64,000 bases of DNA, taken from the NCBI GenBank assembly GCA_964384945.1, contig CAYLMK010000001.1:350710-414709 (forward strand). Reading direction: 5' to 3'. The DNA is from an uncultured Thermodesulfobacteriota bacterium. GTDB lineage: Bacteria; Desulfobacterota; DSWW01. The notes below the pieces were generated by a model. It had not been told where the DNA came from. It saw only the letters and a program-made list of their open reading frames with translations, and ran no database searches. Made by a program: the position numbers and the translations under genes. The stretch's first letter is position 1; each line of letters opens with the position of its first letter. This document shows positions 1 through 64,000 of the stretch, in pieces.

Positions 1-1
1 C

Positions 2-64
2 TCCTACCTGGGGCAATACTCCCGCAACGACCAGATCGACTTCCTCGTCCGTTTCTCCTTCTAA
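2..64 (+). CDS. 3' end of a probable DUF1302-family outer-membrane beta-barrel protein (truncated by the window edge)
   Basis: Frame 2 reads SYLGQYSRNDQIDFLVRFSF-stop. It has the terminal Phe and alternating pattern of a last beta-strand and resembles the C-termini of the two full DUF1302-like proteins here (GFLESRNELSFSFIWSF, GAFRDRDQVSFMLSYLLN). Confidence 0.55.
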   Translation, partial: SYLGQYSRNDQIDFLVRFSF

Positions 65-159
65 ACCGCAATCCCTGCCTCACACGGACCTTTCGGGGTC
101 TCCGTTGACAGACCTATGAGGTTTGTACATCGTATGTGAAAAGGGGCGCAATCCTACGA

Positions 160-365
160 CATACACGACGATCGGGTCACGCTTTCAGGTCGCCCTCCCG
201 AAGGAAGTGAGAAAACGTTTGAAGCCGAAGCCCGACACCGAGGTCGCCATCGAGGCCCGGGAGGATCCCCTCGCGCTGTCTCCCTTTCGAGACGGGGTCG
301 GAGAGGGTTGGGAAGAGTGGAGTCGGAAGCCGAGCGGAAGGGCCTGCGGACGGTGCCGATGGGAA
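160..365 (+). pseudogene. Degenerate AbrB/MazE/SpoVT-family DNA-binding (antitoxin-like) gene
   Basis: TTIGSRFQVALPKEVRKRLKPKPDTEVAIEARED fits the swapped-hairpin pattern (T.I..+FQ+.+PKE+R..L......V.+E). The frame then runs on into non-protein-like sequence overlapping the next gene. There is no clean ATG/RBS and no toxin follows. Confidence 0.55.
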
Positions 366-375
366 AACGGGAGGT

Positions 376-1182
376 TTGCGGATGGATATGCGGATTCACG
401 AACCGGTATTGCGCTTACACGGGCTTGTGGCCTGGCTGTCCATCCTCTTTTTGACGGCCACAGTCTCGACGGCCCCTGCCGACCAGGCCGACGCATACTG
501 GCATAAGGGAGAGGAGCTTTACGAAGCTCACCACCTCGCACCGGGACGGTTCGAGGAGGCTCTGGCGTATTACGAAAAGGCGGTTGCCCTGCGGCCCGGC
601 GATTACCGATTCCTCTGGGAGTTGTCCAAGCGGTATCAGATTTACGGGCAGACTCTCGGCGAGGATCAAAGGAGGCAGAAGCTCAAGGCCTGGAAGAAGG
701 GGGCCAGGCACGGCCGCCGGGCGGTCGACGCCGAGCCGAACGGAAAGGAGGGCCATTTCTACTACATGGCGAACCTGGGCGCCATCGCGCAGCTCAAGGG
801 AACGCTGGACTCTCTATGGCGATTTCCGAAGATCCGGAACCATATGGAAAACGCGCTCCGGCTCGACCCCGACTGGCCGCCCGCCTTGCTGGCCAAGGCT
901 CAGTACCTGATGGAGATCCCCGGGCTCTTCGGCGGGGACAAGGAGGAGGCCAGGAGCCTGCTTCAACGAGTGGTCGAACTCGACCCGGACCATCTGCCTA
1001 CCTATGTCGCGCTCGCGCGGCTCCTCACCCTGGAGGGCCGCTACGAAGAGGCGCTCGCCAGCCTGGACAAGGTGCTGTTGTGCGAGAAACCCCGGCACGT
1101 CGCCAACTACGTCAAGGTCGACCGCCCCCGGGCAGAGGCCGTGCGGGACGAGATCATGAAGAAGAGATCGGTCGCCCGCTGA
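376..1182 (+). CDS. Secreted tetratricopeptide-repeat protein (possibly TRAP TatT-component-like)
   Basis: Hydrophobic N-terminal signal, then TPR-like helices (ALAYYEKAVALRP, ALRLDPDW, VVELDPDH) and a PGLFGGD motif. The start may be a few codons downstream. Confidence 0.7.
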   Translation: MRMDMRIHEPVLRLHGLVAWLSILFLTATVSTAPADQADAYWHKGEELYEAHHLAPGRFEEALAYYEKAVALRPGDYRFLWELSKRYQIYGQTLGEDQRRQKLKAWKKGARHGRRAVDAEPNGKEGHFYYMANLGAIAQLKGTLDSLWRFPKIRNHMENALRLDPDWPPALLAKAQYLMEIPGLFGGDKEEARSLLQRVVELDPDHLPTYVALARLLTLEGRYEEALASLDKVLLCEKPRHVANYVKVDRPRAEAVRDEIMKKRSVAR

Positions 1183-1248
1183 CGGCGCCGGAAAAGGCCG
1201 CCGCCGCGCAGACAAGGAGGCGGCAGGGACCGGACGCGGGTCTCCCGC

Positions 1249-2040
1249 TCACCCGCCGATCACCGCGGTCTTCACGAACTCCCGGCAGGCGCAGCCGTTC
1301 CCTTCGATCCTGGGGATCGTCTCCAGCAGGAGGCGAATCACGTTCTCCGCGTTTTTCCGCATGATCTCGAGGATTCTCTCGATCGTCACGTGCTCTTCGG
1401 TCTCGTGCCAGCAGTCATAGTCGGTCGACATGGCCGCCGCCGCATAGCAGAGGCCCGCCTCCCTGGCGAGCGTCGCCTCCGGAACCGTGGTCATGTTGAT
1501 CACGTCGCATCCCCAGCTCCGAAACAGGTGCGACTCGGCCTTGGTGGAGAACCGGGGGCCTTCAATGGTCACCACGGTGCCTGTCCGGTGGTGCGGGATC
1601 CCCAGCCTGGCGGCGCTCTCGATCAGGAGCCGCCGCAGGCTCGGGCAGAAAGGCTCGGCCATGGGGATGTGACAGACCCTGTCCTTGTCGTAGAACGTGC
1701 TCTCCCGCCTCGTGGTCCTGTCGATGAACTGATCGGGAAACACGAGATGGCCGGGCTCGATCTCCTCACGAAGCGAGCCGCAGGCCGTGGAGGCCAGGAT
1801 GTGCGTGCATCCGAGCTCCTTCAGGGCCCAGACGTTCGCCCGGTAATTCACGGCGGAGGGATACACCGTGTGTTTCCGGCCGTGCCGGGCGAGAACGGCC
1901 ACCCGGACCCCCTCGATCTCGCCGCAGGTCACCGGGCTCGAGGGCTCGCCGTACGGGGTGCTGGCAACCCTGTCGGTCGGGTTCTTGAGAATGGCCGGGT
2001 CGTCCAACCCCGACCCGCCGATGATGCCGATCGCAGCCAT
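1249..2040 (-). CDS. mtnP: S-methyl-5'-thioadenosine phosphorylase
   Basis: Starts [11 protein letters not shown]; contains [69 protein letters not shown]. 263 aa from the ATG at 2040; 14 nt downstream of mtnA. Confidence 0.93.
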
Positions 2041-2054
2041 GACGTTCCTCCTGT

Positions 2055-3101
2055 TCACGCCTCCCCCTCGCTCGCCCATCGATCGAATGCTTCCTCGTAC
2101 GGTGCACGGGCGATCCCCCTTTCCGATACGACGGCCGTCACGTAGGTGTGAGGAGTGACATCGAAGGCCGGGTTGTAAGCCCGCACCGACTCGGGCGCGA
2201 TACGGATCCCGGCCACCGAGGTGATCTCCTCCGGCGACCTTTCCTCGATGGGGATGTCCCGGCCGCCGGCAAGGCTGCGGTCGATCGTCGAAAAGGGGGC
2301 GGCAACATAGAAGGGGATTCCGTGCGTCTTTGCCGAAATCGCCACGCTGTACGTTCCGATCTTGTTTGCCACGTCGCCGTTGCGCGCGATGCGGTCCGCC
2401 CCCACGATCACGCAGTCGATCATGCCCTTTCGCATCACCCACGCCGCCGTGCTGTCGCTGATGAGCGTCGTATCGATGCCGTTCTGCATCAACTCCCACG
2501 CGGTCAGCCTCGCCCCCTGCAGCAGCGGTCTCGTCTCGTCGGCGAAGACACGGATCTTCTTCCCCTGCTCTTTCGCCGCGTAGACCACCCCGAGGGCCGT
2601 GCCGAAATCGGCCGTGGCCAGCCCGCCCGCATGGCAATGGGTGAGCACGGTCATCCCGTCCTCGAGCAGCCCGGCCCCGTTCGATCCGATCCTCCGGCAG
2701 ACCGCCCTGTCCTCCTCCTGGATCCGCAGCGCCTCGTCCAGCAGGCGCCTCCTGGTTTCGGAGACACCCGCCGTCCGGGCCTGCTCGGCCACGTTGCGCA
2801 TCCGGCCGAGGGCCCAGAACAGGTTGACGGCCGTGGGGCGGGTGGCCGCGAGCCGTTCAAACGTCTTCTCCAGTTCCCGAAGGAATCCTTCCGGCCTCTC
2901 CCCGCGAATCTCCCCCGCCCCGACGACCACGCCGAAGGCCCCCGCGATCCCGATCGCCGGGGCCCCGCGCACGCGGAGGCTCTCGATCGCCTCGGCGATC
3001 TCTTCCACGCTCCGGCACTCCCTGTATGTCAGCCGACCGGGAAGCATCGTCTGATCGACGAGCTCCAGGCAGCCTTCTTTCCAACGCATCGTCTCGATCA
3101 T
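2055..3101 (-). CDS. mtnA: S-methyl-5-thioribose-1-phosphate isomerase
   Basis: [62 protein letters not shown] and YNPAFDVTP are eIF2B/MtnA family motifs. Confidence 0.95.
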
Positions 3102-3181
3102 TGCGGTTCTCCGGCAGACCCCTTCGAAGGGCGGGGCCGAGCCATTCCTTGTAGTATGGGGCGGAGAAACATGTCAACACG

Positions 3182-3625
3182 CTACGGGCGGGAACGAAAA
3201 CGCTCTTCCAAGAGCCGGATTTCCCTGTCGGCCTGCGCTTCCGCGAACCCTGCGGCCAGCAGGCGGTCCGCCCAGGGACCGATCAGCGGCCAGCCCGAGC
3301 GGAATTCGATTACGAAGGAGAAGAAGGTCCCCTTCCCGTCGGCGCGAAAGGTCCTGTTCTCCACCGCGGGTACGAAGGCGTCCAGGCTCGTGGCGATCCG
3401 CTCGTTCTCCTTCAGGTCCGTGATGGTCAAGACCGGCCGGATCCTGATCCCGAACATCGAGAAGGTCAGCTCGAAACGGGATCCTGTTCTGGGGAGGCCG
3501 TCCGTAAGGGGCCGCACCCGAAGGACCGCGGGGTTGTACTCGGCCAGGGTCCGGAAGTCGGCGATGTAGGCGAAGACCTCGCCGACCGGCGCACCGAATC
3601 GAGTCGATCGTTCTATCCGGGCCAT
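3182..3625 (-). CDS. SRPBCC (START/polyketide cyclase-like) family protein
   Basis: 147 aa; IERSTRFGAPVGEVFAYIADFRTLAEYNPAV start, beta-rich core and C-terminal helix typical of SRPBCC; 18 nt downstream of the fadL-like gene. Confidence 0.8.
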   Translation of the reverse strand: MARIERSTRFGAPVGEVFAYIADFRTLAEYNPAVLRVRPLTDGLPRTGSRFELTFSMFGIRIRPVLTITDLKENERIATSLDAFVPAVENRTFRADGKGTFFSFVIEFRSGWPLIGPWADRLLAAGFAEAQADREIRLLEERFRSRP

Positions 3626-3643
3626 CGATTCTCCTGCTGCCCC

Positions 3644-4975
3644 TCAGAAGTACCAGAGGCATCCGGCCCCGTAGGTCTGGCTGAAGAGCGTGTACTGGCC
3701 GGCCGGCCTTCCGACCGGGTCCGCCCGGTCATCGAAGCCCTTTTCCCTCCAGACGCCCGGCGATATCACGGCGAGAAGGTGGACGCTCAGGTTTGTCCAG
3801 GCATAACCGATGCCGCAGGCGAAATTGTGCACGTCCGTGTCCCAGCTCTGGTAGCTCAGGAAGGAAATGTCCTCGAGGTTCTTCGGAGTGTACATGTACC
3901 CGAACCGCAGGGACCAGTGCGATCTGAGGCTGTACTCGGCGCCGAGCATGAACTTGACCGTGTCCTCATAGCCGGTCCTGACCGCCTGGGTGAAGCGCAA
4001 CTCTTCAAAGGTGATGCGGATCTCTTCCGTCCTTCCCCAGCCGTTGTACTGAACGTCCCCGGCCAGCACCAGGCCGCGGGCGGGCCGAAGCGCAATGCCC
4101 CCGGTGACCAGATAGGGCAGATCGAACCTGACCTCCAGGTCGGAATGGAGACAGAGGGCCAGGGGGTCCCTCAGGTAGACCACGATGTCGGCAGGCCCTG
4201 TCAGCTTGGCGTCGGTCGCGCTCCTCATGGAAAGCCCGAGGCTCAGCCATTTCGTGGGCCGGTACAGGGCGCCCACGTTGTACCCCAGGAAGAATCCCTT
4301 TGCGTGGAAGTCCTGCTCGAACCTGAGGGGGATGTACCGGATCAGGTCGAAAACGGGCAGATCCGGCAGGGAGGCGGCCGCCTCGGGCAGGAAGAGGCCG
4401 AGCGGGATTCGATCGCCGCGGGTCTTCGACTTCATGTAGCCGAAGTAGACGTTCAGTCCGGCGCCCACGGCGAACCTCGGGGTGACGGCCACGGCGAAGC
4501 TGGGGGTCACGGAGGCAACGGCCAGAAACTGATCCATCTCCAGGCCGAACACGTCCCGGTCCCATGAGCCGGCCAGCCCGCCGTAAGGGACGTAGATGCC
4601 GATCCCGGCCGAGAACCGGTCGAAGAACCTGCGATAGTAGAAAAGATCCGGCAGAACTCCCTGCAAGGTAGAGGTTCCGCCGGTCTTGCCGGACGGAGAG
4701 GTGTGCCCCTCGGGAAACCGGTATTTCAGGTCGGTCGTGCTGTAGCGGGCCGTCACGGAAAGGCCCTGTCTTCGGTCCAGGAGCGCCACGCCCGCCGGGT
4801 TGTAGAAGATGGCGCTCGGGTCGTCGGCCAGCCCGGCAAACGCGGTGCCCATGGCGGAGGCCCTGGGGCCGACAATCCCGTTGTCGAACCCCCCTGCCAT
4901 GCATCTTCGGTCGCACCCCCCGGGCAACACGCAGCAGATCACCGCCGCACAGACCAGAAAATCTCTTCCCCGCAT
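3644..4975 (-). CDS. OmpP1/FadL/TodX family outer-membrane long-chain fatty acid / hydrocarbon channel
   Basis: Signal peptide followed by GPRASAMGTAFAGLADDPSAIFYNPAG (FadL hatch motif), SAGIGIYVPYG, and a C-terminal aromatic residue (LWYF). Confidence 0.88.
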   Translation of the reverse strand: MRGRDFLVCAAVICCVLPGGCDRRCMAGGFDNGIVGPRASAMGTAFAGLADDPSAIFYNPAGVALLDRRQGLSVTARYSTTDLKYRFPEGHTSPSGKTGGTSTLQGVLPDLFYYRRFFDRFSAGIGIYVPYGGLAGSWDRDVFGLEMDQFLAVASVTPSFAVAVTPRFAVGAGLNVYFGYMKSKTRGDRIPLGLFLPEAAASLPDLPVFDLIRYIPLRFEQDFHAKGFFLGYNVGALYRPTKWLSLGLSMRSATDAKLTGPADIVVYLRDPLALCLHSDLEVRFDLPYLVTGGIALRPARGLVLAGDVQYNGWGRTEEIRITFEELRFTQAVRTGYEDTVKFMLGAEYSLRSHWSLRFGYMYTPKNLEDISFLSYQSWDTDVHNFACGIGYAWTNLSVHLLAVISPGVWREKGFDDRADPVGRPAGQYTLFSQTYGAGCLWYF

Positions 4976-5184
4976 GGGCGTCCCCCCCCGCGTTCAGCCG
5001 CCGCCGAGAAGACCCGAGAGGATCTGCGGGCCCGGCTTCTTCGCGAGCCCGGGCACGATGGAGGTCCCATTGTGGCAGAACAGATGTGCGGTTGCAAAAA
5101 AGGGCCTGAGGGGGCGGGGCTCGCGCTGCCGGTCCCTGGGCGGACCGGAAATTTAATACATTTTTGTGTTATTCATCTATTATT

Positions 5185-5200
5185 ACAACATTGATGTTGT
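5185..5200. promoter_or_regulatory. Palindrome ACAACAT-TG-ATGTTGT in an AT-rich tract; candidate enhancer (UAS) for glnK-amt
   Basis: Perfect 7-2-7 inverted repeat about 100 bp upstream of a -24/-12-like element; it shares the CRACAT-N2-ATGTYG pattern with the sites upstream of glnA. Confidence 0.55.
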
Positions 5201-5298
5201 TTTCTTCCTTCCCGTTCCGGAGGGACCGATCTCGAGGAGGATCAGAAAATGCATTTGTATCGGCCGATTGCATTTGCCTTCCCTCCCTCTGCCCCCTG

Positions 5299-5700
<402 letters not shown>

Positions 5701-5718
5701 GGCGGAGGTGAGAGGAAA

Positions 5719-7020
5719 ATGAAAAACAAGCCTGTCGTACTGAGTATTCTCCTTTTCCTTCTGCTGTCGGGCGCAAACGCGGCCGCCCAGGAGGAGCCCA
5801 CCCTGGACACGGGAAACACGGCCTGGATGATCGTTGCGACGGCCCTCGTGATGTTCATGACGCCCGTGGGGCTTGCCCTATTCTACGGAGGAATGTCGCG
5901 GTCCAAGAACCTGCTGAATACCTTTGGGTTGAGTTTCACTTCGTATGTCATCGGGTCTGTGCTGTGGATGGTATGCGGCTACACGCTCGCCTTCGGCCCG
6001 GACCTGGGAGGCGTTCTGGGCAGCCTGTCCCATTTCTTCCTAAACGGCATCGGGGTGGAGGACCTCTCCGGAACGATCCCCACGTTTCTATTCGTCGTGT
6101 TTCAGATGACCTTTGCCGGCATCACGGTCGCGCTGATCAGCGGATCCGTGGTTGAGCGGATGAAATTCTCTTCCTGGCTCGTCTTCGCCGCCCTGTGGCT
6201 GCTCTTTGTCTACTCGCCGGTCTGCCACTGGGTCTGGGGCGGGGGATGGCTGGGTGCCCACGGGGCCCTGGACTTCGCGGGAGGAACCGTGGTGCACGTG
6301 AACGCCGGTGTCTCCGGCCTGGTCCTCGCCCTCATGCTCGGCAAAAGGAGGGGATACGGCAGGGAGCCGATGTTTCCCTCGAGCATTGTGCTGACATCGG
6401 CGGGCGCCGCCATGCTTCTGTTCGGCTGGTTCGGCTTCAACGCGGGCAGTGCACTCGCCTCGGACGGCATCGCCGCGTCCGCGTTCCTGGTCACGAACAC
6501 ATCCGCCTGCATCGGAGCCCTGACCTGGATGTTGGTCGAGTGGATCGTCCGGAAGAAACCGACCCTCCTGGGGCTTGCATCCGGCCTTGTCGCCGGGCTT
6601 GTCGGCATCACACCGGCTGCTGGCTTCGTGGATCTCTCCGGGGCCTTTGTCATCGGGATCGGCTCAGGCATCGTAGGCTATCTTGGCGTGGCCGTCCTCA
6701 AGCCGAAACTGGGATTCGACGACTCCCTGGATGCCTTCGGCGTGCACGGTCTCTGCGGCATCTGGGGCGCCCTTGCCACCGGTGTCTTCGCAAACCCTGC
6801 GATCAACGAAGCGGGTACCGGGTTCCTGTACGGAAACCCCGGGCAGGTCGCGATTCAACTGGTGGGGGTGGCGGCAACCATCGCTTATGCAGCCGTGGCC
6901 ACCTTCGTCCTGGCCTCGATCACCAAGGCGGTTACAGGGGGACTTCGCGTGAGCGATGAAGAGGAGGTCCAGGGACTGGACAGCGCGGCTCACGGCGAAA
7001 GGGCCTTTATGCTGCAGTAG
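5719..7020 (+). CDS. amtB: Ammonium transporter (Amt family), copy 1
   Basis: FYGGM, LDFAGGTVVH, LFGWFGFNAGS, FDDSLDAFGVHG; both conserved His present; N-terminal signal-like peptide. Confidence 0.95.
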   Translation: MKNKPVVLSILLFLLLSGANAAAQEEPTLDTGNTAWMIVATALVMFMTPVGLALFYGGMSRSKNLLNTFGLSFTSYVIGSVLWMVCGYTLAFGPDLGGVLGSLSHFFLNGIGVEDLSGTIPTFLFVVFQMTFAGITVALISGSVVERMKFSSWLVFAALWLLFVYSPVCHWVWGGGWLGAHGALDFAGGTVVHVNAGVSGLVLALMLGKRRGYGREPMFPSSIVLTSAGAAMLLFGWFGFNAGSALASDGIAASAFLVTNTSACIGALTWMLVEWIVRKKPTLLGLASGLVAGLVGITPAAGFVDLSGAFVIGIGSGIVGYLGVAVLKPKLGFDDSLDAFGVHGLCGIWGALATGVFANPAINEAGTGFLYGNPGQVAIQLVGVAATIAYAAVATFVLASITKAVTGGLRVSDEEEVQGLDSAAHGERAFMLQ

Positions 7021-7074
7021 CGGCCCCACGCCTCGGCCTCCCCACAGAAAGGTGAAAGGGAAAAGGGTTGTTTC

Positions 7075-7227
7075 ACAGGCGAAAGGGAAAAGGCGAACGG
7101 GTCACGCGGCGGTTGACGTTTTGAAAAGGCGTTCCAAAGAAAACAAATAGCCCTACAACGTCAAGAATTCCCTTGCTCCCGTTTTCCACACTGCATCCGT
7201 CCCTTTCGCCTTTGCCCTTTCGCCTGT
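7075..7227. repeat. Imperfect 27-bp inverted repeat pair (7075-7101 and 7201-7227) built from AGGCGAA/AGGGMAA heptamers
   Basis: ACAGGCGAAAGGGAAAAGGCGAACGGG versus the reverse complement of 7201-7227 (ACAGGCGAAAGGGCAAAGGCGAAAGGG): 2 mismatches in 27; lies between two convergent genes. Confidence 0.75.
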
Positions 7228-7272
7228 CCGGTCTGGCCCCTGATCCCGGACCCCTCATGTTGATTGCGTCCG

Positions 7273-8802
7273 CTAGCCTCTGTACTGACGGAAGTCCACC
7301 CCATACTTCCTGGCCTTGTAAGCGAATTTCCGCTCCGTCAACTTCACCAGCTGCGCCGCCTTGGCCATGTTGCCCCGCGTATTCTTGAGGGAGTCGATGA
7401 TGATCTCCCGCTCCAGGTTCGCCACCGCCTCCTCCAGGGACTGGGTCGGCACGGTATCCGACTCCTCGCCTGTCTGCAGGGTGGGCGGGAGATGGTAGCT
7501 GTGCACGACGTTCCCCTCGCAGAGGAGCACGGCCCTCTCGATGCAGTTCTCCAGTTCGCGCACGTTGCCGGGCCAGTGGTACTGCATCAGCATGTCGATG
7601 GCCGGTGTGGAGAGGCGACGGATATCCTTCTGGTTCTCCCCGGCGTACTTCTCGAGGAAGTGGTTTGCAAGCAGCAGGATATCCGTCTTTCGCTCCCGCA
7701 GGGGAGGCATGTAGATCGGAAAGACATTCAATCGATAGTAGAGATCGCCCCGGAAGGTCCCCTCTTCGACGGCCCTCTCGAGGTTCTTGCTCGTCGCGGC
7801 GATGATCCGGACGTCGGTCTTGATCGTCCGGTTTCCCCCGACCCGTTCGAATTCCCTCTCCTGCAGCACCCGCAAGAGGTTCGACTGCACATCCAGTCCG
7901 ATGGAGCCGATTTCATCCAGGAAGATCGTGCCCTTGTGGGCCAGCTCGAACTTCCCCTGCTTCTGCCGGATGGCGCCCGTGAAGGCGCCCTTCTCGTGCC
8001 CGAAGAGCTCGCTCTCGATCAGGTTGGCCGGCAGGGCCGCGCAGTTGAGCTTGACGAAGGGCTGCTTGGCGCGCAGGCTGTTGTAGTGGATCGCGTTCGC
8101 CGCCAGCTCCTTCCCTGTCCCGCTCTCCCCCCGGATCAGGACCGTGGCATTGCTCCGGCAAACCTGCGAGATCATCTGGTAGACCTCGCGCATCTTGTTG
8201 CTGTTGCCCACGATGTTTTTGATGCTGTGCTTGACGGCGAGCTGTTCCTGAAGCCGGAGGTTCTCCAGACGGAGGGTTTCCTGTTCCATCTGGAGGGTCT
8301 CCAGGTTGATCACCCTTTGCGCCAGCATGGTGGCGATCACCTCGAGACGCCGCACGCTCGCCTTCAGGTCGGCCGAGGGATCGAACGGGAAATCCGTGCT
8401 CAGGGTCCCGACCACCTGGCTTCCCTTTTGAATGGGCACGCACAGGAAGGAGAGCTCCTCCTCCCCCCGCCTCCGCCTGCCCGTCCGGTCCAGGAAAAGA
8501 GGCTCCTCGCTGATCTTCGGGACGATGATCGGTTTCCCCTTCTCGATGACCCGGCCCGTGATGCCCTCTCCCAGCTTGTACCTGCCGCGCTCCATCTCCT
8601 TGGGGGTGAGCCCGTGGGCCACCTCGATGCGGATCTCGTTGCGCAGGGGATTCAGGATCGTGATGGTGCCCCGCTTCATGTTCAGGGATTCCGACAGGAT
8701 CTCCAGCACCAGGTACAACGACTTCCTGAGGTCGATCGTCGAGTTCAGGGCCTTGACGATCTCGTACAGGAACGTGATTTCTTGGATGTCTTCCTTTTTC
8801 AT
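7273..8802 (-). CDS. NifA-type sigma-54-dependent activator (GAF - AAA+ - Fis-type HTH)
   Basis: GAF domain ([17 protein letters not shown]), Walker [32 protein letters not shown]-terminal HTH; no receiver domain. Start at 8802 or 8811. Confidence 0.9.
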
Positions 8803-8963
8803 GCCGCGCATCCGACAGACCGAAACCCCCGCGGATTCCGTTCTTGTGAAAGGCACTCCAATTTTGTCGTTTTCAACCCAAGTCTACACAAAACTGTTCC
8901 CGTTGCAATAGCCATCCGAATCCGACGGGGGGTCCCGGCGTGAGATCAGCCGATTTCACTTGA

Positions 8964-9347
<384 letters not shown>

Positions 9348-9404
9348 GGGCCGGGGATCGGCGGCAGATGCCCGCCTGGGACCCCGGCCTCCTGCAGGCC
9401 GTTT

Positions 9405-12400
9405 CTATCCTCCGAAAACCCTCTCCAGCAAATGGGTCGTGTAGGCCCCTCGCACCCGCAGCATGCATGCCTCGAGCACCTCCGCGAGACGGGCCTCGTT
9501 TCCCTCCCGCCCGAACAGCCTCCTCGCCAGTGCCTTCCGTTCCGCGGGATCCCTGGGCAGGCAATGGACCTGTCTGTCCTCGAGCACCTGCAGCGCATGC
9601 TCCACCCTGCGCAAAAAAAGGTAGTCCTGCGAGAGCTGAGCGCCGGTGCGCTCGGGAAGGAGGCCGGCCGCGCGGAGAGCGTCCAAAGCCTCGAGGGTAT
9701 TTCCCGTGAGAAGGCCGGGCCGGGCCGGGCCATGGATGAGCTGAAGCCCCTGGGCGAGGAACTCCACGTCCCGGATCCCCCCTTCGCCGTTCTTGACGTC
9801 CAGCCCGCGTCCCAGCGACCGGGCCGCCTTGCTCACGGCCGCCCGCCGCATCGCCTCGATCGATGCCACCAGGCGATTCGCGTCGCGCCGCTCGAGCAGG
9901 ACGGACCGCATCTCCCCGAGCAGCCGATCTCCGAGTTCCAGATTGCCCGCTATGGGCCGCATCTTCAGGGCCGCCTGAATCTCCCAGAGGGAGGCTTCCC
10001 GCCGGTAGTACTCCATAAGCCCGGAGAGGGAAGGCACCAGGTCGCCCGACTGTCCATGGGGCCGCAGCCGAAGATCGACCCGGTACACATAGCCCGCGTC
10101 GGTATGTCGCGACAGATCGAGGCTCACCCGCTCCATGACCTCTGCATAGAGATGGTTGAAAGCCTCCCCCTGCTGACTTCCCGGGCCCGGCACCGGTTTT
10201 GGGAAGTCGAAGACGCCCACCAGGTCGATGTCCGAGCTGTAGTTGAGTTCGCGGCCTCCGAGCTTTCCGAAGGCCAGGATGCAGAAGTACTTCGACGGAT
10301 CGTCCGTCCCTCCTGGCACCGACCCCTCCTCCAGGACGTCCTTCAGGACCTTGCGGAGGGCCATCCGGACCAACGCCTCGGCCAGCGTCGTCAGATCCAG
10401 CATGACCTCCTGGACCGGCACGCCCAGGGCCATGTCCCGCACGCCGATCCGGAGGATTTCCCTTCTCCACATGCGCCTCAGGACGCCCATCCAGTTCTCG
10501 TGACTCCCCGCTCTCAGGAGGGCTCCTTCCAGTTCCGCCTCGATGTCGGCTCGATTCCGGACGCCGCGCAGATTCTCGGGCAGGATGATCCAGTCGAGAA
10601 ACCCGGGGTAGCGAACCAGCGTGTCGGAGAGGAACTGACTCCCCGCAAAGATGTTCAGAAGGATCTCGAGCCGCATGGGCTGGGAGAGGACCAGGTTGTA
10701 ATGAAACTCGGGGCTGGACCTCACGTGTAGGAAGCGCTCCCAGTTGTTGAGCGCCATGTCCGGGTCGGGCGTCTGGGAAAGGATGTCCGCAGCCAGGAGG
10801 GAAATCTTCGCAAAGGTGTGCCGCCGGGTGCCCTCGCCCGCCAGGCTCCGAAGGTTCGCGCAGGCGCGCTGCGGGTTCAGGAAACCGAGCCTCTCCAGCA
10901 CCTGCCGGGAGAGGTCCTCCGGCACGCTGTCGGCCAGGACGAGATCCGCAACCGTTCCGGTGGCGGGCCCGGGCAGGAAGGTCCGGCCGAAGTGTTTCTC
11001 GGCAAAGGCGCGTACGACCGCCGTGTGCGTCTCGTAGTCGATCTCCAGTTGCCGGGCCGGCCCGAGTGGCCCGCCCTCCCGGTAGCCCATCCGCCTGGCC
11101 AGGTGCGCGAACTCCAGCGATCCCGAAGGGGGCAGAAACACATCCTTTGCAGAGCCCCGCAGCATGCGCATCGAATTGATCAGGTGCCGGAGGAACGCAT
11201 AGGCATCCAGAAGCTGGCCGGTCTCGTCCGGGGTGAGGATGCCCGCATCCGAGAGGGCCGCCAGAGCGCGATGCAGTTCCGGCGTCTTCAGCCTCGGATG
11301 GGCGCTGCCGTGCAGGACTTGGAGAATCTGGACATTGTATTCGAGGTCCACGAGCCCGCCCGGGCTGAACTTGGCGTTCCGTTCGTCCTTATGCGTCTTT
11401 TCGCGATACTGCCTTTCCCGAAGTTCCCGAAGCTCCTCAAGATCGATCGGCCGGGCCCGGTAGAGGATCTCGTCCCGGATTCGCTCCACGCGGGAGCCGA
11501 GGGACGGGCTCCCGCCGATGGCACGCATGCGCACGAGCGCCAGCCGCTCGTACGAGTGGGCCGGCCCGCCGGGGCCGTAATATCGACAGAAGCTTTCCAG
11601 GCTGCACGCCAGCGGACCGGAATCGCCGTGGGGGCGGAGGCGCAGGTCGACCTGAAAGATGCCTTCCCGCTTGGCCCGGATCGATTGCGCGGTCAGCTGA
11701 ACCAGCCGATTGAAGAATTCGGAGTTCTCGATCGACTCCTTCCCGTCGGTCCTTCCCTGGTCTCCGTAGACCAGGAGAAACTCGATGTCCGAGGCATACC
11801 CCAGCGCGGCCCCTCCCAGCTTGCCGAGCCCGAAGACCGCATGCTCGGCCTCCCGGTCGGCCGCGGTCGTGGGCCTGCCGTAGCGGGCCACGAGATGTTC
11901 GTAACAGAACCGCGTTGCGGTCCTGACCACCGTTTCCGCGAGCCGGGTGAGCCGGCCGGCAAGGGCCCTGAAGTCCATCTTGGGGTCGAGGATGTGATCC
12001 AGGTCGATCTGAAAGATCTCCTGATCCTTGAACGCATTCAGCCGATTCCGCCTCTCCTCCAGGTCCCGGGCGCCCCGCAGGGTCTCCTCGAGCCGCTCGG
12101 CAAGACTCTCCTCCGGCAGGCTGAACCGCTTCTCCTTCACGATGGGCTGGAACATGGGCAAGAGGGTCTCGTAGTGGAGGCGGATGAAATCCTCCCACAG
12201 GAACTCGCTTGCGCCGAGCAGGCGTGCCAGATCCCTGAGCGCGTGGGGGTTGGAAAGGGTCTCGAGCCACCGGTCCGGAGCCGGCAGGTCCAGGACATCC
12301 TGCACGAGCTGTTTGAAGCGAAGCAGGGCCGAGTACCGATCCGGGGCCTGCCCCAGGAAACCGGTGAACTGTTTCGTAAGCAGTACCGACAGCTTGATCC

Positions 12401-13226
12401 GACTCAGGGCCTCCGGGTCCTCGATCTTCCTGCCGCCCGCATCCACGACATCGATCTCGTCGGCGATTTCGCCCTCGAGCGTGCGGATCTGAACGTGTTC
12501 GATCGCAATGCCGTGCAGGGAGAATGCCTGGGTCAGGGAATAGAGAAAGGCGGGCGTGTCCCTGCAGACGACCTTGAGCCGGGTGTACTCGCCGCTTCGG
12601 TTGTCGACCTCGATCAGGACCGGCGAGAGAACGGGAGGGCCGTCCGCATGAAGACGGTCCAGTTCCCGAACCACCATTTCATTGACCTGGTGCCGGGCCT
12701 TCTCCGCCGACTGGCTGTCTCCTCTTTCCAGGAGCAGGAAGGCATCCGAAATGCTCTTCTCGATCTCCTGCGCCCACGCCTCGAACCCGGATTCCCGCCG
12801 CCTCGACCCGAAGAAATGATTCACGATCCGCCTTCGGCCCAGCGGATCCGGTCTTCCCGCGAAGGGAGGCTGACCCCCTTGCCATCCCCGGCGTGGGGAC
12901 GCCTGTTCCCTGCGGCGGTACGTGAATACGTCCCCGGAGGATATATGGAAGCCCATCCCGGCCAGGATGCCGGTCATGAGGGAGAAGACCCCCAGATAGT
13001 CGAACCCGAGGACCGTCACGTCCACCTGCCGGTGCCCGGCGTCCCGAAGGATCAGCTCAACCGGATGGTCGGGCCTCAGGCGGGACAAGGCCAGGAGGTG
13101 TTCGCGGATTTCGTGCTCGGAGAAGCGGTCGAAGTACCGCTGGCCCAGACGGTTCAGATGCTCCTCGACCAGCCTCGGGTCGACATCCGGACACCTTTCC
13201 CGCATGGATTCGAGGGTCGGTTTCAT
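9405..13226 (-). CDS. glnE: Glutamine synthetase adenylyltransferase/adenylyl-removing enzyme with extra N-terminal GlnD-like ACT domains
   Basis: Two nucleotidyltransferase modules (GKLGGAALGYASDIEF...DLRLRPHGDSG and GKLGGRELNYSSDIDL...DLRLRPHGQSG), each followed by a K...GG..D+E helix domain; 1273 aa. Confidence 0.9.
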   Translation of the reverse strand: MKPTLESMRERCPDVDPRLVEEHLNRLGQRYFDRFSEHEIREHLLALSRLRPDHPVELILRDAGHRQVDVTVLGFDYLGVFSLMTGILAGMGFHISSGDVFTYRRREQASPRRGWQGGQPPFAGRPDPLGRRRIVNHFFGSRRRESGFEAWAQEIEKSISDAFLLLERGDSQSAEKARHQVNEMVVRELDRLHADGPPVLSPVLIEVDNRSGEYTRLKVVCRDTPAFLYSLTQAFSLHGIAIEHVQIRTLEGEIADEIDVVDAGGRKIEDPEALSRIKLSVLLTKQFTGFLGQAPDRYSALLRFKQLVQDVLDLPAPDRWLETLSNPHALRDLARLLGASEFLWEDFIRLHYETLLPMFQPIVKEKRFSLPEESLAERLEETLRGARDLEERRNRLNAFKDQEIFQIDLDHILDPKMDFRALAGRLTRLAETVVRTATRFCYEHLVARYGRPTTAADREAEHAVFGLGKLGGAALGYASDIEFLLVYGDQGRTDGKESIENSEFFNRLVQLTAQSIRAKREGIFQVDLRLRPHGDSGPLACSLESFCRYYGPGGPAHSYERLALVRMRAIGGSPSLGSRVERIRDEILYRARPIDLEELRELRERQYREKTHKDERNAKFSPGGLVDLEYNVQILQVLHGSAHPRLKTPELHRALAALSDAGILTPDETGQLLDAYAFLRHLINSMRMLRGSAKDVFLPPSGSLEFAHLARRMGYREGGPLGPARQLEIDYETHTAVVRAFAEKHFGRTFLPGPATGTVADLVLADSVPEDLSRQVLERLGFLNPQRACANLRSLAGEGTRRHTFAKISLLAADILSQTPDPDMALNNWERFLHVRSSPEFHYNLVLSQPMRLEILLNIFAGSQFLSDTLVRYPGFLDWIILPENLRGVRNRADIEAELEGALLRAGSHENWMGVLRRMWRREILRIGVRDMALGVPVQEVMLDLTTLAEALVRMALRKVLKDVLEEGSVPGGTDDPSKYFCILAFGKLGGRELNYSSDIDLVGVFDFPKPVPGPGSQQGEAFNHLYAEVMERVSLDLSRHTDAGYVYRVDLRLRPHGQSGDLVPSLSGLMEYYRREASLWEIQAALKMRPIAGNLELGDRLLGEMRSVLLERRDANRLVASIEAMRRAAVSKAARSLGRGLDVKNGEGGIRDVEFLAQGLQLIHGPARPGLLTGNTLEALDALRAAGLLPERTGAQLSQDYLFLRRVEHALQVLEDRQVHCLPRDPAERKALARRLFGREGNEARLAEVLEACMLRVRGAYTTHLLERVFGG

Positions 13227-13416
13227 CTCTGGGCCGTCCGTCGGTGGGTTGCTACGAGGAGAATCCGGGAAGACCCCGCGATCCTGCCCGTCATTCTACC
13301 TGGCCGGGCATGCGGAGACAAACGTAGACATGTCGAGGACGGACAAGATTGTCAGCATTTGGAGAGAAAGGAGGGACTCCAATCTTCAGAGCTATTGCAG
13401 CCGCGCCGCGCGCGCC

Positions 13417-13836
13417 TCATGTAGTTGCCTTTGAAGCGGCGGTTGCTTGCTTTTCCCATCGCTTCTTCTTTTGTTCATCGATATCACCTGGATACATGAC
13501 CGCTTCATGGCCTTTTTCACCCGTGCGGATCCTCACCACATCCTCCACCGGGTAGATAAAGATGAGGCCGTCCCCGGTTTCCCCGGTCCTTGCGGCCTGC
13601 ACGATGGCTTCCAGGGTCTCTTGTAAGTTGTGCTCGCTCAGAATGATGTTGAGCTGAAGCTTGGGAAGCATGTCCACGTGATAGGTTCCAGAGCGGCCAA
13701 CCAGTTCGATGCCGCCTTGCCGTCCCTGTCCCCTGATCTCGAAAACGTTCATCCCCACGATACCGATGGAGCGAAGGGCCTCCTTCACATCCCCGAGCTT
13801 CTCCTCACGTATGATCGCTTCGATTTTTTTCAACAT
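13417..13836 (-). CDS. Divergent P-II family protein with a C-terminal extension
   Basis: KKIEAIIREEKL, GQGRQGGIELVGRSGTYHVDMLPK, TGETGDGLIFIYPVEDVVRIRTGE, plus an extra tail of roughly 25 aa; directly downstream of the second amt. Confidence 0.88.
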   Translation of the reverse strand: MLKKIEAIIREEKLGDVKEALRSIGIVGMNVFEIRGQGRQGGIELVGRSGTYHVDMLPKLQLNIILSEHNLQETLEAIVQAARTGETGDGLIFIYPVEDVVRIRTGEKGHEAVMYPGDIDEQKKKRWEKQATAASKATT

Positions 13837-13908
13837 GGAGCCACCCCACAACCTCAAAGTCTTTCATCGCAACATCTGCGTTCTTTCGTAGATGCTCCGA
13901 TTGACCAT

Positions 13909-13933
13909 CCCTCTCGCCTTTGCCCTTTCACCT
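13909..13933. repeat. Further copy of the heptamer-based intergenic repeat seen at 7075-7227
   Basis: CCCTCTCGCCTTTGCCCTTTCACCT matches 7201-7225 at 23 of 25 positions. Confidence 0.7.
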
Positions 13934-13956
13934 CTCGCCTTGCGGCGCAAGCCGCT

Positions 13957-15183
13957 TCATGAATAGGCACGTTCACCATGAGCGCTGATATCCAGACCCA
14001 CCGCTTCCTCCATGACGCTCACCCTGAGCCCGATGCTCCAGTCCAGCACCTTGGCCACGGCGAACGTCACCCCGAACGTGAAGACGATGGTCACGAGAAC
14101 GGCAAGAATCTGGACGCCGAATTGGCCCGGGTTTCCGAAGAAGAACCCGTTGTTCCCTCCACCGTTCACCTCAAGGGTGGCAAACAGGCCCGCCGCCAGT
14201 ACACCCCACGTGCTGGACATTCCGTGGCAGGCCCAGACGTCCAGGGACTCGTCCAGACCGCGCCGCGCACGGAAACGGATGGCGTAGTAGCCGATGGGAG
14301 CGGCAACCGCACCGATGATCATGGCTGCCATCGGCGTAACGAAACCCGAGGCCGGCGTCACGGCAGCCAGGCCCACGACAAAACCGGTAGCCATCCCCAG
14401 TGTGCTGGGCCGGCCGTCCAGCCAGCTCAGAAGCATCCAGACGAGCCCGGCCGCGGCCGCAGAGGTATTGGTGGTCAGCAGTGCATTGGTGGCCACACCG
14501 TTGGCCGCCAGTGCGCTCCCTGCGTTGAATCCGAACCAGCCCACCCACAGCAGCCCTGCGCCGAGGACGGTGTATGGGATATTGCTAGGCTCCATGCTTG
14601 CTTTCCCAAAACCCCGACGGGGACCCACGGCCAGAGCGAAGGCCAGCGCAGAGAACCCTGCCGCAATGTGAACCACGGTTCCACCCGCGAAGTCCAGAAC
14701 CCCCATCGCGGCAAGCCAGCCCCCCTTTCCCCAAACCCAATGGCACAAGGGGTCATAAACGAGCGTTGCCCACACGAGGCTGAACAGAAGGAAGCTCTTG
14801 AAACGCGTCCGCTCCACAAAGGCGCCCGTAATCAGGGCCGGCGTGATGACAGCGAACATCATTTGAAACGCTGCAAAAGCCTGATGGGGAATGGTGGTGC
14901 CGTAGTCCGGGCTGGGGGCGCCTCCCACCCCCTTGAACCCGAGGAAGGTCAGGCCGCCGATCAGGCCGCCGATGTCCTCCCCAAAGGCAAGCGAGTAGCC
15001 GTAAAGGACCCACTGCACCCCGATCAGGGCCATGAAAATGTAACTGAGGGTCAATGTGGACAGGATGTTCTTACGGCGAACCATTCCCCCATAGAAAAAA
15101 GCCAGGGCAGGGGTCATCATGAGAACGAGTGCGCAGCTCACCAAGACCCATGCGGTGTCTCCGCTATTGATTTGACCGGCCAT
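13957..15183 (-). CDS. amtB: Ammonium transporter (Amt family), copy 2
   Basis: GDTAWVL, FFYGGMVRRKN, FQMMFAVITPAL, LDFAGGTVVH, GWFGFNAGS, LDESLDVWACHG; both His conserved; no signal peptide. Confidence 0.95.
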   Translation of the reverse strand: MAGQINSGDTAWVLVSCALVLMMTPALAFFYGGMVRRKNILSTLTLSYIFMALIGVQWVLYGYSLAFGEDIGGLIGGLTFLGFKGVGGAPSPDYGTTIPHQAFAAFQMMFAVITPALITGAFVERTRFKSFLLFSLVWATLVYDPLCHWVWGKGGWLAAMGVLDFAGGTVVHIAAGFSALAFALAVGPRRGFGKASMEPSNIPYTVLGAGLLWVGWFGFNAGSALAANGVATNALLTTNTSAAAAGLVWMLLSWLDGRPSTLGMATGFVVGLAAVTPASGFVTPMAAMIIGAVAAPIGYYAIRFRARRGLDESLDVWACHGMSSTWGVLAAGLFATLEVNGGGNNGFFFGNPGQFGVQILAVLVTIVFTFGVTFAVAKVLDWSIGLRVSVMEEAVGLDISAHGERAYS

Positions 15184-15255
15184 ACTCCCCCCCCAAAAAA
15201 AGGAAACGTCCCATCTCTTGAGAAGCCGTGTCGGACATCCATCTGCGGTTGTACG

Positions 15256-15282
15256 GGGGCCAGGGCCCTGATCCCTGGCCCC
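15256..15282. terminator. 10-bp GC stem-loop between glnA and amtB2 (attenuator or RNA-stabilising hairpin rather than a classic terminator)
   Basis: GGGGCCAGGG-7nt-CCCTGGCCCC perfect stem 12 nt after the glnA stop; no U-tract follows on the coding strand. Confidence 0.5.
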
Positions 15283-15294
15283 TGATCCCTTGGG

Positions 15295-16719
15295 TTAGGC
15301 GTCGTAATACAAGGCAAATTCCCAGGGGTGGGGACGAAGGTCGAGGGCCTGCACTTCGTTCTTCATCTTGTAGGAGATCCAGGTCTCGATCACATCCTCG
15401 GTGAAGACATCCCCCTTCAAAAGGTAGGCATTGTCGGCTTCCAGCGCCTTGAGCACTTCCCGCAGGCTTCCGGGCGTCTGCGGGACCTTGGCAAGTTCCT
15501 CCGGAGGAAGGTCGTAGATGTCCTTGTCGAGCGGTTCGCCGGGGTCGATCTTGTTCTGGATGCCGTCGAGTACGGCCATCAGCATGGCGGAGAAGGCGAT
15601 GTACGGGTTGCAGGTCGGGTCCGGACACCGGAATTCGAGGCGCTTCGACTTGGGCGAGGTCGAGTACATCGGAATCCGGATGGCCGCACTCCGGTTGCGC
15701 CGCGAGTAGGCCAGGTTCACCGGCGCCTCGAACCCCGGGACGAGCCGCTTGTAGCTGTTCGTGGTCGGGTTCGTGAAGGCGAGCAGCGAAGGCGCGTGCT
15801 TGAGCAGGCCGCCGATGGCGTAAAGCGCCATGTCCGAAAGACCCGCGTACTTGTCGCCTGCAAACAGGTTCGCCCCCTTCTTCCACAGGGAGATGTGCGT
15901 GTGCATTCCGCTCCCGTTGTCGTTGAAGAGCGGCTTGGGCATGAAGGTCACGGTCTTGTTGTGCCTGCGGGCCGTGTTCTTGACCACGTATTTGTACATC
16001 AGAAGCTTGTCCGCCATCTGCACGAGGGGCAGGAAGCGCATATCGATTTCCGCCTGCCCGCCGGTGGCCACCTCATGGTGCTGCGCCTCGACCCAAATGC
16101 CCATCTTCTCCATGGCGAGCACCATCTCGCTGCGGATGTCCTGCTGGCTGTCCGTGGGAGGAACCGGGAAGTAGCCTTCCTTGTATCGGGGCTTGTACCC
16201 CAGGTTGGGATTCTCCACCCGGCCCGAATTCCACCGACCCTCCATGGAATCGATGTGATAGTATCCCTCCCGCTCGTTCTGATCGAAGCGGATGTCGTCG
16301 AAGATGAAGAACTCGGCCTCCGGGCCGTAGTAGGCTGTGTCCGCGAGGCCCAGGCTTTTGAGATAGTTTTCGGCCTTCCGCGCGATGTTCCGTGGATCCC
16401 GGGTGTAGTCCTCGCCCGTAACCGGGTCGCAGATGTTGCAGATCATGGTCAGGGTCTTGTGGGCCAGGAAGGGATCCAGAAAGGCGGTCTCCGGAACGGG
16501 CTTGACGATCATGTCCGACTCGTTGATCGCCTGCCATCCCCGGATGCTCGATCCGTCGAACCCGAGCCCCTCCTCGAAGGTGCTCTCCTCGATCTCTCGC
16601 GGCGGCACGGAGAAATGCTGCCAGAGACCGGGGAAATCCATGAATCGGAGATCCACCATCTCCACGTTTTCCTGTTTGATGAACTTCACTACATCCGCCG
16701 GGGTTTTGAACTCGCTCAT
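15295..16719 (-). CDS. glnA: Glutamine synthetase type I (GSI-beta, adenylylatable)
   Basis: [59 protein letters not shown]; adenylylation-site Tyr in DKDIYDLP. Confidence 0.97.
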
Positions 16720-16830
16720 CTTGCTTGCTCCTCCATTTCATCGAGTGGCACCGGCCCAGGACCCTCTGCCCTGATCCGTTGTTTTTCCAGGGGGAGGTTC
16801 TCCGCCAACCTGGCCCCCACCCCAGCCAAT

Positions 16831-16846
16831 GGCAATAACCGTGCCA
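16831..16846 (-). promoter_or_regulatory. Sigma-54 (-24/-12) promoter of glnA
   Basis: Minus strand reads TGGCAC-GGTTA-TTGCC, a full match to TGGCAC-N5-TTGC, about 110 nt upstream of the glnA ATG. Confidence 0.88.
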
Positions 16847-16922
16847 GGCGGGCGTTTTCAATTCTCGTATTCAAACCGGCTGGTTCGTGGGGAAAGGGGC
16901 ATTTTCGCGTACGTTACGAAAT

Positions 16923-16967
16923 CGACATAAATGTCGTATTTCTCTCTATCTCTAGACAACAATGTCG
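16923..16967. promoter_or_regulatory. Tandem enhancer-like palindromes upstream of the glnA promoter
   Basis: CGACAT-AA-ATGTCG (16923-16936, perfect) and AGACAA-CA-ATGTCG (16954-16967, 10/12), 31 bp apart, centred near -109 and -140 from the inferred start site. Confidence 0.65.
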
Positions 16968-19573
16968 CTTCCTCCCGGTCCGTTTCTCAGCACCTTCCCC
17001 AGGGCCTCTCCGATGCCGGCCGCCGCGGCCGCTCCGTCGAGCTTCTGCCCCGCCTCATCGCGGACGTAGAAGATGTCCACCACCTGGTCCACGTTTGTCG
17101 CGATCTTGGCGAGCACGACGTTCAGGTTCATGCGGAACAGGGCGTTCGTGATCTTGTAGAGCAGCCCCGGGTAGTCGTGCGTATGAACCTCCACGATCGT
17201 GAAGAAACCGGAACTCTCGTTGTCCACGACCACCCTGTCCGGCCTCCGCGGGCCGGCCTTGCGGCTCCTCCTGCAGGACAGGAGCTTCTCTCGCAGCGCA
17301 TCCTCGAGGACGAGCGAGCCGGCAAGGGCGGCGTGCAGATCGCTGCGCACCTTGCGCCAAACTTGATCCTCGCGGAGGCTGTCGGGGGGCGGCCGCACCG
17401 TGAAGACATCGAGGGCGATCCGGTTCCGCCAGGTGTAGATATTGGCGTTCAGGATGTCCAGGTTGTTCAGGGTGAAGACCCCGGAAAAGGTCGCGAAAAG
17501 ACCGGGCCGGTCCCTGGCGCACACGGTGACCGTCCGAAAGTCTCCTTCCGAGGGAGGACCGGGGTCGATCACGAAGGGGGCGTCGCCGAGCATCTGAAAG
17601 AGCTCCAGGTGGCGAACAATGTCGCCGGCCCTCGTATACAGCAGATACCGGGGGGACATGTTCTCGAAGAGGGTCTCCACCTTCTCCCGGTCCATGAAAC
17701 GAGCCTCCCGGAACACCTCCGCCCTCTTCTTCTCCACGATCTCCTCCGAGGTCCTCGTGGCCAGTTCCCCGCCCCGCAGGATGAGGTGGGCCTTGAAGAA
17801 GAGCTCCCGGAGAAGCGCCTCGGTCCAGGAGTTCCAAGCCTTGGGGCCTGTCGCGATGCAGTCGGCCACGGTCAGGAGATAGAGCATCCGAAGACGATCG
17901 ACATCCCGGAATTTTCTCGCGAACTGCACCACGAGCTTCTCGTCCTGAAGGTCGCGCTGGGTGGCCGTCTTGACCATGGACAGATGCTCCCGGACCAGGA
18001 AGCAGACCGTATCGATGTCGTCGGCGGAAAGACCCATCCGTTCCAATACCGTCCTGGCAATCTCGGCGCCCTGCTCGGAATGGTCCCGGCCCGGAACCCC
18101 CTTGCCCACGTCGTGCAAAAGGGCCGCCCACAGGACAAGCTCCGGTCTGTCCATTTCCCGGAAGAGCTGGGCGTAGAGCGGGCCGCCCTGCCCGGAGGCC
18201 GGATCCGCCAGGCCCTTGAGGATCCGCACGGCCAGAAGGGAATGCTTGTCGACCGGATGCACATGGTATTCGTCGTACTGAATCCGATGGACGATGGGCG
18301 CCATCTCCGGCAGCAAGGCGATCAGGATTCCCGTGTTGAGCATTTCGTTGAGTGCGTTGAAGATTTGCGGCGGCGCAACGAGGATCCGCTGTATCGAATG
18401 AACCACGGCGGCCGAGTTTCGATACGCCTCATCGATCATCGGGAGGCACCTGCGCACGAGACGGGCGGCCTCGATCGACAGGGGCACGCCCAAGAGCGCA
18501 CTTTGCTCGAAGATCCTTATCAGCAGGAGGGGATTGGCGCGCACGGCCTCCGGAGACTCGAAATGCAGGGCATCCCGGTGGACCCGCAGCCCCGGGATGC
18601 GCAGGCGGGCCAGGATCTTCCTGGGGTACGGCTTTTCCCCCCGGGGCATTGCCTTGTTCAGGAAGCTTCGATGCAGATGCTTGACGAACTCCATATGGCC
18701 GTGGATCTCCCCCAGGAACCGCTCCACGGCCTGCTGTCCCCGGGCAGGCTCGAACCCCATATCCCGGGCCAGCTGGACCTGGTGCTCGAAGTAGAGCTGG
18801 TCGCACTTCCTGCCCGTGATCATGTGCAGCCGGTTTCTCACAACCCAGAGAAAGGAAACGGCCCGGAGGAGGCCTTGCATCTCTTCCGGGGCGAGATGCC
18901 CCGCTTCCACGAGTTCGTCCGCCTCCTTCAGACGGTACTTGCACCAGGCGATCCAGCGGATCGAATGATAATCCCTCAGGCCTCCCAGTCCCTCCTTCAG
19001 GTTGGGTTCCAGGAGGTACGCGGAGTCACCGTAGTGGGCATGCCGCCGTTGGATCGTCTCTGCGAGCCGGCCAAGAAGCGCGCGGCCGCGCCTTCGCACC
19101 AGCCTGTCCTGGGCCTCTGCCATGAGGTCCGAATAAAGCGAGGAGATTCCGCAGAGAAAACGCGCGTCGATCATGGAGGTGAAGACCTCGAAATCCTCGG
19201 CGGCAAGTCGCGTGCATTCGCGTAACGATCGGGTACTGTGGCCGACATCCAGGCCGATGTCCCAGAGGGGATAGAAGATCTCCTGAATGAGTTCGTTGGC
19301 CTCCGGGGGCACCCGCTTGCCGAACAGCAGGAGAACGTCCACGTCCGAGTGCAGGCATTGCTCTTTTCTCCCGTAGCCGCCCAGGGCGACGAGCGCGCAG
19401 GGGTTCTTTTCCATGTGCATGCGAGGGCCCACCGAGCTCCTGGCGAAGCTTTCCTGGAAATACTCGTCCAGCATCCCCGTGTGCTCCTCGACGAACCCGG
19501 GTGCCTCCCCTTTCCGGAAGCGCAATACGAGCGCTCTTCGCTTTTCCTGCAGCGCAAGGACGGGGGACTTCAT
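16952..19573 (-). CDS. glnD: [Protein-PII] uridylyltransferase / uridylyl-removing enzyme
   Basis: GGYGRKEQCLHSDVDVL NTase motif, EPNLKEGLGGLRD, HD domain (LLHDVGKG), two C-terminal ACT domains; 873 aa. Confidence 0.95.
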   Translation of the reverse strand: MKSPVLALQEKRRALVLRFRKGEAPGFVEEHTGMLDEYFQESFARSSVGPRMHMEKNPCALVALGGYGRKEQCLHSDVDVLLLFGKRVPPEANELIQEIFYPLWDIGLDVGHSTRSLRECTRLAAEDFEVFTSMIDARFLCGISSLYSDLMAEAQDRLVRRRGRALLGRLAETIQRRHAHYGDSAYLLEPNLKEGLGGLRDYHSIRWIAWCKYRLKEADELVEAGHLAPEEMQGLLRAVSFLWVVRNRLHMITGRKCDQLYFEHQVQLARDMGFEPARGQQAVERFLGEIHGHMEFVKHLHRSFLNKAMPRGEKPYPRKILARLRIPGLRVHRDALHFESPEAVRANPLLLIRIFEQSALLGVPLSIEAARLVRRCLPMIDEAYRNSAAVVHSIQRILVAPPQIFNALNEMLNTGILIALLPEMAPIVHRIQYDEYHVHPVDKHSLLAVRILKGLADPASGQGGPLYAQLFREMDRPELVLWAALLHDVGKGVPGRDHSEQGAEIARTVLERMGLSADDIDTVCFLVREHLSMVKTATQRDLQDEKLVVQFARKFRDVDRLRMLYLLTVADCIATGPKAWNSWTEALLRELFFKAHLILRGGELATRTSEEIVEKKRAEVFREARFMDREKVETLFENMSPRYLLYTRAGDIVRHLELFQMLGDAPFVIDPGPPSEGDFRTVTVCARDRPGLFATFSGVFTLNNLDILNANIYTWRNRIALDVFTVRPPPDSLREDQVWRKVRSDLHAALAGSLVLEDALREKLLSCRRSRKAGPRRPDRVVVDNESSGFFTIVEVHTHDYPGLLYKITNALFRMNLNVVLAKIATNVDQVVDIFYVRDEAGQKLDGAAAAAGIGEALGKVLRNGPGGSDIVV

Positions 19574-19781
19574 GGCACTCCGCGCGGGCCTTCAGCAACT
19601 TCCAAGGGACTCGAACCCCGGAAGAGCAACCCGCATGCCAGGCTCCGGATTCACGGAAAAAAACGAGCAGGCCCGGCCGGATACACGGCCGGGAAGAGGG
19701 CCGGGAAAGAGGAAACGGGGCATTTGAAACAAAAATGTAGGAACGAAAGGCGGCTCGGGATCCCCCGGGAATGGCCCCCCT

Positions 19782-20429
19782 CTATTTCTTGGGAACCTTC
19801 TCCCAGTCCGCCAGGAACTTCTTGATCCCGATGTCGGTGAGCGGATGCTTGACCAGCTGCATGAGCACGTTGTAGGGCACGGTGGCGATGTGCGCGCCCA
19901 TCATCGCAGCCTCGACGAAGTGAAGGGGGTTTCTGACCGAGGCGACGATGACCTCGGTCTCGTACGCGTAGTTCTCCAGGATGGTGACGACCTGCTCCAC
20001 GAGGTCCATTCCCACATGGCTTATGTCGTCCAGCCTTCCCACAAAAGGGGATACGTACGTGGCGCCGGCCTTGGCGGCCAGCAGGGCCTGCGAAGGGGAA
20101 AAGACGAGAGTCACATTGGTCTTGATCCCCTTCCGGCTGCATTCTCGGACGGCCTTCAGGCCCTCTGCGGTCATCGGGAGCTTGACCACGATATTCTTGT
20201 GAATCCGGCTCAGGCTCTCCGCCTCCTTCATCATTCCGTCGGCCTCGAGGCTCACCGCCTCCGCGCTGATCGGGCCGTCCACGATCGAACAGATCTCGTG
20301 GACCACGCCGACGAAATCCCTTCCCTCCTTGGCGATCAGGCTCGGGTTCGTGGTGACCCCGTCGACGATTCCCAGGGCGTTCGCCCCTCGGATCTCGTCC
20401 ACGTTTGCCGTATCCAGGAATATCTTCAT
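19782..20429 (-). CDS. tal: Transaldolase (TalC / FSA family)
   Basis: [49 protein letters not shown]. Phe rather than Tyr in SPFVGR favours transaldolase over fructose-6-phosphate aldolase. Confidence 0.9.
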
Positions 20430-20536
20430 GTTGTCGCCCCCCCTCACGAATCAGCATGTCGCGGCGCCGCGGATGGCCCCCCGCGGTCAGTATCACAGAT
20501 GACCTTTCCCGTAGTCAAGCCTGCCTGCGGGTCGCG

Positions 20537-22234
20537 CTAGAAGCTCCAGATGAAGCTGAACGAAAGCTCGTTGCGCGACTCCAGGAAGCCGAGCCTTCCT
20601 TCGTACGTGCGGGAAAACGTGTGAAAGTAGGAAATCCCGAGGCTCACGGTCCGCCAATCGTATTTCAGGGAGGGAATCAGCGAGAGGGCGGAGGGCTCGA
20701 CCTCAAACATCGTAACGATCCGGGGGGTGAGATTCCCGTTGAGGTAGTTCGTCGAGACAATGAACAGGAACGTGTTGCTCCATTCCGGCTCGTAGATGAC
20801 CTCGTCGTTCGGGCCCCGCCAGGGCTGCAGGATCGTGTCCTCCTCGTAGCCCAGGATATGTTTCCCCACGTACTCGAAGATGAACAGGAAATCCTCGCGG
20901 CTCAGGCGGGGCACCTTCGTCCACTTGTCCAGGCCGAGACCGTAACGCAGTTCGTCGAACGTGGCGATCTGGCCGCTCGAGAAGGGAAGGATGTCGTCCT
21001 CGATGTCGCCCAGGTCGACGTTTTGCAGGACGTCCGCCAGCGTGAAGCGGTCGAACGGCGGAGGCAGGCTGACCTTGCTCCCCAGCCCCTCGATCATGTC
21101 CCTCACGTTCCCGGGCGTCATCTTCGGCACGTTCTTGAAAAGGGCGAATTCCCCCCGGATGACTGTGTCGATCAAGGTCCAGTTATAATTGAAGCTGCCG
21201 CCGTAGATATCCACCTTGTCGATCCGGAGCACCACGTCGAGCTTCTGGCCGCCGAGGAGCGTCGCGATGGGGTTGTCCGCGAGGATCGCGCTCCCGATGT
21301 CCGGCCAGGTCAGATCGATCGGCTCGAACCCGGGGACATCCAGCCATGGGACCGGGATTTCCGAGTAGGCCCGGTAGTAGGCGGCGTTGATCTCCACCCC
21401 CTGGAGCAGCAGGCCGACCCGGACGCCGTACCGGTCCGCATCGAAGGGGTCCTCGACCGTCTGCGTGACCTGCATGAGGCTGGCCAGCGAGAGGGGGTCT
21501 TCCAAGTCCTCGACCGTGTTCCGGCCCACGGGGGGGATGATCGGCGAACCGTCGATGATCTCCTCGCCGTTCGTGTTGTCGACCTTTCCGGGAACGTAGT
21601 ACCCCTCAAGGGACACCGAGGAGAAGGGGCCCACGTATTCGAAGGCCAGGTTCACGCGCAGCATGAACAGGGGCACGAGACGCTCGAGCAGATCCACGGC
21701 CAGGGAGGTGTTGTCCGTCGGGTTGATGCCGTCCAGGATGCGCAGGGTGGTCATCTCACCCCAGGACATGACCTGCCTGCCCACCCGAACAAAGAGCGGA
21801 CCGCCGGCAAGGTCGAAGTAGCCCAGGAACAGATCGGCATCCCACTTCAGGTCGTTGATCTGGTCCCGGTTATCGAAGAGATAGAAGTTGCGGGTTTCGT
21901 CGTCCTTGAGCACGTCCGGCCCCGCGTCCCATGCGCTGTCGTAAAAGAACCGGAACTGCAGGAAATAGTTGAAGGAGAGCCAGGACGCAATGTTCCCCAG
22001 GTCGTGCCGCCACTCGACAAAAAGGAGATTCCGCTGGGTGACCAGATCGCCGGCCTCGATCGGAATCGGGTTGTTCTCCGGAGTCTCGACCGTCCGGAAG
22101 GTGGACTCGAGCTTGAGCCTCCCGAGCAGGCTCCACTTGCCGTTGTTTTTGTCTGTCAGGAGGGCCTCGGCCACCCCGGGATCCAGCAGGAGCAGGAGCA
22201 GCCACCACCCCAGGAACCTCGCCCACCGTCTCAT
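20537..22234 (-). CDS. DUF1302-family outer-membrane protein
   Basis: Signal peptide (MRRWARFLGWWLLLLLL...AEA), VRVGRQVMSWGE...ILDGINPTD...PLFMLR pattern, terminal WSF; its ATG overlaps the MMPL stop (ATGA). Confidence 0.72.
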   Translation of the reverse strand: MRRWARFLGWWLLLLLLDPGVAEALLTDKNNGKWSLLGRLKLESTFRTVETPENNPIPIEAGDLVTQRNLLFVEWRHDLGNIASWLSFNYFLQFRFFYDSAWDAGPDVLKDDETRNFYLFDNRDQINDLKWDADLFLGYFDLAGGPLFVRVGRQVMSWGEMTTLRILDGINPTDNTSLAVDLLERLVPLFMLRVNLAFEYVGPFSSVSLEGYYVPGKVDNTNGEEIIDGSPIIPPVGRNTVEDLEDPLSLASLMQVTQTVEDPFDADRYGVRVGLLLQGVEINAAYYRAYSEIPVPWLDVPGFEPIDLTWPDIGSAILADNPIATLLGGQKLDVVLRIDKVDIYGGSFNYNWTLIDTVIRGEFALFKNVPKMTPGNVRDMIEGLGSKVSLPPPFDRFTLADVLQNVDLGDIEDDILPFSSGQIATFDELRYGLGLDKWTKVPRLSREDFLFIFEYVGKHILGYEEDTILQPWRGPNDEVIYEPEWSNTFLFIVSTNYLNGNLTPRIVTMFEVEPSALSLIPSLKYDWRTVSLGISYFHTFSRTYEGRLGFLESRNELSFSFIWSF

Positions 22235-24531
22235 GGACGCCCCTCCTGGCGAAGGCCGGCGGGCCACCGGCCCCTGCGCAAAGCGGCAAGGGCAGGCAGG
22301 AAAAGGGCCGACGACAGCCCCGCAAGCAGAACCGCCATGCCCGATGCAAGGGCCATCCCGCTCAGGAATCTCAGGCCGATGAAGAACCAGGGGAACAGCC
22401 CGGAAAAGACGAGAAGCCCCAGGAACGGGACGATTCCCAACCGGCCTCGGAATCCGGGGTGGCCGTCCGGTCGGCTGCACCCGGGTTCATGGGCGGGCAT
22501 TCCGATCTCACGAATCTGCGCGTAGGCGAATACCGGGCAGAATCCCACGGTCGCAGCCGCCACGGTCGCGGCCGGCATGTCGATCTTCATGCCTGCCGCC
22601 GCCATGATCAGCCACACCCCGCCCTGCGCCGCGGCGATCGGAAGGGTGATCACGAGGCCCTGGGAGAGGGAGCCGGTTGCCAGGACCCCGCAGGCCAAGA
22701 CGATCAGGAAGGCCGCCGCCAGGGTCTTCCGGTATGCGCGACGCGCGCCGTCGTTCACGGCCTTGGTCATGCCCAGCAGGCCCCCTCCGAGCCGGAAGAC
22801 AAGCCTCGCCGACGGATGGCGGTCGATATAGGCCTGCATCCGCGCGGCGACCTCGTCGATCCGCTCCGTCTCGGCCCACGGAAAGAAGGGGGAAACGGTC
22901 GCTTCGGTGAAAGTCTTGTCGATGAACCCCTCTACCCCCCCCTGCTCGACAACCAACTCTCCCATCCCTTGGACCTGCTCCCGGGACAGAGGAACGGTCA
23001 GCCATTTGGGGTTTCCGTCCATCATCATGCTGCGCGCCGCCTTCACCATCATGTCGAACGCAATGCTGTCCCGCGCCCCGCACTGCTTTCGGAGGTAGCG
23101 GCTGAAATCGCCGATCGCAAGCACCGCCTCCGGATCCAGGAGCCCGCCCGGCTCGTTTGCCCTCGCATGGACGAGGAGCTGATAGGGCCCCATGAACTTC
23201 TCGGCCAGGAGCCGAAAACACTGATTCCAGGGATGGTCGGCACGGATGTAGGAGGCTCCGGGCACGTTGTCGCCGACCTCGAGCCTCGCTGCGGACAGGC
23301 CGCCCAGGAAGAGGAGCGCCGCGAGAAGGGCCGCCGCGAGGAATCTCCCCCTGCCTGCTGAGAAGAACGTAAGCGAAGAGGTTTTGCCGGGTCGCCCGGG
23401 CTCCTCGCCGTCCCCCCTTCCGGACGGCGCGCGGACGAAAGAGAGCAGGACGGGCAGGGCGAAGACCACGACGGCCACGGTGCCGACCGTCCAGAAGAGG
23501 CCCATCCAGGCCAGGCCCTCGAACGCGGGAATCCCAGCGGCGAACAGGGAGACGAAGACCCCGCCCGACGTCACGATGGAGACGGCGAGCGGGACGCGGC
23601 CGTAAGCGGCTCGAATCGCCGGAGCCTTGTCCCGGGTGCACGGGTAGGCGCGTTCGTAATGCTCGAGGACGAGGACCCCGTAGGCAAGAGAAAAGAGTCC
23701 CAGGATCACGGGAAACAGAAGAGGCATGGGGTTCAGTTCCACACCGGCCGCGCCGACCATCCCGAACGCCCACAGAAGGCTGAGAACCATGACGAGGACG
23801 GGCAGCAGGACCCCGCCGAGGCTCCGGAAACGGGCGAAAAGGGCCGCCCCGGCTAGCAGGAAGGTAGCCGCGGCCGCGACAGGAATATGCCGAAGGCCCA
23901 TGGAACGCATCTGGGCCTCGATGAGCTGGGGTCCCATGAACAAGAGCCTGTGCCGTCTGTCCTCTTCGCTCGACCGGATCGCCTCGACTCCGCTGAGAAG
24001 CTCCTTGAGCAGCTTCTCATCCGACCCCTCGACGAGAGATGCCGTGATCATGGTGGCCGTTCCGTCGTAGGACACATACCGGCCCGGCCCCTTGGGATTC
24101 ACGGCCACCATGCGCTTGAGCTTCTCGAAATCCTCGGCCGTCTCCGGCCATGTTCTGCCCAGGATGGGCTCCATGGCCAGTCCTTCGCCGGTATTCTCGT
24201 AATGGGTGATCCCCCGGGTCAGGGAGGTGATCCCGCCGGGCAGCACGCCGTCAATCGTGGTCAGTCTTCGGGTGATTGCGTCGATCTTCCGGATCGTCTC
24301 CGGGTTGTAGATGTCGCCGCCCTTCACCTCGAGGATGGCGATCAGCATGCGGGGCTCCGGCGCCATTTTCCGGATGGCCTGCAGGGCGGGCAGGAAGGGG
24401 TGCCCTGTGGGAAGCATCGAGCCGAGCGGGTCCCCCGCGGGGCGGATGTGTGTAAGCTGAGAGAAGAGGAACGCGGTCCCGGCCAAAAAGACCGCGAGGA
24501 CCGGAACCCGAAACCGAAGCAAGAAGCTCAT
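22231..24531 (-). CDS. MMPL/RND-superfamily inner-membrane transporter
   Basis: Two repeats of one TM, a large periplasmic loop and a multi-TM bundle; IRKIDAIT...V..SL pattern. The start is uncertain (the ORF is open further upstream). Confidence 0.8.
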   Translation of the reverse strand: MSFLLRFRVPVLAVFLAGTAFLFSQLTHIRPAGDPLGSMLPTGHPFLPALQAIRKMAPEPRMLIAILEVKGGDIYNPETIRKIDAITRRLTTIDGVLPGGITSLTRGITHYENTGEGLAMEPILGRTWPETAEDFEKLKRMVAVNPKGPGRYVSYDGTATMITASLVEGSDEKLLKELLSGVEAIRSSEEDRRHRLLFMGPQLIEAQMRSMGLRHIPVAAAATFLLAGAALFARFRSLGGVLLPVLVMVLSLLWAFGMVGAAGVELNPMPLLFPVILGLFSLAYGVLVLEHYERAYPCTRDKAPAIRAAYGRVPLAVSIVTSGGVFVSLFAAGIPAFEGLAWMGLFWTVGTVAVVVFALPVLLSFVRAPSGRGDGEEPGRPGKTSSLTFFSAGRGRFLAAALLAALLFLGGLSAARLEVGDNVPGASYIRADHPWNQCFRLLAEKFMGPYQLLVHARANEPGGLLDPEAVLAIGDFSRYLRKQCGARDSIAFDMMVKAARSMMMDGNPKWLTVPLSREQVQGMGELVVEQGGVEGFIDKTFTEATVSPFFPWAETERIDEVAARMQAYIDRHPSARLVFRLGGGLLGMTKAVNDGARRAYRKTLAAAFLIVLACGVLATGSLSQGLVITLPIAAAQGGVWLIMAAAGMKIDMPAATVAAATVGFCPVFAYAQIREIGMPAHEPGCSRPDGHPGFRGRLGIVPFLGLLVFSGLFPWFFIGLRFLSGMALASGMAVLLAGLSSALFLPALAALRRGRWPAGLRQEGRP

Positions 24532-24694
24532 CTCGCAGAAAGTCCCTGACGCTGAAGCCTGTCCCCGAAGGCTTGGTTCCAAGAGGCCGGCCAAGAATGC
24601 CCGGATGCAATCCAGGCGAAGCTTGTCCCCGCGAAAGTCGGCAACGAAGGGCGAGCCTGACGCCGGGGTCGGGCGTTTTTGACCAGCCTCGGAG

Positions 24695-25717
24695 CTACCA
24701 GCTCCACTCGCCGTTCTCCAGGCGGCCGTACGCACCCTCCTGGCCCACGATCAACCCCTGTATCCCTCCCGATGTCGCCGCGTGAAGATCGATTCCGCAC
24801 AACCAGAAACGCTTGATCCCCTCGGGCACCTCCACCCGGCGCCAGGTCGCCCCCCCGTCGGTCGTCCGGACGATATGTCCCCCCGAACCGGCTGCAAAGC
24901 CTAGCCCGCCGACCACGTCAAGGCAATACAGCTCCGGCCCCGGGTACCCCGTCGTTCCCTCGATCCACGTGCGGCCCTGGTCCCGGGAACGGGCAAAAGC
25001 GCCGTCGATGCCGACTGCGTAAAGAACGCCCGAATCGTAGGCCATGGCATACAGGATCCTTCCTTCCATCGTCGTTTTGTCGTAAAGGGGGGAGTCGGAC
25101 TCTTCCCAGGTCGCTCCTCCGTTCCGGGTCGTGAAGATCCTGCCCCTGTCTCCCGCAACACATGCCCTGAAAGGCGCTGTCACGGCCACCGCGAAGAGGT
25201 TGATCTCCTCGTCCAGTTCCAGCGAGAGGCTGAGCGAGACATTCTTCCAAGTCGTCCCGCCGTCCGAGGTCGTCAAGACCGTGGATTCGGCCCCCACCGC
25301 AAAGCCGTGGGCTGTGTCCGCAAAGTCGATGTCCAGGAGATACGCGTCCACCCCGCAGGACTGCGCCTCCCATGTCCTTCCCCCGTCCCCCGAATGAAGG
25401 ATCGCGCCGCCCTGTCCGGCAACCCAGCCGTGCTCCTCGTCCGCGAAGCACGCCGCGGCCAGGGCGTTCGTCGTTCCGCCCGCAACCTGCTTCCACGTTT
25501 CCGCCCCGTCCTCGGAGAGGAAGATCTTGCCCCGGTCCCCCACCATAAGGAAGCGGCCCGCGGGCGTTGCGGCCGATGCAAACAGGTCGACATCCACGAC
25601 CGGCTCGGCCCCCTCGACGCCCGGGAGATCCGCGCCGATGGTGAAGCAGCAAGCCAGCACCGCCGCGCCCAGAGCGGACAAAGAGGCCCTGTTCCTCCGC
25701 CCCCTGCTTCGTTGCAT
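24695..25717 (-). CDS. YCF48-like BNR/Asp-box beta-propeller periplasmic protein
   Basis: Repeated S/T-x-D-G-G/A-x-T-W boxes (SEDGAETW, SGDGGRTW, TSDGGTTW, TRNGGATW, SRDQGRTW, TTDGGATW) after a signal peptide. Confidence 0.88.
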   Translation of the reverse strand: MQRSRGRRNRASLSALGAAVLACCFTIGADLPGVEGAEPVVDVDLFASAATPAGRFLMVGDRGKIFLSEDGAETWKQVAGGTTNALAAACFADEEHGWVAGQGGAILHSGDGGRTWEAQSCGVDAYLLDIDFADTAHGFAVGAESTVLTTSDGGTTWKNVSLSLSLELDEEINLFAVAVTAPFRACVAGDRGRIFTTRNGGATWEESDSPLYDKTTMEGRILYAMAYDSGVLYAVGIDGAFARSRDQGRTWIEGTTGYPGPELYCLDVVGGLGFAAGSGGHIVRTTDGGATWRRVEVPEGIKRFWLCGIDLHAATSGGIQGLIVGQEGAYGRLENGEWSW

Positions 25718-25740
25718 GGCGCCCGCCGCCTCGCCCTGGC

Positions 25741-27054
25741 CTATTTGTAGAACTTGATGAAGCCGGCCCGCGTAAAGATCAGCGGATCCACATCCTTCGC
25801 AAAGATCGTTCGATACGCCCCCTCGCGATGAGGACCGCAAAGCGTGGAGCCGTGGTTGCGCCTCATGTCCACCTCGACCCATGCGATGTTCTTGATGAGC
25901 CGGAACCTGCCGTCCGGAGTCTCGAGGGCCTGCGTCGGATAGTAGGTGCCTTTCCAGAGCTTGCCTCCCGGGTCCGTGATCCGCTTGTACACGTGCGTGA
26001 AGGTCCCCTGCTCGATCCAGCCTTCACAAGGGCCGTATCCGTAGTTCGGGTTCGTGCTGCGGGACTCGACCACCCAGACCTTCGACTTCACCCAAACGAG
26101 ATCCATGATGTGCCAGGGAGCGCCCTGCCAGGCCGGATCCTCGAACCCGAGGGTGAGCTTGACCCCGGTCTCCGCATACCCCATCCCCAGATCCCCCTTC
26201 TTACCCCACTCGAGCCTCCTCGCGTTCGGGGAGAAGTGGGGCACCAGGGCGTCGCGTTCCCCCAGGTACCGATAGGTCCCTTCGTCCATGTTCGTCTTGG
26301 GCCCTCCGGCCCAGGAATCGTCCGGCGCGCCGTCCAGGCCGAAGTGCGTGTCGGAGCCGGCCACCCGGTGAGAGAGCCTCTTCACGCGCCTGAGCTCGGG
26401 CGTGTAGGCGTATCGCATCCCGGGGTTCAGGGGGTGGAGGGGATACATGGCCAGCGTGCCGGTGCCCGCCATGCTGAAGGGCTGTCGGAAGATCGTCACC
26501 TGGGCGAAATCGTACTCCGACTTCTCCGGATCGAACTGCGTGTAGTATTGATCCAGGACGAGGGCCTTCTCCAGCCCGCTGCGGCTTATGACGAGCCAGT
26601 GCAGCTTCTCTTTGATGGTACCTTGCAGGAAATTCTCGTTCATCATGTAGTTGTACATGAGCATGACCGGAAACGTGGGATCGCCCGGATCCGGTTCCGG
26701 AAAGGGGTATCCCTGGATGCCGCGGGCCGGCCGGCCGGTCTTCACGTCGATCATCCCGTTGTGCTCGTCGATCCTGTACCGCCCCAGGTTCGCCTGCCAG
26801 TTGTCCTTGACCGCCTGGGGGACGAACGACTTCGGCTCGAAGTTCAGCACGCCGATCTTCATCGTGAGGTCACCGGACTTGACCCAATCCAGAACATAGT
26901 CCGGCACCAGGCCCTCGATCTTCTCGAAATTGCTCTTGTCGATGATGTCCCCGGGCTCGACGTCCGCCCGGGCGGGCTGCACGAGGCAGCCGGCGCTCCA
27001 CAAGACCATGACAAGGAAAAGAGACCCAGGCAATCCGCGGCTGAGGCATTTCAT
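25741..27054 (-). CDS. DUF1329-family periplasmic protein
   Basis: Signal peptide, DVEPGDIIDKSN, G.PFP.PD..DP, YTPELRRVKRLS; clearly paralogous to 49212-50510. Confidence 0.8.
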   Translation of the reverse strand: MKCLSRGLPGSLFLVMVLWSAGCLVQPARADVEPGDIIDKSNFEKIEGLVPDYVLDWVKSGDLTMKIGVLNFEPKSFVPQAVKDNWQANLGRYRIDEHNGMIDVKTGRPARGIQGYPFPEPDPGDPTFPVMLMYNYMMNENFLQGTIKEKLHWLVISRSGLEKALVLDQYYTQFDPEKSEYDFAQVTIFRQPFSMAGTGTLAMYPLHPLNPGMRYAYTPELRRVKRLSHRVAGSDTHFGLDGAPDDSWAGGPKTNMDEGTYRYLGERDALVPHFSPNARRLEWGKKGDLGMGYAETGVKLTLGFEDPAWQGAPWHIMDLVWVKSKVWVVESRSTNPNYGYGPCEGWIEQGTFTHVYKRITDPGGKLWKGTYYPTQALETPDGRFRLIKNIAWVEVDMRRNHGSTLCGPHREGAYRTIFAKDVDPLIFTRAGFIKFYK

Positions 27055-27315
27055 GGATTCGTGCTCCCCTTTCTTTCAAACGGTGGACATCCGGGGCAGA
27101 TACCGCTCCGATTCGGCAGGCCTGACGCCGTCTCCACTAAGAAGAAGGCTTATACAACAGTTTGTTTCCGTGAATCAATTCCCCGCCTTTCGGCTCCTTC
27201 CCTTTTCCGGAATGCGATGCTGTGGTATAGACTATTCTGTTTCATGGACCGTGGATCAGGGAACACGAAGGGAAGGGTAGCCGGGGGGACTTGAATCGGA
27301 AGAAGGAGAAGGAAC

Positions 27316-27645
27316 ATGGAAGTCACTACGCCAAAGGAGTTTCTGGAAAAGGTTCTGCCGGAGAAGTTCGATCCGGAAAAGGCGGCGGGCCTTTCGGCGG
27401 TCGTGCAGTTCAAGATCTCCGGCGAAAACGGCGGACAGTGGGTGCTCAGGATCGAGAACCAGAAGCTCGAGCTTTCGGACGGAACGACGGACAGCCCGAA
27501 CATGACCCTGATCATGAAGGACAAAGACTACGTGGATCTGGTCAATGGGAAGCTCTCCGGTCAGAAGGCCTTCATGACCGGGAAGCTCAAGTTCAAGGGC
27601 GACATGAACCTCGGGATGAAACTGCAGAAGCTGGGCCTGATCTGA
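27316..27645 (+). CDS. SCP2 sterol/lipid-binding domain protein
   Basis: 109 aa; VQFKISGENGGQW, GKLSGQKAFMTGKLKFKGDMNLGMKL is the SCP2 signature; strong RBS. Confidence 0.92.
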   Translation: MEVTTPKEFLEKVLPEKFDPEKAAGLSAVVQFKISGENGGQWVLRIENQKLELSDGTTDSPNMTLIMKDKDYVDLVNGKLSGQKAFMTGKLKFKGDMNLGMKLQKLGLI

Positions 27646-27757
27646 TCGAGAGGGCGGCCTCGCAAGGCCCGGAACGCGATTGCAGATGCGCAAGGGGGGG
27701 GCAGGAGAGCCCCCTTCTTCGTTGCTCGAGAAGAGCAGGGAACCGGAAGCGGGGTCC

Positions 27758-28987
27758 ATGGACTCGAAGGCGGAAATCATCGACAGGCTGCGGACCCACA
27801 TCTGCCGGATCTGCGACCGGATCGGGCCTCGCCCCCCGTGCAGCGACGCTGAAAGAAGATGCGCCGAGTACATCCGGGACGAATGGAGGAAGCACGCGGA
27901 CCAGGCCTCTCTCGAGCCCTTCACCTGCCATCCGGGCGCCTATCCGGCAGCATTCCGCTGGCCCATCGCCCTGTTCATCCTGGCCCTCTGTCTCTACCAC
28001 CTGATCCCCCTGCTTTCCCTGGCCTGCTCCCTCGCGTCGCTCCTGATCCTCGTGTTCAACCTGATCCTGAACCGGGAGCTGATCGACAAGGCCTTTCCCC
28101 GGGAGACGTCCTGCAACGTATGGGCCAAGTTCACCCCCCGGGGGGCTTCGGACCGGGCCCTGCTCATCGGCTGTCATCATGACGCGAACTACGCCTTCCC
28201 GATCATCAACCGGTTCGGTTCACGTTTCGCACACTTCATGGCCGTGGTGGTCCTCTCGAACGGGTTGCTCACCCTCCTGGCCTCCCTGCATGTCCTCGCT
28301 CCCCTCACAGGGCCGGCTTGCCTGCTCGCCGCCTACCCGAAGGCGGCCTTTCCGCTGCTGCTTCTCCTGACAGCCACGGTTCCGGTTCAGCTCTACGTCT
28401 TTCTCAATGTCCTTTCCAAGGAGCCCGTGCTCGGCGCAAACGACAATCTGAGCGGAGTGGCCGCCTGCCTTCTCCTCGCAGAGCGTCTCGCAGGGAAGGA
28501 AGCCCGCCCCGAGCGAACCACGGTGTGGCTCGTCTCGTTCGGCTGCGAGGAGTGCGGGATTCGAGGGAGCAAACGGTTCGTCGAGCGGCACCGGGAGGAA
28601 ATCCGGCAAGCCCATGTCCTCAACCTGGACATGGTGGGCGGCAAGGGAACCCGGCTCCGCGTGGTCACGAAGGAGGTAAAGAATCTGGTCCGTCTGTCTT
28701 CCCGGATGGTCCGCCTCGTGGAGGAAGCAGCGCGCAGGGAGGCAATCCCGCTCGAGGCCGGCCCCATCCTGGCCTTCACGGACGCCATGGCCTTCGCCGG
28801 CAAGGGATTTGAAGCGACATCCCTCGTCGGCCTGGACAAAACGGGCATGCCGGACACCTACCACTCGGTCGAGGACGTACCGGAACACCTCGACTACGAC
28901 CTGCTCTTCGACAGCTACAGGCTCTGCCTGGCCGTGCTCCGACACATCGACTCCCTGCCCTCCCCGACCCCGCTATCCTGCCGCTGA
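27758..28987 (+). CDS. M28-family zinc metallopeptidase with inserted transmembrane hairpins
   Basis: IGCHHDA, GANDNLSGVA, FGCEECGIRGS, LNLDMVG, YHSVED zinc-ligand motifs; two hydrophobic inserts. Confidence 0.85.
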   Translation: MDSKAEIIDRLRTHICRICDRIGPRPPCSDAERRCAEYIRDEWRKHADQASLEPFTCHPGAYPAAFRWPIALFILALCLYHLIPLLSLACSLASLLILVFNLILNRELIDKAFPRETSCNVWAKFTPRGASDRALLIGCHHDANYAFPIINRFGSRFAHFMAVVVLSNGLLTLLASLHVLAPLTGPACLLAAYPKAAFPLLLLLTATVPVQLYVFLNVLSKEPVLGANDNLSGVAACLLLAERLAGKEARPERTTVWLVSFGCEECGIRGSKRFVERHREEIRQAHVLNLDMVGGKGTRLRVVTKEVKNLVRLSSRMVRLVEEAARREAIPLEAGPILAFTDAMAFAGKGFEATSLVGLDKTGMPDTYHSVEDVPEHLDYDLLFDSYRLCLAVLRHIDSLPSPTPLSCR

Positions 28988-29504
28988 AGTGAACATCACC
29001 AACCGGAGCACTCCCGAGCGAGACCCTCCGGGCACTTGATCATTTCTTCTTCAGGTCTTCGTCCGGTCAGTACCGGATGCCCCGGACCGCGTGCGGAAGC
29101 CGGCACAGGCAGGAATGCTCGGTCGGGATGGGACCAAGGTCCCATAGCTTTTCCGTTTCCACTCCAGTAACCTACCTCTTCGAACCCGGGGAAAACCCTC
29201 CGGGAGCGGGGGGGGGGGGGAGCCTTGTGTCGTTCGGGCTGTGCGTGAGAGGAATACCGCCCCCAAAAGGAGACCCTTGATGATCCCGATGAAACGCGGG
29301 ATAGGAGGCAGGGCTGTCGTCTTCGGCAACCGGATCGCCTGCGCACTCCTTCTCGCGGGCTTGCCGTTGGGGCCCGCCCGCGACATCAAGAGGAACGACC
29401 AACAGACGCTTTCGTTCAGGACCGGCAACCCCCGTAGCCCGATGGGGGATCTTGTTCAAGTTCCGATTCCTGCCTTCCAACCTTAGCTGAAGAGGACGAA
29501 GATC

Positions 29505-30656
29505 ATGAGACATTTGCTGGAACCACAGGGGGGTCAAACCGGGTGCGACAGGAGTGAAGGCGGCCCCGTTCGGGCCGTCAGGTTGCGGACAGCCAGTGCC
29601 CGGCGCATTGCCGTCGTTGTCGGGGTCCTCCTCGCCTGGGCCGCAGCGCCGCAGGTGTTCGGCGACCTCGCCCAGGCCGCGTCAAAGGATGCGGGGGGAA
29701 ACGCCCCGGGCGAATGGGGCGCCCTTGAATTCCTCGGGCAGAGCATCCCGCCGGGGCAGGCGAAGAAAATGCCGTTTGCACCGATGAGAACCTTTGCAAG
29801 CGCATTTCTCGACACGATGGTGCTCGTCGTACGCGGCGCTCGACCCGGTCCTACCCTGTGTGTCATCGCGGGCATACATGGAGACGAACTCAACGGCGTC
29901 GAGATCGCCAACCGCGTCTTCTCCGACACACCGCCGGAAAAACTCTCCGGCACGCTGATCATCATTCCCATGGTCAACGCTGCCGGGATTCGCAGTGGCC
30001 TGCGCTACCTGCCCGACCGCCGCGATCTCAACCGGTGCTTTCCGGGAAACCCCACCGGCAGTACGGGTTCGCGCCTCGCGAACATCCTCTTCGAGCGGGT
30101 GATCCGGGGATCGGACGCGCTCATCGACTTGCACACCGGCTCGGGCAATCGGACCAACCTGCCCCAGATCCGGACGGACATGGAGAATCCGGCCGCCCTC
30201 CATCTGGCCGAGAGCTTCGGGATCGGGGTCGTGCTGCACGGGACCGGACCCAAGGGCAGCCTGCGACGGGCGGCCCTGGACATCGGCATACCTGCGATCA
30301 TCTACGAGGCGGGAGAACCCCTGCGCTTTCAGGAGGAGGAGATCGCCACGGGCACCCGGGGAGTGCGCAACGTAATGGCCGGTCTCGGCATGGTGCAGGG
30401 GGAGGAAAGGACCAAGCCGCGGGCCCAGGTGTATCGCAAGACCCGTTGGGTGCGGGCGGCCAAGCAAGGCGGGATCTTCCTCACCTCGCGGGCTCTCGGT
30501 GAGCCCGTGTCAAAGGGAGATCTTCTCGGCATCGTCAAAGATCCCGTGACCGGGGAGACCGAGGAGGTCCTCGCGCCTGTAGACGGCAGGCTCATCGGCA
30601 TGGCTAATCCGCAGATCGTGCTGCCCGGTTACGGCCTGTTTCATCTCGGTCTTTGA
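29505..30656 (+). CDS. Succinylglutamate desuccinylase / aspartoacylase (M14-like) family protein, probably exported
   Basis: GIHGDELNG, DLNRCFPG, DLHTG, YEAG motifs and a C-terminal barrel-sandwich tail; hydrophobic leader. The true start is probably a little downstream. Confidence 0.85.
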   Translation: MRHLLEPQGGQTGCDRSEGGPVRAVRLRTASARRIAVVVGVLLAWAAAPQVFGDLAQAASKDAGGNAPGEWGALEFLGQSIPPGQAKKMPFAPMRTFASAFLDTMVLVVRGARPGPTLCVIAGIHGDELNGVEIANRVFSDTPPEKLSGTLIIIPMVNAAGIRSGLRYLPDRRDLNRCFPGNPTGSTGSRLANILFERVIRGSDALIDLHTGSGNRTNLPQIRTDMENPAALHLAESFGIGVVLHGTGPKGSLRRAALDIGIPAIIYEAGEPLRFQEEEIATGTRGVRNVMAGLGMVQGEERTKPRAQVYRKTRWVRAAKQGGIFLTSRALGEPVSKGDLLGIVKDPVTGETEEVLAPVDGRLIGMANPQIVLPGYGLFHLGL

Positions 30657-30776
30657 TACGACGGGACAAACCCCTGCGATTGACAGCGGGCCGGCCATGA
30701 GGTAGCGTCGTAGTTGTCGGTTGTCGGACCTCCCGGCTAGCTTTGGCGCGTGTCTCGCTTCGGGGTTCCTTCGGTC

Positions 30777-31754
30777 ATGATCCGCACCTTCTTCTTCCTG
30801 ACGGCCCTCTGGACTTGCCTTGCCCTGCTGGGGGCCGGCTGTGCCAGGGTGGAAAGGGCCCCCGAGCCCATGCCGATGCCGGCATCGGCGGAGCAGCAGC
30901 GCGAAGCCCAGCAGGCGGCCATGGCTCCCGAGGCCAAGATCTACAAGCGAAAGGTCGCGATCGGGCGCTTCAGCAACGAATCGATTTACGGGCGCGGGCT
31001 CCTGCTGGACACGGACCTGGACCCCCTGGGCAAGCAGGCCTCGGACATCCTCGCAACCCTGCTCGAGCGCTCGAACCGATTCCTGGTGTTCGAGCGGCCG
31101 GATCTCGTCAAGATAGAGCGCGAGCAGGCCCTCGTCGGCGAGGGAAACCTGGTCGGGGTGGACGCCCTCATCCTCGGCTCCATCACCGAGTTCGGCCGCA
31201 CGACCGAGGGGAAGTCGGGCTTTCTCAGCTCGACGAAGCGGCAGCGCGTGAGGTCCGTGGTGAATTTGCGGCTTGTCGAGGTATCGACCGGCCGCGTCTT
31301 TTTCGCCGCTGACGGCGTGGGGGAGGCGATCACCGAGACGGGTGAAATCGCAGGGTTCGGCTCCAAGGCCGAGTACGATGCCACGCTCAACGAGAAGGCG
31401 ATCACGGCGGCCATCGGGGAGGTTCTCGACGAGTTGATTCGACAGTTGGAGGCCCGCCCGTGGCGCACCTATCTGCTGGCTATCGAGGAGGGTCTCGTCT
31501 ATGTGAGCGGGGCTCAACGCCAGGGGCTGAAGGTCGGGGATGAACTGGCGGTCATGAGGGCCGGCAAGACGGTCGTCTCCCGGCAGACCGGTCTGCCGAT
31601 CGAGTTGCCGGGCACCGAGATCGCGCGCCTCGTTGTCAAGTCTCAATTCGGTGACAACGAGGCGAACGAAGGATCCATCTGTGAAGTCGTCTCCGGCTCT
31701 CTGGACGGCATCGAATTGAGCGAGGTGTATGTCATCGAAGGCCATGAACAATGA
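30777..31754 (+). CDS. CsgG/HfaB-family lipoprotein
   Basis: Lipobox LGAGC; KVAIGRFSN, SNRFLVFER, LILGSITEFG, VNLRLVEVSTG; extra C-terminal beta domain. Confidence 0.82.
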   Translation: MIRTFFFLTALWTCLALLGAGCARVERAPEPMPMPASAEQQREAQQAAMAPEAKIYKRKVAIGRFSNESIYGRGLLLDTDLDPLGKQASDILATLLERSNRFLVFERPDLVKIEREQALVGEGNLVGVDALILGSITEFGRTTEGKSGFLSSTKRQRVRSVVNLRLVEVSTGRVFFAADGVGEAITETGEIAGFGSKAEYDATLNEKAITAAIGEVLDELIRQLEARPWRTYLLAIEEGLVYVSGAQRQGLKVGDELAVMRAGKTVVSRQTGLPIELPGTEIARLVVKSQFGDNEANEGSICEVVSGSLDGIELSEVYVIEGHEQ

Positions 31755-32082
31755 TCATGTGATCTTGCGGAGGCTTGCCCTCGCGATCGGGATCCTCTTG
31801 ACGGTCTCGGTCGCGAGCGGATGCTCTACTCCCCAGACGAGCGTGAGGGCGACGGAAGAGAATCCGTCTCTGGTATTCGCCGGCGCCCCGGAGAATGCGA
31901 TCGTGCGGGTGGACGGCATCGAGGCAGGACTCGCCGCCGACTATTCCGGAGAGCGGTCCCTGAGCGTGCTCCCCGGGCGGCATGTCGTCGAGGTGATCGC
32001 GGACGGGAGGGTGCTGCTGCGAGAGGAGATCTTCCTGGGCGCCGGTTCCATCAAGACGATGAGCTTGAGTGCAGGCGAATGA
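31744..32082 (+). CDS. Small lipoprotein with a PEGA-like beta domain
   Basis: Lipobox VASGC; A.V.VDG...G...L.V.PG.H.VEV pattern; overlaps both neighbours. Confidence 0.65.
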   Translation: MNNDHVILRRLALAIGILLTVSVASGCSTPQTSVRATEENPSLVFAGAPENAIVRVDGIEAGLAADYSGERSLSVLPGRHVVEVIADGRVLLREEIFLGAGSIKTMSLSAGE

Positions 32083-32495
32083 CGAGGCTCCTGATCGCCT
32101 CGGCGGTGATTGCGGCCGCCTGCGCGGCGGGTTGCGCTTACCAGAAGGACCTCTACCACTGGGACTCCTACGAAGACGACCTCTACGCCTCCTACAAGAA
32201 TCCGGAAAGATCCAAGCAGTACCACGAGACGCTCCGGCGAATCATCCAGCGGTCCGAGGAGAGGGGCTGGAAGACTCCCCCCGGAATTTACGCCGAATAC
32301 GGCTATTGCCTGTATGTCGAGGGCAAGCTGGACGAAGCGATCGCGTGTTTCGAGAAGGAGCGCTCCCTCTGGCCCGAGTCGGCCGTGCTGATGAACACCC
32401 TGATCGGCAACGTAGCCAGGATCAAGGGTGACCGCGATGCCGTGCCGCCGGGCGGCGCGGTCGCGGAGCCGGCCCCTGCGGCCTCGGAGGACTGA
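32079..32495 (+). CDS. DUF4810-family lipoprotein
   Basis: Lipobox AAGC; LYHWDSYEDDLY, PPGIYAEYGY, FEKERSLWPES; ATGA overlap with the previous gene. Confidence 0.82.
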   Translation: MTRLLIASAVIAAACAAGCAYQKDLYHWDSYEDDLYASYKNPERSKQYHETLRRIIQRSEERGWKTPPGIYAEYGYCLYVEGKLDEAIACFEKERSLWPESAVLMNTLIGNVARIKGDRDAVPPGGAVAEPAPAASED

Positions 32496-32499
32496 CCCG

Positions 32500-33270
32500 G
32501 TGAAGGCGCCCTCCAGATGGCTGAGCCAATGGCTCATCGTCTCGTTGAGCCTCGTTTCTTGGGCCTGCACACCGGTCGCCACGATGCATGACTACAGCCT
32601 CTTTGAGGAAGAGGACCCGAGGTCCATCCTCGTCGTCCCGGTCTTGAACAATTCGCCGGAAGTGGGGGCTTCCGACTATTTCCTCGCCACCGTGACCGTT
32701 CCGCTCGCCGAGCGAGGGTATTATGTGTTTCCCGTGAATCTCACCCGGGCCCTCCTCGCGGACGCCGGACTCGCCGACGCGGGTCTCGTTCACAGCGCCG
32801 ATACAACCCGCATCGGGAAGCTTTTCGGCGCCGATGCCGTGCTCTACGTTACGATTACGCACTGGGAGGCGCAGTACATATTGATTTCGACCACAGTGGT
32901 TGTGGGGTTCGAATACGAATTGCGCAGCGCGAAAAGCGGCCGGACGCTCTGGAAGACCGCGGAGACGATGACCTACTCCCCCCATTCCACCTCCAGCGGG
33001 AATCCCCTGGCCGATGTGATCGTCAAGGCCGTGGAGGCGGCGGTCACCAAGGCGGCCCCGAACTACATGCCGCTCGCACGTCAGGCAAACTGGAAGGCAA
33101 TCGCCGGAATTCACGAGGGGCCGGGCCAGCCGACCAAGGGCGGCTTCCCGATGCTGATCGGTCCCTACCACCCCGGATACCGTACGGATCGACAGGGTGT
33201 CCCGGCCCAACCGTCCTCGCCCGACCGCCCCGCGACCCCGGCCAAGGGGATGCCGCAGCCTCCTCCTTGA
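32500..33270 (+). CDS. DUF799 / GNA1162-family lipoprotein
   Basis: GTG start after GGAGG; lipobox-like SWAC; PRSILVVPVLNNS, PLAERGYYVFPV, FGADAVLYVTI, SGRTLW. Confidence 0.82.
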   Translation: MKAPSRWLSQWLIVSLSLVSWACTPVATMHDYSLFEEEDPRSILVVPVLNNSPEVGASDYFLATVTVPLAERGYYVFPVNLTRALLADAGLADAGLVHSADTTRIGKLFGADAVLYVTITHWEAQYILISTTVVVGFEYELRSAKSGRTLWKTAETMTYSPHSTSSGNPLADVIVKAVEAAVTKAAPNYMPLARQANWKAIAGIHEGPGQPTKGGFPMLIGPYHPGYRTDRQGVPAQPSSPDRPATPAKGMPQPPP

Positions 33271-33327
33271 GAGCCTGTCGTCGGTTCCTCCGATGCCTTC
33301 GCCGGTCAGGAGGACCCCGTACGGGGG

Positions 33328-36300
33328 CTACCGGCTTCCGATGCGAATGCGGAAGTCCAGGCCGAAGCTGCCGTCCGTCCGCTGTGTGGCCACCACGCGG
33401 AAGGTGTCGGTGAGCAGGTAGCCGATCTGCGCCTCGCTGACCTGCTGTCCGCTCCCGACCGCAAAGACGCCTCTCAGTTCGACCCGCTCGTTGAATTGTT
33501 TTCCCACGACGGTGCGGACCCCCATGTCCCTACCCTCGGTCCGCTCGATCGCGAAGGTGTCAAGGCCGGTCGCGGCCTTCATGTCGTCGCCGACCAGGTA
33601 GGTGATGCCGGAGAGCGCCATTCGCTGCGCCGCCTCTTCCGCATCGCCTTTTTCCGACGCGGAGAATTCGTCCCGGGTCTTGCCCGTGACCAGGAGCGAC
33701 ATGATGTCCTCGCGTTCCAGGTCGGGCACGGAACTCAACTCGAGCCGGATGCGATCCAGCGGCCCCGCGAACGTGAGGTAGATCGTGTACTCCCGGGCCA
33801 TGCCCTGGACCTTGACCATGGATTCGAGCTGGAGGTTCGGGCTTCCGCCTTGGGGGTCGATGAAGGAGAGACTCCCTTGCGTGATGTCGAAGTCCTTCTT
33901 GCTGAACATGACTCTCCCCTCCTCGACCCTCACGATGCCGAGGGGAACGGGGTGCGCCGCCGTGCCCCGGATCTCCATGTCCGTGGAGAGAATCACCCTG
34001 GCCATGTTGTTCCGGACAATGAGTTCCGGGCCGCTTTGTATGCGCAGGTCCAGCCGCAGGGCCTTCAGGAACGGGTCCGGGGACTGCACGGTCTCCTGGC
34101 CTGGGCGGCTTGGCCGGAGGACCATGCCCAGAACGTCGAAGTCCTCCCCGTACCTCGCCTCGAGGATCCGGATCCTGCCGCTCAGCAAGGCGTCCTCAAG
34201 GTTTCCTCGAAAAACCAAGTTTCCCTGGATCCGTCCGCGAAGGCCCTCGGATAGCCGGACCGGCACCGAATCAAGCGTGAGAGCCACGTCCTCGAAGGAG
34301 AGGGGAGAGAGATTCAGGGCGCCGCTCCCGAGGATCCGCCCGTCGGCCACCCGGGCCGTGAGGAAGTCGAGGGAGATCCGGTTCGACGCGGCGCGAAGGT
34401 CCGCTTCGAGCGCGTCGACCGGGTATCCCAGCCCACCCAGCCTCACCTGGCCCGCCCTTACGCGCAGACTTCCGTCCACCAGCGGTGAGGAAAGGGAACC
34501 CCGGATGACAAGGTCCGCCTCCGCCCGGGCCGTCTCGAACCGAAACCAAGGGATCAGGGACGCAAAGGGCTCCAGGGCGAGGGATCCCTGAAGAGTCAGG
34601 CGGCCCGCCTCTCCGATTACGCCCGCGATCCGCACCGGGGAACCGGCGATCTGAAGCACACATTCATCCTCGAGGATCAGGCTCCCGCCTTCGAACCTGA
34701 CCCGCACGGGGCCTTCCAACAAAACAGGGTAATCGCCGGCCCGCAGATCGATCTCGGTCAGCAGGATCTCCCCTTGCCAGCCCTCAAGATCCCTCAAGGG
34801 CCCTGCGACCTCTGCGGAAAGGGTTGCCGTACCCTTCACCCCGTGCACAGGGACCGCCTCCAGGATGGGGCCGACCGGAACGCCCTCCAAGGATCCGCGA
34901 GCGGAGAACGCCTCTTCCTTCAGGCGGATCACGGCCTCAAGGGACCCGAACCCGGTCCTCCCGCTTACGGAAAGCCGATCCTTTTCGTATCCGAGTTCCG
35001 CGTCCAACTCCCCGACCGGGATCCCCTGCACGGCGAGCGACCGGGCCCGGGCCCGAAGCTCGATTCGCGGGGATCGTACGGTGCCTTCGACGGTTCCTTC
35101 CAGCCGGCCGAACCCCTGCACCGGAATCCCTCGGCTGCCGAACAGGGCCGCGAGGTCCAGATCCGTGGAGCGGATGCTTCCCGCGATCCTTCCGATGGGA
35201 ATCTCGCACTGCCCCTCGGCGGAGAGGCTTGCCTCGCCGCTTCGGACATCCATTCGGGGATGCCAGGTTCTCCCGTCCCGGCTCGAGGCCTCCAGGCCGA
35301 CACGGTCGACACGGAAGCCGTAGACGGATCCCTCGGTGAAATCGACCTTCAGGTTGCCCCCGGGCCTTTCGACAGGACCGTCCAGATTCACGGACATTCG
35401 GAGGCTGCCTTCGAGAATATTCTCTTCGGGGGGCCGCCCTTTCGTATCTTCCGCTTTTTCCTCCCCGCTCCCGCCGGCACCTTCCCCGACGGAGGCGAGC
35501 CTGAAGTACCCGTCGGGCAATTCCGCGACGGCCCGGAGGCGGGGGGCCGCAGCGGTGCCGTGGAGCTTGGCCCGGATCCTTACCTGCCCCTCCCAGTCCT
35601 GCAGGGTAGGCAAAAAGGCCTGTGCCGTCTTCTGAAGGTCCTTGAGCGCGAGGAGGGCCTCGGCATCGACCCGAATTTGACCGCCGCTCGTGAGGGGATA
35701 GCTGCCGCCGACGGAAACGGGCCTCCCGTTGGCCTCCAGCGCAGCCTCTCCCCGGACAAGCCCGTCGCCCACCCGCACCCGGATGGCCCGCGTGGACCGG
35801 ATGAGAAGATCGGGGAAGGAGCAGACAAGCTCGTCGATCACTCCTTCCCCCTTCCAGGTCTCCTTCCGATTCGCGTTTCCCTGAAAGCCGGCCTTTCCGG
35901 TCACGGACAGGAGCGAGGCCGGCTGCGGCCACTGTTTCGAGAGGAAAGAAAGGTCGAGCTTCCTCGCATGGACATCAAGCTCCGCATTCCCCTCCTCCAG
36001 GCCGATGCGACCTCGGAGACGCAGGGAGGGTTCCGCATGGATCTCGCATTCCACGATCCCGTTGCGCAGCCCGCCAGCGATCGATGCGGCCTCGGCTGCC
36101 TCACGCAGGACCGGAAGCCTTTGCGCCTTTCCGGTCAGGTGCAGTCCACGCTCGGATTGATATCCCCCTTGGGCGGAGAACGCGGCCACGAGCGGCAGAT
36201 TGTAAGAGAAGGCATCAAGACGCAACCGGAACGCAAGCTCAGGATCCTCCAGGGTCCCGCCAAGGGTGCCTTCCGCGCGAAGCCCCTGGATTCGAGCAGG

Positions 36301-37389
36301 CTCCATCCCGTAGGGCCGGAAGAAATCCTCCAGAACCGGAGCCTCCAACCGGAAACCGGCGCTCAGGCCGTCATCGGCAAAGCGCCAGTCTGCCTTGCCC
36401 TGGACGGTCGCCTCGGGCGTCTCGATCTCGACGGATTCCAGGCGAATCCCCTCTTCGGAAAGCCCGCCCCCCAGCCGGGCCTGGATCGGCTGGCCGAAGA
36501 CCGGGCCCCTCAGGTCCGCCGTGAGGAGCGCGTCTTTCCCTGCGGCAGCCTGCGCCTTGATCTGTCCGCTCAGGGCCTCGATATCAACTCCCTCGATGCC
36601 GAGCGAGGCAAGAACCCGGCCGAGGGGAAAGGACTCCAGGCGCGCCTCCAGTCCGTACCCCTGATCCTCGATCGCGTAGCTGCCGCTCAGAAGGACGTGG
36701 GCATCCTCCAGGGACATCAGCAACCGGCCCAGATGAACATCGCCTCCCTTCAAGGACATCTGCGCCTCCGTGCGCCCCTCCAGCGGGGGCAGCCCTTCTT
36801 GCGCGAGCCGGAAGAGGCCTTCTGCAAGCCGCACTTCCCCCTCGAGCGGCAGCCCTCGAAAGGCGCCCTCGATCTCAACGGGATCGAGCGCAAACGACCT
36901 GCCCGAGCCAAGGTCTTCAAAACGAACGTGCCCTTGCGTGACGAGGATCTCCCGGATACGCAACGGGGCCAGGAGATGCACCCACGAGGGTATGCCTCCC
37001 GCCGGTTCCTCGGAAGGCTCGTCCGAGGCCGCCGGCAGATTGAGCCTGCCGTCCGCCGAACGTTCGATCGTGACCCGCGGCCCCTGGAGCCGCAAGGCGG
37101 AAAGCTCGACCCTGCCCAGGAGGAACGCGAAGGGCCGATATTCGATCTCCAGGCCTGTAAGCTCGCAGAAGGCGCCTTGCGGGGTCGCGATCCGGACGCC
37201 GGAGAGGCCCAGCCTTCCCGGGACGTGGCGGTAACCTTCCACCTCCACCTTGACGGGCAAGTGGGAATTGGCGATCCGGAGTCCCGCCCGGAAGGCCGCG
37301 GGCAGGAAGAGGACCACGGCTGCCAGGATCAGCATCGCAAGGAAGACCGCCGTCAATCCCAGTAGAATCCGTTTCAACCACGCACCCAT
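33328..37389 (-). CDS. tamB: Translocation and assembly module TamB-like protein
   Basis: N-terminal membrane anchor, long Gly/Leu-rich beta-taco repeats, C-terminal DUF490-like region (FDITQGSLSFID...P..L, LSSVPDLEREDIMSLLVTG); 11 nt downstream of the Omp85 gene. Confidence 0.85.
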   Translation of the reverse strand: MGAWLKRILLGLTAVFLAMLILAAVVLFLPAAFRAGLRIANSHLPVKVEVEGYRHVPGRLGLSGVRIATPQGAFCELTGLEIEYRPFAFLLGRVELSALRLQGPRVTIERSADGRLNLPAASDEPSEEPAGGIPSWVHLLAPLRIREILVTQGHVRFEDLGSGRSFALDPVEIEGAFRGLPLEGEVRLAEGLFRLAQEGLPPLEGRTEAQMSLKGGDVHLGRLLMSLEDAHVLLSGSYAIEDQGYGLEARLESFPLGRVLASLGIEGVDIEALSGQIKAQAAAGKDALLTADLRGPVFGQPIQARLGGGLSEEGIRLESVEIETPEATVQGKADWRFADDGLSAGFRLEAPVLEDFFRPYGMEPARIQGLRAEGTLGGTLEDPELAFRLRLDAFSYNLPLVAAFSAQGGYQSERGLHLTGKAQRLPVLREAAEAASIAGGLRNGIVECEIHAEPSLRLRGRIGLEEGNAELDVHARKLDLSFLSKQWPQPASLLSVTGKAGFQGNANRKETWKGEGVIDELVCSFPDLLIRSTRAIRVRVGDGLVRGEAALEANGRPVSVGGSYPLTSGGQIRVDAEALLALKDLQKTAQAFLPTLQDWEGQVRIRAKLHGTAAAPRLRAVAELPDGYFRLASVGEGAGGSGEEKAEDTKGRPPEENILEGSLRMSVNLDGPVERPGGNLKVDFTEGSVYGFRVDRVGLEASSRDGRTWHPRMDVRSGEASLSAEGQCEIPIGRIAGSIRSTDLDLAALFGSRGIPVQGFGRLEGTVEGTVRSPRIELRARARSLAVQGIPVGELDAELGYEKDRLSVSGRTGFGSLEAVIRLKEEAFSARGSLEGVPVGPILEAVPVHGVKGTATLSAEVAGPLRDLEGWQGEILLTEIDLRAGDYPVLLEGPVRVRFEGGSLILEDECVLQIAGSPVRIAGVIGEAGRLTLQGSLALEPFASLIPWFRFETARAEADLVIRGSLSSPLVDGSLRVRAGQVRLGGLGYPVDALEADLRAASNRISLDFLTARVADGRILGSGALNLSPLSFEDVALTLDSVPVRLSEGLRGRIQGNLVFRGNLEDALLSGRIRILEARYGEDFDVLGMVLRPSRPGQETVQSPDPFLKALRLDLRIQSGPELIVRNNMARVILSTDMEIRGTAAHPVPLGIVRVEEGRVMFSKKDFDITQGSLSFIDPQGGSPNLQLESMVKVQGMAREYTIYLTFAGPLDRIRLELSSVPDLEREDIMSLLVTGKTRDEFSASEKGDAEEAAQRMALSGITYLVGDDMKAATGLDTFAIERTEGRDMGVRTVVGKQFNERVELRGVFAVGSGQQVSEAQIGYLLTDTFRVVATQRTDGSFGLDFRIRIGSR

Positions 37390-37400
37390 CAAAGCGGCCT

Positions 37401-40163
37401 CTAGAAGGGAAATCCCAGGGAGAAGTGGACCTCCCCACGGTTCAGGGGAGGGTTGTCCTGGAGCTGGTAGCCGTACTCGACCCGGACCGGCCCCACCGGG
37501 GTGTGCAGCCGGAGGCCGGCGCCGGCCGACCAGCGGAAGGCCTCGAAGCCGATCGTGTCGAACCCTTGGGTGAGACTCCCCACATCCACGAACACCACCC
37601 CGTTCACCAGCCGGTAGATCGGGAAGCGAACCTCGAGGCTGCCCAGAATGCGCGAGGTGCCTCCTTTGGGGTTTCCCGCCTGGTCCCTGGGTCCCAGACC
37701 GTCCTTGGGGAACCCCCGCACGCTGTTGTTCCCACCGGCGAAGAGAAAGTAGGTCGAGGGGACCGCAGCGCTCCTGCCGTAAGGCTCCACGTGGTCCAGG
37801 GAAACCCGCGACGCCAGGACCCACTCGGGCTTCAACTCCTGGTAGATCTGCCCCTGGAACTCGCAGAGAACCAGTTCGTCATCGCTGCCCCAGGCCTCGT
37901 TCGAGACCGCCACCCTCGCCTGGATGTAACTCCCGCTTTTCGGATAAAGCTTGTCGCCCCTCGTGTCCCTCACGATCTGCGGTCTGACAAAGAGGTTGGT
38001 CGTCTCGGAAGGCTGCGGGGCGTCCGGGGCGTCGCTCTTCACGTCGTAGACGACCGAGTGGTCGAGGAGGAGGAAGAAGCCGGGCGTGTATGCCTCGAGG
38101 TACCTTCCGTAAGCGCCCGCCTCGATGGACATCGTCTGTTCGGTGTACGCCTCCAGTTCCTCTCTGGCGTACTTCGCCTGGGCGGTGGCGGTCACCCGCT
38201 GCGCCATCAGGGTGGGGTCGGCAAAGCTGAGCCTGACCTCCGACCTCTTCTGCCCGCCCACCACGTCCAGGTTGACCCTCTTGGCCCTCCCGAGGAGGTT
38301 CTCCTCCCGCATGGACAAGAGCCCCTCAAGCCCCCGGTCGGAGTCCAGGCTGATGCCCACCTCTGCCCCGAGCGACTTGCGTTCCCGGACCTCGATCAGG
38401 ACGGGGCTCTGCATCGCGTCCCCGGGATGCCCCTCCGCGGGGCCCTCCGAGGCAAGTTCCGAGCCGGGCGCCCGGATCGTGAGCCCCTCAAAGATCCCCA
38501 GCCGGAAAAGGCGCCTGCGTGTCTCGGAAAGCTCCTCGTTCTCGATCGGCTCTCCCTCCTTCAGCCGCAAGGCATTCCGGATGGGATTCAGGTGGGTCTT
38601 GCGATTTCCGGTAACGATCAGCCCGGAAAAGACAAATCTCCTCCCCTCGTCCACATGAAACGAGAGATCCACGGTGTGGTCTTTCTCGACCCGATAATCC
38701 GTGTTCACCCTGACCTGCAGATACCCCCTGTCTGCATAAAATCTCGTGATCCGCCTGGCCTCGGCCGCGAGCTTCCCGGGATGGAAGGGCTCTGCGGGTT
38801 CCAGCAGCATCGCTCCTCTCAACCCCGCCTCCAGATGGGTGCTCACCCCTTCGAGCCGCGACGAGGCGATCGTGTATCGGGGCCCCTCGTCGATACGGAC
38901 CAGCAGCCTTGCCCGGTTCTTCCTTTCCTCGTCGGGCTGCAGGGATTCTTCCACACGCACGTCGAGGAAGCCCTCGGACCTGTAAAGATTGACGATTGCG
39001 TTGCGGTCCTGCTCCCACTTCTCCGTGAGAAACCGGCCCAGCCTGAAGCGGAGGAGGCGCCTCGGCCGCGTGAGCACTTGCCGGGAGAGGGCCTTGTCGG
39101 TGAGGGTGCGGTTTCCCTGGAAGTCCACTTCGCTCAGGTACGATTTCTTCCCTTCGTCGACCGAGAAGACGACCCGGACCTCCGTATCCGCCTCGGTTCT
39201 CTCGAAGGTCACCCTGGCCTCGGGAAAGCCTTTCTCTTCATACAGCCGCTCGATCGCCTCGGCGCTGTCCTCCGCATCGAAGAAACCGCTGCTCCGGTTC
39301 TTGAAGAAGGTGGTCCGTTCCAGGATCCGCCGGCCGGGCAGCGCCGCGTTGCCTCTCACCTCCTGGATGAGCCTCTTTCCTTCATCGACCCTGACTCTCA
39401 GAACGGCCTTCCGTTTGTCCTCTTCGAGTTCCAGGGATTCGATCCGAACCCGGGCGGTGGGGTACCCGAACTGGCTGTAAGATTGCCGGACCCTTTCGAT
39501 TCTCCTGTCGAGCCGGTTCGCGGTCACCCAGGGCCAGATGCGAAACGCTGCGCGAACCCGTTCCGGATCCTGGTTGTTTACCCCCTCCAGTTCGATACGG
39601 CTGAATCGGACGTGGTGCCCCCTTCGGATGCGGTACCGGATTCGGACGGATCCGTCCTCGGGGTCTTGCTCGTAGCCGGGGCTCACCGCGGTTTCGTACC
39701 ACCCCTTCTTCTCGAACAGGGATTGAATGCGCCCGGCCTCCTCGGCCAGAAGGCCCTCCTCGAATGGGTCTCCCTCCTGCATGCTCAGGACACGCCGGAC
39801 GGAGGAGGCAAGGACAAACCCGTTCCCCTTGATGTCGATTCTGCGGACCCGCTCCATCTGCTCGAGATCGAACAGAACGGAGACGCCCTCGGGCCCCTCC
39901 GAGAGGCGGACCGATACGGATCGGAAAAGCCCGCTCTTTTTGAGCATCCGTTCGATGCCCCGTATCCGATCAGCGCTCGTCTGTTTGCCTTCTTGCAGAG
40001 GGATGAGGGGCAGGAAGCTCTCGGCAGGCGGGGAGGCGTACTTCGTGCGTATGTCGATGCGGGTAACGGTGAAGATCCCGGGCTGCGCCCAGGCCCTTGC
40101 GGGAAAAGACAGCAGACAGAGGCCCAGGAAAACGAGTCCCTTCGGAAACCCAGCGGCCCGCAT
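37401..40163 (-). CDS. Omp85/BamA-TamA family outer-membrane protein with an extended POTRA array
   Basis: Signal peptide, repeated POTRA patterns (Y...G+..+.V, +.+.GN), FAGGNNSVRGF loop-6 motif, GAGLRLHTPVGPVRVEYG, terminal HFSLGFPF. Confidence 0.88.
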   Translation of the reverse strand: MRAAGFPKGLVFLGLCLLSFPARAWAQPGIFTVTRIDIRTKYASPPAESFLPLIPLQEGKQTSADRIRGIERMLKKSGLFRSVSVRLSEGPEGVSVLFDLEQMERVRRIDIKGNGFVLASSVRRVLSMQEGDPFEEGLLAEEAGRIQSLFEKKGWYETAVSPGYEQDPEDGSVRIRYRIRRGHHVRFSRIELEGVNNQDPERVRAAFRIWPWVTANRLDRRIERVRQSYSQFGYPTARVRIESLELEEDKRKAVLRVRVDEGKRLIQEVRGNAALPGRRILERTTFFKNRSSGFFDAEDSAEAIERLYEEKGFPEARVTFERTEADTEVRVVFSVDEGKKSYLSEVDFQGNRTLTDKALSRQVLTRPRRLLRFRLGRFLTEKWEQDRNAIVNLYRSEGFLDVRVEESLQPDEERKNRARLLVRIDEGPRYTIASSRLEGVSTHLEAGLRGAMLLEPAEPFHPGKLAAEARRITRFYADRGYLQVRVNTDYRVEKDHTVDLSFHVDEGRRFVFSGLIVTGNRKTHLNPIRNALRLKEGEPIENEELSETRRRLFRLGIFEGLTIRAPGSELASEGPAEGHPGDAMQSPVLIEVRERKSLGAEVGISLDSDRGLEGLLSMREENLLGRAKRVNLDVVGGQKRSEVRLSFADPTLMAQRVTATAQAKYAREELEAYTEQTMSIEAGAYGRYLEAYTPGFFLLLDHSVVYDVKSDAPDAPQPSETTNLFVRPQIVRDTRGDKLYPKSGSYIQARVAVSNEAWGSDDELVLCEFQGQIYQELKPEWVLASRVSLDHVEPYGRSAAVPSTYFLFAGGNNSVRGFPKDGLGPRDQAGNPKGGTSRILGSLEVRFPIYRLVNGVVFVDVGSLTQGFDTIGFEAFRWSAGAGLRLHTPVGPVRVEYGYQLQDNPPLNRGEVHFSLGFPF

Positions 40164-40306
40164 GGAGCATGATTTCGTCTTCAAGCAGATCACGGATCAA
40201 ATCTACTTGATTCGACCCGGAGGCGCAAAACAGGCAATGCCGAAGCCGGGCTGCAGGGTCGCGATAGATGGCCCATCGGTTTCTTTCCGCCTGCCGGAGA
40301 TCTCCG

Positions 40307-40729
40307 TCAGGGCGGAGTGCAAACCCCGAAGACGACGAAGGCCAGTTGGTCGCCTGCGACCGTAAGGACCATGTAACCGGTCGCTTCGGTTAGGGCGAGG
40401 CTCCATTTCCGGCCGTTCTGGGTACCGCTGAGAAGCATGACCCCTTCGGCACGCTCCACTTTCTCGATCTTGGAGGTTCCTGCCTCCTGGTGCCGGGTCG
40501 TGTGAATGACCTGCTTGCCGAAATCGACTCGGAGAAAACGCGAGAGTCCGTTGCTTTCCGGGTTCCCGCCTTCGCACCCGATGTCCGGGCTGCACTCGAA
40601 TGCGTTGATCATCGCGCACACCAGAGGCTTCGACCCGTCGAAGTCGCCCGCAAGGGCAAGATCCGTAGTCAGGCAAAGAAGAAGCGCGAACGTGAGAACC
40701 GCCACAACCCCGAGGGTCTTTCTCGTCAT
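40307..40729 (-). CDS. Small secreted hypothetical protein with four Cys
   Basis: GAGGAGG RBS, signal peptide ending ALA-GDFDGSKPLVC, C-terminal VFGVCTPP. Confidence 0.65.
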   Translation of the reverse strand: MTRKTLGVVAVLTFALLLCLTTDLALAGDFDGSKPLVCAMINAFECSPDIGCEGGNPESNGLSRFLRVDFGKQVIHTTRHQEAGTSKIEKVERAEGVMLLSGTQNGRKWSLALTEATGYMVLTVAGDQLAFVVFGVCTPP

Positions 40730-40758
40730 TTCAACTCCCTCCTCATCGGCCCGGCCTG

Positions 40759-41253
40759 TTACTTCAGGGTGTAATTGCGACCTTCCATGCAGGCGGAAAA
40801 GGCGCGGTCGTATAGGCCCCGTTTCTGCTGGTAGTCGGCCTGCTGCGCTGCGACCTGCTGCTGGTACTGCTCCTGCTGGTTCCTGTAGTCGGATCGCTTG
40901 CGCATCGCTCCGACTCCGCCTCCCGCGACCGCCCCGATAGCGGCTCCCTTGCCAGCGTCCCCGGCGATCGCGCCGCCGATCGCGCCCAGGGCCGCCCCGC
41001 GTGCGGCTCCACCGACCACCTGCCCCTCGTGCTGCAGGCCCGACGGCGGCGGGGCCGGCGCGGCGGCCGGCGCCTGCATGGGATCGAAGCCGCTCTGCTG
41101 CTTGGCCCAGATGTAACACTCGGCCTTGTCCTTCTCCATCTGCTCAGGGCTCTGCCCCTTGGTAGGATAGATAAAAGGTTCGGCCGCCCAGGCGCTTCCC
41201 ATGGCCAGACTCATCAGCACGAGCAGAGCCAAGACTCGCACGTTCCGCCCCAT
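40759..41253 (-). CDS. Secreted glycine-zipper protein (YMGG-like)
   Basis: Signal peptide, IYPTKGQSPEQMEKDKAECYIWA, GAARGAALGAIGGAIAGDAGKGAAIGA zipper, ending ACMEGRNYTLK. Confidence 0.8.
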   Translation of the reverse strand: MGRNVRVLALLVLMSLAMGSAWAAEPFIYPTKGQSPEQMEKDKAECYIWAKQQSGFDPMQAPAAAPAPPPSGLQHEGQVVGGAARGAALGAIGGAIAGDAGKGAAIGAVAGGGVGAMRKRSDYRNQQEQYQQQVAAQQADYQQKRGLYDRAFSACMEGRNYTLK

Positions 41254-41543
41254 AGCGTCTTCTCCTTCTGGGTTATATTGCGAAAGACCTGCCGGGAAGT
41301 ATCTGACCGTCGGGCGTATGATACACCAACGATTTTGGAAAAGTCCATCGCCGGCAGGGATCAATGCCGGGTGAAGAAAACAACGGCTTTGAGAATCCAG
41401 TCCCCTTCGCGGTGTTCCCCCCATGGCTTGCGGAAGAGAGCAGAACAAGGAGGAGGCCGAACAGAATTCTCCAGAGTGCCATGCTCATCCAAACACGGGC
41501 TGCACCGATTTGGTTCTGGATGCGAAGAAGGTCCAGCGGACAA

Positions 41544-43013
41544 TTACGGAGCCTGCTTGAGTGACTTCTCGACCCGTTCCCGCTCCTTCATCTCCTCCAC
41601 CGCCAGCGTATAGGCTACGTAATACTTGAAGATGTTGCTCACGTAATTGACCGGCTCCCGGCCGACCTTCTCTGAGACGACCGCCTCGACGTTGTTGAAC
41701 CAGACGTTCGGGTTCAGGCCCCGCTGCTCCGCAAGCTTTCGCATCTGCGCGATCCGAGCGGGCCCTGCGTTGTACGAGGCGAAGGCGAAGAGCCCCTTGT
41801 TGAGACGGTCCATCGGCTCTTTCTCGTAGTACTGGTCTATCATGAAACGGATGTATTTGACGCCGGCGTGAATGTTGGAATCCAACTGCGTGATGTCGCC
41901 CACCTTCAGTTCCTTGCCCGTAGCGGGCATCACCTGCATGACACCGATCGCACCCACCCGGCTTTTCGCCTGGTGGTTGAGCTGCGACTCCTGGTAGCCC
42001 TGGGCAATCATGAGCAGAGGGTCCACATCGTACTCCCCACTGAACTTCTTGAAGATTTCGACCAGTTTCATGAATTTTGCGAGCTCCTGCGGATCACTCG
42101 CGCGCTTGACGGCCTCCGTACTCTTGAAATAGCGTCTCATAATATCATTGCCGAAGGCGGAGCCCTTCCGGTGAGTTTTGACGAATGCGTCCACCGTCTC
42201 CTTGAGCTTGGGGCTATCCTTGCGGAACATCCACGCAATGCGCCCGCCCGTGTTCACCGCCGCCTCGGGGCGCGGGACGATCTGGGTGTAGATCCCTTTC
42301 CAGAATTCGGCCTTTTGGCTGTCGACGACCGTGACCTTCACGAGCCCCGCATGCACCATCTCCAGGATGTCTTCGTCCTCGAGGGCCTCCGGGGCAGGAC
42401 GCAGCTTGACCGGGGTCTTGCCCTCTTGCCGGAAACGGGCGTTGAGCCGCTCCAGATGCTCCCAGTAGGACGACGTCTCGCGCACGAAGACCTCCTTGCC
42501 GGAAAGATCCTCCACGCTCGCGAGCGGTGGGCCATCCGAGGCGGTCACCGGGATTTCGTTCACGCCGTCCCATACAGGCTCCGAGAAGGCGACGAGTTCC
42601 TCGCGCTCCGGGGTTATGGTCAACCCTGCGACGGCGATGTCGCCTCTTCCTTCCCGCAGGGCCGGGATCAGGTCGTCGCGGGAGACCGGGATGAAAAGCA
42701 CATGCACGCGGGTTGCCGGTTTGGTCTTGAGCTTCTTGTTGATCTCGTCCTCGAAGGCCTTGAGCCCGTCATAGGCGCTCCCCCGCTGCACCCCCTTGTC
42801 CACGAAGTAGTAGGATTTGCTGTAGACAACCAGCGCGCGGACCATCCGGCGCTTCACCATCCCGTCGAAGTCGCCCGTCCATTTCAGGCTCGCAGCGTTC
42901 AGGAAGGCTTCCGCCTCGGATACGGGCGGCTCAGCCTCTTCCTGCGCCCACGCACGTCCGCCCATCAGCAGAGAAAGAACCATGAGAAGAAAAGCCGTGC
43001 TTCGATTTTTCAT
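41544..43013 (-). CDS. MltF-like lytic transglycosylase (solute-binding domain + SLT)
   Basis: GRGDIAVAGLTITPER binding-protein motif, then YQESQL, GAIGVMQVMP, ASYNAGP, EPVNYVSNI SLT motifs. Confidence 0.88.
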   Translation of the reverse strand: MKNRSTAFLLMVLSLLMGGRAWAQEEAEPPVSEAEAFLNAASLKWTGDFDGMVKRRMVRALVVYSKSYYFVDKGVQRGSAYDGLKAFEDEINKKLKTKPATRVHVLFIPVSRDDLIPALREGRGDIAVAGLTITPEREELVAFSEPVWDGVNEIPVTASDGPPLASVEDLSGKEVFVRETSSYWEHLERLNARFRQEGKTPVKLRPAPEALEDEDILEMVHAGLVKVTVVDSQKAEFWKGIYTQIVPRPEAAVNTGGRIAWMFRKDSPKLKETVDAFVKTHRKGSAFGNDIMRRYFKSTEAVKRASDPQELAKFMKLVEIFKKFSGEYDVDPLLMIAQGYQESQLNHQAKSRVGAIGVMQVMPATGKELKVGDITQLDSNIHAGVKYIRFMIDQYYEKEPMDRLNKGLFAFASYNAGPARIAQMRKLAEQRGLNPNVWFNNVEAVVSEKVGREPVNYVSNIFKYYVAYTLAVEEMKERERVEKSLKQAP

Positions 43014-43304
43014 GCGAGACCCTCGTACGTCCGGCGGTCTGAAAGTCCGAACATCAGGGAGCGGAAGAGCTTATTCCCGACCTCGTCTCCTTCAAAGGGA
43101 TAATTCTATCAATACCGCGGAAGAACGGCAAGACGGCTGGTCTTATTCGCTCCGACCTGTCGGCGGTCACGGGGCGGGGAGAACCCCCGGTCGCTTCGCA
43201 GGCTGTTGCAGCGAAAGCGAGACCGCCGTCCGGGAGCCAGGCCAAGGGCCCGCTGCACGGAAGCCGGCGTCGCCAAGCGCAAGCTGGCCCAGCAGGGCGA
43301 GGTC

Positions 43305-43406
43305 GATCGACCAGGCCCGCGCCTTGATCTCCTCCTCCGCGGCGTTGTGGCAGGTCTGGCAGGCGCGGTTGAGGTTGAGCAGCGGCGAACGGACGTGGGG
43401 GTCCGA
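43305..43406 (-). pseudogene. nrfA: Fragment of a cytochrome c nitrite reductase (nrfA-like) gene
   Basis: SDPHVRSPLLNLNRACQTCHNAAEEEIKAR matches the NrfA fifth-heme region (SDH.VRSPLLN+NRACQTCH...EEE+KAR, recalled); the flanking sequence does not continue the protein. Confidence 0.7.
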
Positions 43407-43438
43407 TTGATCCGTAACCCCTGGAAGGAGGCCCACGG

Positions 43439-44521
43439 TCACGGCACCAGGGTGCAGACGTCGTCCGGCCCGCCGATCGTGTCGAACAGGAAATTCGTCT
43501 GGATCGGCACGGTGAAGTTCAGAAGGCCCGTAAAGATCATCTCATACGTTCCGTCATCGTCCGGGTTGAACTCGGCCGGCTGCATCAGGATGAAGTCGGA
43601 CCGGGACGAGTCGGTCTCGTCCAGCGCAAAGCCGGTCTCTTCACCCTCCTGATAGATAAGGAACCGCGCGTCGTACATGTCCGCCAGTGTATAGGGCGGC
43701 GGCAGGTTGCCGTTGTCGACCAGGGTGAAGGACACGTAGAGAGAACCGCTCTCGTAGCGCTTCGTGCAGACAACGTCCAGGCCCGGGTCCGGCTGGTAAA
43801 CATCCAACTCTATGGTTGCACTGGCCGACTCGGCCGATGCCTGGGCGTAAGCCGACACCAGAACCTCGTACCTCTTTCCGTCCGGTTCCGGACCGCCCGT
43901 CAGTTCAGGCAGCCGAAGGGACCACCGGGTACGGATCGGCACCGCCTCGACGATCGGGTCGCAAAGGGAGGATGGGAAAAGGTCGCAGTTCTGGATCACC
44001 GCCCTTATCTCGCTCATCGTGTCGGTGGCCTGAACCACCACGTCGATCTGGGAGTTCTCGTCGAGGCGCGGCCGCACACCTCCAATGATGTTGACCTGGG
44101 GAGTCGCATAGGCAGCGATCAAGCCGAAGTCGCCTCCCTCAACCTGGCACGTGGCGGAGCACCCGTCACCGTCGGCGGTATTTCCGTCATCGCAGGCCTC
44201 GCTCTCGAGTGGGTCGTGAATGCCGTCTCCGCAGACAGGAATTGTGCAGTTGGCCCGGCAGCCGTCGCCTTCTGTCGTGTTGCCGTCGTCGCATTCCTCG
44301 CCGGTATCCATCACGTTGTCCCCGCACGAGGGTAGCGTACAGTCCAAACGGCATGCGTCGGGCATAGTGTCGCTATTGTCCTCGCCCTGGTCGCATTCCT
44401 CGGCAGGATCTTCGATGCCGTCACCGCAGAGGGGGGGGAAGTTACAAGCAGCCGCTCCGATCGAGATCGCCACCAACGCGACACTCGCCAGTGTGACGGG
44501 GAACAGCCCCTTAGCCAACAT
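43439..44521 (-). CDS. Lipoprotein with three Myxococcus-type cysteine-rich repeats (DUF4215-like) and an unknown C-terminal domain
   Basis: Lipobox GAAAC; CGDGIEDPAEECDQG, CGDNVMDTGEECDDGN...GC...C, CGDGIHD...EACDDGN...GCSATC. Confidence 0.82.
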   Translation of the reverse strand: MLAKGLFPVTLASVALVAISIGAAACNFPPLCGDGIEDPAEECDQGEDNSDTMPDACRLDCTLPSCGDNVMDTGEECDDGNTTEGDGCRANCTIPVCGDGIHDPLESEACDDGNTADGDGCSATCQVEGGDFGLIAAYATPQVNIIGGVRPRLDENSQIDVVVQATDTMSEIRAVIQNCDLFPSSLCDPIVEAVPIRTRWSLRLPELTGGPEPDGKRYEVLVSAYAQASAESASATIELDVYQPDPGLDVVCTKRYESGSLYVSFTLVDNGNLPPPYTLADMYDARFLIYQEGEETGFALDETDSSRSDFILMQPAEFNPDDDGTYEMIFTGLLNFTVPIQTNFLFDTIGGPDDVCTLVP

Positions 44522-44995
44522 TGCTTTTCGCAAGCCCTTCCAGGCTGGCGGTGTTAGCGGTAGTATTAGCGGTATTAAATGACCTTCATTGTTCATGGTC
44601 CGGCCCTTCTCCGGTGTTCGTTCAATTCCCCCGGCCCGCCCGCGGGAGTCCCCGGTACAGGGTGAAACGAGATTCGCTTTCCTGTCATTCGCATTCCTTG
44701 AAACGCACTTCACGCATTTGTTTGCCTCGTTCATCACTTGGCCCTTCTTGCAGGCACAAACAGGACAGGTTACCCGGGATCTTTGTCATGCCGCTTGGAT
44801 TCTTTTTGGCTCGCAGGGGATTCCGCCGGCGGAGAGGATTTTTGAAAGGCTCGTCCTGGAAAGGGGTCCGTCCTCCTGAACGCGAGCCCTATGAGGGCGT
44901 CAGACAGATGGACCAGATCCGCAAGGGCAAGCGGAAGGCCTCGCGGGCGCGACGGGCGGACGAGGCGGATGTGAAGACGATCCGGGTGTAGCGCC

Positions 44996-45124
44996 GTGGA
45001 GAAGATCCTGGAGGTGCCCGGGAAGTGCGAGTTCATGGCCGTGACTGCCTTCGGGAAGCCCCCGAAAGCCGGCGGTCCCGGGGAAAGGAAGGCCCTGAAG
45101 GGCGTGGTTCTCGGCCGGGAATGA
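44996..45124 (+). pseudogene. Possible C-terminal remnant of a nitroreductase gene
   Basis: VEKILEVPGKCEFMAVTAFGKP...RKALKGVV resembles the nitroreductase C-terminus (+..+L.+P.....+A+..+G.P......RK.L..+V); an in-frame stop lies just upstream. Confidence 0.35.
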
Positions 45125-45300
45125 GCAGCCGTCCTCCTGCTTATCCTTTACCCCGGCAGAGGTCACCTGTAGGAAGGTGTTTGCCGGCACCATCGTATGC
45201 GCTATATTGTGTGAAGGTCCTGGAACCGTGATGGTCCGGGCAGGATCGTACGGTTTCACGATGCTTGATTGCCCAACCCACGTGAAGCTGAGGCGAAGAC

Positions 45301-46827
45301 ATGGAGAAGGATACCGCCCGGGGTGAATTGGAAAGCGCCGGGTCCGGACCCGGAGTGGAAAAGTCGCCGGAAGACGGCGGAGGAACGGCCCGGGAGTTGA
45401 GGAAGGCTCTGCTGGCGGACGGCAAGCTCTTCGAGAACGTGATCGACAGCATGCCCGGCCTCCTGTTCATTCTGGATGACCAGGGAAGGTATCTGGTCTG
45501 GAACAAGAATCTGGAGGAGGTCCTCGGCTGCTCCGAGGAGGATCTGATGAACCGGCCCGCAGGCTTCAAGATCAGCGCCAAGGATCGGGCCAGGGTCGTG
45601 AGTGAAATCAGGAGATCCGACGAAGAGGGCAGAAGAGGAAAACAGATATCGGTTGAATACGATCTCGTGCTGAAGGACGGCAAGGAAGTCCCGTATTTTG
45701 CGAGTGCAAGGGCCACCCGAATGGGTGACAGGACCTTCATCATAGGCATGTCGCTCGACATCTCCGCCAGAAAGAGAGCGGAAGACAAATTGCGGAAGGC
45801 CTTCGCGAAGATCGCAGAACTCAAAGAGCAGCTCCAGGCGGAGTGGGTCTATCTTCAGGAAGAGATAAAGCTGGCCCACAACTTCGACAACATCGTCGGC
45901 GAGAGCGCTGCACTGAAATACGTCCTGTTCAAGGTCGAGCAGGTTGCCCAGACGGACGCAACCGTTCTGATTCAGGGGGAGACGGGAACAGGCAAGGAGC
46001 TGGTTGCGCGGGCGATTCACAGTTCGAGTCCGCGCAAGGATCGACCCCTGGTCAAGGTCGATTGCACCACCCTGCCATCGAATCTGGTCGAAAACGAGCT
46101 GTTCGGGCATGAACGAGGGGCTTTCACCGGCGCTCACGCAAGGCAGGCGGGTCGTTTCGAGCTTGCGCACGGCGGCACCATCTTCCTGGACGAGATCGGC
46201 GAACTCTCACCGGACCTCCAGGCCAAGCTGCTCAGGGTGATCCAGGACGGTGAATTCGAACGACTGGGCGGTTCGAAGACGATTCGGGTCGACGTCAGAG
46301 TCCTCGCAGCGACAAACAGAAAGCTGGAGCAGGAAGTGGAGAAAGGGCGATTTCGCGAAGATCTCTGGTACCGGCTCAATGTGTTTCCCATCAGCGTTCC
46401 GCCGCTCAGAGATCGCAAGGAAGACATCCCCCCGCTCGTCTACTCCCTGGTCAACAAGTACGGCAAGAAATTCGGGAAGCCCGTCAAGACGATCTCGCAG
46501 GACGCGATGAACTCCCTGATGAGCTACGATTGGCCCGGCAACGTGAGGGAACTGGAGAACGTGATTGAACGGGCCGTCATCAACACGAAGGGCCAGGCGC
46601 TCCGTATTGTGGACGAGCTGAAGGGACCCAGATCCGAGAAGACCACGGCCGCCCAGAAGAGAACCCTGAAAGATGTTGAGCGCGAACACATTGTGAAGAC
46701 CCTTGCCGAATGCAAATGGAAGATCGAAGGAAAGAACGGCGCGGCATCAATCCTGGATCTGCATCCGAGCACGTTGCGCGGCCGCATGCGAAAGCTCGGC
46801 ATAAAGCCCCCCTGGAAGGGCACCTGA
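45301..46827 (+). CDS. PAS-domain sigma-54-dependent activator (FhlA/HyfR-like C-terminus)
   Basis: PAS/PAC N-terminus, [45 protein letters not shown]. Confidence 0.9.
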   Translation: MEKDTARGELESAGSGPGVEKSPEDGGGTARELRKALLADGKLFENVIDSMPGLLFILDDQGRYLVWNKNLEEVLGCSEEDLMNRPAGFKISAKDRARVVSEIRRSDEEGRRGKQISVEYDLVLKDGKEVPYFASARATRMGDRTFIIGMSLDISARKRAEDKLRKAFAKIAELKEQLQAEWVYLQEEIKLAHNFDNIVGESAALKYVLFKVEQVAQTDATVLIQGETGTGKELVARAIHSSSPRKDRPLVKVDCTTLPSNLVENELFGHERGAFTGAHARQAGRFELAHGGTIFLDEIGELSPDLQAKLLRVIQDGEFERLGGSKTIRVDVRVLAATNRKLEQEVEKGRFREDLWYRLNVFPISVPPLRDRKEDIPPLVYSLVNKYGKKFGKPVKTISQDAMNSLMSYDWPGNVRELENVIERAVINTKGQALRIVDELKGPRSEKTTAAQKRTLKDVEREHIVKTLAECKWKIEGKNGAASILDLHPSTLRGRMRKLGIKPPWKGT

Positions 46828-46844
46828 GGAGGCTTAGCTTTTCT

Positions 46845-46856
46845 GTCATATATGAC
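46845..46856. promoter_or_regulatory. Perfect palindrome GTCATATATGAC; candidate UAS of the PAS activator
   Basis: 12-bp palindrome 17 nt after the activator stop and about 135 bp upstream of a -24/-12-like element. Confidence 0.5.
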
Positions 46857-46985
46857 GGATCTGTTTTTTATGGCAGAAAATTTCGCCCCCGCGCCCAGTC
46901 CATGGGCATCTTCTCGTTACTCCCGATGAACCTATCCTGCTGAAAATAAACAATAAATCATCCGACGCGACCGATCCCTCCCCTT

Positions 46986-47001
46986 TGGCACTGGATTTGA
47001 A
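46986..47001 (+). promoter_or_regulatory. Candidate sigma-54 promoter (TGGCAC-TGGAT-TTGAA) for the downstream catabolic operon
   Basis: Perfect -24 box and spacing; -12 reads TTGA, as at glnK1. Confidence 0.5.
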
Positions 47002-47121
47002 AGTCTTCCCGTTCGTTGCCTGGTCCGCGCCACCCGTCCGGGAAATCCAGCACTTGACGGATTTGCACCTGCCCGTTTGTTTCGTCTGAAGGGCAGACTC
47101 CCTCGGAGATACACCCAGGTC

Positions 47122-47457
47122 ATGATACTCGTTACGGCAAGAGTCAGGGCGCGAGCCGAAACGCGGTTGGAGTTCCTGCAGACCCTTCGAGCCCTGATGG
47201 TGCCCATGAGGAAAGAAAGAGGCTGCATAAGCTGCCACTGGCACATCGACATCGAGGATGAAAACTCTTTTCGTCTGGTTGAGGAGTGGGAAACGCAGCA
47301 GGACCTCGAGAACCATGTGAATTCGCATCATGTCCGAGTATTGACCGGAGCCATCCTTCTGCTGTGTGAGCCGGCACCGCAGGAGATAAACACCTTCGCA
47401 GACATCCCGGGGCCGCACGTCGTCAAGACAGTCTTTGGTCGGAGAGACCGTGCGTAG
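47122..47457 (+). CDS. Antibiotic-biosynthesis-monooxygenase (ABM) ferredoxin-like fold protein
   Basis: RKERGCISC, FRLVEEWETQQDLENHVNS pattern; 111 aa. Confidence 0.8.
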   Translation: MILVTARVRARAETRLEFLQTLRALMVPMRKERGCISCHWHIDIEDENSFRLVEEWETQQDLENHVNSHHVRVLTGAILLLCEPAPQEINTFADIPGPHVVKTVFGRRDRA

Positions 47458-47533
47458 TTCGATTGCAGGCGCCGGGGGTGACGAGAATGCGCATCTGTTG
47501 CTTCTCAGGGAAACCAGTGCGACGGGGGGAACA

Positions 47534-49162
47534 ATGAAAGGAACAGATCGGGCATGGGGGATTCTCCTCTGCATCGTCCTTTTTCTGGGGCTGGCGATCG
47601 ACGCGCGGGCCTTCTTCGTCGACGACAAGCAGACGCTCCAGTTTCGCACCCGAATGCAGACACGGGCCACGTTTCGTCTCAGCGACGCTTCCGGATTTAC
47701 GAATCCGGACACGAGCGCCGGGGATCTGGTCCAGTGGCGCAACCTGGCGTTATCGGAGATCGATCATGACCTGAGGGAACTGACCCGGACGCTGCCCGCC
47801 CTGTCGGTCTTCAGGAAGCTCGAGATCCGGACCAAGTATCACCTGGTGGGACGGTTCATGTACGAAGCCCTTTACAATACAGGCTCCCAGGGCTTCAAGG
47901 ATGTCCGCGAACTGGACAAGGAAAACATCGACAGCTTCAAGCAGGCCTATGACCTGTGGGAGGCCTATGTCGATCTTTCGCGGGGCCCCCTGTTCGTTCG
48001 CGTCGGGCGGCAGAACCTTGCCTGGGGGGAAACGGACATTTTCCGGCTTCTGGATTTGATCAACCCCCTGGACAACACCTTCGGCGGCCCCTTCGAGGAT
48101 CTGGATGACCGGCGGATCCCTCTCTGGATGTTGCGTACGAGCTGCAATCTAGGAGACCTGGGGCCCCTGACGTCGGTCGGAATCGAGGGGTTCTGGGTGC
48201 CCGGCACCTGGGATGCCCGCGTCGGCCCCTGGGCGCCGGACGGAACCCCCTATGAAATCCCGCTGCCCGCTGAATTGATCCCCTTCCTTCGAATCAACAC
48301 CCCGGACAAATCCGCATCGAACAGCCGCTGGGGAGCACGCATACAGGCCATGCTGGGGTCGAATCTGAACGTGTCGGTGGCCCATTACAAGACCTTCCTG
48401 GATTTGCCCACCCTGCGCTCCGTGGTGGTGCAGGATGTGCCGGTTCTGCTCGAGCTGACCGATCTGGAATTGCAGGCCACGTGGCCGGACGTGCAGATTA
48501 CCGGCGCAAGCATGAGCTACTGGGAGCCCCATATCGATTTCGTATTTCGGGGCGAAGCGGCCTGGTTCTGGGAGGAGCCGGTGTTCATTCCGGAGATCAA
48601 CACGAGCACACTGTTCGGCCCCACGCTGCCTCTTTCCCCGCCCGTGCTGGATTTCATGGCGGGTATTCTTGGAATCGATATTCGGGACATGGGGCTGAAC
48701 GGCCTGCCCTTGAACCCGCAGAGCGGATCCATCCCCCAAAAGGATATCCTCCGGTACATGATCGGGTTCGACAAACAGATCTGGATCCGCCCCTTGAACA
48801 ACCTGAGCACCTTTTTTGTCAGCATGCAGTACTTCGGCCAGTGGATACCGGATTACGACGATCGCATGCGGCAGGCAGTCCCCCTCTACCCCGACTTCGT
48901 CCGCTACCCCAAGGTAAAGGAAACCGAGAGTGTCTTCACGGCGATCGCAAGCACTATGTACCGGGGCGGCACGGTCGTCCCGCAACTCGCGCTGGCCTAT
49001 GACGTCCGCGGCGCACTCCTCATCCAACCTTCGGTCAACCTCATACGGGAACCGTTTCGGTTCATGCTGCAGTACAGCGCCATCGAGGGGAATTTCACGA
49101 ATTTCGGTGCCTTCCGGGACCGGGATCAAGTGAGCTTCATGTTGTCCTACCTTTTGAACTGA
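47534..49162 (+). CDS. DUF1302-family outer-membrane protein
   Basis: Signal peptide, LWEAYVD, VRVGRQNLAWGETDIFRLLDLINPLD...RRIPLWMLR, C-terminal RDRDQVSF. Confidence 0.82.
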   Translation: MKGTDRAWGILLCIVLFLGLAIDARAFFVDDKQTLQFRTRMQTRATFRLSDASGFTNPDTSAGDLVQWRNLALSEIDHDLRELTRTLPALSVFRKLEIRTKYHLVGRFMYEALYNTGSQGFKDVRELDKENIDSFKQAYDLWEAYVDLSRGPLFVRVGRQNLAWGETDIFRLLDLINPLDNTFGGPFEDLDDRRIPLWMLRTSCNLGDLGPLTSVGIEGFWVPGTWDARVGPWAPDGTPYEIPLPAELIPFLRINTPDKSASNSRWGARIQAMLGSNLNVSVAHYKTFLDLPTLRSVVVQDVPVLLELTDLELQATWPDVQITGASMSYWEPHIDFVFRGEAAWFWEEPVFIPEINTSTLFGPTLPLSPPVLDFMAGILGIDIRDMGLNGLPLNPQSGSIPQKDILRYMIGFDKQIWIRPLNNLSTFFVSMQYFGQWIPDYDDRMRQAVPLYPDFVRYPKVKETESVFTAIASTMYRGGTVVPQLALAYDVRGALLIQPSVNLIREPFRFMLQYSAIEGNFTNFGAFRDRDQVSFMLSYLLN

Positions 49163-49211
49163 GGAGGCCGAAAGACCTCTGTCGAAGACGAAGAAGAAGG
49201 AGACTCGAACC

Positions 49212-50510
49212 ATGAAAGAAAGACTGTACATGCCCTTCTGTTCGATCGGCTTGCTGCTTCTTGTGGCCCTTCCGTCCCAGACGCCTGCCGATGTATCCCC
49301 TGGCGACGTTCTTGATCGGTCGAACTATGAAAAGGCGGAGGGACTTTTGCCCCCGTCCGTCCTCGCCTGGATCAAGAAAGGCGAGCTGATCGCCGAGGTG
49401 AAAGAGCTCACCTTTGACTCTTCCGAGTATTTTGCGCCTCCGGCGAGGAAACGATTTCAGGAGAACGTGGGAAAGTACGACCTGGACGAACACGACACCA
49501 TCATCGAAGCAAAGACCGGAGCTCGCCCCGATTCCATTGAAGGAATCCCCTTTCCCCAGCCCGACCTGAACGATCCGAAGGCGGGCGCGAAAATCATGCA
49601 GAACCAGTTCTACTACAAGTATGCGCAAGGGAATCTGCGGTTCCCGTTCCAGGCAAGCTGGATCGGCCCTTCCGGCTTCGAGAGGGAGGTCGTGTGCGCG
49701 TGGAGGGTGTTCGTGCTCGTCGGTTACCCGGGGGCGAAGGGTCTTTCGAGTCGGAACGGGATCGAGCGGTACGGAATCATTCAAGTCCTGTCCCCCTTCG
49801 ATATAGCGGGCACGAACGTATTGCTCTGGCGCTATCTGGACGAGCGAGCGGACAGCTCGTTTTCCTACGTTCCGGCCATTCGACGGGTTCGGCGCATGAG
49901 CCCCGCGAACCGCTCGGACGCCTTCATCGGGCTCGATATGAGTGTCGACGACGCTTACGGCTTTGACGGAAAGGTAGGCACCTTTGCGTGGAAGCTCCTT
50001 CGGAAACAGGAAGCCCTTCTGCCTTTTGTCAGCGATCGTCCCGGGCTCCTGGAGCCGGCCGACCGAGGACAGTGGCAGTCCGCCAAGTCGGTCAAGCGGG
50101 TCAGTTACGGTTATGAGAAAGAAGGATCGCAGGTGGCGCCCTGGATGCCGACCAACCTGGCCTGGATAAAGCGAGAGGCTTACGTGATTGAAATGAAGCC
50201 AAAGGATCCTTACTACAACTACGGACCCCAGTACATGTGGGTCGATGCGGAGAATTTCTGGTGCTGCTACAAAATCATTCATGATCGGGCAGGCCAGTAC
50301 TGGAAGACCTTCTGGGTTGCCGAGCATCCGCTGGAGAGCGCCGACAAACAGCTTCGCTGGATCGGTACCGGAACGCATGACATGGTGGACGACCGCAGGC
50401 AGCATGCGAGTCTCCTGAGATCCATTTCTCCGGAAAACCAATTCGTGTATTACGCCGTTGAAGATCGAAACGACTACTCTCTCGCCGGCTTTCAGAAGTT
50501 GTGCAAATAG
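49212..50510 (+). CDS. DUF1329-family periplasmic protein
   Basis: Signal peptide, DVSPGDVLDRSN, GIPFPQPDLNDP, YVPAIRRVRRMS, YDRAG-like HDRAGQYWK. Confidence 0.85.
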   Translation: MKERLYMPFCSIGLLLLVALPSQTPADVSPGDVLDRSNYEKAEGLLPPSVLAWIKKGELIAEVKELTFDSSEYFAPPARKRFQENVGKYDLDEHDTIIEAKTGARPDSIEGIPFPQPDLNDPKAGAKIMQNQFYYKYAQGNLRFPFQASWIGPSGFEREVVCAWRVFVLVGYPGAKGLSSRNGIERYGIIQVLSPFDIAGTNVLLWRYLDERADSSFSYVPAIRRVRRMSPANRSDAFIGLDMSVDDAYGFDGKVGTFAWKLLRKQEALLPFVSDRPGLLEPADRGQWQSAKSVKRVSYGYEKEGSQVAPWMPTNLAWIKREAYVIEMKPKDPYYNYGPQYMWVDAENFWCCYKIIHDRAGQYWKTFWVAEHPLESADKQLRWIGTGTHDMVDDRRQHASLLRSISPENQFVYYAVEDRNDYSLAGFQKLCK

Positions 50511-50574
50511 GCCGAAATCGGTTCTCCGGGAATCGCGGAACACCTTGTACGGCGACGAGAGGGGAGGAGCAAGA

Positions 50575-51549
50575 ATGGACATCGTAAACCGGATGCTGTC
50601 CGGCGACAGGCGCGCCCTGTCGCGCCTTGTGACGATGATCGAAAGGGAGTCGGATGAAGTCGCGGAGGTGATGCAGCTCGTGCAGCCACACACCGGGAAC
50701 GCCTATTGTCTGGGAGTCACCGGCCCTCCGGGAAGCGGCAAGAGCACGCTGGTGGACAAGCTGGCCCTGCTTCTGCGCAGCCGGGACCTGAGTGTGGGAA
50801 TCATAGCCCTCGACCCCACCAGCCCGTTCTCGGGAGGCGCCATCCTCGGGGATCGCATACGCATGGACCGTCATGCCCTGGATCGCGGCGTATTCATTCG
50901 GAGCATGGCCACAAGGGGGAGCCTGGGAGGTCTTGCAAGGGCCGTAAAGGACACGGTGAGGCTCTTCGACGCATCCGGAAAGGATATCTGCATCATCGAG
51001 ACGGTCGGGGTGGGGCAAATCGAACTTGACATCGTAGACACGGCGGACACCGTTGTGGTCGTCTCCATGCCGGAGACGGGCGACTCCATTCAGGTCATGA
51101 AGGCCGGCATACTGGAGATCGCGGACATTATGGTTGTCAACAAGGCGGACCTTCCCGGGGCGGAAAGGCTTGCGATCGATCTGGAAGGAATGGCCAGGGA
51201 CAACCAGAGACACCCCTGGTGGAGGGTCCCGGTGGTTCTCACCGTGGCGAAGAAGAATGAAGGGCTCGAGGGGCTCATGGAAAAGGTCGAGCAGCACAGG
51301 AAGGCCCTGGAGGAGACCGGTCAGCTCTCGGTTCGGCGGCAGGAGCAAAGGGCGAAGGAGTTCATGGAAATCCTCGAACGGTGCATCCGGGATCGCCTCA
51401 CGAAGGGAAGGCATTCGAACGGCCGTCTCGGTGAAATCATACAGGAAGTCGTGAAGGCGAAGCGCAACCCCCATTCCGCCGCCATGGAGATTCTGAACGA
51501 CAGGAGTCTGGTCCAGGGCTGGCTGTTTGGGACGGAGGAAAACCCGTAG
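50575..51549 (+). CDS. meaB: MeaB/ArgK GTPase chaperone of B12-dependent mutases
   Basis: GVTGPPGSGKSTL, DPTSPFSGGAILGDRIRM, FIRSMATRG, IETVGVGQ, MKAGILEIAD, VNKAD. Confidence 0.95.
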   Translation: MDIVNRMLSGDRRALSRLVTMIERESDEVAEVMQLVQPHTGNAYCLGVTGPPGSGKSTLVDKLALLLRSRDLSVGIIALDPTSPFSGGAILGDRIRMDRHALDRGVFIRSMATRGSLGGLARAVKDTVRLFDASGKDICIIETVGVGQIELDIVDTADTVVVVSMPETGDSIQVMKAGILEIADIMVVNKADLPGAERLAIDLEGMARDNQRHPWWRVPVVLTVAKKNEGLEGLMEKVEQHRKALEETGQLSVRRQEQRAKEFMEILERCIRDRLTKGRHSNGRLGEIIQEVVKAKRNPHSAAMEILNDRSLVQGWLFGTEENP

Positions 51550-51570
51550 CGGCACAAGGGGAGGAAGGCC

Positions 51571-53259
51571 ATGTTCGACAAGGGAAAGCTTGACGAGATC
51601 AGAAAGGCAAGGGAAGAGTGGGAAAAGACTTTCCTGCGGCCGGCGCTCGAGAAGATCGGCCCGAAGAGGGAAATGATGAGCCTCGGCATCGGCCATCTGG
51701 AGACCCCATTCAAGGAGATTTACACCCCTGTCGACCTCGAGGAGATCGGATTCGATTACCTGCGGGACGTCGGCTTTCCCGGAGCCTATCCTTGCACCCG
51801 AGGCACGGAGCCTACGCGGGACCCGCAAAGGCCGTGGCTCATTCGGTTGTACGCGGGATACGGAACCCCCAGGCAGTCCAACGAGCGCTACAAGTTTCTC
51901 CTGAAGGAAGGCGCGGAAGAGATCGTCATGGCCGTCGATCTGCCCACCCAGATCGGCTATGACGCGGATCACGCCATGTCTGCCGGCGAAGTGGGACGAG
52001 TCGGCGTCTCGCTCAGTTCGCTCCGGGACATGGAGGAGGCCTTCGAGGGCATCCCCTTGAACAGCATGCGGCGCGTCGCCATTCTCGGCAATGCGATCGG
52101 GCCCATCGCCCTCGCATTTTTCATTGCCCTGGGCGAGAAGCAAGGCCTGTCCCCCGGGGATTATGTCGTGGATCTCCAGAACGACGTGATCAAGGAATAC
52201 GGCACTCGAGGCACGCAATTCCTGCCGGCGGAACCGGCCGTAAGGCTTGCAACCGATGTGGTCGAATATTGCGTCGAACATCACCCGAACTGGCAACCCT
52301 TGACGGCCTGCGCCGCACACTATGGCCTGGGGGGCTGCGCGGCGGCTCACGCCGCCGGCCTTTCCGCCGCCTTTCACTACATCGATGTCCTTCTCAAGAA
52401 GGGGCTGGACATCGACCGGTTCGCGCGCATGTTCAGTCTGTTCACCATCGGAGAGCCCACATTCGCAGGGGTTGCGGTGATCCGGGCAGCAAGAAGGATC
52501 TGGTCAAGAACGCTCCGGGAAAAATACGGCGCAAAGGACCCGAGATCCCTGGCATTGAAGATGACGGCGTACACGATCGGGGAGTCCACGGCGCAGCAGA
52601 CCATGAACAATATCATACGCATCGCCTACGGGACACAGACCTATGCGCTCGCAGGGGTCGACTACATCTACAACGCCTCCTACGACGAGGGCCTGGCGAT
52701 CCCCACGGAGGAGGCTGCACGGCTGGCGATCCGGACGCAGCAGATTCTTGCCCACGAAACCGAGATCCCCTACACGGTGGACCCCTTTGCCGGCTCCTAT
52801 TTCGTCGAGAGCCTGACGACGAGAGTCGAGAACGAAATCCGCAGGTATCTCAAGGAAATCGAAAGGATCGGAGGCCCGATTCCAGCTATCGAGGCGGGAT
52901 GGATTCAGAAACAGATGGGGGAGGAGGCCTACAAGAAGAGGGTTCGGATCGAGAAGGGCGAGAGAATCCACGTGGGGGTGAACAAGTACAGGGTGGAGGG
53001 GGAGCGCGTCCCGACGACCTTTCAACCCGACCCGGCCTGTGCGGAGAAGAGAATCGCAAGCCTGAATCAGCTCAAGAAGGAAAGGGACAACGCTGAGGTA
53101 AAGCGGTGTCTCGCCAGGATCAAGGAAGTATCGAAGACGCAGGAAAACGTCGTTCCCGCCGTGCTGGATGCGGTCCGAGCATACGCAACCCTCGGAGAAA
53201 TCTGCGATGTGTGGCGCGATGTCTTTGGCGAATACGAGTTTTCCAAAGCCTACATGTAG
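51571..53259 (+). CDS. Adenosylcobalamin-dependent acyl-CoA mutase, substrate-binding (large) subunit; strongly diverged
   Basis: GFPGAYPCTRG, RLYAGYG, DLPTQIGYD, GEVGRVGV, QNDVIKEY..RGT, RTQQILAHE, VDPFAGSYFVE, YATLGEI. No fused B12 domain. Confidence 0.9.
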   Translation: MFDKGKLDEIRKAREEWEKTFLRPALEKIGPKREMMSLGIGHLETPFKEIYTPVDLEEIGFDYLRDVGFPGAYPCTRGTEPTRDPQRPWLIRLYAGYGTPRQSNERYKFLLKEGAEEIVMAVDLPTQIGYDADHAMSAGEVGRVGVSLSSLRDMEEAFEGIPLNSMRRVAILGNAIGPIALAFFIALGEKQGLSPGDYVVDLQNDVIKEYGTRGTQFLPAEPAVRLATDVVEYCVEHHPNWQPLTACAAHYGLGGCAAAHAAGLSAAFHYIDVLLKKGLDIDRFARMFSLFTIGEPTFAGVAVIRAARRIWSRTLREKYGAKDPRSLALKMTAYTIGESTAQQTMNNIIRIAYGTQTYALAGVDYIYNASYDEGLAIPTEEAARLAIRTQQILAHETEIPYTVDPFAGSYFVESLTTRVENEIRRYLKEIERIGGPIPAIEAGWIQKQMGEEAYKKRVRIEKGERIHVGVNKYRVEGERVPTTFQPDPACAEKRIASLNQLKKERDNAEVKRCLARIKEVSKTQENVVPAVLDAVRAYATLGEICDVWRDVFGEYEFSKAYM

Positions 53260-53270
53260 AGGGGGCATCC

Positions 53271-53669
53271 ATGAAAGCGAAGAAGAAAGTCCTGATGGCA
53301 AAGGTCGGCCTCGACGGCCATGATGGCGGCGTGAAGGTCATCTGCAGGGTCCTGCGGGATGCCGGCATGGAGGTGGTATACACGGGTCTTCGTCAGACCC
53401 CGGAAAAGATCGTTGCGGCGGCCCTGGACGAGGATGTGGATGCGATCGGCATCAGCATCCTGTCCGGCGCGCACATGCATCACATGCCTCGTATCATGCA
53501 GCTCTTGAAAGAGAACAATGCAGAAGATATCGCCGTCATTGTGGGAGGAACCATCCCGGTCGGCGATATCGAGCCGCTCAAGAGCCTGGGGGTTGCCGGA
53601 GTCTATCCCACAGACACGGACACGAGCGAGGCGATCGCCTTGTTGAACAGTCTGCCGGCGAGGAAATAG
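53271..53669 (+). CDS. Cobalamin-binding small subunit of the mutase
   Basis: LDGHDGG (DxHxxG), GMEVVYTGL, ISILSGAH, VGGTIP; 132 aa. Confidence 0.93.
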   Translation: MKAKKKVLMAKVGLDGHDGGVKVICRVLRDAGMEVVYTGLRQTPEKIVAAALDEDVDAIGISILSGAHMHHMPRIMQLLKENNAEDIAVIVGGTIPVGDIEPLKSLGVAGVYPTDTDTSEAIALLNSLPARK

Positions 53670-53714
53670 GGACGCAACAAGTGAGGCCGGTGTGACGCAT
53701 CATGGAGGTGCCGC

Positions 53715-54491
53715 ATGAGGATGCGTGAAAAGGTCGCCATAGTCACAGGTGCCGGGGCAGGCTTTGGCAGAGGGATTGCAGCAATCCTTGCAGGGGAAGG
53801 GGCCAGGGTCGTTGTCGCAGACATTGACGAGAAGGGGGGAAGGGAGACGGTCGAGATCCTCGAAAGGCAGGGAAGGCGGGCCGTCTTCGCAAAGGCGGAT
53901 GTGTCCAAAGCGGCCGAGGTCGAGGAAATGACAAAGGCCGCGGTCGCAGAGTTCGGCCGCATCGATGTGCTGGTCAACAATGCCGCCGTCTGCAGGCTCT
54001 CCCCTCTCACGGATCTCACCGAGGAGGAATGGGACCGTCATCTGAACATCAACCTCAAGGCGGTCTGGCTGACTTCGAAATACGCAATTCCCCACATGAT
54101 CCGGGGGGGAGGGGGAGCCATCGTCAATATCGCTTCTCTCTCAGGGGTGAAGGCCCGCCCGTTCATGGCGGCCTACTGTGCCTCGAAAGGGGGGGTGATC
54201 ATGCTCACCCGGGAGATGGCTGTCGAGCTGGCCGCTCATCAGATACGTGTCAACAGTGTGAGCCCTGTCTTTGGGGAAACCCCCATGGGCGCGGGTCTCC
54301 TCGATCAGGCGGCCGTCCATTACAGATTGGGCAGAGCGGACCTGGCCAGAGAGTTGGTGATTCAGGGAATCCCGCTCAGAAGGGGGGCTACTCCGGAGGA
54401 CATCGGGCACGCTGTACGCTACCTGGCGTCGGATGAAGCGTCCCTGGTCACCGGGATCAATATAACCGTTGACGGGGGCGCCTCCGCCTAG
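53715..54491 (+). CDS. Classical short-chain dehydrogenase/reductase, probably NAD-dependent
   Basis: TGAGAGFGRG, VVADID, VNNAA, YCASKGG (YxxxK). Confidence 0.92.
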   Translation: MRMREKVAIVTGAGAGFGRGIAAILAGEGARVVVADIDEKGGRETVEILERQGRRAVFAKADVSKAAEVEEMTKAAVAEFGRIDVLVNNAAVCRLSPLTDLTEEEWDRHLNINLKAVWLTSKYAIPHMIRGGGGAIVNIASLSGVKARPFMAAYCASKGGVIMLTREMAVELAAHQIRVNSVSPVFGETPMGAGLLDQAAVHYRLGRADLARELVIQGIPLRRGATPEDIGHAVRYLASDEASLVTGINITVDGGASA

Positions 54492-54643
54492 CAGGCCTTT
54501 GGAAAAGGCCCATCTGCGGCGTTGCGCTCATCCTTCGTCGCTGCGGCAGACGAAATGTCCAGCCTCATTCCTCAGGATTTCGCGCGCCTTGCATCTGGAC
54601 CTTTTTGAACGGCCTGCGTCACAGCAGCTTTTCAACAGGCTGC
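54491..54643. mobile_element. MITE/REP-like intergenic element (about 127 bp, imperfect terminal inverted repeats) plus a second partial end
   Basis: GCAGGCCTTTGGAAAAGGCCCATCTGC at 54491 pairs with GCATCTGGACCTTTTTGAACGGCCTGC ending at 54617; a related end, GCTTTTCAACAGGCTGC, lies at 54627-54643. Confidence 0.65.
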
Positions 54644-54692
54644 CAGAAATCGCTTCGCCTGTTTGTGGGGCGAGAGAAGAAGGAGGAACCGA

Positions 54693-55478
54693 ATGGCAAC
54701 ACAGAAAGGAAAGCGAAAGACGATCGTTCAGGAGCTCTATGTGCTTGATGGCGGCGCCATAGACCTGGACAGGAGCAGCCTTACCTTCGGGCACGGCATG
54801 GGCGAGAGGGTTCGTGTGCCCACTCCCATGTATCTGATCAAGACGACCGAAGGCAACATCCTGTTCGACACGGGCTGGAATCCCCAGATCATCCCCGTGC
54901 TGTCCGAGCTGGGCTTCAACCCGGCCGTAACGGAGGAGCATGCCCTTCCGGGCCAGCTCGAGAAGCTAGGACTGAAGCCGAAGGATATCAGCAAAGTCGT
55001 GCTGTCCCACATGCATGTGGATCATGCGGGGGGCGTTCAATTCCTGCCGGACGCGGAGATCATCGTTCAGAAGGCGGAATACCGTTACGCCTTCAACCCG
55101 CACAGCTTCAGTCAGCTCGCCTACAATGCGGGAGACTTCTCGTTCCCTTCCTACCATTGGACCCTCATCGACGGGGATCAGGTCCTCATGCCCGGCCTGG
55201 CGGTCGTGCTCGCCAACGGTCATACCCCGGGCCTGCAGGCCCTGGTCATCGATCTGCCGGACACGGGCGTCGTCATTCTGGCCAGCGATTGCTGCTACCT
55301 GTCGCAGAACGTGGAGGAAGAGGTCATTCCGGGGATCGTATGGGATCCGACCCGCGCTCTTCATTCCATCACAAAGCTCAAGACTCTGGCGCAAATCCTG
55401 GGTGGAGAGGTATACCCGAATCACGACATAGACAGGTGGAACAGGGTGATCAAGAAGAGTCCGGACTACTATACATGA
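54693..55478 (+). CDS. Metallo-beta-lactamase-fold lactonase (AiiA / AttM / 4-pyridoxolactonase family)
   Basis: ILFDTG, SHMHVDHAGG (HxHxDH), GHTPG, LASDCCY, PNHD; no signal peptide. Confidence 0.88.
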   Translation: MATQKGKRKTIVQELYVLDGGAIDLDRSSLTFGHGMGERVRVPTPMYLIKTTEGNILFDTGWNPQIIPVLSELGFNPAVTEEHALPGQLEKLGLKPKDISKVVLSHMHVDHAGGVQFLPDAEIIVQKAEYRYAFNPHSFSQLAYNAGDFSFPSYHWTLIDGDQVLMPGLAVVLANGHTPGLQALVIDLPDTGVVILASDCCYLSQNVEEEVIPGIVWDPTRALHSITKLKTLAQILGGEVYPNHDIDRWNRVIKKSPDYYT

Positions 55479-55506
55479 ACAAAGAAGGAGTGGAAGGAGC
55501 AAAGCC

Positions 55507-56349
55507 ATGACGGAAAAGAAAAACGCGGACCCGCGAATGCCGCCGGATGATGCCTTCCCCGGCCCGGATGTAATCCGCAAGCTGTTTGATCTGTCGGGCA
55601 AGGTGGCCCTCGTGACCGGCGCCGCCTCGGGCCTGGGAAGACAGATAGCGCTCGGACTGGCCAGCTTCGGTGCAGACGTGGCCGCAGCGGACATCAACCT
55701 GCCCGGAGCCGAAGAGACGGCCGAGGCGGTCGGCGGGATAGGCAGAAAGCCTTGCGCAATCCGGGTCGATGTTGCGGACTGGTCTCAGGTCAGTCAGATG
55801 GTCCAGAAGGTCGTGGAGCAGTACGGAAGGCTCGACATCTGCTTCAATGTCCCGGGAATCAACATAAGAAAACCGGCGCTCGAACTCTCCCCGGAGGAGT
55901 ATGGCCAGGTCGTGGACCTTAACCTCAAGGGGCTCTTTTACTGTTCAAAGGCGGCGGGCGAGGTAATGGTGGGCCGGAAGAGGGGCAAGATCATCAACAT
56001 GGCCTCCATCTTCGGGCTTTGCGGAGGCCCTCTCCAGTCGGCCTATGCATCGAGCAAGGGCGGCCTGATCCAGCTCACCAAGGTCCTGGCACTGGAATGG
56101 GCCGCCGCGAATGTCCAGGTCAATGCGCTGGCTCCGGGATATCACATGACCTTCGGCCCCATCGCGAAGCAGTATCTGGAGACACCCGAAGGCAAGGTGA
56201 TGATGGAAGCGATTCTGTGCAAGATCCCGCAGGGACGGGTGGCGCACGCGTCGGAAATCATAGGCCCTGCGGTCTTCCTGGCCTCGGATGCTTCGAACTA
56301 TGTCACCGGCACGGTGATCGTGCCGGATGGAGGCTGGACCGCCCCGTAA
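55507..56349 (+). CDS. Short-chain dehydrogenase/reductase (gluconate-5-dehydrogenase / KduD-like branch)
   Basis: TGAASGLG, AADIN, GKIINMAS, YASSKGG, VNALAPG, LASDASNYVTG. Confidence 0.9.
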   Translation: MTEKKNADPRMPPDDAFPGPDVIRKLFDLSGKVALVTGAASGLGRQIALGLASFGADVAAADINLPGAEETAEAVGGIGRKPCAIRVDVADWSQVSQMVQKVVEQYGRLDICFNVPGINIRKPALELSPEEYGQVVDLNLKGLFYCSKAAGEVMVGRKRGKIINMASIFGLCGGPLQSAYASSKGGLIQLTKVLALEWAAANVQVNALAPGYHMTFGPIAKQYLETPEGKVMMEAILCKIPQGRVAHASEIIGPAVFLASDASNYVTGTVIVPDGGWTAP

Positions 56350-56362
56350 CAGGAGACTGAAG

Positions 56363-58231
56363 ATGGGAGATTACAGAATCGCTACACCGGCCGACATCGA
56401 GGAGATCGAGAAAGTCCCCTTCGAGAAAAGAATCATCGCAAACCATACCTACGAAATGCTTGAAAAGGGTTGTTCCGTCAGTCCGGATTCTCCTGCCATC
56501 AGCCTGCTTCTTTCCGGCGATGCGTATGACCAGCCCGTCCAGGCCACGTACCGCGAGTTCTGGGCGAAGGTGAATCAGACGGCCAACCTCTTCCATGACA
56601 TGGGGATCCGGAAGGGGGACGTGGTCACCTATCTGCTTCCCAACCTCCTGCAGACCCATTACGTGGTGTGGGGGGGGGAAGCAGCCGGCATCGTGAACCC
56701 GATCAACCCCATGCTGGAGCCCTCCGCCATCCGGGACATCTGTCTTGCCGCCGGGACAAAGGTGCTCGTAGCTCTCGGGGAACTGCCCGGGGCCGATATC
56801 TGGGAAAAAGCAAGGGCCGTCGCGAAGGATCTCCCCGGTTTGAAGGGAATGATCCGTGTCATGGGTCCGAGTGACGAAGGTGAGGGAATCTATGGATACG
56901 ATGAGGTGATCGCCCGCTATCGAGGGGATCGCCTCGACTCGGGGCGCACCATCGAACCGCAGGATATCGCTTCCATCTATCACACGGGCGGAACCACGGG
57001 AACACCGAAGCTCGCCCCGCGGACACACTTCAATGAGGTGGCGATCACCACGATCCTCGATCTCCTGATCGACCTAAAGCCCGGGGAAACGATGCTCTGC
57101 GGCCTGCCCATGTTTCACGCCAACGCAACGATGGCCACCGGGGCCTTCCCCCTCTCGATGGGCGCTCATGTGGTTCTCCTCTCTCCAAGAGGATATCGGG
57201 ACCCCTCGATCATCCAGAATTTCTACAAGATCGTGGAACGCTACCGAGCCGTTACGTTCTCCTCCGTCCCCACGGTTCTTTCCGTCCTGCTCGATATTCC
57301 GAAAGGGGGTGCGGACATCTCCTCCCTGCGTTACGCCATCTGCGGAGCCGCCCCGCTCTCGGTGGAGCTCTTCAAACGGTTCGAAGCCCACAGCGGCATG
57401 AAGCTTCTGGAAGGCTACGGCCTCACGGAAGGGACCCTCGTCTCTTCCATCAATCCCCTGCACGGCGAGAGGAAGGTGGGATCCGTTGGCCTGCGCCTTC
57501 CCTACCAGGAAATGAAGATCCTTGTGGAGGAGGAGCAGGGGGTCCGGGAGGCGGAAACCGACGAGATCGGCCCGGTCTGCATACGAGGTCCGAACGTCTT
57601 CGCCGGCTATCTCGAGGAAGCCCACAACGAGGGCGTCTGGCTCGAAGGGGGGTGGTTCAACACAGGGGACCTGGGCAGGCAGGATGCGGACGGATACTTC
57701 TGGCTCACCGGCCGAAAGAAGGAGTTGATCATTCGGGGCGGCCACAATATCGATCCGGCGATCATCGAGGATCCCCTCTATCGCCTCCCCGGAGTGCAGT
57801 TGGCGGCCGCGGTAGGCCGGCCGGATGCGCACGCAGGAGAGGTGCCCGTTGCCTATGTGCAGACCCAGGAGGGAGCCGATCTCAGTGCCGAAGGCATTCG
57901 AGAGTACCTGACCAGGGAAGTGGGGGAACGGGCGGCGATCCCCAAAGAGGTCGTTCTCCTGCCGGAGATCCCGCTGACCCCGGTAGGCAAGATCTTCAAG
58001 CCGGCGCTTCGCTGGGACGCGATCCGTCGCGTCTATGAAGGCGAGCTAAAGGCTCTCGGGGACATGGCCGAGTCGGTGAACGTTCAGGTGGGGGAGGACA
58101 AGCTTCACGGCTCCCTGGCCACGGTGACCGTCAAACCGGCGGCAGGCGTCTCCCGGGAAGCAATCGAAGCCAAGGTGGACGATATTCTGAGCCGCTACAC
58201 CGTTCGATACATCGTAAAGGCCTCAGGGTGA
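56363..58231 (+). CDS. Acyl-CoA synthetase (AMP-forming) of unknown specificity
   Basis: YHTGGTTGTPK, EGYGLTE, TGDLG, GRKKELIIRGGHNI, TPVGKIFK; 622 aa. Confidence 0.92.
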   Translation: MGDYRIATPADIEEIEKVPFEKRIIANHTYEMLEKGCSVSPDSPAISLLLSGDAYDQPVQATYREFWAKVNQTANLFHDMGIRKGDVVTYLLPNLLQTHYVVWGGEAAGIVNPINPMLEPSAIRDICLAAGTKVLVALGELPGADIWEKARAVAKDLPGLKGMIRVMGPSDEGEGIYGYDEVIARYRGDRLDSGRTIEPQDIASIYHTGGTTGTPKLAPRTHFNEVAITTILDLLIDLKPGETMLCGLPMFHANATMATGAFPLSMGAHVVLLSPRGYRDPSIIQNFYKIVERYRAVTFSSVPTVLSVLLDIPKGGADISSLRYAICGAAPLSVELFKRFEAHSGMKLLEGYGLTEGTLVSSINPLHGERKVGSVGLRLPYQEMKILVEEEQGVREAETDEIGPVCIRGPNVFAGYLEEAHNEGVWLEGGWFNTGDLGRQDADGYFWLTGRKKELIIRGGHNIDPAIIEDPLYRLPGVQLAAAVGRPDAHAGEVPVAYVQTQEGADLSAEGIREYLTREVGERAAIPKEVVLLPEIPLTPVGKIFKPALRWDAIRRVYEGELKALGDMAESVNVQVGEDKLHGSLATVTVKPAAGVSREAIEAKVDDILSRYTVRYIVKASG

Positions 58232-58394
58232 AAAGGTGGCCGTTCTTGTCATAGATCGATGATTGATTGAGCTTCACGAGAAGATCCTTTCCAGTCACGT
58301 GTCGACTTGATTCGGTTGACTGACAAGGGCCAAGCAGCATGACTGACAATTCTCAGAACCTTTCACCCCCTCTGAGCTGATTCTTTCAGAATCA

Positions 58395-58670
58395 TTCTAC
58401 CGGTTCGCAACCTCGGAGCTCGCTTTCGGCAAGCGCGCTGCCACCATCCCCGTAGCGGACTGCGGCCCCGGCGAGGAACTGCAGCTCGACACCGGCTGGA
58501 TGGGATTTCTGGAGCCGGACGGAACCGGCAGGCGGCGCCGGTTTCGTGCCTTCGTCTTGAGCTCGGTATGTACCCGTTCCCGGTTCGTCTACCCGTGCTT
58601 CCGCGAAGGGACCGCGGAGGCCATCGAGGCCTACGAGGCAGCCTGGGCCTTCTTCGGCGGCATCTTCAGG
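58395..58670 (+). mobile_element. IS21-family transposase (IstA) internal fragment
   Basis: FYRFATSELAFGKRAATIPVADCGPGEELQLDTGWMG...EAAWAFFGGIF matches the IstA integrase-core start (PGE..Q.D, EAA..FFGG); no start, no DDE completion and no istB. Confidence 0.75.
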
Positions 58671-58710
58671 GAGCGCATACATGAAGAACGTATGGTCGTG
58701 AGGAACAGGC

Positions 58711-58761
58711 TTGACATACAATTCAAACGGGCGTATGATTCATACGTTCGTTCGAATTGTA
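58711..58761 (+). promoter_or_regulatory. Sigma-70 promoter TTGACA-N17-TATGAT overlapped by a 22-1-22 inverted repeat (probable TetR operator)
   Basis: -35 at 58711-58716, -10 at 58734-58739; TACAATTCAAACGGGCGTATGA-T-TCATACGTTCGTTCGAATTGTA has 3 mismatches in 22. Confidence 0.85.
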
Positions 58762-58777
58762 AGGGTGCGTAACAGAA

Positions 58778-59422
58778 ATGAAGACGCCAGATGAGCTTCC
58801 GGCCGCCACTCGCGACCGGGTACTGGAGGTGGCCGAACGGCTCTTCGCCGAACGCGGCCTGGACGCGGTGTCGGTCCGGGACATCACCAGAGCTGCCGGC
58901 GTCAACCTCGGCGCCATCAACTACCACTTTGGCACCAAGGAGAAGCTGATCGCAGCCGTCTTTAGCCGGCGAATGGGGCCTCTTACCGATGAGAGGCTCC
59001 ATGCGCTCGAAGCTGCGGAGAGAGCAGCCGGGGAAGAGCCACCCGAACTCGAAGCGGTATTGGAGGCGATGTTCCGTCCCGCTGTCGAGCAGACCATGGA
59101 CCCGAAAAGGGGTGGCGCCACCTTTGGAAAGCTGATGGCCCGCTGCTTGGTGGACCCGAACCCTGTTGTGGAGGAGACCATGCGCGGCCACTTTGAACCC
59201 ATGGTGCGTCGCTTTGATGCCGTCCTGTTGAGGGTAATGCCGAACTTGACGCCCGAGGATGTGTTCTGGCGAATGCATCTTCTGATCGGTGCCCTGCACC
59301 ACTCGCTGCTGATGTTGAACAAGAAGCTGCCGCGTGGGAGGAGTCTGCGCATGGATGCCGACACGTATGTGAAGCGGTTTGTTGCATTTGCCGCCTCGGC
59401 TTTCAGGGCGCCTCTGCCGTAA
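58778..59422 (+). CDS. TetR/AcrR-family transcriptional regulator
   Basis: TRDRVLEVAERLFAERGLDAVSVRDITRAAGVNLGAINYHFGTKEKL HTH. Confidence 0.95.
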   Translation: MKTPDELPAATRDRVLEVAERLFAERGLDAVSVRDITRAAGVNLGAINYHFGTKEKLIAAVFSRRMGPLTDERLHALEAAERAAGEEPPELEAVLEAMFRPAVEQTMDPKRGGATFGKLMARCLVDPNPVVEETMRGHFEPMVRRFDAVLLRVMPNLTPEDVFWRMHLLIGALHHSLLMLNKKLPRGRSLRMDADTYVKRFVAFAASAFRAPLP

Positions 59423-59433
59423 CCGTGAACGCC

Positions 59434-60909
59434 ATGAAACGCAACGATTCAAAAAGCATCCCGGCCACGCTCATTCCCCTGGTTTTCCTCCTCGGGCTCT
59501 CGGGCTGCGTCGTCGTGGGACCGGACTACAAGCCTCCCCAGACTTCCCTGTCCACAAACTGGAGCACCGAGCTGGATGGGGGCCTGACCCGAGCGGCAGC
59601 CGACCCCAACCTCCTCGAACGCTGGTGGACGGTGTTCAACGACCCGGTCTTGTCGGATCTGGTCGAACGGGCTCGAGCGGGCAACCTGGATCTGCGTCAG
59701 GCGGAGGCCCGCGTGAGGGAGGCGCGCGCACAGCGGGGCATTGCCAAGTCGGCTCTCTTCCCGACCGTGGGAGCAAACGCGTCCGTAAGCCGGACCGAAT
59801 CCAGCGAAGAGGCCGGGAACGGATTGAGCACTGATTTCTATTCCGCGGGCTTTGACGCCAGCTGGGAGCTGGACCTTTTCGGCGGCAAGCGTCGGTCCCT
59901 GGAATCGGCGACCGCAAGCTGGCAGGCCTCGGAGGAGAGCCTGCGCGACGTGTTGGTCAGCCTGCTCGCCGAGGTCGCGTTGAACTACGTGGAGGTCCGG
60001 TCGTATCAGGAGTTGCTCACGATCACGGAATCGAATGTCACCACGCGCATGGAAACGTATGATCTCACGCGCTGGCGCCGCGAGGCCGGCCTGACCACGC
60101 AACTGGATGTGGACCAGGCCCTGCTGAGTCTGGAACAGGCGCGGGCGCAGGTTCCCACGCTGCGGACCAGCCTGGAACAGGCAAAATACCGGCTGGCCGT
60201 CTTGCTCGGCCAACCGCCGGGCGCGCTGAATGAACTGCTCGCCGAGCCCAAGCCGGTTCCCGTCACACCGTCCGAGGTTGCGGTGGGAGTGCCGGCCGAT
60301 TTGTTGCGACGCCGGCCGGATGTGCGAACCGCCGAAAGGAAATTGGCCGCGCAGACCGCCCAGATCGGTGTGGCCAAGGCGGCACGGTATCCGAGCTTCT
60401 CGCTGCTGGGCAGCATCGGTCTGGAGTCGCTCGCGTTTTCGAACCTCTGCTCTGCGAGCGCGCGAGCTGCCCAAGGCGTGGCGCAGTCCGCGTGGACGCT
60501 CTTCGACGCCGGGAGCATCCGCCAGAACATCCAGGTGCAGACCGCCCGGCAGGAAGAGGCTTTGAGCCACTACGAAGCCACGGTCCTGACAGCTCTGCAG
60601 GATGTGGAAAACGCGCTGGTGGCCTATGCAAACGAGCAGACGCGCCGGGAGTCGCTTGCGGACGCCGTGAAAGCTGGGCAGAGCGCCTTCGAGTTGGCGC
60701 TCGACCAGTACACCTCCGGCCTGGTGAGTTTCCAGACCGTGCTGGACACGCAGCAGTCCCTGCTTTCGGTCCAGGACCAGCTGGCCACCAGCGAGGCCAG
60801 GGTCGCCTCCAACTTGATCACCCTTTACAAGGCCGTGGGTGGCGGTTGGGCTCCCGCCCATACTGCCACTGCGGCCGCCAACGAGGGAGAGTTGCAGAAT
60901 ACGCCATGA
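59434..60909 (+). CDS. Outer-membrane efflux factor (NodT/OprM-type lipoprotein)
   Basis: Lipobox LSGC, VGPDY, WWTVFNDP, ASWELDLFG, DLLRRRPDV, LYKAVGGGW. Confidence 0.93.
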   Translation: MKRNDSKSIPATLIPLVFLLGLSGCVVVGPDYKPPQTSLSTNWSTELDGGLTRAAADPNLLERWWTVFNDPVLSDLVERARAGNLDLRQAEARVREARAQRGIAKSALFPTVGANASVSRTESSEEAGNGLSTDFYSAGFDASWELDLFGGKRRSLESATASWQASEESLRDVLVSLLAEVALNYVEVRSYQELLTITESNVTTRMETYDLTRWRREAGLTTQLDVDQALLSLEQARAQVPTLRTSLEQAKYRLAVLLGQPPGALNELLAEPKPVPVTPSEVAVGVPADLLRRRPDVRTAERKLAAQTAQIGVAKAARYPSFSLLGSIGLESLAFSNLCSASARAAQGVAQSAWTLFDAGSIRQNIQVQTARQEEALSHYEATVLTALQDVENALVAYANEQTRRESLADAVKAGQSAFELALDQYTSGLVSFQTVLDTQQSLLSVQDQLATSEARVASNLITLYKAVGGGWAPAHTATAAANEGELQNTP

Positions 60910-62192
60910 GCCATTCCCCCATGACGCAGACAGAAGATGTCGCCCAAACGCTCGGCCTCGCCGGTACGAAACCCCGCCGCCGGCGCTGGTGGCTTTGGTC
61001 GGGTGCTGCAATTCTGGTGGGCATCATCCTTCTCACCGCGTTGGGCCGAAAACCCCTACCGGTGAAGTATGTGACCCAGCCCGCTCAACGCGGAAATCTC
61101 GTTGTCACTGTCAGTGCTACGGGCGCCCTTGAGCCGCTCAAGAAAGTGGACGTGGGTATTGAGGTCTCCGGTACCATCGAGTCGGTCGCGGCCGACTACA
61201 ACGACGAGGTGAAAGTCGGCCAGGTGCTGGCCCGGCTGGACACGACCCGCCTCGAAGCACAGGCCCAGCAGAACGAAGCGGCACTCGAAGCCGCCCGCGC
61301 CAAGGTGCTCCAGGCCCAGGCGAGTGTTCAGGAAGCCGAGGCCCAACTGGCACGGCTCAACCGCGTCCGCGAGATGAGCGGGGGGAAGGTCCCGTCGCAA
61401 AACGACCTGGACACAGCCACGGCCAACCTTGCCCGCTACAAAGCGGATGAAGAGAGCGCGAAGGCCTCGGTTGCGCAGGCGCGGGCCGCCTTGGATGTGA
61501 CCCGCACGGATCTTTCAAAGGCGGTCATCCGATCGCCGATCAACGGCGTCGTTTTGGTCCGAGCGGTTGAACCGGGTCAGACCGTGGCCGCATCGTTTCA
61601 AGCGCCAGTCCTGTTGACGCTAGCGGAAGACCTGACCCAGATGGAGCTGCAAGTGGATGTCGACGAAGCCGACATAGGCCGGGTCCGCGAGGGGCAAGAG
61701 GCCACCTTCACCGTGGATGCTTATCCGGACCGGGCGTTTCCGGCGCGCGTCACGCAGGTCCGTTTCGGGTCTCAGACCGTGGACGGCGTGGTTACCTACA
61801 AGACGGTGCTCAAGGTGGACAACTCCGGCCTCGCGCTGCGTCCCGGCATGACAGCGACGGCGGTGATTACCGTCGATCGCAGAGAAAACGTGCTCCTGGT
61901 CCCGAATGTTGCCTTGCGCTTTGCACCGGTGGCAAAGGAGGTGACAGGTCGGTCTCGCGGCGGCGGACTCGTCGGGATGCTCCTGCCCCGCCCGCCGGGG
62001 CTGAACGACAGGAAGATGGAGGAACCGGATACAAGGGGCAAAGAGCAGCGTGTCTGGACCCTCCGAAGCGGCCAACTTGTACCCCTTTCCATTATCACGG
62101 GAGTGACCGACGGTGTTCAGACCGAAGTCGAGAGCGGCCAAGTCGAACCAGGTACGGAGTTGGTTACCGAGGAGAGGAAGGCCTCGCGATGA
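60906..62192 (+). CDS. Periplasmic adaptor (MacA-like membrane fusion protein)
   Basis: N-terminal TM, VDVGIEVSG, VKVGQVLARLD, IRSPINGVV, VDEADIG, LRPGMTA; ATGA overlaps at both ends. Confidence 0.92.
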   Translation: MSHSPMTQTEDVAQTLGLAGTKPRRRRWWLWSGAAILVGIILLTALGRKPLPVKYVTQPAQRGNLVVTVSATGALEPLKKVDVGIEVSGTIESVAADYNDEVKVGQVLARLDTTRLEAQAQQNEAALEAARAKVLQAQASVQEAEAQLARLNRVREMSGGKVPSQNDLDTATANLARYKADEESAKASVAQARAALDVTRTDLSKAVIRSPINGVVLVRAVEPGQTVAASFQAPVLLTLAEDLTQMELQVDVDEADIGRVREGQEATFTVDAYPDRAFPARVTQVRFGSQTVDGVVTYKTVLKVDNSGLALRPGMTATAVITVDRRENVLLVPNVALRFAPVAKEVTGRSRGGGLVGMLLPRPPGLNDRKMEEPDTRGKEQRVWTLRSGQLVPLSIITGVTDGVQTEVESGQVEPGTELVTEERKASR

Positions 62193-62929
62193 ACGCCACC
62201 GAATCCAAACCACAGAACGGCGCCCCGCTCATCGAGTTGCAGGGCGTGACCAAGGTCTACGGAACAGGCAGCGCTGCCATGCATGCGCTCCGGGGCGTGG
62301 ACTTGCGCATCGAGCGCGGCGAGTTCGTCGCGATCATGGGCGCGAGCGGTTCGGGCAAAAGCACCTGCATGAACATCCTGGGCTGCCTCGATACCCCGAC
62401 CGCCGGCCGGTATCGCTTTCAGGGCGTCGAGGTCGGAACGCTCACCCGCAATCAGCGGGCGCTTTTGCGCCGTTACTACCTGGGCTTCGTCTTTCAAAGC
62501 TATAACCTGCTCAACCGCACCTCGGCCCTCGAAAACGTGGAACTGCCGCTGATCTACCGTAGCGAACCCCTGCGTGCCCGGCATCTGCGGGCACGGCAGG
62601 CCTTGCAGCAAGTGGGACTCACGGGCTGGGAGCACCACACGCCCGGTGAGCTGTCCGGCGGGCAGCAGCAGCGGGTGGCCATCGCGCGTGCCATTGTCAC
62701 CCAGCCTGTCGTTCTGCTGGCCGATGAGCCTACGGGTAACCTCGACTCCTCCCGCAGCGTCGAGATTATGGACCTCTTGACGTCCCTGAACCGCGATCAG
62801 GGAATCACGATTGTCATGGTGACCCACGAGCCTGACATGGCCGCCTACGCCAAGCGGACGGTGCATTTCCGGGACGGTCTCATCGAGCCGGATCGGTCAA
62901 GCAAGGAAGAAGTCGTATGGTCAGCATGA
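62189..62929 (+). CDS. ABC transporter ATP-binding protein (MacB/LolD-like)
   Basis: [39 protein letters not shown]. Confidence 0.95.
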
Positions 62930-64000
62930 TCGGAAACGCGCTCTTGCTCGCTCTGCGCGAGCTTCGGCGCAATGTCATGCGTTCCATTTTGACCATGCTG
63001 GGCATCATCATCGGCGTCGCGGCCGTCATCATCCTGGTGACGCTGGGCAGCGGTGCGACCCAGCGGGTGACCGAACAAATCGCCAGCCTTGGGAGCAACC
63101 TCCTCATGGTCACCCCCGGCAAGCATATGGGCCCAGGCCAGAGTTCCGGCGCCGCGCTTTTCAAGGTGGCGGACGCCGAAGCCATCGCGCGCGATGTTGC
63201 CGGGCTGGCCGCCTTGGCCCCCGTGGCGAGCCGTTCCACCACCGCCATCTACGCCAACGAAAACTGGGCCACTACGGTGACCGGCACCACCGACCAATAC
63301 TTCACATTGAGCAACCGGCGGATCGAGGAGGGCCGGGCCTTCACCGCCAGCGAGGCGCGCAGCGGTGCGGCCGTTTGCGTCGTCGGTGAGACCGTGCGCA
63401 GCAAGCTGTTTGGCCGCCAAAGCCCCATAGGTAGCAGGATTCGTCTGCAGAAACTCTCCTGCGAAGTCATCGGCCTTCTTGAAGCCAAAGGCCAGTCCAC
63501 CATGGGCACCGATCAGGATGATCTCATCGTGGTGCCGTTGCGCACCTTTCAGCGCCGCATCGCGGGCAACGACGACGTCAGTCTCATCCAGGTCTCCGTG
63601 AAGGACGGCGGCTCCACGGAGCGAGCGAAACGCGATATCGCACGGCTCATGCGAGTGCGCCGCCATCTCTCTTCCAACGAGGACGACAACTTCAACGTGA
63701 TGGACATGAAGGAAATCGCCTCCATGCTTTCCGGGACCACACAGACAATGACCATGCTGCTTGGGGCGGTGGCTGCGGTCAGCCTGTTGGTGGGCGGCAT
63801 CGGCATCATGAACATCATGCTGGTTTCGGTGACGGAGCGGACACGTGAGATCGGCACCCGCCTGGCGATCGGTGCGCTCGAACGAGAAGTGCTCCTCCAG
63901 TTTCTCGTCGAGGCCGTCGTGCTTTCCTCCTGCGGCGGTCTGATTGGGATTGTCCTGGCCCTGGCCGCTTCTGCCTCCCTCGCCGGACTCTTGCAGGTGC
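62926..64000 (+). CDS. MacB-like ABC permease (FtsX family), truncated by the window end
   Basis: [35 protein letters not shown]...SLGSNLL and [26 protein letters not shown]-type motifs; open to 64000 and so absent from the supplied ORF track. Confidence 0.93.

Follow-up and report, generated by a model that had tools for sequence, protein, structure and literature searches.

Adenylylation of glutamine synthetase (GS) belongs to a textbook bicyclic regulatory cascade, and to our knowledge no structure has yet settled how glutamine is read by the adenylyltransferase itself. GlnE of Escherichia coli responds to glutamine without ACT domains; the initial annotation of the present locus had stated that it has none, and its 946 aa hold PF03710 and PF08335 only. 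The regulatory domain of canonical GS adenylyltransferases (GS-ATases) is located before the adenylyltransferase (AT) domain (PMC12894286; PMC12409994). The ACT domains of GlnD, the PII uridylyltransferase/uridylyl-removing enzyme, are required for its response to glutamine, and experiments on the Chlamydomonas alpha-amylase AMA2 showed that its activation by glutamine depends on a GlnD/ACR-like N-terminal ACT domain (PMC11190351). A fusion of GlnE with GlnD-type ACT domains has not previously been described. Here, we report such a protein, ACT-GlnE, encoded in a 64,000-nucleotide stretch of DNA (the window, to which nucleotide coordinates refer) from an uncultured Thermodesulfobacteriota bacterium; a 518-kb contig in public collections encodes the identical protein. 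Directly upstream of its gene lie glnD, glnA, amtB and a PII gene:

9405..13226, minus strand: ACT-GlnE, 1273 aa (ORF, Pfam, NCBIfam)
13417..13836, minus strand: PII protein, 139 aa (Pfam P-II, E 1.6e-27)
13957..15183, minus strand: AmtB ammonium transporter (ORF, synteny)
15295..16719, minus strand: GlnA, type I glutamine synthetase (ORF; motif DKDIY(402)DLPPEE)
16952..19573, minus strand: GlnD, 873 aa, with nucleotidyltransferase, HD and two ACT domains (ORF, Pfam, NCBIfam, BLASTP, HHalign)

Judged by its domains, ACT-GlnE is a glutamine synthetase adenylyltransferase/deadenylylase. Each of its two PF03710 nucleotidyltransferase domains precedes a helical domain, PF08335 (Pfam GlnE, E 5e-101, and GlnD_UR_UTase, E 1.6e-45, two stretches each), and the catalytic G-x(n)-D-x-[DE] motif is present in both halves. 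The NCBIfam equivalog model PRK11072 scores 499.2 bits with a cutoff of 487, and PRK14109 and PRK14108 score below theirs. As Pfam finds no HD domain and assigns the catalytic halves to the GlnE type, the protein has the module of GlnD but is not a GlnD. The layout is a tandem ACT module, a DxE (AT-like) half and a DxD deadenylylase-type (AR) half. GlnA, with its adenylylation-site motif, is the presumed substrate, and glnA is found directly upstream of the fusion gene in most of the best 80 related loci. In the PII protein encoded immediately upstream of glnE, the T-loop is a variant one and the C-terminus is extended; the genome as a whole encodes a complete GlnD together with two PII proteins.

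The ACT module comprises residues 1-297 of GlnE, in the order helical lead-in, ACT1, ACT2, and its collinear counterpart is the last ~230 residues of GlnD:

13077..13226, minus strand: helical lead-in, aa 1-50 (HHalign register; AF2 helices 5-11, 17-26, 29-34, 37-47)
12726..13067, minus strand: ACT1, aa 54-167 (AF2; BLASTP and HHalign to GlnD ACT1)
12831..12920, minus strand: basic disordered insertion in ACT1, aa 103-132 (pLDDT, composition, HHalign gap)
12654..12716, minus strand: inter-ACT helix, aa 171-191 (AF2 models)
12336..12620, minus strand: ACT2 (aa 203-291) and junction motif (Pfam ACT at 215-266; AF2; invariant residues)
~16994-17686, minus strand: C-terminal module of GlnD, homologue of the GlnE N-terminus

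The initial annotation had aligned three stretches of GlnE and GlnD by eye, and all three are recovered in the same register by BLASTP and HHalign. BLASTP pairs GlnE 70-269 with GlnD 682-846 of the window (22% identity, E 2e-6), and profile-profile comparison by HHalign extends this to GlnE 18-280 over 225 columns (probability 98.2%, E 3.6e-14). The lead-in corresponds by homology to the stretch immediately preceding ACT1 in GlnD. The N-terminal 300 aa alone match five GlnD equivalog models in NCBIfam, including PRK05092 (E 2e-11) and TIGR01693 (positions 616-843 of 850, E 3.7e-8), and match no non-GlnD family there significantly. On these alignments, the homology of the two modules is well beyond chance. 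The original estimate of ~285 aa was roughly right in extent, with the module ending slightly beyond it, near residue 297 (nt 12336). A domain scan had also been proposed as a check; the NCBIfam models of GlnD answer it, whereas Pfam ACT (PF01842), at residues 215-266, reaches 19.9 bits against a gathering score of 27. Public annotation therefore mostly misses the module; a precomputed PF01842 match exists for a minority of the full-length homologues. Some relatives pass the threshold, among them P0139 with 27.1 bits for ACT and 37.3 bits for ACT_ACR9_3rd (PF24931; cutoff 27).

Structure prediction, likewise proposed beforehand, gave an ACT fold for the module with high confidence (AF2; pLDDT 86.6, pTM 0.86). 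Its Foldseek matches are ACT-containing structures, namely L-GDH180 (E 8e-6), the tandem ACT of SerB2, the aspartate kinase regulatory subunit and 3PGDH, and the GL3 ACT-like domain matches with a TM of 0.81 and an rmsd of 2.5. NCBIfam, AF2, Foldseek and HHalign hence agree on the GlnD-type tandem ACT that had been claimed for the GlnE N-terminus. ACT1 is modelled with strands 56-64, 67-75, 93-102 and 133-142 and helices 80-90 and 148-167. The insertion between its strands is a gap in HHalign with no GlnD counterpart, and its residues 109-124 have a pLDDT below 50. Among 38 homologues the insertion has a median length of 27 aa and 27% R+K, compared with 12% elsewhere in the module; the basic composition is conserved and the sequence variable. 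In the AF2 model of residues 1-790 (pTM 0.65; junction residues 300-370 at pLDDT 52-75), no interface between ACT pair and catalytic domain was confidently predicted.

Across 15 sequences with 37-73% identity to the module of the window, 40 columns are invariant and 36 nearly so, a conservation that marks the module as being under selection. The invariant residues include D223, T224, P225, F227, L228, K285, Q286 and F287 in the region of ACT2 and the junction, where a conserved motif, LLTKQFTxFLxxAPD, spans aa 282-297. They cluster at the beta1-alpha1 loops (D76; D223-T224-P225). These loops are the usual ligand sites of ACT domains, and the invariant residues there are compatible with a candidate ligand site. 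The conserved glycine in the DxPG loop of the ACT domains of GlnD is replaced in the GlnE module (DYLG/DYPx in ACT1, DTPA in ACT2), and the pocket may therefore differ from that of GlnD.

A taxonomic census had been called for as well, and it revealed that the module is encoded by at least 463 species-representative genomes from more than eight phyla, most of them of uncultured bacteria. A search of 1.84 billion representative proteins returned 254 matches at E <= 1e-30. The taxa are Thermodesulfobacteriota, Spirochaetota, Planctomycetota, Verrucomicrobiota/Kiritimatiellae, Calditrichota and several candidate phyla. The fusion genes usually adjoin glnA and are annotated simply as GlnE. Considering the ORFs complete within the fetched DNA of the best 80 loci, nearly all span ~1230-1340 aa and have both motifs. 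Modules from different phyla are mutually 43-73% identical, compared with 22% to the GlnD of the window, and with the number of species representatives this indicates that the fusion is old and widespread. The suggestion that the ACT domains were borrowed is thus borne out as homology to GlnD, but not as a recent acquisition from the resident GlnD.

The ACT pair is located directly before the DxE half in every full-length relative inspected. Among these relatives are four permuted proteins (DxD-ACT-DxE) and 19 stand-alone ones (ACT-DxE, 725-797 aa). All 19 stop at the homologous end of a half, and for one of them the gene was confirmed to be complete. The ACT pair and the AT-like half (AT') that follows it make up a conserved cassette that occurs in three forms: ACT-AT'-AR, as in the window, AR-ACT-AT' and ACT-AT'.

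The two catalytic halves are arranged as follows:

10947..12335, minus strand: first catalytic half, ~aa 298-760 (Pfam GlnE and GlnD_UR_UTase; half HMMs; signatures; Foldseek)
11781..11825, minus strand: nucleotidyltransferase motif GKLGGAALGYASDIE, aa 468-482 (conserved in the best 80 loci)
9408..10946, minus strand: second catalytic half, AR-type (canonical N-terminal, deadenylylase-type), ~aa 761-1273 (HMMs, signatures, NCBIfam)
10224..10268, minus strand: nucleotidyltransferase motif GKLGGRELNYSSDID, aa 987-1001

The motif word of the first half is GYASDIE (DxE) and that of the C-terminal half NYSSDID (DxD), and the SDIE noted earlier in the N-terminal catalytic motif is present at aa 468-482. 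D-x-E fits the G-x(n)-D-x-[DE] pattern of the nucleotidyltransferase superfamily, and all of the fused family conserves it; it is no sign of inactivation. The canonical order is an N-terminal AR half, a central R and a C-terminal AT half. The C-terminal half of ACT-GlnE, by its sequence signatures and HMM scores, is of AR type. Using HMMs of canonical halves, AR scored above AT for the DxD half in 79 of 79 cases, and in 78-79 of 79 with every reference set. The signatures ELNxSSDID and R-[VT]-D-x-RLRP, found in 10/10 and 8/8 canonical AR halves, occur in the C-terminal half (ELNYSSDID, YRVDLRLRP), and ELN and R-[VT]-D are absent from the ACT-adjacent N-terminal half. In PRK14108 and PRK14109, it is the N-terminal half of the model to which the C-terminal half of ACT-GlnE aligns. 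The ACT-adjacent half, a divergent nucleotidyltransferase domain with a helical domain, may be AT-like, and we tentatively infer an AT activity for it: AT scored above AR in 77 of 84 cases, with margins of ~12 bits that reverse with gamma/beta-only or actinobacterial reference sets, and ARYG[RK]P and a non-R state are shared with canonical AT halves. A neighbour-joining tree splits AR+DxD from AT+DxE in 60 of 200 bootstrap replicates. With an AR-type half at the C-terminus and, with moderate support, an AT-like half at the N-terminus, ACT-GlnE probably has its halves permuted in comparison with E. coli. The SDIE half had been taken as the counterpart of the N-terminal, deadenylylase domain of E. 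coli, and here HMMs and signatures point the opposite way.

An order collinear with E. coli, in which the ACT pair would regulate deadenylylation and not adenylylation, is the strongest alternative, although a rather unlikely one. It draws on PRK11072, which aligns residues 347-1129 collinearly to model positions 42-830, the first half falling on the N-half of the model and the second on its C-half, on gamma/beta-only HMMs, by which AR exceeds AT for the DxE half in 73 of 84 cases, and on Foldseek, where the first half reaches a TM of 0.77 to 1v4a and 0.65 to 3k7d, values that do not separate the two structures (the AR domain and the R+AT domains of E. coli GlnE, respectively). Opposed to it are the scores of the DxD half with every reference set, the one-sided distribution of AR signatures and the placement by PRK14108 and PRK14109. 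The DxD-ACT-DxE relatives match the E. coli order only if DxD is AR.

For the function of the module, we lean towards a nitrogen-status sensor, most probably of glutamine, that gates the adjoining half and adjusts the adenylylation of GlnA. The ACT pair would bind a small ligand reporting nitrogen status and pass the signal to the adjoining nucleotidyltransferase half, and adenylylation of GlnA Tyr402 would be adjusted alongside PII control or in partial replacement of it; we infer both the ligand and the direction of regulation. By analogy to GlnD and AMA2, the earlier proposal that the module reads glutamine or another amino acid directly is reasonable. Since glutamine acts on E. coli GlnE even though that enzyme lacks ACT domains, the module would be an alternative or additional sensor and not the origin of glutamine sensing by GlnE. 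Nor does the genome strictly need a direct sensor, as it has retained a complete GlnD and both PII proteins.

That the module senses a ligand different from glutamine, perhaps glutamate or a further amino acid, 2-oxoglutarate or a nucleotide, is unlikely but deserves consideration, as ACT ligands are diverse and specificity is not predicted by sequence (PMC11190351); the altered DxPG loops and the basic insertion absent from GlnD would fit such a ligand. On the other hand, the closest sequence homologues are GlnD ACT pairs only, and the substrate cycle of GlnE is governed by glutamine in every system studied. A GlnD/ACR-like ACT domain on another enzyme does respond to glutamine (PMC11190351). 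Quite unlikely is a module that senses no small molecule and serves oligomerisation or docking (GlnE dimerisation, binding of PII or of GS), perhaps through its basic loop. ACT domains commonly mediate oligomerisation (PMC11190351), the canonical ATase region before the AT domain binds PII (PMC12894286), the PII gene is immediately upstream, and conserved basic composition with variable sequence is what a docking element might have; yet the invariant residues cluster where ACT domains usually bind their ligands and the module is kept in the stand-alone ACT-AT' proteins. Chance or compositional resemblance to GlnD, or an artefactual gene call, for which the 22% identity and the subthreshold Pfam score might speak, is refuted by three independent and significant sequence statistics (NCBIfam, BLASTP, HHalign), the confident fold with its Foldseek matches to ACT proteins, and an N-terminus (MKPxxE...) that is conserved with the whole extension in hundreds of genomes.

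Extending the sensor reading, the ACT pair and the AT-like half might form an autonomous glutamine-gated GS adenylyltransferase cassette, possibly able to operate independently of PII, which stands alone or is joined to AR in either order; we regard this as possible but doubtful. If true, the cassette would mark the physical site at which GS-ATase reads glutamine in these lineages and would represent a naturally modular switch for GS activity. Engineered one-directional adenylyltransferases already force ammonia excretion in diazotrophs (PMC9249168), and the natural stand-alone ACT-AT' proteins may therefore be of practical interest. This large and phylogenetically broad subfamily, in which a GlnD-type ACT pair can be recognised and is tied to one of the catalytic halves, is a tractable system for asking whether an ACT pair can take over from PII-mediated control or add to it, which of the two halves is the regulated one and how the halves become permuted or split. 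The finding also corrects annotation, in that most of these proteins are labelled plain GlnE without an ACT domain, and the E. coli domain order should not be assumed for them.

Among described systems, the best structural match of the module, mycobacterial L-GDH180 (7JSR), is also an enzyme of nitrogen metabolism with N-terminal ACT-like domains, but its catalytic domain is unrelated, and over the whole module the TM is 0.28-0.38 and the identity 13-18%. AMA2 has a single ACT domain on an unrelated eukaryotic catalytic domain with another metabolic target. Plant ACR proteins (e.g. ACR11) and the ACR9-like ACT family of Pfam have ACT repeats that resemble those of GlnD and are connected with the GS/GOGAT cycle, and permuted relatives of the GlnE module pass the PF24931 cutoff (37.3 vs 27 bits); unlike ACT-GlnE, ACR proteins consist of ACT repeats only, without a catalytic domain. 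GlnD shares with the GlnE module the motifs D-x-P-x-[LF]-[LF]-[YS] and I-x-T...D...V-x-D-x-x-G-x-K-[IL], at ~22% identity and with the loop glycine replaced in GlnE, whereas the 27-aa basic disordered insertion in ACT1 and the extra inter-ACT helix distinguish the GlnE module, which is located at the N-terminus or centre of its protein and at the C-terminus in GlnD. E. coli GlnE is alike in having two homologous Pol-beta-type halves with a helical GlnD_UR_UTase domain after each, and ACT-GlnE passes the PRK11072 cutoff and adjoins a GS with the adenylylation tyrosine motif. It differs from E. coli GlnE in its ~297 extra N-terminal residues, in a probably permuted order with the AT-like half first and the AR-type half last, and in the divergent lineage of that AT-like half, where D-x-E replaces D-x-D.

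The glnE gene lies on the minus strand in a compact nitrogen-assimilation cluster together with glnD, glnA, amtB and a PII gene, and a second nitrogen module is found at 5362-8856.

Nitrogen-related features of the window
16952-19573, minus strand: glnD (873 aa)
15295-16719, minus strand: glnA
13957-15183, minus strand: amtB
13417-13836, minus strand: PII gene, directly upstream of glnE
9405-13226, minus strand: glnE (1273 aa), the first ~285 codons being 12370-13226
5362-5700, plus strand: canonical PII with T-loop YRGAEY (second module)
5719-7020, plus strand: ammonium transporter (second module)
7273-8856, minus strand: GAF/sigma-54 activator/HTH_8 regulator (second module), directly downstream of glnE
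16831-16846, minus strand: sigma-54-type promoter match TGGCACGGTTATTGCC, one mismatch, ~112 nt upstream of glnA on the coding strand
19625-19640, minus strand: sigma-54-type promoter match TGGCATGCGGGTTGCT, one mismatch, ~52 nt upstream of glnD on the coding strand

The genomic setting of this GlnE includes the presumed substrate glutamine synthetase (GS) with the adenylylation motif DKDIY402DLPPEE, as well as GlnD and PII. The glnE start codon is credible since the N-terminus (MKPxxE...) is kept in homologues. The PII protein encoded at 13417-13836 is atypical in that the T-loop GQGRQGGIELVGRSGTYHVD replaces the canonical sequence, with the Tyr retained at the equivalent position, and it carries a Lys/Gln/Ala-rich C-terminal extension of about 27 residues (YPGDIDEQKKKRWEKQATAASKATT). 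The sigma-54 promoter scan of the window gave 20 matches against 20.6 expected, which is no enrichment over chance overall.

The N-terminal region of GlnE (residues 1-297, here called the module) is homologous to the C-terminal region of GlnD. The initial annotation had aligned the first ~285 residues with that region by eye, and BLASTP of the first 300 residues against the GlnD of the window gave the same register (70-269 versus 682-846, 22% identity, E 2e-6). When residues 1-300 were scanned alone against NCBIfam, five GlnD equivalog models were matched and nothing else was significant; PRK05092 reached E 2e-11 and TIGR01693 E 3.7e-8 over model positions 616-843 of 850. HHalign comparison of 15 GlnE N-terminal modules with the C-terminal 277 residues of eight GlnD proteins, namely that of the window and those from related loci, returned a probability of 98.2% (E 3.6e-14, 225 columns) in an alignment collinear from the RYF/RYL lead-in helix through ACT1 to ACT2. 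In the Pfam scan that the initial annotation had proposed, the generic ACT model matched residues 215-266 at a score below the gathering threshold (19.9 bits versus 27). The ACT fold itself, likewise supposed from the outset, was predicted by AlphaFold2 from a 15-sequence alignment of the module (mean pLDDT 86.6, pTM 0.86).

Elements of the AlphaFold2 model (GlnE residues)
5-47: lead-in helices
56-64, 67-75, 93-102 and 133-142: strands of ACT1
80-90 and 148-167: helices of ACT1
171-191: extra helix
203-208, 215-222, 241-250 and 253-261: strands of ACT2
227-237 and 271-291: helices of ACT2

A Foldseek search of the PDB with this model matched ACT-bearing proteins, including the large glutamate dehydrogenase of M. 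smegmatis (E 8e-6), the SerB2 tandem ACT, the aspartate kinase regulatory subunit, the threonine deaminase regulatory domain, 3PGDH and the ACT-like domain of plant GL3 (TM 0.81, rmsd 2.5). The module profile matched no sequence in the PDB, and GlnD structures were found neither there nor among the Foldseek fold matches. Between strands of ACT1 the model has a disordered basic loop (GlnE residues 103-132, window 12831-12920, minus strand, pLDDT <50) that is not present in GlnD. This Arg/Lys/Pro-rich loop is variable in sequence and kept in composition and length across ACT-GlnE relatives, where it has a median of 27 aa and 27% Arg+Lys, against 12% elsewhere in the module, and it terminates in a nearly invariant DPLxRRRI[IV]D. 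A model of residues 1-790 (pLDDT 81.9, pTM 0.65) was uncertain at the junction and gave no confident placement of the ACT pair against the catalytic domain, and no interface is therefore claimed.

In a taxonomic census covering one genome per GTDB species, relatives of the module were encoded in 463 genomes. Among these are Thermodesulfobacteriota (Desulfobacterales, Desulfatiglandales and Smithella), Spirochaetales, Kiritimatiellae, Verrucomicrobiota, Planctomycetota, FCPU426, Goldbacteria and Firestonebacteria, as well as a cultured organism, Delta proteobacterium NaphS2. In the best 80 loci, ORFs complete within the examined DNA are nearly all of about 1230-1340 aa with two nucleotidyltransferase motifs; glnA is directly upstream in most of these loci, and glnD is at most 6 kb away in seven. 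The ORF ends early in the related locus L008 (CP070692.1, 6001-7821, 607 aa) and in the representative protein P0015 (400 aa, on a 314-kb contig); homology continues or diverges past these stops, for which a frameshift, a pseudogene or an assembly error may account. Identity of the module is 43-73% between lineages and only 22% to the resident GlnD, so that the fusion is ancient and any borrowing of the ACT domains was not a recent event.

Against 1.84 billion representative proteins the module profile yielded 2693 matches at E <= 1e-3, 819 at 1e-10 and 254 at 1e-30, while GlnE residues 1-790 used as query found 1300 homologues at E <= 1e-30. The matches listed, if named at all, are plain 'glutamate-ammonia-ligase adenylyltransferase' or 'glutamine synthetase adenylyltransferase'. 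Precomputed Pfam ACT annotation (PF01842) is attached to a minority of full-length homologues only, and the window protein is without it; as the PF01842 score narrowly misses the gathering threshold, most public records of ACT-GlnE proteins list no ACT domain. The module is largely invisible to standard annotation.

Three architectures were read from the top representative matches of the module search. The form found in the window, with the ACT pair followed by the catalytic half carrying SDIE (DxE half) and then by the NYSSDID half (DxD half), was seen in 49 full-length proteins. A permuted form of about 1245 aa, in which the DxD half precedes the ACT pair and the DxE half, is represented by P0139, P0160 (from a Calditrichota MAG), P0163 and P0169. 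A single-half form, consisting of the ACT pair and the DxE half, has 19 representatives of 725-797 aa, all of which stop at the homologous end of a half, and one of them (P0048) was confirmed as a complete gene within a 7.3-kb contig. P0096 (997 aa) has a dihydroneopterin aldolase (FolB) domain ahead of the ACT pair and one GlnE half, which could reflect either gene calls run together or another fusion. In all three architectures the ACT pair is directly N-terminal to a half with G-[YF]-[AG]-S-D-[ILVM]-E, and in none does it directly precede the NYSSDID half. ACT pair and DxE half thus behave as a single cassette in evolution, and presumably in function.

Two sources (PMC12409994; PMC12894286) describe the N-terminal domain of E. 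coli GlnE as deadenylylating (AR) and the C-terminal domain as adenylylating (AT), with the regulatory region preceding the AT domain. The halves of the window protein were compared with ten canonical GlnE (E. coli, Aeromonas, Acinetobacter, Neisseria, Legionella, Sinorhizobium, Tistrella, Sphingomonas, Tsukamurella and Nonomuraea). The E. coli protein as homology query returned Enterobacteriaceae only, without diversity, and diverse canonical GlnE were taken from chromosomes or chromids misfiled in a plasmid collection; many of its glnE records (H1, H3, H4, H7, H9-H11, H13-H15, H17, H18, H20-H24, H30) are of 2-12 Mb and evidently chromosomes filed as plasmids. HMMs built from the canonical halves assigned those held out to the right class, with margins of 100-290 bits. 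With five reference sets, the DxD half scored higher as AR than as AT in 79/79, 79/79, 78/79, 79/79 and 78/79 cases. The DxE half scored higher as AT in 77/84 with an eight-Proteobacteria reference, 73/84 with the ten taxa and 81/84 with alpha only, but with gamma/beta references this fell to 11/84 and with actinobacterial ones to 34/84.

Signatures anchored on motifs point the same way as most of the HMM reference sets. ELNx[SV]SD[IV]D is present in 10/10 canonical AR halves and R-[VT]-D-x-RLRP in 8/8, and canonical AT halves have neither. In the window protein both occur in the C-terminal half, as ELNYSSDID and YRVDLRLRP. The corresponding stretches of the N-terminal half, ALGYASDIE and FQVDLRLRP, fit neither signature, and this half has in common with the E. 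coli AT half the stretch HLVARYGRP (QMVARYGKP in E. coli). These signatures were more informative than a search for AR/AT-discriminating columns in one global MAFFT alignment, which left nine usable columns without a clear verdict. Other lines of evidence are weaker or run contrary. A neighbour-joining bootstrap (numpy) weakly backs a split of AR and DxD from AT and DxE, found in 60/200 replicates with alternatives in 0. AR and AT were not separated by Foldseek of the halves or by pairwise scores to the PDB structures 1V4A (AR) and 3K7D (R+AT), at 130.7 versus 130.0 bits for the N-terminal half and 164 versus 152 for the C-terminal half. Among NCBIfam models, PRK11072 favours a collinear alignment, and PRK14108 and PRK14109 map the C-terminal half of the window protein onto their own N-terminal halves. 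Judged from sequence, the C-terminal half can be solidly assigned as AR, and the ACT-adjacent half is predicted, by signature and by elimination, to be a divergent AT-like lineage (AT'). The order ACT-AT'-AR in the window is thus quite probably permuted relative to E. coli, and if the DxE half is AT, the ACT pair of the DxD-ACT-DxE relatives occupies the canonical position of the central regulatory region, before AT. The SDIE motif that had been remarked upon in the N-terminal half is real (residues 479-482) and conserved among ACT-GlnE relatives. The D-x-[DE] metal-binding motif of the superfamily admits Asp-x-Glu, and we take SDIE to be a signature of the AT' lineage rather than a mark of lost activity.

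ACT domains usually bind ligands at their beta1-alpha1 loops, and the strong conservation of the module includes these loops (D76; D223-T224-P225). [quoted passage not shown] By this analogy the pair would be a nitrogen-status sensor acting on that half. Glutamine reportedly activates the AT-C fragment of E. coli GlnE in isolation (Jaggi et al., 1997), and a sensor preceding an AT half would be in keeping with this. Three points caution against over-reading the sensor role: the loop glycine typical of GlnD ACT domains (DRPG, DYPG) is replaced in the module (DYLG/DYPx, DTPA), the junction in the 1-790 model is uncertain, and the organism keeps a full GlnD/PII route.

The literature search found no paper pairing GlnE with ACT domains, and the one trace of the architecture in the databases is a PF01842 tag carried by an occasional GlnE entry. 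We found no description of an ACT-GlnE subfamily in the literature searched, and as the fusion is widespread the window copy is an ordinary member of it. The fixed ACT-AT' cassette and its permuted and split forms are likely to be of specialist interest, and the subfamily offers a possible handle on how the GS-ATase reads glutamine. Compared with canonical GlnE, the window protein is alike in domain content and curated score and probably unlike in domain order. Its N-terminal module groups with the GlnD/ACR-type ACT repeats, and the nearest functional precedent is AMA2, an ACT-enzyme fusion activated by glutamine.
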